Notes under the pieces: generated by a model
Seen by the model: the letters and a program-made list of their open reading frames with translations, nothing else
What the model was told of the DNA's origin: nothing
The model's database searches: none
Program-made: the position numbers and the translations under genes
Assembly: GCA_964016885.1 (NCBI GenBank)
Contig: OZ024740.1
Location: forward strand, 167,896,001 to 167,960,000
Direction: 5' to 3'
Source: Eledone cirrhosa
Lineage: Eukaryota
Length of the DNA stretch: 64,000 nt
Shown: one piece after another, positions 1 through 64,000 of the stretch
How the letters are laid out: each line of letters begins with the position of its first letter
Position numbering within the stretch: the first letter of the stretch is position 1

Positions 1-955
<955 letters not shown>

Positions 956-1523
956 TACTTGGGGAGGGTCATATTTGCGTAATATTGCCAGAATTAATAA
1001 CAGAACACACTCACTGTTTGGTTGGTTTTCGCTTCTCGCTGTCTTTTATTATATCTGCGATCTAACTTACTCGGTCCTCAATGTTGCCATTGACTGACCG
1101 GCGGTCAAAAATAATACAGATACAATATAGACACAAACACATATATATATATATAGTTTACATAATTTACATAAATCTTTCGTTGCACATCTGCAACATC
1201 GTCAGTGGTGTTATATTCATTGTTCCTCCTGTTGTGTTGTATGTCTACGCCATTTTTTTTTTTTTGTTCAGTCTGTCTATATATTTATTTATTTATTTGC
1301 TTGTTTGTTTATCTTATTTTATTTTGTCTTCTTTGCGCATGCGTTTGCGGGTGTCTATAGTGTTATGTGTGATGTGTGACTAGTGTGTATAGTGTTGTGT
1401 CTGCTGGGTGACTAGTGTGTGTTTATGTGCTTGTTGTTATTGTGCTTGTGTATGTATTTATTTATCTTATTTTATTTAATTTTATTTACTTAAAAGGGTA
1501 GGTTTTGCTGATCAGGTTAGGTT

Positions 1524-2000
1524 TTGCTGATCAGGGTAGGTTTTGCCACCATAAAATCCCTGATCAGCAAAACCTACCCTTTTAAGAAAACCCACTGTAC
1601 CAATAGGAAGTGTGTCATATGTAAGGTGAACCCCCGGATAATCTGTAAAACTAGAAACGTAGTCTATAGCATAAGATGTACAGAGGGTACTTGCAGAAAC
1701 ATGACAACAACATACATAGGTGAGACAGCTCGTAGCATAGGTGAAAGGATAGACCAACACTGGGGGGAACTAAAAGGACGAAAAAACGGGTCAGTACTAT
1801 ACGAACATGCTAGACAACAACATGACGGTAACATAGACAACATAGAAATTAGAATAATATCTAAACATAGGAATGACCCAGCAGATAGGCAAATCAGAGA
1901 GGCCAGTGAAATAGAAATTAGAAGACCAAAGCTAAACAGAAAGAATGAGTGGAACAACAACAACACCCAAACAAACAACACTGACCTAAGAGAAGTATAA
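1524..2000 (+). CDS. GIY-YIG endonuclease domain (C-terminal part of a PLE ORF, RT missing)
   Basis: Motifs CTNRKCVIC, NVVYSIRC..C, YIGETARSIGERIDQH, SVLYEH...H and RQIREASEIEIRRPKLN match the PLE GIY-YIG layout. The TTG start lies in the scrambled junction, so it is probably not a real start. Confidence 0.88.
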   Translation: MLIRVGFATIKSLISKTYPFKKTHCTNRKCVICKVNPRIICKTRNVVYSIRCTEGTCRNMTTTYIGETARSIGERIDQHWGELKGRKNGSVLYEHARQQHDGNIDNIEIRIISKHRNDPADRQIREASEIEIRRPKLNRKNEWNNNNTQTNNTDLREV

Positions 2001-2283
2001 ATAAGTAAATAAAATTAAATAAAATAAGATAAATAAATACATACACAAGCACAATAACAACAAGCACATAAACACACACTAGTCACCCAGCAGACACAAC
2101 ACTATACACACTAGTCACACATCACACATAACACTATACACACACGCAAACGCATGCGCAAAGAAGACAAAATAAAATAAGATAAACAAACAAGCAAATA
2201 AATAAATAAATATATAGACAGACTGAACAAAAAAAAAAAAATGGCGTAGACATACAACACAACAGGAGGAACAATGAATATAA

Positions 2284-2325
2284 CACCACTGACGATGTTG
2301 CAGATGTGCAACGAAAGATTTATGT
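2284..2325 (+). ncRNA. Hammerhead-like motif in the PLE terminal repeat (mirror copy at ~1169-1210 on -)
   Basis: CTGACGA-t-GTTGCA-gatg-TGCAAC-GAAA gives a 6-bp stem II. Stems I and III are weak. Confidence 0.55.
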
Positions 2326-2585
2326 AAATTATGTAAACTATATATATATATATGTGTTTGTGTCTATATTGTATCTGTATTATTTTTGACCGCCGGTCAG
2401 TCAATGGCAACATTGAGGACCGAGTAAGTTAGATCGCAGATATAATAAAAGACAGCGAGAAGCGAAAACCAACCAAACAGTGAGTGTGTTCTGTTATTAA
2501 TTCTGGCAATATTACGCAAATATGACCCTCCCCAAGTATAACAATATCTGTTTCGACACACGATTTCATATAAAAAACCTCGCAA

Positions 2586-2633
<48 letters not shown>

Positions 2634-3499
2634 TGAGTATATGAAAGCATATGCGACATGTTAAAATATAATAAACATACGAGTCTTACTGAACATGTCA
2701 CAGATATCTCAGTAGAAAAGGACTCTAGTTTACTACAACGAGTCATTCAGATGAATAATGGTAACGATAGACCAAATAGCGAATGTATTACCCCGAGATT
2801 AGGACGATATGATGAAAGAGCCTTTTCATCTTGTGGCGTTGGTTTTTCCCGATAGTCATTTATATCCCAATCGAACTAAATATAAGGTGATTGTGGATTC
2901 CCGGGACTATGGATGATTCCATTGCTGTAGTGTTAGAGAGAAACCAATCTCAAGGCAGTTTGTACTTTGTCTGTTTGTGATCCTCCATGATATTTCTTAG
3001 ATAATTACTTCATTTATTAGTTAACTGATTGGTTAGCGAGATGCTTCACCAGCTGGTCTGCTGTTAGAATAGAAGGCTTTCTTTTTAATGTTATTAGCTA
3101 TTCTGGTGGTGTTAAGGACGGTGATTTTGCTGATAATGAGAAGTTTTGGCAATGAGGAGGAGGAACGAGAAGGAGGGGTGGATCGTAGTGGTTGTATTTG
3201 GGGTGATAGTGATGGTGATGATGATATGGTGTGAGAGGAGGAGGAAGATGGCGGCGATTTATGATGGTGATGATAGTGAAGATGGTGGTGATGATGATAA
3301 TCACCTTTGTGCTGCTATTACTGATGGTGTGGATGATGATGGTGATGATGGTGATGATGCAAGAAGGCCATTAAACACTTTTGCCTGTCATTTTCCTTGA
3401 CAAATTGGTGAATCTTTCCCTAATACCAGCCGCCACTTTCCACCAATTTCAATATACCTCCTCTTAGTTGTTCCTTCTTTTATTCCATTTACATTTTTC

Positions 3500-3558
<59 letters not shown>

Positions 3559-3900
3559 CGGTGGTGGTGGTGGTAATAGTGTTGTTGTTTATGGTGGTAG
3601 TGGTGGTTTTGGTGGTGATCGTGGTGGCGGTGGGTTGGAATGGCGGCGGCGGAGGTTGTAGAAGGGGTTGTGGTAGAAGAAGAAGAAGAAGAAGAAGAAG
3701 AAGAAGAAGAAGAAGAAGAAGAAGAAGAAGAAGAAGAAGAAGAAGAAGAAGAAGAAGAAGAAGAAGAAGAAGGAGGAGGAGGTGATGATGATGATGATGA
3801 TGATGATGTTTTGATATTGTGTTTATTCTCTCACTCCATCCTCCTTCTCGTACCCCCTCTCTCTCTCTCTCTCTCTCTCTCTCAATCTCTCTCTCTCTGC
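3500..3900. repeat. Compound microsatellite (AGT)n/(GGT)n/(GAA)n/(GAT)n/(CT)n
   Basis: Direct reading. Confidence 0.95.
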
Positions 3901-4089
3901 CTATTTTCCAATGCATTCACTTGACACCATCACCCTTCAGATCGGATTCAAGATAAATGAACCAGTATCACCTTATTATATACAACATATGTATGATGAA
4001 TACTGAAAACACATTTACCAAGTGCTGCTGCTGTTGTTGTTGTTGCTACTGCTGCTTATTCTCCTAGAGTATCTGTCGCTATTATTGTT

Positions 4090-4270
4090 GTTATTGTTGT
4101 TAACCTCAGTCCTTATTGAGCAAACCTATGATCAAAGGGGTTCCAGCCATTTTCAACCCGTCTTTTTATATATATTTTTATTATCCACATTATCCCTTTG
4201 AAGGCAGTTGGTGTGATCTAAGGAAATTTGACTGCTATTTCTAGCAGATTTAGTGATAACGTAGAGGTTT
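4090..4270 (-). mobile_element. Degenerate copy of a second SINE-like family with an (AAC)n tail
   Basis: Shares ctagaaatagcag(c/t)caaat and tttgatcatagg motifs with 4700-4910, 4935-5110, 5850-6010, 7275-7430 and 16360-16500. Confidence 0.5.
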
Positions 4271-4699
4271 TTATTATGGGTTCCTGTTGTCGTAAATATA
4301 GTTAGTTGCTTTGCACGTTTGGTTGTTCGTGCGTTTGCGTATGTTTCTTTGTATTTGTGTGTGGGGTGTGTGTGTGGAGGGGATGACTGAGAACTGTAGG
4401 GTGTGGTGATGTTGCCTGGAGATAATGAGATAAAATAGATATAATCTTGCGTGACGATCTTTCTGTCTTCATTGCCACGCTTAAAAGTTCAGCCAATCAC
4501 CTCTACCATCGCCATCACAATCACTCTCAACCCATCACAAGGCAAAAAAAGCAAATAAACCAGCCAAACGCCAACACCACCACCACGTCCATCACCACCT
4601 CTGCCAGCGCCATCACTGTGACCTGCATTAGTGCCAGATACGGCACCAAAACTAAACTGCGCACCATCACGTTTGGACTGATGCGCGACTTCCTCTGCA

Positions 4700-5110
4700 A
4701 ATGAACCAACGAAAAAGCCTCTACTTTGTCACCTGACCTACTAGATATAATAGCCAAATAATTGTCAATCACTCCGAGCTGCTTTTAAAGAGGACACGTT
4801 GGCCTCGGGGCTTCTACTAATAGAAAAAACGGATGGTCACGACGGCCATGCCTTTGATCATAGGTCTGCTCGAATAGGGTTCACCTGGGGTTAAATAACA
4901 ACAACAACCAGGACATCAATGAGTCAATAAGAAAACCTCTAGGTTGTTTAAGCTGACAGAAATAGCAGAGATATCTCCCGTCTTAAACAAAAATGAAACG
5001 TTGGATAATGTATTCCTAGATATATCTGGAAAGAAGACTAAATAGTCATAACAGAACAGCTACTGATCATATGTCTGTAGGATCCGGAAGACCTGCAGTG
5101 AAACTACATC
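4700..5110 (+). mobile_element. Two adjacent degenerate copies of the second SINE-like family
   Basis: The string aa(g/a)cctcta...aatag(c)ag...gatcata(g/t)gtctg occurs twice. The first copy ends in (aac)n at ~4908. Confidence 0.5.
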
Positions 5111-6245
5111 TACGCCAAAATTATGAACCCCTGTAAGTGACATAGCATTACAAGCACCACTACCATCGACCCTAGCACTATTATATCACTACCACTATCA
5201 AGCAATTTACTTACCCACATATCATTACACTGGCCTATCAAAATACAAAAGATGGGTGTTTTCATCTGATTGCTGTGAATCTTAGATACATGTCTAAAAT
5301 AAAAATGACGGCATGGACATAGCTGGATTGGTCTGGAGATGTGTCCATGACTTTTGTAGGCCTTTCGAGACTGGCTAGTGGATGTTGTTAACATATTATA
5401 TGAGCTGTTGCAAGTCAAGGATTATAGGGGAAATATATGCATGAGGGAATTCGAAAGGATATATACTTAGAAAGAACAACTAGGTATAATAGTTAACACA
5501 GAACCTAGGCAAATTAGTGTGAGCCCAATACGGGTAGATGGTAGGCTGGGAGTGTCGTCCTAGGGGCGGATGTCACAGTAGTAGCTGTAGAAAAAGCAGA
5601 GAGGATGGAAATATATTTGGGAGCCAGAGTTTAGAATGTGTTGATATAGAGCGTCATATTAATCAGTTGATTGTCTTTGGATAATGTATTTGAGCATCAT
5701 ATTTCTGCTAGACCAGGACCGACCTAGGTTTATACGACAATAAAGAAAGCCTTATCATAATCACTAATCAATACCCCACAACAGTAGCTATCATCTCAAT
5801 CACCACTAGTACCACGACCAGAGATAGGAGCATCTACATCATCGCTCGACCACCAAGAAATAGCAGCAAAATTGCCCTCAAACTAAAAACGTATAAATTT
5901 AAAAAGGAAAGGATACTTTGACTAATGAAGTTGCTATATACTATGTCGGAAAAGAAGATAGAATGCTCATGGCTGGAAAGATTAAATCAGAGCTGAGATG
6001 GAATTAAACAAAACCACCATCAACAAAAACATCAATACTGATGGCCATGATCAACTCATTCACTATTGTTATTATCATCACCACCCTCACTACAGCCATG
6101 ATATTTACTACCAGTAAAAATATCAATTATAATATAACAGTACCACAACCACCATCAAACAACCACCATCAAACAACCACCAACAAAATCATCAACCCTT
6201 GTCTGCCATTAGCACACTCACCACCATTATTTTAAACACTCAATG

Positions 6246-6460
6246 CCGGTGGATTGCCAGTATCGGTAGAAGGTCGCACACCATGCTTTGCAGCATAGAC
6301 CTACGCCATGCTTTGCAGCATAGACCTACGGCCCTTTACAGTCTGAGTTCAATTCCTGCCGAGGTTAATTTTGCCTTTCATCCTTACGGGGTCGATAAAA
6401 TAAAGTACCAGTAATGCTCTGGGGTAACTGCTGGCTTTGTGCCAAATGTAGAAACAATTA
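6246..6460 (+). mobile_element. tRNA-head SINE with Deu/Nin-like core, 20-bp TSD and a 25-bp internal duplication
   Basis: A-box-like head, B-box-like gagttcaattcc and core gcctttcatccttacggggtcgataaaataaagtacca. The TSD attattttaaacactcaatg is at 6226-6245 and 6457-6476. Confidence 0.88.
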
Positions 6461-6729
6461 TTTTAAACACTCAATGGGCTTTGTCGTCTGTTATAGATAT
6501 TCTGTGTATCTGCACTTGGAAACGTCCTCTCTAAAACATAGGCCTGCGCAAAGTTGTCGTAGAAAAGCTGATGTTGCCCATTCATGCAAGTCTCCTTTAT
6601 TTAATCCACTGCTGTTGTCCAAAGAGAAAAGCAATGGCTGATACAACTTGGTATCAGTTTCGTCGCAAAAGTTGCTATCAGAACTCAAATAGTTGAAAGC
6701 AACACCATGATGCATTTCATCTGAAACAC

Positions 6730-6900
6730 TAACAATTCCGCCAATCTAATTACCCTCTACCGCCACCTTATTTATCGACCCTGAAAGAATGAAAAGCAAA
6801 GTTGACCTCGGAAGGATTTGAACTTTAAATTCAGATCACAGTGTACTGGAACAAAAGTCGTACAGCATTATATCCGACGCTATAACTATTCTATTTTACT
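6730..6900 (-). mobile_element. Older related SINE subfamily, degenerate
   Basis: Reverse complement of core and B box (tttatcgaccc...aaagttgacctcgg..ggatttgaact). Confidence 0.65.
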
Positions 6901-7499
6901 GTTTCCTTTAACCACCACACTCGTCACCTCTTCTTCACTTTCACCGTCATGAAAACAGCCATGATAATTACACTGAAACACTAACATATCCATCATTGGT
7001 ACCACCACCACCGTCACTGACATTATCAACACTATTAACACAACGACATTACCACTACCACTGTTACTGCTACTATCACTGTCAGTACAACAACAACCAC
7101 CTTTACCCTCATCAAAAGCACAGCTAATGTCACCAATTCCACAATTACTCTCACTCTCACTCTCACAAAAGACATAACCATCACCACAGCTATTACTACG
7201 GTTAAGGCCATCAACACCACCCCCATCAACATTGTCGCATACGCATTTCTGCCATCTCCACTAATTCGAGCCAATGAAAGAGCCTCTACATGGTCGTTTG
7301 ATCTACTAAAAATAACAGCCAAATCTCCCTCAACATAATGACAAATTGGAAAATGTGGTCCTGCACATGGGAAAAAGGTGGGGTGGCCACGGCGAGAAGG
7401 CTTTCGATCAGGACTCACCTTGTTCTAAACAGCAATACCAACAACTGTTAATTCAAAGCATCCTTAATCCATGATTTGGCCCCCAGCCCATCACAACTT

Positions 7500-8210
7500 T
7501 TATACTGCTAGCAACAACGCCAACATCATCATCATCACCACCACATGATCACAATCACGATCAATACCATTATTTCCACCACGATTATCACTACTATTAC
7601 TACAGCTCTCGACATCATCACCACCATCTCCACCAACAATCAACAAAACTATTACCACTAACACCACACCAACCAACACCACTACATACATTAACAGTAA
7701 CAGCAACAGCAGCAGCAACATCATCAACAACAAAATCTGCATCACCAGCAATAAAGACCCCCCCCCCCCCCCATTAACACCATTATCACCTCCACCACAA
7801 CTACAGTCATTATCATTACCAAGAGCAACCTCACCACCAGCACCGCCATAACCACCAACACCACCGACACCACCACCACCACCCCCACCACTACCACCAC
7901 CACTACCACCATCGCCACCACTACCACCATCCACAACACTGCCACCATCACCACAATTACCACCACCATCCCCACCACCACCACCACCACCACCACCACC
8001 AATACCACAATCCCCCACCCCTACCACCACAACAATCACCACTACCACCATCCCCACCACCACTACCACCATCCCCACAAACACCACCACTACCACCACC
8101 CCTGCCACCATCACCACTATTACCCCCCCCCACCACCACCACAGCCACCATAACCATCCCCATCACCACCACACCCACCATCACCACCATTACTACCATA
8201 ACTACCACCA
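7500..8210. repeat. Degenerate (CAC/CAA/CAT)n simple-sequence tract
   Basis: C/A-rich trinucleotide runs that generate poly-G/V ORFs. Confidence 0.9.
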
Positions 8211-8779
8211 TTGAGTAAAGCAGTTTATGATTCATGGTTCCGGTTCAGTACACACGTAATTAAGATAAATGACTTTAATTTTCTATTTGTTTATTACATT
8301 TTTGTTAATGTTTTAAGGTATTTTGTTAGTAGTTATTTGTTTTTGTTTCGTTTTTGTCTTTTTTTTTTCGGCTGGTGTTTTTCCACCATTTTGCTTCTAC
8401 ATTAGAATTTGTTTTTGCTATTTTCTTCTATTTTTATGTGACTGTGTAGGAGTTGGGGGCACCTTTTTGTTGTTTTGTTTCCTATTTTGTGATTTTGTTG
8501 GTATTTTTGTCGGTTTGTAAGAAGACGGCTGCATGAAAATAATTCTAGTTATTATTGTGCTTGTTTTTATTGTTGCTGGTATTGCTGTTGGTGGTGTAGT
8601 TGTTGTTGTTGTTGGATGTGGTAATGGGGTGTGTTCAGGGTAGGGAACATTAGTGTTGTTGTTGTAGTTATTGTTGATGTCGTTTTATTCTTATAACTGT
8701 TCTTGTTGTTGTTTTATTATTGCCGTCGTTTCATCATTATTGTAATTGTATTTGTTGCTTTCTTTCTCATATTACCATA

Positions 8780-8781
<2 letters not shown>

Positions 8782-8845
<64 letters not shown>

Positions 8846-8879
8846 GCATATATACTTATATATATATATACACACACAT

Positions 8880-8954
<75 letters not shown>

Positions 8955-9030
8955 TGCATTAATATGCACGCATGAATACATACATGCATACATAAATATA
9001 TATATATGCATGTTTGAATACATAAATACA

Positions 9031-9106
<76 letters not shown>

Positions 9107-9240
9107 GATATATATATATATGCATGTATGTATGTATTCAAACATGCATATATATATATATATATGCATCTATGTATGCATTCAAACATGCATATTTATG
9201 TATATATATATATATATGCATGTATGTATATGCATCTTTG

Positions 9241-9284
<44 letters not shown>

Positions 9285-9311
9285 CATGCATGGATACATA
9301 CATGCATGGAT

Positions 9312-9388
<77 letters not shown>

Positions 9389-9420
9389 TGCATGCATGCC
9401 AGCATGCATACATACATTCA
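8782..9420. repeat. Compound (TA)n/(CA)n/(ATGC) microsatellite with internal inverted repeats
   Basis: atgcatgtttgaatacata (~9006) is the reverse complement of tatgtattcaaacatgcat (~9131), flanking (TA)n. Confidence 0.9.
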
Positions 9421-9861
9421 TAATTAGCTTATGTTATTTCAAATTACATAGTGTTGCTGCCATTGATGTTGTTATTGTTAATGTTCTCATCATTTTTTCG
9501 ATTTTTTCATGTTGAAATGCAGGTGGTGCAGTATGTATGTAGCGTGCAATCTTTTCATACATGAATGCATGCATATTTATTTAAATCGATCACAACATAT
9601 GCGAGTAAATTCAATTTCTAAGGGACACCAATATTATTATTATCAGAACAACTTCTATCACCATCATTATTATTACTGCCTTCAACATCGTCCTCGTTAT
9701 CAGCGGAAGATCATTGAAATTGTCATATTGATATAATAATGAATTAATTAAAATGTACTACTAACTCTTCTGTTCGAACTGATGCTGTCTGTAATGCTGT
9801 TATACGTTAACACCATTACCATCATTACCATTACCACAAAACATTCTATATTATTTTATCT

Positions 9862-10041
9862 GCAGTATCGGTAGAGGGTTGGATGCCATGCTTTGACGCA
9901 TAGAGTTACGGCCCTTGCCATTCTGAGTTCAAATCCCGCCGAGGTTAACTTTGCCTTTCATCCTTACGGGGTCGATAAAATAAAGTACTAGTAATGCACT
10001 AGGTAATTGCTGGCCTTGTGCCGAAAGAAGAAACAATTATT
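9862..10041 (+). mobile_element. Deu/Nin-like SINE
   Basis: gagttcaaatcccgccgagg B box plus core; attattttat on both flanks. Confidence 0.88.
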
Positions 10042-10311
10042 TTATATATATAACGTTATATATATATATTCATATATATGTAATCACAGTGAAAGAGCTA
10101 CTGTATTTTAATTAATTCATTATATCCATGTGTCAATATCAATGACAATCCAATAACATTGGTGAAGATTGTTCTGCAGATGAAAATATTGATAATGTGG
10201 ACTGTAAAACCTCCTTTGCTTGCTTCTTTTAGATTATATCTGCGTGTGCGTGTTTGTGTGTGTGTATTTGTGTATATCTGTGTCTGTCTGTATGTGTGTG
10301 TGTGTGTGTGG

Positions 10312-10386
<75 letters not shown>

Positions 10387-11784
10387 AACTGAAACGAATA
10401 GTTCATCTCTGGAGAGAATATTCATATAAGTATGTTATTGAGAGTTGAATCAGGTAGCCATTCCAGTGTGTATGTATGCTTCCATCGTGTATACCAGTAT
10501 GTTTTCAATATATGGTGTGTGTCTGCGTGTGTGTGTGTACGTGATTGTGTATGTGTTTTGAGTTACAGTGTTTTAGTTAGGAGAATCCATACACTTTCTA
10601 CTTGTACTTTGGTATTCCTTATCTAATATATTATATTTTAATTTTTATGGGATGTTCCTGATTTTCAGTTCTCAGATAAAACTTGATAATACCGTGATAT
10701 TTCTTCTAATTAAAATTTATAAGGTCTAGTTGCGGTGGAAGTAGCGAAACTTAAAGAGATTACAGGTTTTGCTTATATAATTTTTGGTAAGTTAATATGG
10801 ATCATTTATAAACTAAATTTTTTACAAGGCAGTTACTGATAAGTGAAAATATACTCGAATTATGAAAATTTCAGATAAGTGCATGTGTGCTTAGTTGATT
10901 TAATTTAGAGATATTAGAGGATGCGAAGTTTGCAAGGTGGAGTAAATGTTTTTCCGTGTATTTCGGTTGAAAATTGTGATAGTATCTGTTTTCGTAAGAT
11001 TAGAAGGCACCACTATCAATCATTCACATTGTCGTTTATACTGATATGGTAAATTTGAAGATGTGGAATTGATATGCACAAAGCACTACGAGTAGAAGCG
11101 ACTCGCACAAATTAGAAGCAGGCTTCTTCAAAGAAATATTTGCATATCCTGTCTGTGATCGAAGATGTTCAGAGAAGATAAGGGTGTACAGAAATCAAAG
11201 TATTCATAACTAAAACATAATATGGTAATCATTGAATTTGAGTGACAAAAATACGTTTACAAGTATTTACGAACATATATCTGAGGGTATCTATGTGCTT
11301 GTACATATGATCTATGTATATGTAAGAATTAGTTATGTATACATATATGCAAATCTACACGCATTCTTATCTGAATATGTGCATGGTCGTACATGGCCTA
11401 CACACGAAAGCGCTTACATGTGGGTTTATGTGCACATATACAAAAATATACAATATAATTTTTTTTATTTAAATAATGTTGAATTTGGTTGTTCTTTAAT
11501 TTTAGAAATATTACTTCGTTAACGGACTTCCCATACATAGTAGTAAGAAAGATTTATTCAAATATTCTGCCTATCTAAAAAGCAAAATATACAACTCTTA
11601 TCGTGTCCTCTATATATAATCAACTCCCTTCAATACTTTCAGTCACTCTTCTACGATTCTTTAGTTCCCTAAACTTTTCTTAAGTGATGTACCAACTATT
11701 AACAATTTCACTTTTTTTAAACATTTTAAAAATTCTTTAAAAGCTTTCATAGCCATTCCATTGTTCTATTATTATTATTAGAGT

Positions 11785-12010
11785 AAGGGTGGTGAATTGG
11801 CAGTATTGATAGAGCGTCGGACACCATGCTTTGAAGCAAAGAGTTACGCCTCAGTTACGATCTGATTTCAAATCCCGCCGAGGTTAACTTTGCCTTTCAT
11901 CTTTACGGGGCCGATAAAATAAAATACCAGTAACACACTGGGGTCGATTGAATCGACTTTCCCCTCCCCCAAATTACTGGCCTTGTGCCTATAGTAGAAA
12001 TCATTATTAT
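11785..12010 (+). mobile_element. Deu/Nin-like SINE (long form with the ggggtcgatt..atcgac segment)
   Basis: Same head and core, (att)n tail. Confidence 0.88.
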
Positions 12011-12429
12011 TTGATTATTCTATTTTATTATATTATTCCATCATCTTAATGTTTTCTCTTGCCACAAAAGCATACATTCCATTCTTTTCCTCAAAATATA
12101 TGTTTCCTTTATTCCGGAATCGTAGGAGTAAGCGTGGAAGTACCCAAGGTGATGCTGGGCTGTATTGACAGGAATTGATTCGTTAACAGATGCCTAAGTG
12201 ATTGCACCCGTACCGCTGATACTCATAATATACGACAGTAGGGACAAGATTTCAGTATAATCCAGTAACGCATTTATTTATATTACGCTGAATTTGATGT
12301 TACAATTTGTTGAACCATCTTCGAAAGTTATTATTGCAGCTGTCCAGTATGCAGTAGATGCGAGGTTTTATTCTTGTAAACAGTACCAATACATTATTCT
12401 GTCATATTTCAAGTTTGTAAAAATTCATC

Positions 12430-13090
12430 ATTTATGTTATCCAGACTTAGACCGAAGATGGTCTATATTCCCCATTCCTCTTCCTTTAGCCTGGCTCATC
12501 ACATCCCCTACACACTAACGCAACCAATTTACCGGTTAAATCCATATGACCCTCCTAAACACGGCACTAATTACTTAACTAATGGACCACACCACCCACC
12601 ACTAATACATCTAACTCCCGTCTACCTCCACTCACCGCCGCTTTACCACCAATACACACACAACCACACCCAAGACACACCTAAACCCTCCACTTCGGCT
12701 ATTACCCCGAACCTTCTTAACAACCTTTTCCAAACGTTCATGTATCTACCTGTTCTCTCCCTATCCGAACTCACCATTTCCTGACGAAGGGCCTCCCTCC
12801 GAAGCGCAGAACCCTCCTCCACTTCCCCCCAAGCGTGATCCGAATACGACTTTGTGTTTTTACATCCCTGTGCTTGTTTTGTTTCATTTATTCAACTATT
12901 TATATATATATTTAACCTGATTAGTTCTTTCGTTACTTTGGTATTGTAGGGTTGGGTTTTGCCTACCGCAATTTTCCATTTGTCACGCTATTTAAACGTA
13001 TGTTATTACACTAAGGACCTCCCTTATTGAGTGCTTTGCTACTCATTCCTTATTATAGGTCGACTTTACTTAGCCACTCCAAAGCTTCGA
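12430..13090 (+). mobile_element. Probable decayed PLE 3' end with a degenerate hammerhead-like motif at 12778-12811
   Basis: ttc-CTGACGA-a-gg..cc-GAA-gcgc-a-gaa; the region ends in (TA)n. Confidence 0.4.
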
Positions 13091-13996
13091 TTTTACTAAG
13101 CTTCCACTTATATATATATATGATGAGTGAAAGTGAGAGGGAAAAAGGGAGAGGAAGAAAGAGGGGTAAGCGTAGATAGTAACGAAATAGGTAGGTAGAA
13201 GGAGAGAGAAGACTGGTCACAGTGAAACATGATAAAATATATGGAGAATAGGATTGGCTGTGTAGTTGCTAGTTAAGGTAGCTTAAACTGGAGTGAGAAT
13301 AAGAAGAAAGCAAGAACAATGGGGGGAGTTTTCCTCATCAGTTGTCTACTAGGGGTTTCGGATAGTTCTCTCTCTCTTCTCTCTCTATATATATATATAT
13401 GTATAGAGAGAGAGGGGGAGAGGAGAGAGTTGAACATATATATATAGTTGAACAAATAAAACAATATATATATATATATCCGTACCATGGACATCACCCT
13501 TACCGGTGCACTATTAGAAGCAGTAATATCACCATGACTGTGCAATACCACCCCCAATACCATTAACCTCATCATGATGATCATATGTTTGTAATCATTG
13601 GTGTGACAACCCAAATTACTATCATCATATATGGAAACCAAATCCATCCGCTATCAGTACTACTACAACTACCGCCAGCTTGTTTCTTTGATGTTGTCTT
13701 CGGTAATTCTTCAGTAATAAAACATCTTCTGCAGGAAATGAAATACCTGCTCTTTCTTCCCTGTATGGCGTACTTAACGCTACATCAGCTTGTCAGAATG
13801 TTTGACGTTTCAAATCTGAGCAGGAAAAAACTTTGTACTATTTGGTGCACCTAATTTTTACGATTTTTTTTCTAATATAGATGAAGCTACATACATAGAC
13901 TGAGACACAGACACACACATACATACATACATGCATACATAAATACATAAATACATACATAAATACATACTTAAATACATACATATATATATATAT

Positions 13997-14270
<274 letters not shown>

Positions 14271-14891
14271 GGTGGGGGGTATTGTATGCAGACACACATG
14301 GTAGGTGGAAACTTCCTCTTACGAAAGCGGTGTTGCGTTTTATATTGATCAAATAAATTAGATAAACACACGTCTTGCGCACATGACACACACTGTTACA
14401 TGCACTCAGACATGTGCACATACAGTCATATACACGTACTTCCACATGTATACTTATAAACGCACTTACACAAACACACACACACACATACACACACGCA
14501 CACAAACAAACACACACACACTCCCTTATACAGTACTTACAGGCATAATATCAAGAAGAAGAGACCTGAGAATATCGCTTGTTGAAACGAAGCATGTTAC
14601 GTTGATAGCATCACTACCATTGTAGGTGGAATAAATTGATAAGATATATGTAGTTAAGGAAATACCTTCTCTCTCTATATATATATATATTAACATATAT
14701 ACAATTATACTGTATATTATTGATATTCGTTCCATCTCTTTACCTGTTCAGTTAATTTTGCCTTTCATCCCTTCGGCGTCGATAAAATATAGCACCAATC
14801 ACGTACTAGGATCAATATAATCGACTATCCCTCCTCCTCCAAATTTCTATTTTGTCGTTATATAAGTGACAATTACTATTTTTATTGTATA

Positions 14892-15600
14892 CTAGCTGAG
14901 GAACCCGGTAATACCCGGGAGCAGGGATATTCCCAGTTCCCATTAAAATGCCCAATGCCTCTCAGACAAAATATGAAAGCAAAATATAGGACAGATTAGC
15001 AAATGCTAATGAGATTACCCTTAATAAGATGTGTGTTTATATAGTTAGGCTTAGCATGAGAATGAACTATCGATTATTTTCAGCAAGCAACGGTGTAAAG
15101 TTTAGAATCGATAATCTTTGTTGCAGGTGGTGAGAAAATAAATGTTATAGCAAGCAGAGAATATTAAGTTGATTTATAGAGAACATTTTAAGCCCACAAC
15201 AGCTAGAGCTAAATTTCGCTCATCAGTTAATCAAAAATCAGCTTACGTTTTGCTCGATTGGTCTGGATAACTTTCCTTAACAACAAGTCATCCTTAACAC
15301 ATAATCTATCTGTTTCATGTTTGAAGGAAATCGGTTAAGAGCTTTAAAAGTTATGGCAGAAAATAACATTCATATGAGCATTTGCATACAAATTTCCTAT
15401 TCATTTTTTTTTAAATCGATGCAGACTGGAAATTATCGATTCTTTTAGCTTCAAAGTACGTAAGAAATCAAATGGGCATGAGCCCCACACACGTGTCAAG
15501 TTTCATCAAGATTGGTTTAGTAGTTTTTGAGTTTTATGTTCACAAACAATTCCACAAACAAACACACAAACAGACAGAAATTGCCATTTATGTATATAGA
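14892..15600 (-). mobile_element. Non-autonomous Helitron
   Basis: On the - strand: 5'-TC at 15600, 3'-CTAG at 14895-14892, subterminal hairpin CCCGG(g)tatt(a)CCGGG, A|T target site and no TSD. Confidence 0.85.
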
Positions 15601-16149
15601 TAAGTCTACGAGAGATATTCGTGAAAACATTTTTTACCTTATAAAAAAACAAAGTATTCAGACAGATAACGTTTGAATTGTTCAGGGGTGCAACTCGGGA
15701 AATATTTATCGTTATTTATTCCAGATATTTAAACTGCATCCCATTTAGGAGGCGTGGAGGATATCAATAATTAAACTTGTGGAGCGAGGCAGAAAGACTA
15801 GTTGTTAGTAATGTGACAGTAAAAACTTCTTGGGGGCTTCCTTCCAAGACAAAACAAAATGGGAAAAAAAGAAAAATAGTGGCGTACATCTAAAGCAACA
15901 CATCAACAGTATGCTCCAAATAGGAGTACAACAACTACTGCCAGTACTGATTCCAGAATGCCATCAGTCACAGCTCCGAATATAATTAGATCAAAAGCAA
16001 ATGAAATTGCCTTATACTTAATGACACCAGCAGCAAAAATCTGAAATGTCATGAAGGAATACGAACCACCAAAACATAGAAGGAAAAAACTATTTCTTAA
16101 AGGTTGGATAGATATTGCAAACGTGTACATCACCCCCATTATTTATTAC

Positions 16150-16340
16150 CGCTGTGGATTGGCAGTATTGGTAGAGTGTCGGACGCCGTACTTTGCAGCA
16201 TTGAGTTACGGCTTTTTACGGTCTGAGTTCAAATCCCGTCGAGGTTAACTTTGCCTTTCATCCTTACGGAGTCGATAAAATAAAGTACCAGTAATGCACT
16301 GGGCTAATTGCTGGCCTTGTGTCAAAAGTAGAAACAATTA
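16150..16340 (+). mobile_element. Deu/Nin-like SINE with TSD attatttattaccg
   Basis: Head, core and flanking direct repeat at 16138 and 16337. Confidence 0.9.
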
Positions 16341-16696
16341 TTTATTACCGTCGGGCCAATGAAGGGATTCTGTAGGTCAGTTGGTGCAAAATAATGAGCA
16401 ATTTCCTTCAAACTACACCCTAACGTCTTAGTAAAGAAAGAACACAGTGAACATTATAGCTATATATAAAATATAAGGTCATCAATGTTGGAAACTTTTA
16501 ATTATAGAACTCGATATGCAGTAGCTGATTTTGTATAGACATGTATAAAATTAGCTGCATCTGCAGATATTCCGTTTTACACGTCTACTTTCCTGTCTAT
16601 TAGCCGGAGATATAGTCCTTCGGCAAGTGATGCATACAATCGTTCACTGCCCGAGTATTGTTGACTCGGGCAGTTCTGTTAAACAATTATTGTCGC

Positions 16697-16870
16697 GTGT
16701 CAATCGATTTTAATAAAGAAATAACGGTAGAAAAGTATAGAAAAGAGGAGTAGCTAGTAGTTAAATTAGACGAGGCGGTGAGAAGTGACATTGCAACTAA
16801 CGTGCTAGAGGCGAGAATGGCATTAGACCATTTCTTCAATGCGAAACACGAAGGTTGCATTGTCAGAGCT
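16697..16870 (+). pseudogene. Possible L1/Tx1-type LINE ORF2 fragment
   Basis: Manual translation VSIDFNKEITVEKYRKEE*LVVKLDEAVRSDIATNVLEARMALDHFFNAKHEGCIVRA resembles the helical linker ending in EG..VR before the RT domain. Recognised from memory only. Confidence 0.45.
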
Positions 16871-18036
16871 ACAAGCGAAATTTCATAATTTCAACCTCGG
16901 CAAAAAGATATTTTAATTTGTCCGTCTCGTAAATTTCACTCTTCCCATGACAATAGATATAACATTGCTTTCAGTTTTTAAAGTTTTGACGTCTGTGGAC
17001 AGATTAACCGTCTGTTTCTTTAATAGACTGGGGAGTGTTTTATAACTAAAGATTCGTATAATTCTTCTTGAAAATAGATGAGATATGAACAGTGAAATTT
17101 TTCGCTTTTTTTCCTATCTAAAAAAGATATTTTGCTACTTTCTTTAAGTTCTATTTGTAATTATTTCCTTGTTTCGTTTTCATCTCATCAAAGGTCCTAA
17201 ATACATGAAGGAGAGGGATGACTCTACGGCATTATCTTTATTTGCTTATTCAAACAAAAATTCGATGTGACGTTGCTAAACAAAAACCAACACTGCAAAA
17301 TAAGATAATGAAAACAATCATCATCATTGGCGTCATCATCATCGCTATACTGATCATCATCATCCTCATAATCATCATCAATATGATCACCACCACCAAT
17401 GGAGTAACTCAAGCGTGGCTTCATATTTCCCACAATGCGATATACAAATTGGCTAGAGCCTCTTTTTGTACTTCTGAAGGCGTTGGACAGCAATTTCTTT
17501 GTTTCTTCTTTCCTTCCTGTTATTTCTTTCTTATATATTTTTTCCATTTATAAATCTTCTTCGTCTCTTTTTCCAAGCTACTTCTCTGATTCACGCCTCT
17601 GTCGTGTTCTTTATTTATTTCTATTATTTTTTATCTTTCCTTCTTAGTCTAACTACTTCATACAACTATTTTTATATATTTACAAGTGATAGATCAACAT
17701 TCTCTAGTGTTGCGAGTGAAGTGAATGTAATGGTGAATAATGAAACAAAGTTTTGAAGTAACATGTGATGTTTTGGTGGGCGCCAACTTAAAAGATATTT
17801 TATTAATGAAAACAGTCTTAACATATCCTTTTGATCACCGTTTCTTATTATTTCGTTTACATTTGTTTCGCTCTAAGACGTTCAGCATTCCGTAATAGAA
17901 GAACGAAAAACAGCACACAAATGAAATTAGAGATTCCGTATCTTGATGGCGACAACTCGTAACAAAAAAGACAAATTCCTACGAATAATTGTAAATCACA
18001 CTAAACACTTATTATTACATATTGTTGAACAAACAA

Positions 18037-18216
18037 TAATTGTTTCTACTTTTGGCACAAGGCCAGCACTTATCCCAGTGTATTACTGGTACTTTATTTT
18101 ATCGACTCCGTAAGGATGAAAGGCAAAGTTAACCTCGGCGGGATTTGAACTCAGACCATAAAGGGCCGTAACTCTATGCGTCAAAGCATGGCGTCCGACC
18201 CTCTACCGATACTGCC
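18037..18216 (-). mobile_element. Deu/Nin-like SINE
   Basis: Reverse-complement head and core; aaacaataat on both flanks. Confidence 0.9.
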
Positions 18217-18315
18217 AAGAAACAATAATGGCTGGAAGTGTGAAGCCTTCAGAAAAAGAGGAGAAAATATGTTTTTACACTTTAGAAACCCAATCAAGAG
18301 AAAATTGAAGACGCA

Positions 18316-18417
18316 ATATATATATATATACAATTGTATTGTCAATACAATTTATATATATATATATATATAAATTGTATTGACAATACAATTGTATATA
18401 TATATATATATATATAT

Positions 18418-18510
<93 letters not shown>
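18316..18510. repeat. (TA)n-centred palindrome followed by (GA)n
   Basis: caattgtattgtcaatacaattta-(TA)n-taaattgtattgacaatacaattg. Confidence 0.9.
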
Positions 18511-18514
<4 letters not shown>

Positions 18515-19288
18515 AATCGAAAATGCAACTGGAGTCTTATTTTTTTAAATATATATATTTATTTGGTTCCTTTACCGGTTTCGCGGTTCTTCTGCTTTTC
18601 AAAAGTAGAGTTGAACCAAATAAATATATATATATTGTATTAACACAGTGTACCTAGGACTACATGATCCAATACATCATTCTTTAATGTAAGATGACAT
18701 GAAGAAATTTGCTATTTGCAGATTTCGTGTGGCCAGAATATTTGTATTCTAGTTTTTCGTAGCGTCAAGTTTACACGGGTAGATTTATTCCAGAGGGAAT
18801 TCGAAACTGGTTCGCATGCTAGTTTAATGCACAGTGCTAAAACATACACGAGCCAGGTCATAAAAGTAGTATATGTTCTACAAATTGCATCTATTATCTT
18901 CAAAACAACGAAACAGGTACAAACATTGAGGATACGTCTGCTCTATCAAAGTTACACATTGGATCTTAAAAGATCGAACAACACAACAGATAGCAAAGAA
19001 TTCAAAATATTTGCATATTTAATACGAAGCATTGGGAGATATGCTATTTTGACTGCTAAGTTTAACAAAGCCGGTACAATACAGTAGAAATATATAAAGG
19101 ACATCAGATTACAATTAAAACAAAACAAAATAAGGTTTTACCCAGTATAATTCAATATGATATTTCAGGGCAAATATCCTCTTTTCAAAAGTGAAACGGA
19201 AACAGTTTAAAACAAAGACGAACGATTGTGTTCTTCCCTAACTGGTTTACGTGTATGAAATATACATGCATGGAGCCGTTATATTAGT

Positions 19289-19530
19289 TAATCTGCTTCG
19301 TGAATTTCTAGTCTATTATTTATCTGTGGCTTTTTCTTGTTGATGATAATGGCCTCCTATACTTAATTTTCCCACATTCACTATCATGAACTCAATGTCT
19401 CAGCTGTGGCATTTCTCAAGATGTTTTTGACAGAAGAATCTCTCGTCGTTATGTGCTCTTTGATTCAGATGTGCAGCATCCAACTGGTACTTCTGATGTA
19501 CTAGGAACTACATTTTACAATTTATATTAA
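19289..19530 (-). pseudogene. Decayed PLE GIY-YIG endonuclease
   Basis: Manual translation across frameshifts: YIRSTSWMLHI*IKEHITTRDSSVK / KHLEKCHS / EAIIINKKKPQINNRLE. Confidence 0.72.
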
Positions 19531-21569
19531 CATGGAAAATGATGAGAAAAAAACTGATAGAATATCAGACATCCAAATATTCCAAGTTTCATAGTTCTGA
19601 GTATGACTTCAGTAAAGATGGAAACAATCCAGAACATTTTTAATTTATGAGTTTTCCTAATATTCCAAATTCATACAATTACATCGCGCTTACCGAAAGA
19701 GAAGGTGATGTAATTAATCCATTGTTTTACAATCGCTGCAGAGAGTAAAATTATCTATGTGCAGACCACAAATTTATAGACAACAATTTTGTACCTAGGT
19801 ATCTGAAATTTTGTATAGGTATGCACGTTTTAACAAAGGTCAGAAGCTATACAACGTATTTTGAACTTTATTCTGAAATGTTCTTTTCAGGGGTTGACAG
19901 AAAAAAATAAGAATGTGATATACCCTCAGCTTACTGATTAGAAAATAATATTATAATATCTAGAGTAAAGATTTTTGTTAAAATTCCATATTTGTTTTCT
20001 TTTTGCTTTGGTTTTGATACGACATTTCTTTGAGAATCAACATTCCTGGACAAAATGGGGACGTTCAGCAATATTTGAAGCAATTTATCAAACATATAGT
20101 GAATGCGTATGATTTTATTGATTTTATGTAATTATTAGCACGAATAATGCCAGATACGACTGATAGTAATACACGGCGGAATCTAAGGACAGGCTTACTA
20201 ACTGCATTTTGCACAGAATACTTTTCTTAATATAGACAACTTGAATTAGATGAATTTAGATTTTGTTTCACGCGCAAGTTTCAACCAAATTACCCACAAA
20301 ATAAAATCATATAAAAGTGTTAAGTCAGCACTTCCAAAGTTTATTCGTCTAAGGCTTTCCCTTGACATGGAACATCTAATAACTTTATATCTTGATTTTC
20401 CAATTACCATCTTCTTTCTTGAGATATATTCAATAATATTTATCAGATGTTTTATTTCTTTACCGGTTTTTTTTCTCCCTTGAGACTCCGAGTCTTAAAC
20501 CAAATCAGCTGTAAAACGGTAAAACTCATTAATTCTCATTTTGTGTGACATATATCATGAAGTATTGTATGTAGTTTACATACAAGCATTTCTCTGGTAA
20601 TTTGTTCAGTAGAGGATTTTAAACTAATGCTATATTGCGCTCGCTAGAAACTAAGGTTTAGACAGACGCCGGGAAAAAATAACGAGACCCATTGGAGAAA
20701 ATTAAGAGATTCGCATGCTATAACGTATGTTTGCCACGAATAAAGCTGTGGGTGAAAACAAATTATTTTATCTTTGCAATAGATATATACTCCATTAATG
20801 TATACATTCTAGTATTAACGGACAATAAAATATTAATATATGTGTGAGTAACTGAGTGTGTATGTGTTAAGTATATGTGTCTATGTGTGTGTGTAATGAA
20901 GTCAATTAATGAACGAAAAATGGAACAGTCCTGGTTTGGAATAATTGGAATGATTCTTCATAATCTATAAAGTTCTATAAAGCTTAATTCTTCCGTTATA
21001 ATAAAATCCCATAAAGATTGCAATAATCCATTTGTTTTCTTTGTTACATAAAGTAATTTATGGTTATTTAATTCCATCGTTTTATGAATTACGTTGCGGC
21101 AGTGTGGCAAAAGCTTAAAACCGAAGAAGCAGATTGCTTCAAAATGTAATAAATCTGCTAAGCTTTCCATTGCATATAAACAAAGTTTTATTCTAGTGCC
21201 ACTAAGATGTGTATACTAATTCGTATAAAAGTCATGTTATTAAATGTCAAACAAGCTTGAAGTTGACTCTTCAGGCTTGTGCATAAATACAGCATTCGTC
21301 AACATATAGATATTTTTTCGAGGAAACCAAAATCAAAACAAAAAAAGACACACAGAATGAATACTAAAAATAGTAGTCCAAGATCTTTAAATAGATGCAG
21401 ATGGAAATCTTTGGAATTTGGCAAAATTATCTTTTTAAATTCACAAAAATAAAAATATCATAAAATCATTATTGGGATAGTTTAAACATTTTTAATTAGT
21501 TAAGTTATATAAGGCTACGGCATAATTTTTGTAGACGCTTCGATTCTGGGGAGGTTGAAGTTGATGCGC

Positions 21570-21858
21570 AGTTTAAACCTATATATGTTTAATGCCTGTT
21601 AGAAAATTATAGGCAAACAATAAATTCTGAGGAAGATACATCACGCTTTAGCGCCCCTACTAACTGGGTGTTGGAAATCTTTTGATTTAGTGCGGAGTGA
21701 AAAGGTAATGCCCGTGATCTTTTCCATTACATCCGTAGCTACTAGGATGTAGGATGAAGCTATCCTTAGATCGAAGATATCGTCTGAATGACTGTAAAAG
21801 AGTGGAACGGTCCACTGATGAGGGACACAATTTCGGTTTCTCTCTCAAATATTTGGTC
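21570..21858 (+). mobile_element. Decayed PLE 3' end: GIY-YIG tail followed by a degenerate hammerhead (21810-21858)
   Basis: EAILRSKI..LNDCK.EW across frameshifts parallels EASEIEIRRPKLNRKNEW. It is followed by cca-CTGATGA-ggga..tctc-(g)AAA-tat-t-tgg, which lacks G12. Confidence 0.45.
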
Positions 21859-22356
21859 GGCAAAAGTCTATACTAGAAGACATTTTTTCATGATGCCGCA
21901 CATTAAAATCCAATCTAAAACCAGGTGTTTTGGAAACTTAACTTCTTGAACACACAGTAATGCTTACATCCATATCGATTTTCGATGGATTCGCTGTATC
22001 ATTACGATGTTAACCGAATGGAAGTCTTTCAAAATTTGAGTATGGCCCTTTATGTGTTAAGTTCAAATCCTGTCTCTCATCCTTCTATCGACTATAAAAT
22101 AAAATAACAACCGAGTGCTGGGATCAATTTGATATTCCTATAAAGCATTATACATGAGAATTGAATGGTAATAGAAGAATAACAAAATATTCATCACCTG
22201 CGAAGACCAGTGTGCAAAACGTAAGATTATATATATCACTAATGCATTGCCTAATGCTGCGTCCTTCCTTATTTAATACTACTCGGCGCAATGTGAAAGG
22301 TTTAGTTGCTATTTCTATCAGGAAAAGTTATAGCATAGAAGCTTCCGCTTTAACGT

Positions 22357-22446
<90 letters not shown>

Positions 22447-23043
22447 GTCTGTTAACTTGATTAAAAGAGGGCAAGTATCTCGTCTCTCTATTTTTGTTTC
22501 AGGTTGTCAGCAACATAACATGCCAAATGTGATTGAAAATGATTTAAAGAGCAGCAAATAATACAAAATGACGGAAGCTGTTAGGAATATTACAGAAAGG
22601 TATGGGGGAACATATTAGAAAATCAAAGATGTGTGAAAATGTGAAAATGTGAAAATGCGAATATGAAACAGGAAAAAAATGAAGTGAAAATAACGATGAG
22701 AAGTCAGGCACCGAATAAGGAAGAAGATCGGAAATTATCAAACACCACAAATCGTGGAAATAATAAAACAGATTCAATTATTTTAAAGATATGAAAATGA
22801 TGGAAAATGTACTGAGGTTAATAGCAGATGAGAGGACAGGAATAAACTTAAGAAAAAACAAACATAAAGAAACTAAAACCACCACGCATAGACACATACA
22901 GACATAACAAGCACCACATATACGTTACACACCACACCACAAACACACACAACACACACATGCACAAGTGTGTATGTGAGTATATATATATATATAAATT
23001 TATATATATATATACAGTACATACAGATATATATATATATATT

Positions 23044-23115
<72 letters not shown>

Positions 23116-23582
23116 TATATATATGTATATATATATATGTATATAGGTAAATATTTATATTATATTTTTTAATTTTGATTAATTTTAATTGTATATTAAT
23201 TTTGATTTATTTTGAAAAATTGGTTGAATTTTACTTGTTCTGCTTATCTCGATATTAAGTTCTGGTATATCAAATTATTACCATAGAACCACCTTAAATC
23301 ATAGACACACTATATATTTCCAGGGGTACATTGTACCCTCAGATATATATTAACCTTATTCAACAATCTCCAGTATGTAGAGATACAAATTTGTCGTTCT
23401 ATTTAGTTACTGAAAATCTTTTTTTAGTGGCGATTATAGACGGCGAGTCTAGGATTTCCCGCCTTCACTATACACCAATGTATTTAGGGGTCACTTTCAC
23501 GACCTTTTAGACCTGTATTAGTTGGAGTGAGGTCATATATTTTGTCGTTCCTGGGGTTTTTAACCCTAGGACAGGAAAATGC

Positions 23583-23660
23583 TTCTCTGATGATCGTTGC
23601 TTTTCCATTAATATCCTCGTGATATTTAATGTTTTGCACCGTGAAACTGTACAGTTAGGG
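23583..23660 (+). ncRNA. Type I hammerhead ribozyme
   Basis: ttct-CTGATGA-t-cgttgc..cattaatatc/gatatttaatg..gcaccg-t-GAAA-ctgtacag-TT-aggg. Stem III is palindromic (AACTGTACAGTT), the triplet is GUU and stem I has 4 bp including two G-U pairs. Confidence 0.75.
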
Positions 23661-24109
23661 CCATTTGAATAGGTAAATATTTATATTATATTTTTTAATT
23701 TTGATTAATTTTAATTGTATATTAATTTTGATTTATTTTGAAAAATTGGTTGAATTTTACTTGTTCTGCTTATCTCGATATTAAGTTCTGGTATATCAAA
23801 TTATTACCATAGAACCACCTTAAATCATAGACACACTATATATTTCTGGGGGTACATTGTACCCTCAGATATATATTAACCTTATTCAATAATCTCCAGT
23901 ATGTAGAGATACAAATTTGTCGTTCTATTTAGTTACTGAAAATCTGGTTTTTAATGGCGATTATAGACGGCGAGTCTAGGATTTCCCGCCTTCACTATAC
24001 ACCAATGTATTTACGGGTCACTTTCACGACCTTTTAGACCTGTATTAGTTGGAGTGAGGTCATATATTTTGTCGTTCCTGGGGTTTTTAACCCTAGGACA
24101 GGAAAATGC

Positions 24110-24187
24110 TTCTCTGATGATCGTTGCTTTTCCATTAATATCCTCGTGATATTTAATGTTTTGCACCGTGAAACTGTACAGTTAGGG
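24110..24187 (+). ncRNA. Type I hammerhead ribozyme (second copy)
   Basis: Identical motif 527 bp downstream. Confidence 0.75.
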
Positions 24188-24301
24188 CCATTTGAATAGG
24201 TAAATATTTATATTATATTTTTTAATTTTGATTAATTTTAATTGTATATTAATTTTGATTTATTTTGAAAAATTGTTTGAATTTTACTTGTTCTGCTTAT
24301 C

Positions 24302-24410
<109 letters not shown>

Positions 24411-24764
24411 ATATACATATTCTCACAAGCTCCGATGAATTGACTGGTTATAACTTTGTATTGGTCATCGAATAACGCGAAAATAAGTGGGTAGCGATCT
24501 CTAGACCTACCAGTTCAGAGAAACAATTGTCAGCAATGAGATTAAAATCCTTTTTTGTATAGCAAACCGTGTCACTCTTCTTTCCTGATTTATCATTACT
24601 CCAAGTGTTTACAACATAGGAATTACAGCATATTCGCAGCATCACTATGGAAACGCCTTGTTGAGTCAAACTTAGCCAAGCGTTGATATCATCCACTACC
24701 CGGAGTACCATAACTGGACTACACTTAAGTGGACTACCTATAACAATAATTTGTTACCCCGTAT

Positions 24765-24811
<47 letters not shown>

Positions 24812-24858
24812 AAGTAAAAGCGAAGTAGTTTCAGATCTTCAAGTCCTTTAATAATAAT

Positions 24859-24932
24859 GCTGTGATATATATTTCAATGACGACACTGGCCACACTGTTC
24901 TGTGTGCGAGTGTCGTGAGATCATCAGACAGC
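24859..24932 (-). ncRNA. Type I hammerhead ribozyme
   Basis: gctgt-CTGATGA-tctc-acgacact..agtgtcgt-catt-GAAA-tatata-TC-acagc. Perfect 5-bp stem I, palindromic stem III and AUC triplet; the base of stem II is mismatched. Confidence 0.7.
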
Positions 24933-25872
24933 TTGTTACATAATAAGGTTATGTTTCCGAGGCAATCCAAGTTGAATCGACAAGGGAACGGACGAAGTGT
25001 GTGCTTTTGGGTTCTTCATCCGTTCCCCTGTGAATACCAATTCACCCCCACCGGTCTGCGCAGGCGCATGTCCGAAGGAAGTTGACCATTAGCCACCGCA
25101 GATTTCAACGAAATTCGCTTTGTCAGTTCACCCTCTCAGCCAAACAATGACCCATTTAGGCCTGTACCATAGTTTACTGCTACCCATCCCATCTGTGGCA
25201 GTCAGCCGAAAGCCAGAGGGGATGGGAGAGTGTTAGTTTTTACAGGTCACAATACTACCTCTCACCAAGCGTGGACAGTACGACTGACCATCAACTCCCA
25301 AGAGAAAATATACTTAATTCTAGGTACCATGGTTTTACATTGGAAGTTATGAGTGAGAGTTGGAAATAAAAATGAAAATCCTAAATCAAAAATTATAAAT
25401 TAAACAATTAAAAAATTAACAATTAGAAATTAAAAATTTTTCAAGTGAGAATCCGGATTGAGGTGAGTAAAAAAACATATAGATTGAAGTGAGTAAATCA
25501 TATGGAGAGAGATGTTTAAGTAAGAAGTTCTGAGAGGGGTTCCAATGTCACAGTTAACAATATCTACATATTGAACGATAGTGCCGTACATTAGAACGGA
25601 GGGTAAACTACAGTATTCATGGCAGTAGTCAATCTGGTACACAGTCATAATTTCCATCACATGGAACAAAACCAAAGAAAAACAGTACACAAAAGAAAAG
25701 AACCAATAATGAATAAATGCAAAAACACAGAGTACATATATGCAAAATGATCCATATGATTGTCAATTTGTCCATGTATAGATTGAATTGAGGGGGCTTC
25801 TGTTCAAAAGCGATTTGGTGCGGGAAAATATGGGTGTATATATATATATATATATATATATACAGTACATAC

Positions 25873-25932
<60 letters not shown>

Positions 25933-26242
25933 ATGTACTGTAAATATATACACACACACATATATATGTATGTATGTATCTTTGTCTTTATGTATATACA
26001 TAATGCGCATAATAAACAACATAAGCAGGAAAAGGTAGACGAGTGAAAAGTGCGGAAGTGAGGAGTAAAATAATTAATTAAAACACGAATTAGAGAGACA
26101 AACGAGGAAAATTGTGAAATGAGAGAAAATGGGTAATAACAAAAGTAAAAATAATGATTTAATTAATTTCTCCTGACTACGAAGAAAAGTTAGGTAAATT
26201 TTGTCTGTTTTGTTTCATTTATTAACTACATATATAATTTTT

Positions 26243-27040
26243 AAAAAAGTGTTTCGCTCTACATGGCTGAATACAACAATTGTAATCTGAGTTTTTCGAA
26301 TATCAACAACAACATTCGACTCGTTTGCAATTATGTAAACAAGCTTCATTTTAAAAGCCATGTCACTATGATGAACCCCTGATTCTTGATCTTGTGTTGG
26401 CATGCAAACAGAACTGCAGACACTAATGTTTCTGGGTATTACCCTTCATCAGTACAGTTCACTGTTCACCTGCCAACTGTCAGAGCTAGTGAAAATATAT
26501 ATTTTCTAAAATACAAATAAATTATCGAGAATCGGAATTTCGGCCCACGAAATAACGAAACACAATCTTCGAGGTGCGTGGCAAAGGGCTCAATAGTTTG
26601 GATAAACCAGAGCTATAACTATCGTTTAAATACCAACACACGGAGACAATGCTTAAAATCATTCGCACAGCCGAAAAAAACGACCAGGAAAATTCGGGTC
26701 AGACAAATAATAATATAAATGAATGAAAAATCTTTTCTAAAATATACAGTCACTGATCCGCCTGATTTGTATATTAGCAGACCCACTGATCAGCCAGATT
26801 TGCATATCAGCAGACTAGCCAGTTAGTTTCCTGTATACGAGCAATCAATGGCCGGCTTTGCCACATACAAGTAAAAAAAAATGTTCGCTCTACATGGCTG
26901 AATACAAGAATGAGGTGCTCATTCTACTGACATGGCTTTAAAATGAGGTTTGTTTGCATAATTGCAAACGAGTCGAATGTTGTTGTTGATATTATAAAAT
27001 CTCAGATTACATTTGTTGTATTCAGCCATGTAGAGCGGAA
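26243..27040 (-). mobile_element. ~631-bp terminally redundant hammerhead-bearing unit with an inverted 5' end
   Basis: cgctctacatggctgaatacaa is a direct repeat at 26255 and 26886; 26253-26365 is inverted at 26928-27040; (TA)n follows. Confidence 0.75.
26411..26460 (-). ncRNA. Type I hammerhead ribozyme, canonical GUC site
   Basis: gaactgta-CTGATGA-a-gggt-aat-accc-a-GAAA-ca-ttag-tg-TC-tgcagttc. Stem I has 8 bp, stem II 4 bp and stem III 3 bp. Confidence 0.87.
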
Positions 27041-27116
27041 ATTGTATATATATATATATATATATATATAGGAAAAGAGTCAGGAAACCGACGGCTGAGC
27101 TCCGGCCGTTTCTTTT

Positions 27117-27161
<45 letters not shown>

Positions 27162-27272
27162 TGGATTGATAGATAAGATTAGATAGAAGAGCATAAGATG
27201 TAAAATAGGAATAACTAAACGAACAAGTAGTAGTAGTAGTAGTAGTAGTAGTAGGAGGAGGAGGAGGAGTTA

Positions 27273-27329
<57 letters not shown>

Positions 27330-27769
27330 CAGTTGTTGTTCTTGTTGTATGGATGTGATGCAGGATGTGGACGGGAAGAGGGGTGGCTGGGGAGAAGAAG
27401 GAGAAAGATATTGGTATCTAAAGTAGCGTCACGCCATTTCTATCTTGATCCCTTACTGTCAAAATTGATCGATAATAGGGGGTTGTAACCTTGAATAACA
27501 TACCCGAGCTAGAAACTTGAATATTCATGGGGGTCATGCTATGTCGGGTCTATGAACAGGCCCTTCGGGACGCTGCAGGGTTAAGGTTGTCCCTCAGAAG
27601 AGGTGGTAATCTGAAGGGTAAGAGAAAGGCGACTAAGCATCACCAGCGTGACCCTTTTCTCTGCAGAATAAAAAGACATTCATTATTATAACTCTTGATA
27701 AGGGCGATATGTTGGCAAAGCTGATAAAGAACTATATTAAATGCATTACAGAATTTGCTGTAGTTCCAC

Positions 27770-27975
<206 letters not shown>

Positions 27976-29059
27976 TATATATATATGGAGAGAGTTAATT
28001 ATATCATATATAATATAATATAATTTAAAGAAAATGACATGAAAATAAAGATAAACATCTATCTATCTCTCTATATATATACGTGTGTGTGCGCGTGCGT
28101 GTGTGTATGGACGTATGTGTGTGGACGTGGACGTGTGTGTACGCGTATGTGTGAGTGCGTGTGTGTATATATCTGCATATATTCATTTTATTAAGGCAAT
28201 GATAGCCATGCAATAAACAGGCGAAACTCCAAAGTAACAAGACTCACTATTTAGCCTTAATAAAATGAATATCAAAACTCTACTTCGGTATTGAGTACTC
28301 CTTTCTCTTAGCCGTCAACCACATACGGATATATATATATATGTGTGTGTGTGAGGGCGTGTATGTGTGTGTGTGTGTGTATGTGTGTGTTGTTAGAAAT
28401 CCGTAAATGAAAAATCAAGAGCCCAGTCATGGCCACTACTGTATATTGGAGGAGGCAAGGCTGGCTTTAACTTTGTTTGTTGACTTAATTGTTCAAAATG
28501 TCTAGGGTTTTTTATCTACTCTAGTAGCCAAGGGATGCGACTCTTAAAACCGACTCCCCCTCTCTCTCTCTCCCCATTGGTAAAAATTTATAAAATTTGA
28601 AACCAGAAGAACTTACATACTTACATTGCAGCGGAAATTCCCAATATCCCTCTTCACTTTAGTAAAACTAAATTATCAAAGTAAGCAATGCTCTAGTCAT
28701 AAATACAGTATGCCTGAATAAAAGATATGATAGTGTCTCTGTTAGAACACCTTTATAATCATGTCTGCTCAATTATCTTCCAATCATGTTCAGTCAATAA
28801 AATAATAATTACCATATCTTTTTCCTTGATTCAATCAACGTTTTTACAGTTTAGATGGGTATAAATTTCGTGGGGAGGTGGAGTGGAGAGAGTATCTTCA
28901 AACTGGGGGTCTGTCGCCAATGCTTGCAACAGAGTGCAATTCGTTAAAGTTAGCAAAGCGTTATATGGTGGCGTTAAACCGCGTGGCGGATTAAGTCAAC
29001 CATCTAAGTGTACCATGACGAGTTTGGAATTCAGAATGCAAAGGACCAGAACATATACC

Positions 29060-29240
29060 ACAAAACATCCTGATCGACTTTTTGATAATTCCGCCAGTTT
29101 ACCAGCCAGGAATCAAACTTTATTCATTGACCACTCACTGATGAATAGCAAAGTTGATATTGGTAGGATTTGAACTCAGAACGTAAGAAGCTGGAATAAA
29201 TGCAGCAAGGTATTTTGTTCTACGCTCGAACAACTCGCCG
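29060..29240 (-). mobile_element. Older SINE subfamily, degenerate
   Basis: aaagttga...ggatttgaactcagaacgta, as at 6730-6900. Confidence 0.6.
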
Positions 29241-29248
29241 TCATTATT

Positions 29249-30101
29249 AGCGGTGAATTGGCAGTATCGGTAGAGGGTCGGACGCCATGCTTTCCAGCAT
29301 AGTTACGTCCCTTTACGATCTGAGTTCAAATCCCGCCGAGGTTGATTTGCCTTTCATCCTTACGGGGTCGATAAAATAAAGTACCAGTAATGCACTGGGT
29401 AATTGCTGGCCTTGTGCCTAAAGTAGAAACAATTATTAGCGGTGGATTGGCAGTATCGGTAGAGAGTCGGACCCCATGCTTTCCAGCATAGTTACGTCCA
29501 TTTGTGGTCTGAGTTCAAATCCCGCCGAGGTTCACTTTGCCTTTCATCCTTACGGGGATCGAGAAAATAAAGTACCAGTAATGTACTGGGTAATTGCTGG
29601 CCTTGTGCCAAAAGTAGAAACAATTATTACCAGGTCTTGCGAGGGCGGGGAACTGGCAGTATCAATAGAGGGTCGGGCGCCATACTTTGCAGCATAGAGT
29701 TGCGGTTCTTTATGATCTGAGTTCAAATCCTGCCGGTGTTAACTTTGCTTTTCATACTTACGGGGTCAATAAAATAAAAGTACCAGTCACGAACTGGGGT
29801 CGATTTAATCGACTTTCCTCTCCTCCAAAAAATGTCTGGCCTTGTGCCTCTCTAACAATCCATTATTATCAGATCTTGCGAGAGCGAGGAATTGGCAGTA
29901 CCGGTGGAGAGTCGGACACGTGTTTTGCAGCATAGAATTACGGTCCTTTACGGTCTAAGTTCAAATCCCGCCGAGGTTAACTTTGCCTTTCATCCTTACG
30001 AGGGTCGATAAAATAAAGTACCAGTAACGTACTGGGGTCGATTTAATCGACGTCCCCTCGCCCCAAATTACTGGCCTTGTGCCTATACTAGAAATCATTA
30101 T
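29249..30101 (+). mobile_element. Four head-to-tail Deu/Nin-like SINEs (starts ~29249, 29438, 29640, 29880)
   Basis: Four repeats of tggcagta..gg/gttcaaatcc/core/ggccttgtgcc. Confidence 0.92.
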
Positions 30102-31289
30102 TGTCAGATCTTGTTCTTAAAGCCGGTTTGGATCTAAGAAACAACAACACTGCCTTTCGTCCCTCTGGTATCAATAAAATAACTATTAGCATATATTTAT
30201 GGTGGTTCAATAAAATCTGTCCGTTCAAATTCGAATTTTAACATCAATGTAATAGAATTCATTAATGCTCTTCCTTAGATAGATCATATAGTATATTATT
30301 GAACCGCAAAGCATCATTCGGTTTCATTTATCTCGTAACTTAAGCTCAAATACCACTAGCATTTAACATTGATTTTCATAATATATAAGAGGATAATCAA
30401 TCATACCTACCATTCGTCTACAAACTAATTAGTCATGAGTTTCAATAGACAGGAGCCAATCAATTGTGATTTATGAACTTGAAATAACTTTTGGGGTTGT
30501 TCAAACTTTGAAGGTGGTGAATGCCTTAGAATATTTATTCCGGCTCTTTGTACTTTGAGTTCAAACCCGGCTGATCTCAACTTGGCCTTTACTCCTACAA
30601 GGGTTGATAAATGAAGTTGATGGCCAACAATTCACCTTCAAATTGTAGAGGTGGTTGATGCATAACAGTGTGGTCAAGAAGTTTGCTTAACACCACATAG
30701 TGTTCGATCCCATTGCCATCAAATATAAATTCAGCTTGGCCAATAACTTGTGAGGAGAATTTAGTAAACAGGTGTGAGGAGTCCTACCATATACAGGTGT
30801 ATTTGTGTGTCTGTGTGCTTATATACCACCTAGACTGGTGTGTAGAGTCTGTCGCTCTCTTCCGTTGTACTTTCTTTATTTAATTTTTATTGTCTCCATT
30901 TCTATTTTTTAATGTTATTCCAAGCTGAGCAAATCCAGTCAAGATCTAAGTTTGAAAAGTAGCGATTTTTCCTGATCCTTCAGCGAAATTCAAACATATC
31001 TATATATTAATTTCAACAATGTCAGTATTCTATTCCGTGTGTCATAATTCTCGATTATCATTGATTCATAGGTTTCAAACGACTCCGCCCACCTCAACGA
31101 CGCCAAACTTAAATTAATATGCATAATGCCAATGAGGAAGTGAGAGGGGAGAGTAAGAAACAGAGAGGTAAAGTGAACGCTGTAACTATTAGCATCTGCG
31201 CGTGTGTATGTATGTGCGTGTATGGTTATGTGTGCGTGCGTGCGTGCAGCGTTCCACAGAAAGTAAAAGCAATTCGACTTTATCAAACA

Positions 31290-31490
31290 GTGAACTACAG
31301 CGGCGACGGCGTGTAGCCAGGAATGAAGAAAAACGGGTCGAACATCGCCATCGGAACGCCGAACTTCAGAGGCGAAGACGTGCCGCCATGAATGAAGAGG
31401 AGCTGGCTGAACAACGCCAACGAAACACTGGAACCAAGCAGCGACGGCGTGCTGCGATGGTTGAAGACGAACTAGCTGAGCATCATCTTT
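31290..31490 (+). pseudogene. Helitron RepHel N-terminal charged repeats
   Basis: Three ~23-aa repeats (ELQRRRRAAMNEEELAEQRQRN), of the kind seen at the start of animal RepHel ORFs. Confidence 0.6.
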
Positions 31491-31677
31491 TATATTAATT
31501 AACTATATCTATATCTACATATAATATAAAAGATTGGAACTTCCATCATCCTTTTGAGAAACGTGGAACAACCACGTCTATGCAATGATACAGTCAGGTA
31601 TCATGCAAGATACTATACAATGATACGTTTTACAGTCAGGCAGAAGATGAACCATCTCCTAGAGGTCACTATTTTAG

Positions 31678-31755
31678 ATGGGAGCACCTAGAATTGTTCA
31701 TATACTATGCACAAACGGTACAGCGAAGAATCTGGTATATCTGGAAGATTTTTTT
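31678..31755 (+). pseudogene. Helitron Pif1-like helicase extreme C-terminus
   Basis: GAPRIVHILCTNGTAKNLVYLE resembles the (SRV)G.P..L.I...NG.TKNIVY.E terminus of RepHel. Confidence 0.65.
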
Positions 31756-31892
31756 TACTGTTTTTTGTATCATAAAGACACCACGGAGTCGCCTCATACT
31801 GTAACCAGACAAACATCCAATACAGTCATTTTCTCTTTTACCTGTCTTCTCTTATCATCTGTTTACCCGGGCGAAGCTGGGTACGCCAGCTA

Positions 31893-31953
<61 letters not shown>

Positions 31954-31997
31954 TATGTGTGTGTGTGTGTGCGTGTGTGTGTGTAAATATATATTGT

Positions 31998-32262
31998 ATA
32001 AAATTTCATACACTAAACATGTTCGTGCGACCATTGGTTTTGGGGTCCAGTTATGGCCACCACTGTATATTAGACGAGGCTCTTCCAAACTGACCCCACA
32101 TTGAGAACGAGGACAAATATACGTATATTTGTTTTTTCGTATATTTGTCCTCGAGCCCGATAAGAGGTAGTTCAGAAGAGCCTCCTCCAATGTACAGTGG
32201 TGACTATAACTGGACCCCGATACCAATAGTCGTGCATACATGTTAAGTGTATGTAATTTTAT
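31998..32262. mobile_element. MITE-like fold-back element
   Basis: ~90-bp imperfect inverted arms plus an inner 16-bp stem (cgaggacaaatatacg/cgtatatttgtcctcg). A related arm fragment lies at ~28423-28456. Confidence 0.75.
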
Positions 32263-32366
32263 TTATACTAAATAAGCTCTCTTGCCATGGATTGAGCACT
32301 GTTCTCCTTGACCTTCCATCTACGGATATTCTGCATAGACCCACACACACATATACACACACACAC

Positions 32367-32415
<49 letters not shown>

Positions 32416-32484
32416 ATCAAGGTTTAGCAAATAAGAAAAAGTTTCAAAATAAATTTCAAAAGATTCACTGTACTCACTATGGTT

Positions 32485-32571
32485 ACCATTACCGAATCGG
32501 TTTCGAGTCTCAAAAATAAATGGACAGTCCTTGCGGCCTTCCATTGAAAAGATAAACTCTCGTCAGAAGGT
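32485..32571 (-). ncRNA. Type I hammerhead ribozyme
   Basis: acctt-CTGACGA-gagtt..gactc-GAAA-ccga-t-tcgg-TA-atggt. GUA triplet; stem I has one mismatch. Confidence 0.78.
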
Positions 32572-32682
32572 TCTTTTCACTCGGAGAATATAAAATTCCC
32601 GAGTTCAAATTACGAACTGGCGCTATTCAAAATTGTTCCCGAGATGAGAAGGAATGATGTGGAAGCAATTCTGTCCAGTGCC

Positions 32683-32751
<69 letters not shown>

Positions 32752-32801
32752 AGTATGTATGTATACGTACATACATATATGTATACAGGCGTACAGTAGC
32801 A

Positions 32802-32884
<83 letters not shown>

Positions 32885-33043
32885 GCATACAGGTACACAT
32901 ACATATATGCACGCATCAGTTTAGCCGACGTTTATTATAACGCAGCTTTGTTCGCTTGTTTGTCAACAAAGCGAACAGCCTGAATTTATGCCATACGGTG
33001 TTAAGGCAACCACGTCACCTTTTTGTTCAACACTGACACAGGG

Positions 33044-33086
33044 ACGTTGTACTAGTTTCAAGCTTGTTAGCTATCATCAGCACCGT
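33044..33086 (-). ncRNA. Minimal type I hammerhead (copy 1)
   Basis: acggtg-CTGATGA-t-agct-aaca-agct-t-GAAA-ctag-TA-caacgt, with palindromic stem III ACTAGT. Confidence 0.82.
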
Positions 33087-33324
33087 TTACCCATCTGCCA
33101 GATAGTTGAACGTTCGAAAGTATATACTTTCCTTATGAAAATTAACGGCTGAGCAGCCTAATTTACATATTGAGTGAGTTAAATCGGTCAGACATACCGA
33201 AAACGACAAGTTGAAAAGAAAAATGAAAACGAAATTTCATTTCTCACTCTTAGTATGGCACTTACTTAAATGTAAGTATGTATGTATACGTACATACATA
33301 TATGTATACAGACGTACAGTAGCA

Positions 33325-33397
<73 letters not shown>

Positions 33398-33556
33398 GCA
33401 TACAGGTACACATACATATATGCACGCATCAGTTTAGCCGACGTTTATTATAACGCAGCTTTGTTCGCTTATTTGTCAACAAAGCGAACAGCCTGAATTT
33501 ATGCCATACGGTGTTAAGGCAACCACGTCACCTTTTTGTTCAACACTGACACAGGG

Positions 33557-33599
33557 ACGTTGTACTTGTTTCAAGCGTGTTAGCTATCATCAGCACCGT
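33557..33599 (-). ncRNA. Minimal type I hammerhead (copy 2, two substitutions)
   Basis: Stem III is ACAAGT (palindrome broken) and stem II is agc/gct. Confidence 0.65.
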
Positions 33600-33837
33600 T
33601 TACCCATCTGCCAGATAGTTGAACGTTCGAAAGTATATACTTTCCTTATGAAAATTAACGGCTGAGCAGCCTAATTTACATATTGAGTGAGTTAAATCGG
33701 TCAGACATACCGAAAACGACAAGTTGAAAAAAAAAATGAAAACGAAATTTCATTTCTCACTCTTAGTATGGCACTTACTTAAATGTAAGTATGTATGTAT
33801 ACGTACATACATATATGTATACAGACGTACAGTAGCA

Positions 33838-33922
<85 letters not shown>

Positions 33923-34080
33923 GCATACAGGTACACATACATATATGCACGCATCAGTTTAGCCGACGTTTATTATAACGCAGCTTTGTTCGCTTATTTG
34001 TCAACAAAGCGAACAGCCTGAATTTATGCCATACGGTGTTAAGGCAACCACGTCACCTTTTTGTTCAACACTGACACAGG

Positions 34081-34125
34081 AACGATGTACTAGTTTCAAG
34101 CTTGTTAGCTATCATCAGCACCGTT
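34081..34125 (-). ncRNA. Minimal type I hammerhead (copy 3, best paired)
   Basis: Stem I aacggtg/catcgtt is fully paired (one G-U). Confidence 0.85.
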
Positions 34126-34869
34126 TACCCATCTGCCAGATAGTTGAACGTTCGAAAGTATATACTTTCCTTATGAAAATTAACGGCTGAGCAGCCTAAT
34201 TTGCATATTGAGTGAGTTAAATCGGTCAGGCATACCGAAAACGACAAGTTGAAAAAAAAAAATGAAAACGAAATTTCATTTCTCACTCTTAGTATGGCAC
34301 TTACTTAAATGTAAGTATGTATGTATACGTACATACATATATGTATACATACATACTTACATTTAAGTAAGTGCCATACTAAGAGTGAGAAATGAAATTT
34401 CGTTTTCATTTTTTTTTCAACTTATATATATATATATATATATATATGCGTGTATGTGTGTTTGCATTTCGGTAAAGTATTAGCAAAACCAGCACTCTTC
34501 TAATTTAAGCATTCACTGGATTTTTTTCTGCACTTATAAAGATGAAAAAAGGAAATAAGGAGGTGAGGGGCTGCGCCCTGCGGACAAAATGACGACAATA
34601 TTGATACGAAGAAGAGCTGCATCTACCACTCCAGTTCAGGGTTCTTCCTCATGTAGGATGCGCTCCTCCCCGTTTTGCGGAGGAAAACGGCACTTCGAGG
34701 TCTCGCCATTAAGGTGCAGGAAAAGAAAGCAGTCGTTCAAGAATATATTTAACGAGAAATGAACGTAGTCATTATTTAAATTATGTAAACATAAGAAATA
34801 ATTAATCATAAAATAGGTAAATACGCTACTGATTTTATAATTATTATTCATAATATTTGATATTTCCTT

Positions 34870-35155
34870 AGACATAGAGAAACTTTCACCGATAAGGTGT
34901 ATGTTATAGATTCAATGTCTTTTTTCAACTTAGCAAATATAAGATCTTTGCAATATATAAATTAACAACTTTTATTGGCTTTTAAAATAGATATAGTAGT
35001 GTTTGGTACTTTTAAAATCTCGCTTTCTGGCAAAAGAGCACTTATGCCAACCTGACGTAATAAAATTGTTTATTTTGTCAAATAATACAATAAACGGCAC
35101 ACCAGGTTTTTTCTTACGCTAATTCAATGTTTAATTCACTCTAAACCCGTACAAA
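34870..35155 (-). pseudogene. Possible highly decayed Neptune-type GIY-YIG C-terminus
   Basis: Fragments EILK / ANKSC(N)L / PYR*KFL resemble W.IL...SC.LC..EK...C.HR.KFL. Confidence 0.3.
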
Positions 35156-35161
35156 TCACTC

Positions 35162-35246
<85 letters not shown>

Positions 35247-35249
<3 letters not shown>

Positions 35250-35456
35250 GGAACGAGTAGGACCCCGACGGCTGAGCTCAAGCCGTTTCGACAGCTAATT
35301 CTGGACTAAAACGTTTTAGTCCAGAATTAGCCGTCGAAACGGCTTGAGCTCAGCCGTCGGAGTCCTACTCGTTCCTATTACCCACTCTACTACCCTAAGT
35401 ATTGAGTACTTTGGTGCGTTATGGTCCACCTGGTTCCTTACCACATTTCCTTCGTT
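35247..35456 (+). mobile_element. Hairpin-plus-tail repeat: 132-bp loopless palindrome plus ~80-bp tail, in (TA)n
   Basis: 35247-35378 is self-complementary about aaaacgtttt with 2 mismatches. Confidence 0.88.
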
Positions 35457-35482
35457 TTATATATATATATATATATATATAT

Positions 35483-35678
35483 CAGATTGGAGGCGGTAAA
35501 AACCAGTTAGACCATTTCTCACCAGAGTACTCGATACTTGGGGTAGTAGAGTGGGTAATATGAAAAAGATTCAGGACCCGACGGCTGAGCTCCGGTCGTT
35601 TCAACAGCTAGATCCGAACTCCCATCTAGCTGCTGAATCAGCCGGAGCTCAGCCACCGGGTCTTAAATTTTTCTCACA
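35483..35678 (-). mobile_element. Diverged member of the hairpin-plus-tail family
   Basis: Tail gagtactc.atactt.gggtagtagagtgggtaata, then hairpin gacccgacggctgagctcc..agctagat/atctagct..ggagctcagcc..cgggtc. Confidence 0.8.
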
Positions 35679-35793
35679 TATATATATATATTTGTATAAG
35701 GTGTAGAATAACCGAGCTTTGTATGCAACACTCCAATCAGTAAACGATCTTGCCTATTAGATTTACGCACTCAACGACATGCGTACGTGTTTA

Positions 35794-35840
<47 letters not shown>

Positions 35841-36109
35841 ACTCTTTATTCTTCTACATGTTCCCGCCGACAGACTGAAGCCATGTTGGGGCACCGTCAC
35901 CATGGCACTTCGTTGTTCTTTTTATTTACAGCTATATTGCGTCTAATCGTGTGCCTCTATTTTGAAAGGCATTCAACCCATTATCTCACATTTTTCTGTA
36001 TGTTTGTGTCTATTTGTTTTGTCTTATATTCCGTTTATATTATTTTGTTTTGTATTGTTTTGTTTTCTCTCTATATCATGCAATGTTTTCTTTGTCATAA
36101 CTGTATATT

Positions 36110-36440
36110 GGGATTTAGAGGGAATCTGCCTACTGTTTCAAGCAATTCAAAGGACCACGTGTATGATACCCACTTTAGACGTTTTATAAGAAAATGGAAA
36201 ATATCTATAACTCTTCAAAGTCACCATGTTTACCAGAGATCAAGAGATCAACTATCGTATTATATTCCAAGCAATAATAACTGAGAAAAGTTCGTGTCAA
36301 TTTTCAAACCATTCGTGATAAAACAGTGTTCAACTTCTTTGATTGTTCTCGACTACTCTGTCACTTCTCCTTCCCTGGATTTCTCAGCCAGATTGACGCC
36401 CAGTTGGACAGGGAATTTAAAGATGGATCTTTCCTAAATC
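36110..36440 (+). pseudogene. Possible decayed Ty3/Gypsy integrase fragment
   Basis: LPTVSS..FRRFIRKWKISI..HH..Q and LIVLDYSVTSP resemble GLP..I.SD..F..F...W.I.H..S.P..PQ and ALL.YR.TP. Confidence 0.4.
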
Positions 36441-37249
36441 ACTTGTCACTTTATGAAATCAAGTAGCGACTCCTGTAAGTCGAATGACTGTTATCGAATT
36501 TAGTAATTTGGTAAGATGGTCACGAAGAATTACATTATTTGTCAACCAGTCATCATCATACATTGCTGGGCATTGCTGCTAGACACAGCAAGACACTTCT
36601 GGACACTACTGGGCATTGTTGGACACTGTTGGGATACTGCTGTGCAATGCCGGACGCTAGTGGACATTACCCATTCGACCAAAGATCGCAGGAGGTCGTA
36701 TGAATTCTAGTTTCTTCCTTCGGCCTGTCACAATGGCATCGCAGAAATGGTAATTTGATATGCAGTAATTATTTGTTACCGAAACTGACCAGGACATTGA
36801 AGGATATACGCCTTAAAAGTTGATTTCTGCGAATTCTAGGCTAAATTTTTCTGTCATTTGTCATTGGAAACCCTCAGCTTTATTATGTGAGCTGTCACAC
36901 CTTTAGCACTGGGTTCATTATTCGAATATTCCTAATGTCCTGAGGCCCTTAAATTGGCTGGTAATCAGCTGATGTCTTGAGCAATAGGGATGAAAATTAA
37001 AGGTGCCAACGAAGACGGATTGATGTATGAGGGTGGGATAGAAGATGTGCAGGAAAAGAAAATTCCGAAGTCACATGAAGGCTAACGCCTGCTAATAATA
37101 ATCGAATGACCCTAACACAAATAAAACTGTTACAGTCTGAAAACTTCCTTTTCCTGTCACCCTTGGACAAACCATGTTTTCTAAGTCTCCATCTCTCTTT
37201 TCTATCTTCTTCATTCTTTCTGTCAACTTCATTATATGTGTATGTAATG

Positions 37250-37318
<69 letters not shown>

Positions 37319-37368
37319 CACATACACTCACACACACACACGCACACACATATATATATATACATACG

Positions 37369-37441
<73 letters not shown>

Positions 37442-37914
37442 TATATTTCACTATACCTGTCTCTTTGTCTCTCTCTCACTCTCTCTCTTCTTCTTCTCTC
37501 TCTGTCTCTATCTATCTCTATCTCTATCTCTCTTCCTCTCCTAATGCGTTTATGTTAGCGACATACTTTTGCCTGTAGTCATAAATATTCATTTAAAAAC
37601 ATTAATGCAGTGATAAATAAATTTATCTATATATCTTGCACACAGCCTAATATAATCCATACACAAATACTTTACAGACAAACACATGAGCATGTGCACA
37701 TTGATATAGGTCCTTACACATACACAAATGCATTCACCCAAACACACACTAGCACACATATATCTTTCTATCTCTCTATATGTATGTATGTGGGTATTTA
37801 TGATATATATATACAGTATATATACACGAAAAGTAAACGAATAAACAAACACAGAGAAACGATACAGTATAATGAAGATATATATTAGTGTAACAGTTCT
37901 AATAGTAGAAAAAT

Positions 37915-37955
37915 AGTTTTAACGTTTTGGACGTTAATACTTCATCAGAAGATAT
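37915..37955 (-). other. Degenerate hammerhead-like remnant
   Basis: CTGATGA-ag...tcc-AAAA-cgtt with G12 lost; palindromic AACGTT at the stem III position. Confidence 0.35.
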
Positions 37956-38262
37956 TAGGGGGAGAGAAAGAACGTGCGTGTTTAGTCAGCCTTTTTGCTG
38001 TGAGTGTGTTTCCCGAGTATGTGTTTACGTTCGTGTCTGTGTCTCTCTATATCTCGTATCCTAGAGATTCAACAAAAAAGATCTCTACAAAATAAGTGGC
38101 AGACAAGAAAAAATAATTACTAGTGTAGAGATTATTGACTAAACCAAGGCGGTGCCTTAACATAACCACAGGCTAATGACTCAAACCACTAAAACAATAT
38201 AAGAAAATTGGTTATCTTCTTTGGATAAACAAACGAAGCGTTTTATATATACACACACACAA

Positions 38263-38306
<44 letters not shown>

Positions 38307-39499
38307 TGGCTGCCAACTCGTTTTCGAGTACGGCCACTACTCTATATCCATGTAGGAGAACCCCCACCGATGCGCTGAACGAGTGTTACTTTTTAGTCCA
38401 GCCAACGACTTGAAAACTCTGGTACAAACACTACACTTGTGACAATTATTGACACATAGTGCTGGGCCCATGGCACCATGTGACGACAAGTACAGAGAGA
38501 TCTCCAGATATAAAGCAATGCCTGTGCCGTGAAGCTTTTATAGTGAGCAAAGGCACTGCACAAAGCCAGTCCCACTCTCTTAACCAAGATGATATTTACC
38601 AAAAAGAAGAACAAGTCAACATCATTGGATACCATCAGAGTTGCAGGTGTTATATCAGAATTTTCCTTCTCCTAGAATTCGGCCTTGACAAAGGCTAAGG
38701 GGTCATCTGTCCCGGTGATTTTGGATGGCAGGGACCTTTTGGATTGCAGGGACCTTTTCTGCTGATTTAAGCTCTAAGATAAACCTACAAACGATTGTTT
38801 CCACAAAAAAAAAAGCTATTGGTATATAAAAGAACCTCATTTTTCGGTGCCTACCAATTGTGCCAGAAAGTCAAATTCGTTGAGACGAAATATACTTGAC
38901 CAAGGAAAATCAATCACAAAAATGCACAGCAAACAAAAGTATCAGCAACCTTACAGATTCTTCTTCTTCTTCTTGGCTCACTTATTCCTGGTAGTGAAGT
39001 GGAGGCAGAGTATTCAAACACTACCATGGGTCCTATCTGAAGCAACCGTATCCAATTGATCCGGCTGGATCCCCAAGCGAGACCATTTTTTTGTCATTCT
39101 TCCTTTGTGGATTTGTGAAGACCTGTGACTTAGATTTTAAAGAGTTCAGTTTACGATCTTAAGGTCGAGAGTACGATTCGCACAGGCAAGTTTTATTCTT
39201 GAACATGACTCTTTACGTCACGTGGCTCCAATCCACTAGGCTGGGGAAAATGAGTTACACCTATAATTCAAAGGACACACACTGTATCAAGCTAATCCTC
39301 CCTGAGAAGCACGTAACTGTAGAATGCTCTGCTACTTGCACGTTATTAGCAGGGTGTTCCGCTTGTTAATCAACCTAAGCACTCGTCGTCGCAACCGACG
39401 CTGGTCCGACAACAACATCTCAACGGATTTTTCTTTTCTTTTGTTTATTTTAAATGAGGGAAATGGTATTACCTTGTTTTCTTTTTACTCTCTTTCTCC

Positions 39500-39564
<65 letters not shown>

Positions 39565-39631
39565 TCTCTTTCTCTCTCTTCTCTCTTTTGTAGCATCCTA
39601 TATTCAACTTATTTTATTATTTACACTCCTC

Positions 39632-40010
39632 AGGGCGGTGGGTTGGCAGTACCGGTAGATAGTCGGACACCATGCTTTGCAGCATAGAGTTACCACCCTT
39701 TTTGGTCTGAGTTCAAATCCCGCCGTGGTTAATTTGCCATTCATCGTTACGGGGTCGATAAATAAAGCACCAGTAACGTGCTTGGGTCGATTTAATTACT
39801 GCATTTGTGCCTATACTAGAAATCATTGGTGAATTGGCAGTATCGGTAGAGGCTCGGACATGCTTTCCAGCATAATTACGTCCCTTTATGATCTGAGTTC
39901 AAATCCCGCCGAGGTTAACTTTGCCTTTCATCCATACGGGGTCGATAAAATAAAGTACCAGTAATGTACTGGGTGATTGCTGTCCTTGTGCCAAAAGTAG
40001 AAACAGTTAT
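39632..40010 (+). mobile_element. SINE dimer bounded by one 13-bp TSD
   Basis: Two copies (~39632 and ~39827); ttatttacactcc at 39617-39629 and 40007-40019. Confidence 0.87.
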
Positions 40011-40747
40011 TTACACTCCCCCGCACTCTCTTATTCTATTTTTTCTCGAATTAGCATCAGCACCTCACCACATCCCTTCTTTCATAACAATTTGTATCCA
40101 ATATTCTATTCTCTCACACAGTTGTAGTGCACCTGAGCACTGTACACGATAATTTCATTATTATGATCCTCCTTCCTCTTGTTACTCGCATTTACATGTA
40201 CTCTCTCTTTTTCGTACTTTCTCTTATTCTCCCTCTATATATCAACATTCTCTTCTCTCCTTCTCCTCTCTCTCTCTTTCTTCCTCTATCCCCCCTCTCT
40301 CTCTCTTCTTCTTCTTCTTCTTCTTATATCTATCTTTATTTTCTTCCTCTACATCTCTCTTACACTCCGTATGGCGATTATGGTGTGAGGCGTGACATTT
40401 TTTCAATGATTTATCTATTCTATTTCAGCCATAACCCTTGCTTTATCACACAAAGGAGCCTTAATCACTTAGAGCGATATATATATATATTAGACCTTAC
40501 TCCTTTCGTTTACCTCACCGCGCCTATACAAACATACGCACACACAAACAAATACATACAAACACGCAAACATATTCGCTTCTTTCGCAGCCAGCTGACC
40601 CAATCACGCCCTACCCTTTTTATTATCAACACCACCAGGACCAATAACACTATTACTACTGCTACTGCTACCCCTACTAGCACTACATACACAACAGTCT
40701 GCACCTATGACACCATCATCATCACTTCCACCCCCATCACAACAATA

Positions 40748-40805
<58 letters not shown>

Positions 40806-41249
40806 ACACTGCTTCTGCTGCTGCTGAAAAGCACCCTTTCTGAGAATATTCAGTCAACACTGAGAGACATGGTTCTGGAACAGATTACATAGATCACCCC
40901 AAAACAATAATATCACTACCATGACCACCTCCACTGATTCAACTACTACCATTACCATAATGATTATCGCCACCAGCGCCATCAACAAGAGCAACGCACT
41001 AACACCATCACTTTCAACAAAACAACCACTATCACCAATACCACCACTATCACCGTCACAACAACTAACAACAACAACATCGCTATTACTAGCACCAACA
41101 CTGTTACCAACAACACCACTATCACAAAACCACCACTGTTAACAACACCACTATCACCGTCACAACAACTAACACCAGCAACACCACTATTACTAGCACC
41201 ACCACTGTTATCAACACCACTCCCATCACCAATAAGACAACTAGCACCA

Positions 41250-44200
41250 GCAACACCACTATCACAAAACCAACACTATCACCAACAACACCACTAACAC
41301 AAAACCAACACTATCACCAACACCACCGCTATCACTAAACCAACACTATCACTAACACCACCGCTATCACTAAACCAACACTATCACCAACACCACCGCT
41401 ATCACAAAACCAACACTATCACCAACACCACCACTAACACAAAACCAGCACTATCACCAACAACTCCACTATCACTAAACCAACACTATCACCAACACCA
41501 GCACTATCACTAAACCAACACTATCACCAACACCACCACTAACACAAAACCAGCACTATCACCAACAACTCCACTATCACTAAACCAACACTATCACCAA
41601 CACCAGCACTATCACTAAACCAACACTATCACCAACAACACCACTAACACAAAACCAACACTATCACCAACACCACCGCTATCACTAAACCAACACTATC
41701 ACCAACCCCACCGCTATCACAAAACCAACACTACCACCAACACCACCGCTATCACAAAACCACTACTATCACCAACAACACCACTAACACAATACCAACA
41801 CTATCACCAACAACACCACTAACACAAAACCAACACTATCACCAACAACACCACTAACACAAAACCAACACTATCACCAACAACACCACTAACACAAAAC
41901 CAACACTATCACCAACAACACCGCTAACACAAAACCAACACTATCACCAACACCACCGCTATCACTAAACCAACACTATCACCAACACCACCGCTATCAC
42001 TAAATCAACACTATCACGAACACCACCGCTATCACAAAACCAACACTATCACCAACACCTCCACTAATACAAAACCAGCACTATCACCAACAACTCCACT
42101 ATCACTAAACCAACACTATCACCAACACCAGCACTATCATTAAACCAACACTATCACCAACAACACCACTAACACAAAACCAACACTATCACCAACACCA
42201 CCGCTATCACTAAACCAACACTATCACCAACCCCACCGCTATCACAAAACCAAGACTACCACCAACACCACCGCTATCACAAAACCACTACTATCACCAA
42301 CAACACCACTAACACAAAACCAACACTATCACCAACAACACCACTAACACAAAACCAACACTATCACCAACACCACCACTATCACAAAACCAACACTATC
42401 ACCAACACCACCGCTATCACAAAACCAACACTGTCACCAACACCACCGCTATCACAAAACCAACACTATCACCAACACCACCACTAACATAAAACCAGCA
42501 CTATCACCAACAACTCCACTATCACTAAACCAGCACTATCACTAAACCAACACTATCACCAACACCACCACTAACACAAAACCAGCACTATCACCAACAA
42601 CCCCACTATCACTAAACCAACACTATCACCAACACCAGCACTATCACTAAACCAACACTATCACCAACAACACCACTAACACAAGACCAACACTATCACC
42701 AACAACACCACTAACACAAAACCAACACTATCACCAACAACACCACTAACACAAAACCAACACTATCACCAACAACACCGCTAACACAAAACCAACACTA
42801 TCACCAACACCACCGCTATCACTAAACCAACACTATCACCAACACCACCGCTATCACTAAACCAACACTATCACGAACACCACCGCTATCACAAAACCAA
42901 CACTATCACCAACACCTCCACTAACACAAAACCAGTACTATCACCAACAACTCCACTATCACTAAACCAACACTATCACCAACACCAGCACTATCACTAA
43001 ACCAACACTATCACCAACGACACCACTAACACAAAACCAACACTATCACCAACACCACCGCTATCACTAAACCAACACTATCACCAACCCCACCGCTATC
43101 ACAAAACCAACACTACCACCAACACCACCGCTATCACAAAACCACTACTATCACCAACAACACCACTAACACAATACCAACACTATCACCAACAACACCA
43201 CTAACACAAAACCAACACTATCACCAACAACACCACTAACACAAAACCAACACTATCACCAACAACACCACTAACACAAAACCAACACTATCACCAACAA
43301 CACCGCTAACACAAAACCAACACTATCACCAACACCACCGCTATCACTAAACCAACACTATCACGAACACCACCGCTATCACAAAACCAACACTATCACC
43401 AACACCTCCACTAACACAAAACCAGAACTATCACCAACAACTCCACTATCACTAAACCAACACTATCACCAACACCAGCACTATCACTAAACCAACACTA
43501 TCACCAACAACACCACTAACACAAAACCAACACTATCACCAACACCACCGCTATCACTAAACCAACACTATCACCAACACCACCGCTATCACAAAACCAA
43601 CACTATCACCAACAACACCACTATCACTAAACCAACACTATCACCAACACCACCGCTATCACAAAACCAACACTATCACCAACAACACCACTATCACTAA
43701 ACCAACACTATCACCAACACCACCACTATCACTAAACCAACACTATCACCATCACCACCAAACCAACGATATCACCAACACCACCGCTATCACTAAACCA
43801 ACACTATCAGCTACAACACCGCTATCACAAAACCACTACTATCACAAACAGCACCACTAACACAAAACCAACACTATCACCAACAACACCACTATCACAA
43901 AACCAGCACTATCACCAACAACACCACTAACACAAAACCAACACTATCACCAACAACACCACTATCACAAAACCAACACTATCACCAACACCACCGCTAT
44001 CACTAAACCAACACTATCATCAACAACACCACTATCACAAAACCAACACTATCACCAACAACACGACCATAACTAAACCAACACTATCACAAACACCACC
44101 GCTATCACAAAACCAACACTATCACCAACACCACCGCTATCACAAAACCAACACTATCACCAACAACACCACTATCACTAAACCAACACTATCACCAACA

Positions 44201-47200
44201 CCACCGCTATCTCAAAACCAACACTATCACCAACACCACCACTATCACTAAACCAACACTATCACCAACACCACCAATATCACAAAACCAACACTATCAC
44301 CAACACCACCACTATCACTAAACCAACACTATCACCAACACCACGGCTATCACAAAACCAACACTGTCACCAACACCACCGCTATCACTAAACCAACACT
44401 CTCACCAACAACACCACCATCACTAAACCAACACTATCACCAACAGCACCACTATCACAAAAACCAACACTATCACCAACAACACCACTATCACAAAACC
44501 AACACTAACACCAACACCACCGCTATCACAAAACCAACACTATCACCAACACCACAGCTATCACTAAACCAACACTATCACCAACACCACCATCACTAAA
44601 CAAACACTATCACCAATACCACTGCTATCACAAAACCAACAGTATCACCAACAACACCACGATCACAAAACCAACACTGTCACCAACACCACCGCTATCA
44701 CTAAACCAACACTCTCACCAACAACACCACCATCACTAAACCAACACTATCACCAACAGCACCACTATCACAAAAACCAACACTATCACCAACAACACCA
44801 CTATCACAAAACCAACACTAACACCAACACAACCGCTATCACAAAACCAACACTATCACCAACACCACAGCTATCACTAAACCAACACTATCACCAACAC
44901 CACCATCACTAAACAAACACTATCACCAATACCACTGCTATCACAAAACCAACAGTATCACCAACAACACCACGATCACTAAACCAAAACTGTCACCAAC
45001 AGCACCACTATCACAAAACCAACACTATCACCAACAACACCACTATCACAAAACCAACACTATAACCAACACCATCGCTATCACTAAACCAACACTATCA
45101 CCAACAACACCACCATCACTAAACCAACACTATTACCAACAACACCACTATCACAAAACCGACACTATCAGCAACAACACCACTATCACAAAACCAACAC
45201 TATCACCAACACCACCGCTATCACTAAACCAACACTATCACCAACACCACCGCTATCACTAAATCAACACTATCACGAACACCACCGCTATCACAAAACC
45301 AACACTATCACCAACACCTCCACTAATACAAAACCAGCACTATCACCAACAACTCCACTATCACTAAACCAACACTATCACCAACACCAGCACTATCATT
45401 AAACCAACACTATCACCAACAACACCACTAACACAAAACCAACACTATCACCAACACCACCGCTATCACTAAACCAACACTATCACCAACCCCACCGCTA
45501 TCACAAAACCAAGACTACCACCAACACCACCGCTATCACAAAACCACTACTATCACCAACAACACCACTAACACAATACCAACACTATCACCAACAACAC
45601 CACTAACACAAAACCAACACTATCAGCAACAACACCACTAACACAAAACCAACACTATCACCAACAACACCACTAACACAAAACCAACACTATCACCAAC
45701 AACACCGCTAACACAAAACCAACACTATCACCAACACCACCGCTATCACTAAACTAACACTATCACCAACACCACCGCTATCACTAAACCAACACTATCA
45801 CGAACACCACCGCTATCACAAAACCAACACTATCACCAACACCTCCACTAACACAAAACCAGCACTATCACCAACAACTCCACTATCACTAAACCAACAC
45901 TATCACCAACACCAGCACTATCACTAAACCAACACTATCACCAACAACACCACTAACACAAAACCAACACTATCACCAACACCACCGCTATCACTAAACC
46001 AACACTATCACCAACACCACCGCTATCACTAAACCAACACTATCACCAAAACCACCGCTATCACAAAACCAACACTATCACCAACACCACCGCTATCACA
46101 AAACCACTACTATCACCAACAACACCACTAACACAAAACCAACACTATCACCAACAACACCACTAACACAAAACCAACACTATCACCAACACCACCACTA
46201 TCACAAAACCAACACTATCACCAACACCACCGCTATCACAAAACCAACACTGTCACCAACACCACCGCTATCACAAAACCAACACTATCACCAACACCAC
46301 CACTAACATAAAACCAGCACTATCACCAACAACTCCACTATCACTAAACCAGCACTATCACTAAACCAACACTATCACCAACACCACCACTAACACAAAA
46401 CCAGCACTATCACCAACAACCCCACTATCACTAAACCAACACTATCACCAACACCAGCACTATCACTAAACCAACACTATCACCAACAACACCACTAACA
46501 CAAGACCAACACTATCACCAACAACACCACTAACACAAAACCAACACTATCACCAACAACACCACTAACACAAAACCAACACTATCACCAACAACACCGC
46601 TAACACAAAACCAACACTATCACCAACACCACCGCTATCACTAAACCAACACTATCACCAACACCACCGCTATCACTAAACCAACACTATCACGAACACC
46701 ACCGCTATCACAAAACCAACACTATCACCAACACCTCCACTAACACAAACCCAGTACTATCACCAACAACTCCACTATCACTAAACCAACACTATCAGCA
46801 ACACCAGCACTATCACTAAACCAACACTATCACCAACGACACCACTAACACAAAACCAACACTATCACCAACACCACCGCTATCACTAAACCAACACTAT
46901 CACCAACCCCACCGCTATCACAAAACCAACACTACCACCAACACCACCGCTATCACAAAACCACTACTATCACCAACAACACCACTAACACAATACCAAC
47001 ACTATCACCAACAACACCACTAACACAAAACCAACACTATCACCAACAACACCACTAACACAAAACCAACACTATCACCAACAACACCACTAACACAAAA
47101 CCAACACTATCACCAACAACACCGCTAACACAAAACCAACACTATCACCAACACCACCGCTATCACTAAACCAACACTATCACGAACACCACCGCTATCA

Positions 47201-50200
47201 CAAAACCAACACTATCACCAACACCTCCACTAACACAAAACCAGAACTATCACCAACAACTCCACTATCACTAAACCAACACTATCACCAACACCAGCAC
47301 TATCACTAAACCAACACTATCACCAACAACACCACTAACACAAAACCAACACTATCACCAACACCACCGCTATCACTAAACCAACACTATCACCAACACC
47401 ACCGCTATCACAAAACCAACACTATCACCAACAACACCACTATCACTAAACCAACACTATCACCAACACCACCGCTATCACAAAACCAACACTATCACCA
47501 ACAACACCACTATCACTAAATCAACACTATCACCAACACCACCACTATCACTAAACCAACACTATCACCATCACCACCAAACCAACGATATCACCAACAC
47601 CACCGCTATCACTAAACCAACACTATCAGCTACAACACCGCTATCACAAAACCACTACTATCACAAACAGCACCACTAACACAAAACCAACACTATCACC
47701 AACAACACCACTATCACAAAACCAGCACTATCACCAACAACACCACTAACACAAAACCAACACTATCACCAACAACACCACTATCACAAAACCAACACTA
47801 TCACCAACACCACCGCTATCACTAAACCAACACTATCACCAACAACACCACTATCACAAAACCAACACTATCACCAACAACACGACCATAACTAAACCAA
47901 CACTATCACAAACACCACCGCTATCACAAAACCAACACTATCACCAACACCACCGCTATCACAAAACCAACACTATCACCAACAACACCACTATCACTAA
48001 ACCAACACTATCACCAACACCACCGCTATCTCAAAACCAACACTATCACCAACACCACCACTATCACTAAACCAACACTATCACCAACACCAGCAATATC
48101 ACAAAACCAACACTATCACCAACACCACCACTATCACTAAACCAACACTATCACCAACACCACGGCTATCACAAAACCAACACTGTCACCAACACCACCG
48201 CTATCACTAAACCAACACTCTCACCAACAACACCACCATCACTAAACCAACACTATCACCAACAGCACCACTATCACAAAAACCAACACTATCACCAACA
48301 ACACCACTATCACAAAACCAACACTAACACCAACACCACCGCTATCACAAAACCAACACTATCACCAACACCACAGCTATCACTAAACCAACACTATCAC
48401 CAACACCACCATCACTAAACAAACACTATCACCAATACCACTGCTATCACAAAACCAACAGTATCACCAACAACACCACGATCACTAAACCAAAACTGTC
48501 ACCAACAGCACCACTATCACAAAACCAACACTATCACCAACAACACCACTATCATAAAACCAAAACTATAACCAACACCATCGCTATCACTAAACCAACA
48601 CTATCACCAACAACACCACCATCACTAAACCAACACTATTACCAACAACACCACTATCACAAAACCGACACTATCAGCAACAACACCACTATCACAAAAC
48701 CAACACTATCACCAACACCATCGCTATCACTAAACCAACACTATCACCAACAACACCACCATCACTAAACCAACACTATCACCAACAACACCACTATCAC
48801 AAAACCAACACTATCACCAACAACACCACCATCACTAAGCCAACACTATCACCAACACCACCACTATCACAAAACCAACACTATCACCAACAACACCGCT
48901 ATCACAAAACCAACACTATCGCCAACACCACCGCTATCACTAAACCAACACTAACACCAACAACACCACTATCACTAAACCAACACTATCACCAACACCA
49001 CAGCTATCACTAAACCAACACTATCACCAACACCACCATCACTAAACCAACACTATCACCAACACCACCACTATCACAAGACCAACACTATCACCAACAA
49101 CACCACTATCACAAAACCAACACTATCACCAACACCACCAATATCACTAAACCAACACTATCACCAACACCACCGCAATCACAAAACCAACACTATCACC
49201 AACAACACCACTATCACAAAACCAACACAATCACCAACACCACCACTAACACAAAACCAACATTATCACCAACAACACCACTATCACAAAACCAACACTA
49301 TCAGCAACAAGACCACTATCACAAAACCAACACTATCACCAACAACACAGCTATCACTAAACCAACACTATCGCCAACACCACCGCTATCACAAAACCAA
49401 CACTATCACCAACAACACCACTATCACAAAACCAACACTATCACCAACAACACAGCTATCACTAAACCAACACTATCACCAACACCAGTGCTATCACTAA
49501 ACCAACACTATCACCAACACCACCATCACTAGACCAACACTATCACCAACACCACCACTATCACAAAACCAACACTATCACCAACAACACCGCTATCACA
49601 AACCAACACTATCACCAACAACACCACTATCACAAAACCAACACTATCACCAACACCACCGCTATCACTAAACCAACACTATCACCAACAACATCACCAT
49701 CACTAAACCAACACTATCACCAACACCACCGCTATCACAAAACCAACACTATCATCAACAACACCACTATCACAAAACCAACACTATCACCAACAACACC
49801 ACTATCACAAAACCAACACTATCACCAACAACACCACTATCACAAAACCAACACTATCACCAACAACACCACTATCACAAAACCAACACTATCACCAACA
49901 ACACCACCATCACTAAACCAACACTATCACCAACACCACCGCTATCACAAAACCAACACTATCATCAACAACACCACTATCACAAAACCAACACTATCAC
50001 CAACAACACCACTATCACAAAACCAACACTATCACCAACAACACCACTATCACAAAACCAACACTATCACCAACACCACCGCTATCACAAAACCAACACT
50101 ATCACCAACAACACCACCATCACTAAACCAACACTATCACCAACACCACCGCTATCACAAAACCAACACTATCACCAACACCACCGTTATCACTAAACCA

Positions 50201-53200
50201 ACACTATCACCAACACCACCATCACTAAACCAACACTATCACCGACACCACCGCTATCACTAACAACACTACCAACACCACCGCTATCACAAAACCAACA
50301 CTATCACCAACAACACCACTATCACTAAACCAACATTATCACCAACACCACCGTTATCACTAAACCAACACTATCACCAACACCACCACTATCACTAAAC
50401 CAACACTATCACCAACACCAGCACTATCACTAAACCAACACTATCACCAACAACACCACTAACACAAAACCAGCACTATCACCAACACCACCGCTATCAC
50501 TAAACCAACACTATCACCAACACCACCGCTATCACTAAACCAACACTATCACCAAAACCACCGCTATCACAAAACCAACACTATCGCCAACACCACCGCT
50601 ATCACAAAACCACTACTATCACCAACAACACCACTAACACAAAACCAACACTATCACCAACAACACCACTAACACAAAACCAACACTATCACCAACACCA
50701 CCACTATCACAAAACCAACACTATCACCAACACCACCGCTATCACAAAACCAACACTGTCACCAACACCACCGCTATCACAAAACCAACACTATCACCAA
50801 CACCACCACTAACATAAAACCAGCACTATCACCAACAACTCCACTATCACTAAACCAGCACTATCACTAAACCAACACTATCACCAACACCACCACTAAC
50901 ACAAAACCAGCACTATCACCAACAACCCCACTATCACTAAACCAACACTATCACCAACACCAGCACTATCACTAAACCAACACTATCACCAACAACACCA
51001 CTAACACAAGACCAACACTATCACCAACAACACCACTAACACAAAACCAACACTATCACCAACAACACCACTAACACAAAACCAACACTATCACCAACAA
51101 CACCGCTAACACAAAACCAACACTATCACCAACACCACCGCTATCACTAAACCAACACTATCACCAACACCACCGCTATCACTAAACCAACACTATCACG
51201 AACACCACCGCTATCACAAAACCAACACTATCACCAACACCTCCACTAACACAAAACCAGTACTATCACCAACAACTCCACTATCACTAAACCAACACTA
51301 TCACCAACACCAGCACTATCACTAAACCAACACTATCACCAACGACACCACTAACACAAAACCAACACTATCACCAACACCACCGCTATCACTAAACCAA
51401 CACTATCACCAACCCCACCGCTATCACAAAACCAACACTACCACCAACACCACCGCTATCACAAAACCACTACTATCACCAACAACACCACTAACACAAT
51501 ACCAACACTATCACCAACAACACCACTAACACAAAACCAACACTATCACCAACAACACCACTAACACAAAACCAACACTATCACCAACAACACCACTAAC
51601 ACAAAACCAACACTATCACCAACAACACCGCTAACACAAAACCAACACTATCACCAACACCACCGCTATCACTAAACCAACACTATCACGAACACCACCG
51701 CTATCACAAAACCAACACTATCACCAACACCTCCACTAACACAAAACCAGAACTATCACCAACAACTCCACTATCACTAAACCAACACTATCACCAACAC
51801 CAGCACTATCACTAAACCAACACTATCACCAACAACACCACTAACACAAAACCAACACTATCACCAACACCACCGCTATCACTAAACCAACACTATCACC
51901 AACACCACCGCTATCACAAAACCAACACTATCACCAACAACACCACTATCACTAAACCAACACTATCACCAACACCACCGCTATCACAAAACCAACACTA
52001 TCACCAACAACACCACTATCACTAAACCAACACTATCACCAACACCACCACTATCACTAAACCAACACTATCACCATCACCACCAAACCAACGATATCAC
52101 CAACACCACCGCTATCACTAAACCAACACTATCAGCTACAACACCGCTATCACAAAACCACTACTATCACAAACAGCACCACTAACACAAAACCAACACT
52201 ATCACCAACAACACCACTATCACAAAACCAGCACTATCACCAACAACACCACTAACACAAAACCAACACTATCACCAACAACACCACTATCACAAAACCA
52301 ACACTATCACCAACATCACCGCTATCACTAAACCAACACTATCACCAACAACACCACTATCACAAAACCAACACTATCACCAACAACACGACCATAACTA
52401 AACCAACACTATCACAAACACCACCGCTATCACAAAACCAACACTATCACCAACACCACCGCTATCACAAAACCAACACTATCACCAACAACACCACTAT
52501 CACTAAACCAACACTATCACCAACACCACCGCTATCTCAAAACCAACACTATCACCAACACCACCACTATCACTAAACCAACACTATCACCAACACCACC
52601 AATATCACAAAACCAACACTATCACCAACACCACCACTATCACTAAACCAACACTATCACCAACACCACGGCTATCACAAAACCAACACTATCACCAACA
52701 CCACCGCTATCACTAAACCAACACTCTCACCAACAACACCACCATCACTAAACCAACACTATCACCAACAGCACCACTATCACAAAAACCAACACTATCA
52801 CCAACAACACCACTATCACAAAACCAACACTAACACCAACACCACCGCTATCACAATACCAACACTATCACCAACACCACAGCTATCACTAAACCAACAC
52901 TATCACCAACACCACCATCACTAAACAAACACTATCACCAATACCACTGCTATCACAAAACCAAAAGTATCACCAACAACACCACGATCACTAAACCAAA
53001 ACTGTCACCAACAGCACCACTATCACAAAACCAACACTATCACCAACAACACCACTATCACAAAACCAAAACTATAACCAACACCATTGCTATCACTAAA
53101 CCAACACTATCACCAACAACACCACCATCACTAAACCAACACTATTACCAACAACACCACTATCACAAAACCGACACTATCAGCAACAACACCACTATCA

Positions 53201-56200
53201 CAAAACCAACACTATCACCAACACCATCGCTATCACTAAACCAACACTATCACCAACAACACCACCATCACTAAACCAACACTATCACCAACAACACCAC
53301 TATCACAAAACCAACACTATCACCAACAACACCACCATCACTAAGCCAACACTATCACCAACACCACGACTATCACAAAACCAACACTATCACCAACAAC
53401 ACCGCTATCACAAAACCAACACTATCGCCAACACCACCGCTATCACTAAACCAACACTAACACCAACAGCACCACTATCACTAAACCAACACTATCACCA
53501 ACACCACAGCTATCACTAAACCAACACTATCACCAACACCACCATCACTAAACCAACACTATCACCAACACCACCACTATCACAAGACCAACACTATCAC
53601 CAACAACACCACTATCACAAAACCAACACTATCACCAACACCACCAATATCACTAAACCAACACTATCACCAACACCACCGCAATCACAAAACCAACACT
53701 ATCACCAACAACACCACTATCACAAAACCAACACAATCACCAACACCACCACTAACACAAAACCAACATTATCACCAACAACACCACTATCACAAAACCA
53801 ACACTATCAGCAACAAGACCACTATCACAAAACCAACACTATCACCAACAACACAGCTATCACTAAACCAACACTATCGCCAACACCACCGCTATCACAA
53901 AACCAACACTATCACCAACAACACCACTATCACAAAACCAACACTATCACCAACAACACAGCTATCACTAAACCAACACTATCACCAACACCAGTGCTAT
54001 CACTAAACCAACACTATCACCAACACCACCATCACTAGACCAACACTATCACCAACACCACCACTATCACAAAACCAACACTATCACCAACAACACCGCT
54101 ATCACAAACCAACACTATCACCAACAACACCACTATCACAAAACCAACACTATCACCAACACCACCGCTATCACTAAACCAACACTATCACCAACAACAT
54201 CACCATCACTAAACCAACACTATCACCAACACCACCGCTATCACAAACCAACACTATCACCAACAACACCACTATCACAAAACCAACACTATCACCAACA
54301 CCACCAATATCACTAAACCAACACTATCACCAACACCACCGCAATCACAAAACCAACACTATCACCAACAACACCACTATCACAAAACCAACACAATCAC
54401 CAACACCACCACTAACACAAAACCAACATTATCACCAACAACACCACTATCACAAAACCAACACTATCAGCAACAAGACCACTATCACAAAACCAACACT
54501 ATCACCAACAACACAGCTATCACTAAACCAACACTATCGCCAACACCACCGCTATCACAAAACCAACACTATCACCAACAACACCACTATCACAAAACCA
54601 ACACTATCACCAACAACACAGCTATCACTAAACCAACACTATCACCAACACCAGTGCTATCACTAAACCAACACTATCACCAACACCACCATCACTAGAC
54701 CAACACTATCACCAACACCACCACTATCACAAAACCAACACTATCACCAACAACACCGCTATCACAAACCAACACTATCACCAACAACACCACTATCACA
54801 AAACCAACACTATCACCAACACCACCGCTATCACTAAACCAACACTATCACCAACAACATCACCATCACTAAACCAACACTATCACCAACACCACCGCTA
54901 TCACAAAACCAACACTATCATCAACAACACCACTATCACAAAACCAACACTATCACCAACAACACCACTATCACAAAACCAACACTATCACCAACAACAC
55001 CACTATCACAAAACCAACACTATCACCAACAACACCACTATCACAAAACCAACACTATCACCAACAACACCACCATCACTAAACCAACACTATCACCAAC
55101 ACCACCGCTATCACAAAACCAACACTATCACCAACACCACCGCTATCACAAAACCAACACTATCACCAACAACACCACCATCACTAAACCAACACTATCA
55201 CCAACACCACCGCTATCACAAAACCAACACTATCACCAACACCACCGTTATCACTAAACCAACACTATCACCAACACCACCACCATCACTAGACCAACAC
55301 TATCACCAACACCACCACTATCACAAAACCAACACTATCACCAACAACACCACTATCACTAAACCAACATTATCACCAACACCACCGTTATCACTAAACC
55401 AACACTATCACCAACACCACCACTATCACTAAACCAACACTATCACCAACACCACCACTATCACTAAACCAATACTATCACCAACAACACCACTATCACT
55501 AAACCAACACTATCACCAACACCACCGCTATCTCAAAACCAACACTATCACCAACACCACCACTATCACTAAACCAACACTATCACCAACACCACCACTA
55601 TCACTAAACCAACACTATCACCAACACCACCGCTATCACAAAACCAACACTATCACCAACACCACCGCTATCACTAAACCAACACTATCACCAACAACAC
55701 CACCATCACTAAACCAACACTATCACCAACAGCACCACTATCACAAAACCAACACTATCACCAACAACACCACTATCACAAAACCAAGACTAACACCAAC
55801 ACCACCGCTATCACAAAACCAACACTATCACCAACACCACAGCTATCACTAAACCAACACTATCACCAACACCACCATCACTAAACAAACACTATCACCA
55901 ACACCACCGCTATCACAAAACCAACAGTATCACCAACAACACCACCATCACTAAGCCAACACTATCACCAACAGCACCACTATCACAAAACCAAAACTAT
56001 CACCAACAACACCACTATCACAAAACCAACACTATCACCAACACCATCGCTATCACTAAACCAACACTATCACCAACAACACCACCATCACTAAACCAAC
56101 ACTATCAGCAACAACACCACTATCACAAAACCAACACTATCACCAACACCACCGCTATCACTAAACCAACACTATCACCAACAACACCACTATCACAAAA

Positions 56201-59200
56201 CCAACACTATCACCAACAACACCACCATCACTAAGCCAACACTATCACCAACACCACCACTATCACAAAACCAACACTATCACCAACAACACCGCTATCA
56301 CAAAACCAACACTATCGCCAACACCACCGCTATCACTAAACCAACACTATCATCAACAACAACACTATCACTAAACCAACACTATCACCAACACCACAGC
56401 TATCACTAAACCAACACTATCACCAACACCACCATCACTAAACCAACACTATCACCAACACCACCACTATCACAAGACCAACATTATTACCAACAACACC
56501 ACTATCACAAAACCAACACTATCACCAACACCACCACCATCACAAAACCAACACTATCACCAACAACACAACTATCACTAAACCAACACTATCACCAACA
56601 CCAGTGCTATCACTAAACCAACACTATCACCAACACCACCATCACTAGACCAACACTATCACCAACACCACCACTATCACAAAACCAACACTATCACCAA
56701 CAACACCGCTATCACAAACCAACACTATCACCAACAACACCACTATCACAAAACCAACACTATCACCAACACCACCGCTATCACTAAACCAACACTATCA
56801 CCAACAACACCACCATCACTAAACCAACACTATCACCAACACCACCGCTATCACAAAACCAACACTATCACCAACAACACCACTATCACAAAACCAGCAC
56901 TATCACCAACAACACCACTATCACAAAATCAACACTATCACCAACAACACCACTATCACAAAACCAACACTATCACCAACAACACAGCTATCACTAAACC
57001 AACACTATCACCAACACCACCGCTATCTCAAAACCAACACTATCACCAACACCACCACTATCACTAAACCAACACTATCACCAACACCACCACTATCACA
57101 AAACCAACACTATCACCAACACCACCACTATCACTAAACCAACACTATCACCAACACCACGGCTATCACAAAACCAACACTATCACCAACACCACCGCTA
57201 TCACTAAACCAACACTCTCACCAACAACACCACCATCATTAAACCAACACTATCACCAACAGCACCACTATCACAAAACCAACACTATTACCAACAACAA
57301 GACTATCACAAAACCAACACTAACACCAACACCACCGCTATCACAAAACCAACACTATCACCAACACCACAGCTATCACTAAACCAACACTATCACCAAC
57401 ACCACCATCACTAAACCAACACTATCACCAATACCACCGCTATCACAAAACCAACAGTATCACCAACAACACCACCATCACTAAACCAAAACTATCACCA
57501 ACAGCACCACTATCACACAACCAACACTATTACCAACAACACCACTATCACAAAACCAACACTATCACCAACACCATCGCTATCACTAAACCAACACTAT
57601 CACCAACAACACCACCATCACTAAACCAACACTATCACCAACAACACCACTATCACAAAACCAACACTATCAGCAACAACACCACTATCACAAAACCAAC
57701 ACTATCAGCAACACCATCGCTATCACTAAACCAACACTATCACCAACAACACCACCATCACTAAACCAACACTATCACCAACAACACCACTATCACAAAA
57801 CCAACACTATCACCAACAACACCACCATCACTAAACCAACACTATCACCAACACCACCATCACTAAACCAACACTATCACCAACACCACCACTATCACAA
57901 AACCAACACTATCACCAACACCACCACTATCACTAAACCAACACTATCACCAACACCACCGCAATCACAAAACCAACACTATCACCAACAACACAGCTAT
58001 CACTAAACCAACACTATCACCAACACCACCGCTATCACAAAACCAACACTATCACCAACAACACCACTATCACAAAACCAACACTATCACCAACAACACA
58101 GCTATCACTAAACCAACATTATCACCAACACCACCATCACTAGACCAACACTATCACCAACACCACCACTATCACAAAACCTACACTATCACCAACAACA
58201 CCGCTATCACAAACCAACACTATCACCAACAACACCACTATCACAAAACCAACACTATCACCAACACCACCGCTATCACTAAACCAACACTATCACCAAC
58301 AACACCACCATCACTAAACCAACACTATCACCAACACCACCGCTATCACAAAACCAACACTATCATCAACAACACCACTATCACAAAACCAACACTATCA
58401 CCAACAACACCACTATCACAAAACCAACACTATCACCAACAACACCACTATCACAAAACCAACACTATCACCAACAACACCACTATCACAAAACCAACAC
58501 TATCACCAACAACACCACCATCACTAAACCAACACAATCACCAACACCACCGCTATCACAAAACCAACACTATCACCAACACCACCGCTATCACAAAACC
58601 AACACTATCACCAACAACACCACCATCACTAAACCAACACTATCACCAACACCACCGCTATCACTAAACCAACACTATCACCAACACCACCGTTATCACT
58701 AAACCAACACTATCACCAACACCACCATCACTAAACCAACACTATCACCAACACCACCGCTATCACAAAACCAACACTATCACCAACACCACCGCTATCA
58801 CAAAACCAACACTATCACCAACAACACCACTATCACTAAACCAACACTATCACCAACACCACCGTTATCACTAAACCAACACTATCACCAACACCACCAC
58901 TATCACTAAACCAACACTATCACCAACACCACCACTATCACTAAACCAATACTATCACCAACAACACCACTATCACTAAACCAACACTATCACCAACACC
59001 ACCGCTATCTCAAAACCAACACTATCACCAACACCACCACTATCACTATACCAACACTATCACCAACACCACCACTATCACTAAACCAACACTATCAACA
59101 ACACCACCGATATCACAAAACCAACACTATCACCAACACCACCGCTATCACTAAACCAACACTATCACCAACAACACCACCATCACTAAACCAACACTAT

Positions 59201-62200
59201 CACCAACAGCACCACTATCACAAAACCAACACTATCACCAACAACACCACTATCACAAAACCAACACTAACACCAACACCACCGCTATCACAAAACCAAC
59301 ACTATCACCAACACCACAGCTATCACTAAACCAACACTATCACCAACACCACCATCACTAAACAAACACTATCACCAACACCACCGCTATCACAAAACCA
59401 ACAGTATCACCAACAACACCACCATCACTAAACCAACACTATCACCAACAGCACCACTATCACAAAACCAAAACTATCACCAACAACACCACTATCACAA
59501 AACCAACACTATCACCAACACCATCGCTATCACTAAACCAACACTATCACCAACAACACCACCATCACTAAACCAACACTATCACCAACAACACCACTAT
59601 CACAAAACCAACACTATCAGCAACAACACCACTATCACACAACCAACACTATTACCAACAACACCACTATCACAAAACCAACACTATCACCAACACCATC
59701 GCTATCACTAAACCAACACTATCACCAACAACACCACCATCACTAAACCAACACTATCACCAACAACACCACTATCACAAAACCAACACTATCAGCAACA
59801 ACACCACTATCACAAAACCAACACTATCACCAACACCATCGCTATCACTAAACCAACACTATCACCAACAACACCACCATCACTAAACCAACACTATCAC
59901 CAACAACACCACTATCACAAAACCAACACTATCACCAACAACACCACCATCACTAAACCAACACTATCACCAACACCACCATCACTAAACCAACACTATC
60001 ACCAACACCACCACTATCACAAAACCAACACTATCACCAACACCACCACTATCACTAAACCAACACTATCACCAACACCACCGCAATCACAAAACCAACA
60101 CTATCACCAACAACACAGCTATCACTAAACCAACACTATCACCAACACCACCGCTATCACAAAACCAACACTATCACCAACAACACCACTATCACAAAAC
60201 CAACACTATCACCAACAACACAGCTATCACTAAACCAACATTATCACCAACACCACCATCACTAGACCAACACTATCACCAACACCACCACTATCACAAA
60301 ACCTACACTATCACCAACAACACCGCTATCACAAACCAACACTATCACCAACAACACCACTATCACAAAACCAACACTATCACCAACACCACCGCTATCA
60401 CTAAACCAACACTATCACCAACAACACCACCATCACTAAACCAACACTATCACCAACACCACCGCTATCACAAAACCAACACTATCATCAACAACACCAC
60501 TATCACAAAACCAACACTATCACCAACAACACCACTATCACAAAACCAACACTATCACCAACAACACCACTATCACAAAACCAACACTATCACCAACAAC
60601 ACCACTATCACAAAACCAACACTATCACCAACAACACCACCATCACTAAACCAACACAATCACCAACACCACCGCTATCACAAAACCAACACTATCACCA
60701 ACACCACCGCTATCACAAAACCAACACTATCACCAACAACACCACCATCACTAAACCAACACTATCACCAACACCACCGCTATCACTAAACCAACACTAT
60801 CACCAACACCACCGTTATCACTAAACCAACACTATCACCAACACCACCATCACTAAACCAACACTATCACCAACACCACCGCTATCACAAAACCAACACT
60901 ATCACCAACACCACCGCTATCACAAAACCAACACTATCACCAACAACACCACTATCACTAAACCAACACTATCACCAACACCACCGTTATCACTAAACCA
61001 ACACTATCACCAACACCACCACTATCACTAAACCAACACTATCACCAACACCACCACTATCACTAAACCAATACTATCACCAACAACACCACTATCACTA
61101 AACCAACACTATCACCAACACCACCGCTATCTCAAAACCAACACTATCACCAACACCACCACTATCACTATACCAACACTATCACCAACACCACCACTAT
61201 CACTAAACCAACACTATCAACAACACCACCGATATCACAAAACCAACACTATCACCAACACCACCGCTATCACTAAACCAACACTATCACCAACAACACC
61301 ACCATCACTAAACCAACACTATCACCAACAGCACCACTATCACAAAACCAACACTATCACCAACAACACCACTATCACAAAACCAACACTAACACCAACA
61401 CCACCGCTATCACAAAACCAACACTATCACCAACACCACAGCTATCACTAAACCAACACTATCACCAACACCACCATCACTAAACAAACACTATCACCAA
61501 CACCACCGCTATCACAAAACCAACAGTATCACCAACAACACCACCATCACTAAACCAACACTATCACCAACAGCACCACTATCACAAAACCAAAACTATC
61601 ACCAACAACACCACTATCACAAAACCAACACTATCACCAACACCATCGCTATCACTAAACCAACACTATCACCAACAACACCACCATCACTAAACCAACA
61701 CTATCACCAACAACACCACTATCACAAAACCACTATCACAAAACCAACACTATCACCAACAACACCGCTATCACAAAACCAACACTATCGCCAACACCAC
61801 CGCTATCAGTAAACCAACACTATCACCAACAACAACACTATCACTAAACCAACACTATCACCAACACCACAGCTATCACTAAACCAACACTATCACCAAC
61901 ACCACCATCACTAAACCAACACTATCACCAACACCACCACTATCACAACACCAACACTATCACCAACAACACCACTATCACAAAACCAACACTATCACCA
62001 TCACCACCACCATCACAAAACCAACACTATCACCAACAACACAGCTATCACTAAACCAACACTATCACCAACACCAGTGCTATCACTAAACCAACACTAT
62101 CACCAACACCACCGCTATCACAAAACCAACGCTATCACCAACATCACCACTATCACAAAACCAACCCTATCACCAACAACACCACTATCACAAAACCAAC

Positions 62201-63400
62201 ACTATCACCAACAACACCACTATCACAAAACCAACACTATCACCAACAACACAGCTATCACTAAACCAACACTATCACCAACACCACCACTAACACAAAA
62301 CCAACACTATCACCAACACCACCATCACAAAACCAACACTATCACCAACACCACCACTATCACAAAACCAACACTATCACCAACAACACCACTATCACAA
62401 AACCAACACTGTCAGCAACAACAACACTATCACAAAAGCAACACTATCACCAACAGCACCGCTATCACTAAACCAACACTATCACCAACAACACCACCAT
62501 CACAAACCAACACTATCACCAACACCACCGCTATCACAAAACCAACACTATCACCAACAACACCACTATCACAAAACCAACACTATCACCAACAACACCA
62601 CTAACACAAAACCAACACTATCACCAACAACACCACTATCACAAAACCAACACTATCAGCAACAACACCACTATCACTAAACCAACACTATCACCAACAC
62701 CACCATCACTAAACCAACACTATCACCAACACCACCACTATCACAAAACCAACACTATCACCAACAACACCGCTATCACAAACCAACACTATCACCAACA
62801 ACACCACTATCACAAAACCAACACTATCACCAACACCACCGCTATCACTAAACCAACACTATCACCAACAACACCACTAACACAAAACCAACACTATCAC
62901 CAACACCACCGCTATCACAAAACCAACACTATCACCAACACCACCACTATCACTAAACCAACACTATCACCATCACCACCATCACTAAACCAACGATATC
63001 ACCAACACCACCGCTATCACTAAACCAACACTATCAGCAACAACACCGCTATCACAAAACCACTACTATCACCAACAACACCACTATCACAAAACCAACA
63101 CTATCACCAACAACACCACCATCACTAAACCAACACTATCACCAACAACACCACTATCACTAAACCAACACTATCACCAACACCACCGCTATCACAAAAC
63201 CAACACTATCACCAACACCACCGTTATCACTAAACCAACACTATCACCAATACCACCATCACTAAACCAACACTATCACCAACACCACCACTATCACAAA
63301 ACCAACACTATCACCAACACCACCGCTATCACAAAACCAACATTATCACCAACAACTCCACTATCACTATACCAACACTATCACCAACAACACCACTATC
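41250..63400. repeat. 35-bp satellite (ACTATCAC(A/T)AAACCAAC + ACTATCACCAAC(A/C)ACACC type), roughly 630 units, with higher-order duplications
   Basis: Period 35 (17+18-bp subrepeats), occasional 32/34/36-bp units, G-poor + strand. Confidence 0.97.
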
Positions 63401-64000
63401 GCCTATGCCCTCACTATCACCAATACCCACATTATCACCAATGCTACCACTATCACTAACACTAATGCTTCACACTATCACATCACCACCACAATCACCG
63501 GCATAATAATTCCCATCAACAATTACATCGCACAAAAACTCCGTCACTGTTTCCTTCCCTTTTCCTTAATACTGCCGAAAAATTTACAAATTCCATTGAT
63601 CAAGGCTATCTTTCACAATGTGTCCATCCTTGTAACGCTGTAGCTAACTATTTATGTATATGTATGTATATCTATAAATAATAAATAAATATATATATAC
63701 AAGGGCTGTAACACCCCACTTGCCGACTTTGTAATGGGTAACCCCTGCTTGCAAAGGTAGACGTAAGATTTTCTTACATATTTTTTATCGTTTCCTCTAT
63801 ATTTCCTTCTTCCCCCCATCCCTTCCTAGTCCTTCCACCCCAGTTCTCCTTTGTCGTCGTCCTTTTCACTTTCTCGCCCACGCCGAGGCAGCCCTTCGCT
63901 CCTTTGTAGCCTCAGTACCTCCATCCCCTATTCTATGATAGAATTGGCCGACTCCACTTTTTATAGCAGATGTGATAGACCCCAGATACTTGCTTTCTTT

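Follow-up and report, generated by a model that had tools for sequence, protein, structure and literature searches.

The window, a stretch of 64,000 nucleotides of AT-rich and microsatellite-rich animal DNA, contains between positions 26243 and 27043 a repeat element that carries a predicted hammerhead ribozyme, a pair of octamer-bearing repeats, an inserted second repeat and an inverted arm (Table 1), in a region with a GC content of 38% (26001–28000). The terminal direct repeat consists of 26243–26280 and 26874–26911, which are offset by 631 bp and 87% identical over 38 nt, as an earlier note on this DNA had described. The inverted copy of the end that was also reported there is present, with a length of 137 bp instead of ~113 bp: 26905–27040 is identical to 26252–26388 at 122 of 136 aligned positions, with one additional gap, and overlaps the direct copy of the end by 3 bp (26905–26907). 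An 8-bp hairpin (26907–26925, −8.2 kcal/mol) abuts the junction. The arm stops ~30 nt short of the predicted cut site of the ribozyme, and a one-sided tail of at most 9 nt remains outside the repeated part (forward end 26243, arm end equivalent to 26249–26252). The two arms differ at 15 of 137 positions, which is more divergence than one recent event would be expected to give and suggests either age or two source molecules. No target-site duplication is discernible at 26243–27043, and the left flank (26206–26244) itself belongs to another repeat, with 88% identity over 41 nt to 12875–12915 and a raised read depth. The unit has no open reading frame of 100 amino acids, the overlapping frames being microsatellite read-through only, and a reading frame for reverse transcriptase and GIY-YIG endonuclease was not found in the element. 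A coding relic starting at the AUG in the ribozyme was considered and rejected, as a stop follows after 8 codons.

Table 1 Features of the hammerhead repeat element and its right flank (positions in the window)
Feature	Position	Strand	Remarks
3′ part of the unit (pLTR-like)	26243–26513	−	TATA-like box 26495–26500, hammerhead, ~175-nt 3′ segment
U-run closing the 3′ segment	26243–26248	−	End of the unit's 3′ part
Predicted type I hammerhead with extended, UG-bulged helix I	26397–26477	−	Core 26411–26460
Left copy of 12-bp duplication	26502–26513	.	Flanks nested insertion
Nested 219-bp insertion, other high-copy repeat	26514–26732	+ (presumed orientation)	A-rich tail at right end
Right copy of 12-bp duplication	26733–26744	.	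Flanks nested insertion
Two 33-bp repeats with an octamer site each, candidate promoter module	26751–26815	−	87% identity
Spacer, upstream U-run to octamer repeats	26816–26872	−	Represented in all four runs
Redundant copy of the unit's 3′ end, including T9 run (26873–26881)	26873–26907	−	Remnant of preceding unit
Inverted 5′ arm, last ~137 nt of the unit in antisense	26905–27043	+	Joined via 3-bp overlap
(TA)13 flanking the arm	27045–27070	.	Likely target

Several other repeats occur in the window. A short hairpin-like repeat recurs within (TA)n at 27071–27120, near 282–341, and at 704–763, 13984–14122 and 35224–35679. A repeat family of ~190 bp, both dispersed and locally tandem, is found at 6303–6472, 9850–10044, 11786–12002 and 16143–16344, with further copies at 18035–18229, 29243–30113 and 39632–40018; none of these gave a match to the hammerhead descriptor. 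About 22 kb (~41000–63400) consists of strongly skewed ACC-rich repeats, which are not a telomere repeat and would read as a threonine-rich, mucin-like frame.

The best-formed ribozyme candidate has a stem I of 8 bp, including one G-U pair (26460–26453 with 26418–26411), which continues past a 2-nt UG bulge to 26477/26397, so that the proposal of an 8-bp stem extendable over a bulge is borne out. The conserved core (CUGANGA, GAAA, UH) is present, with CUGAUGA at 26452–26446 and GAAA at 26432–29; helix II is formed by GGGU/ACCC (26444–41 and 26437–34), and helix III has 3 bp and a UUAG loop. With a GUC triplet of which C17 is at 26419, the predicted cut lies between 26419 and 26418, all of this on the minus strand. 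The type I descriptor found this hammerhead as its only match in 1–41000, and in 2000 dinucleotide shuffles of the element it matched nine times with a 4-bp stem I and never with 8 bp. A minimal hammerhead-like core also lies at 15214–15226 and 15380 on the minus strand, ~150 nt downstream of an octamer, where the type I descriptor failed. The earlier description as a canonical GUC hammerhead is correct for the triplet and the core. It does not extend to helix II, where positions 10.1/11.1 are A·A (26445/26433), a mismatch that opens the helix base and leaves no closing pair. Nor do database models or the predicted fold agree with it: the Rfam hammerhead families gave no match at E ≤ 10 over 26200–27060 (eight unrelated weak hits), and the hammerhead is not the minimum-energy fold. 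For the window as a whole, the 150 of 158 Rfam matches listed were all driven by microsatellites and below the gathering score. The ribozyme pattern had no matches in metagenome, viral and prokaryote genome contigs, and the terminal 22-mer had none in metagenome contigs.

According to ViennaRNA, a non-catalytic hairpin of −16.4 kcal/mol is favoured over the hammerhead (−10.2 kcal/mol) by 6.2 kcal/mol, with the core pairing to helix III and the helix III pair probabilities being 0.0001. Since the program ignores tertiary contacts, this competing fold would make monomer cleavage less likely rather than impossible. In helix III, 10 nt (26429–26420) are self-complementary, with a predicted duplex energy of −8.8 kcal/mol. 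A double hammerhead formed in this way is predicted at −32.6 kcal/mol, compared to −32.8 for two misfolded monomers and −20.4 for two monomer hammerheads; the best predicted dimer fold, at −41.2, is also non-catalytic. Helix III and the bulged helix I would favour cleavage of the monomer, the A·A mismatch and the competing fold would oppose it, and we put the chance of efficient monomer cleavage at about one in three, with dimer cleavage at least as likely. Most invertebrate hammerheads with a stable helix III are described to cut well alone (PMC7229834, PMC7761336). The closest described case is the axolotl ribozyme HHR_Amex2, which likewise combines a short helix III and a tetraloop with a mismatch at the base of helix II; with U·U at that position, 22% of the monomer was reported to be cleaved within one hour, the dimer being far more active (PMC7229834). 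The ribozyme described here is a predicted one and differs in having A·A instead of U·U and a helix III of 3 bp.

The occurrence of related copies was investigated by comparing four of ten runs over 26005–27046, namely X1 (contigs) and X8 (raw RAD reads) from organism A, X4 from organism B and X6 from organism C; X2, X3, X5, X7, X9 and X10 were left out. Run X1 matches the left flank and the junction letter for letter at a depth of ~7 and perhaps represents the window's own sample, because of which it is not regarded as independent. Its summed contig depth is 252,316 over the ribozyme and 6.87 on the unique flank, which is not a copy number but a sign of very many copies of the family; at the unit end, the depth in X1 drops from 58,035 (26250–84) to 2,348 (26215–49). 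The read ends fit GCATGC and AATT cut sites, as judged from the sequence, and the RAD design makes some arms and some insert-bearing copies more visible than others.

A unit length of 631 bp, as originally proposed, is not that of the family. The family unit is ~400 bp, and the element is lengthened by a nested insertion of 231 bp, the 12-bp duplication included. The joint 26500>26733 is supported by 1,328 X8 reads from 23 different starts. Of the 46,574 X8 reads that could be placed, 17,567 begin at 26401 and 11,667 have loose ends behind 26500; in organism B (X4) the depth over 26530–26704 is zero. Most of the copies read thus miss the insertion. An AATT site at 26520 could keep insert-bearing fragments out of X8, and the X8 insert frequency is not to be read as a copy fraction. 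The skipped stretch is located between the two 12-bp copies and is A-rich at its right end, which leads us to interpret it as a 219-bp nested retro-insertion accompanied by the duplication. The insert itself is a CpG-rich high-copy repeat that is deep in X1 (5,049–116,310) and occurs in organisms A and C but not in B. A search of 25500–28000 with ARAGORN gave no tRNA, so the insert is not an obvious tRNA SINE. Neither the insert nor the 3′ segment has similarity to a second hammerhead family at 32909–34423 (their scores were reached by 218 and 844 of 1000 shuffles).

The 3′ end of the unit was also found joined head-to-tail to the upstream region of a next unit, in 72–81 X1 contigs, at 25–27 X8 starts, in four X4 contigs and in one X6 contig. 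A back-jump joint, 26863>26359, was covered by 125 reads and is the only such one among the 15 joints listed, and a complete multi-unit array of the ~400-bp family was not seen in the reads. Since the 3′ end runs straight into the upstream region of the next unit, the unit is circularly continuous, with no room for an open reading frame. This bears on the possibility that the locus is truncated, partly inverted pLTR debris of an autonomous PLE, in which case the ~400-bp unit would have no propagation of its own. Most PLE insertions are 5′-truncated, the geometry of the element is that described for PLE insertions (PMC8557442), retrozymes have been noted to resemble pLTRs (10.64898/2026.07.22.740005), and the long contigs of organism B (1,222–1,631 nt) align only in part. 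The head-to-tail junctions found in all four runs, together with the lack of a 100-amino-acid frame in the unit and the fact that the related family at 32909–34423 is an ORF-less trimer, make this explanation rather improbable, although it is the strongest of the three alternatives.

Among the 15 joints and 12 between-letter rows listed, six other inversion junctions were present, four as joints (26796>26915, 26802>26905, 26808>26907 and 26836>26919) and two between letters (26290/26814 and 26319/26484). Each has 63–114 reads; the four listed as joints have one start each, which fits single RAD loci but also amplified library chimeras between repeats. An apparent junction 26382/26919 was set aside as cross-mapping between the two arms. 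Both the arm length (about 39 to 137 nt) and the join point vary among copies. Four of these six junctions end at or in the 8-bp hairpin, as does the one at 26905–26907, although arms of this kind are the ones that a RAD design tends to pick up.

In organism B, the ribozyme reaches a depth of 27,286–33,465 and the octamer block one of 20,650, compared to 376–4,674 at the ends. The ribozyme and octamer blocks are thus conserved in a second organism while the ends diverge, which is the reverse of what is expected for a MITE. None of the 40 read differences listed alters a core nucleotide. The majority letters of the reads change loop II (26440), convert a stem I pair to G-U (26458), and replace a G-U pair by U-A in the extended stem (26405). 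The A·A at 10.1/11.1 also occurs in the loose ends of organism B, the consensus of which retains the core and helix III; in stem I, the 26456/26415 pair is G-C there instead of U-A, and the outermost two pairs no longer form (agreement 0.74–0.75; 33 and 51 contigs). Helix covariation thus amounts to one compensatory change and two pair-keeping majority changes (26458, 26405).

Five rare variants are common to both arms (26277/27015, 26304/26988, 26307/26985, 26310/26982 and 26320/26972) and would tie the arms to one source. On the RNA strand, each of the five is an A-to-G change preceded by U or A, as would be expected from A-to-I editing of a transcript that folds back on itself. Three of them lie in one trinucleotide run, and a single slippage event could explain these.

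A MITE with terminal inverted repeats of 137 bp that has captured a hammerhead repeat would account for arms that are 89% identical and have these rare variants in common, and for the (TA)n flank. It is hard to reconcile with arm ends that vary among copies, with ends that are the least conserved part in organism B, and with a third, direct copy of the end inside the element. Moreover, most reads over the inner end of the arm lead on into the ribozyme instead of across the 26905 junction (2,732 X8 loose ends before 26905). A MITE is thereby largely refuted and by far too improbable to be maintained, the least credible of all explanations considered. The variable arms and join points, the conserved ribozyme and the lack of a frame for reverse transcriptase and endonuclease sustain the original view of a non-autonomous element with Penelope-type geometry, for which variability of the arms among copies had been proposed as a check.

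The tandem duplicate of 33 bp noted earlier at ~26750–26815 was located at 26751–26815, with a perfect octamer at 26798–26805 and a second octamer with one mismatch at 26765–26772. A single octamer was rejected as evidence by itself, as it is present in 273 of 2000 shuffles. A C at 26770, which restores the second octamer, occurs in 9,529 of 9,999 X8 plus reads, in 5,767 of 6,817 for X1, in 2,534 of 4,107 for X4 and in all of X6, so that the majority letter gives both octamers in each of the four runs. The number of 33-bp repeats varies among copies. The family at 32909–34423, on the minus strand, has three head-to-tail units of ~513 bp and a 5′ inversion of its own, and aligns colinearly with the element in two blocks; the alignment scores were reached by 6 of 1000 shuffles for the octamer block and 4 of 1000 for the block from TATA-like box to ribozyme, values that are generous since the motifs that prompted the comparison lie within these blocks. 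Of the three units of that family, one has a perfect octamer. Both families have the order U-run, octamer, TATA-like box, ribozyme, U-run, and the spacing from octamer to core is 84 nt in the element when the insert is disregarded and 80 nt in the second family. Octamers, TATA-like box and U-run resemble the layout of U6/H1-type promoters, a snRNA-type architecture, and the newt satellite 2 promoter contains an octamer and a PSE. The conserved arrangement suggests that the module is a candidate built-in promoter of the snRNA type, as has been cited for newt satellite 2 (PMC2220036). The hammerhead of the second family has U·U at the base of helix II, a minimal palindromic helix III and a GUA triplet. 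With its tandem units this family fits the rule of two ribozymes for an active retrozyme, and it would be a better substrate for a dimer assay.

The geometry was originally proposed to copy that of an element at 952–2588, a young, 5′-truncated GIY-YIG-type element in (TA)n. The resemblance holds for the inversion at the same end, but not for the extent of the arm, the tail (46 nt versus at most 9 nt) or the sequence. The arms of 952–2588 differ at 2 of 541 positions and include its hammerhead-like motif, whereas the arm at 26905–27043 excludes the hammerhead. No sequence similarity between the two elements was detectable (scores reached by 144, 161 and 1000 of 1000 shuffles), and although they have a same-end inversion in common, the sequences do not show 952–2588 to be the partner of the element. 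The frame at 1521–1997 has GIY-YIG-like motifs when inspected by eye, and its look-alikes in the Atlas are eukaryotic (0.96–0.97), with GIY-YIG on 13–18% of the members in two clusters; a Pfam search of this frame gave no GIY-YIG hit and only DUF1758 at E 0.1. Furthermore, 952–2588 has an atypical hammerhead-like core at 2289 (plus strand) and 1205 (minus strand) and a tangled short-repeat junction at 1493–1580.

The occurrence of the same form of inversion in 952–2588 and in the family at 32909–34423 also speaks against the explanation that the element is a SINE-like hammerhead repeat mobilised by a LINE, with the inversion arising by twin priming or later rearrangement. Twin priming inverts an upstream segment, whereas both copies here begin at the same 3′ end. 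With the lack of a target-site duplication added, we consider this very improbable, even though the 3′ end at a homopolymer run and the 3-bp microhomology at the junction would suit it and schistosome hammerhead repeats have been called SINE-like (PMC6765202).

In our opinion the locus is likely to be one copy of a highly repeated, ORF-less hammerhead repeat of ~400 bp, an animal non-LTR retrozyme, that was probably inserted by a PLE reverse transcriptase-endonuclease and later probably interrupted by the 231-bp insertion. Animal non-LTR retrozymes (Cervera and de la Pena 2020, PMC7229834; Li et al. 2026, 10.64898/2026.07.22.740005) are alike in having a type I hammerhead, a low-GC, ORF-less unit of ~400 bp and a very high copy number. 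Units of 150–450 bp are reported (PMC7229834), and without its insertion the unit falls within the size and composition used for retrozymes (150–450 bp, GC below 50%, no ORF). Solo monomers occur, crustaceans and other invertebrates provide examples, and PLEs have been proposed as mobilisers (PMC7229834, 10.64898/2026.07.22.740005). The element differs in its 5′-inverted arm, since the main texts of these two reports describe none on retrozyme copies, and in the conserved octamer module of its family, since retrozymes seem to lack promoters according to a 2020 review (PMC7761336). Having one hammerhead, the locus falls outside the rule of the preprint that active retrozymes carry two (10.64898/2026.07.22.740005).

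Insertions of EN+ PLEs (PMC8557442; PAc, PMC11167929) share with the element the partial tandem, the inverted 5′-truncated copy and the hammerhead near the 3′ end, as well as an AT-rich or (TA)n target and no clear target-site duplication; partial tandems and inverted 5′-truncated copies are described as hallmarks of PLE insertion (PMC8557442). Differences are the lack of a frame for reverse transcriptase and endonuclease, a tail of at most 9 nt instead of 30–40 nt (optional in PLEs), and full helices instead of a minimal hammerhead. A promoter followed by a hammerhead in each tandem unit is known from newt satellite 2 (Pol II, snRNA-type; PMC2220036) and schistosome Sm-alpha (Pol III; PMC6765202), where the upstream unit drives the next; here, the octamers are duplicated and accompanied by a TATA-like box and a U-run.

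For the formation of such copies by the retrozyme route, the octamer/TATA module would drive transcription starting just upstream of the hammerhead, and read-through of tandem units would yield RNA with two hammerheads, which may cut weakly alone and better as a dimer via the self-complementary helix III. Cleavage would release RNA of unit length that includes the promoter of the following unit and could possibly circularise. The PLE protein would then cut the two strands of a target that is AT-rich or (TA)n, and at each of the two DNA ends reverse transcription may start close to the U-run that lies ~175 nt beyond the cut site. Work with a purified PLE protein is compatible with this: both strands of AT-rich DNA were cut and extended, and reverse transcription began at an internal RNA position downstream of the hammerhead, with no need for cleavage (PMC11167929). 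One cDNA would comprise the whole unit and a further 35 nt, running through an intact ribozyme, which a circular or uncleaved multimeric template would allow, as in an existing model for retrozymes (PMC7761336). The other would have stalled at the hairpin after ~137 nt, followed by head-to-head joining via the 3-bp microhomology. Because the copy at 26243–27043 has a single hammerhead and an insertion between octamers and TATA-like box, it is probably inactive itself.

A more far-reaching version can be offered tentatively, and we think it possible rather than likely: an invertebrate retrozyme lineage with its own compact U6/H1-type promoter (repeated octamers, TATA box and U-run terminator) would avoid the promoter loss that usually accompanies retrotransposition by means of a hammerhead-cut, circular read-through RNA that is copied by a PLE dimer from both DNA ends. 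The arms would then be the first footprint of PLEs mobilising retrozymes, and the five A-to-G changes would be A-to-I edits fixed by reverse transcription.

Non-LTR retrozymes and their solo monomers have been described already, as have a proposed origin from PLEs, mismatches in helix II and hammerhead satellites that carry promoters. In the literature covered, in part as excerpts, we found neither retrozyme copies with 5′ inversions nor invertebrate retrozymes with an octamer module reported; subscription papers, supplements and Repbase or Dfam may hold one. For annotation it is relevant that such copies resemble MITEs and escape Rfam. The mobiliser of animal retrozymes has so far been argued from co-occurrence and pLTR similarity, and variable same-end inversions on an ORF-less family would provide a mechanistic footprint of PLE integration. 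The ~400-bp family could serve directly as substrate in the in vitro PLE assay already published, and its conserved octamer module would test the view that animal retrozymes rely on read-through transcription.
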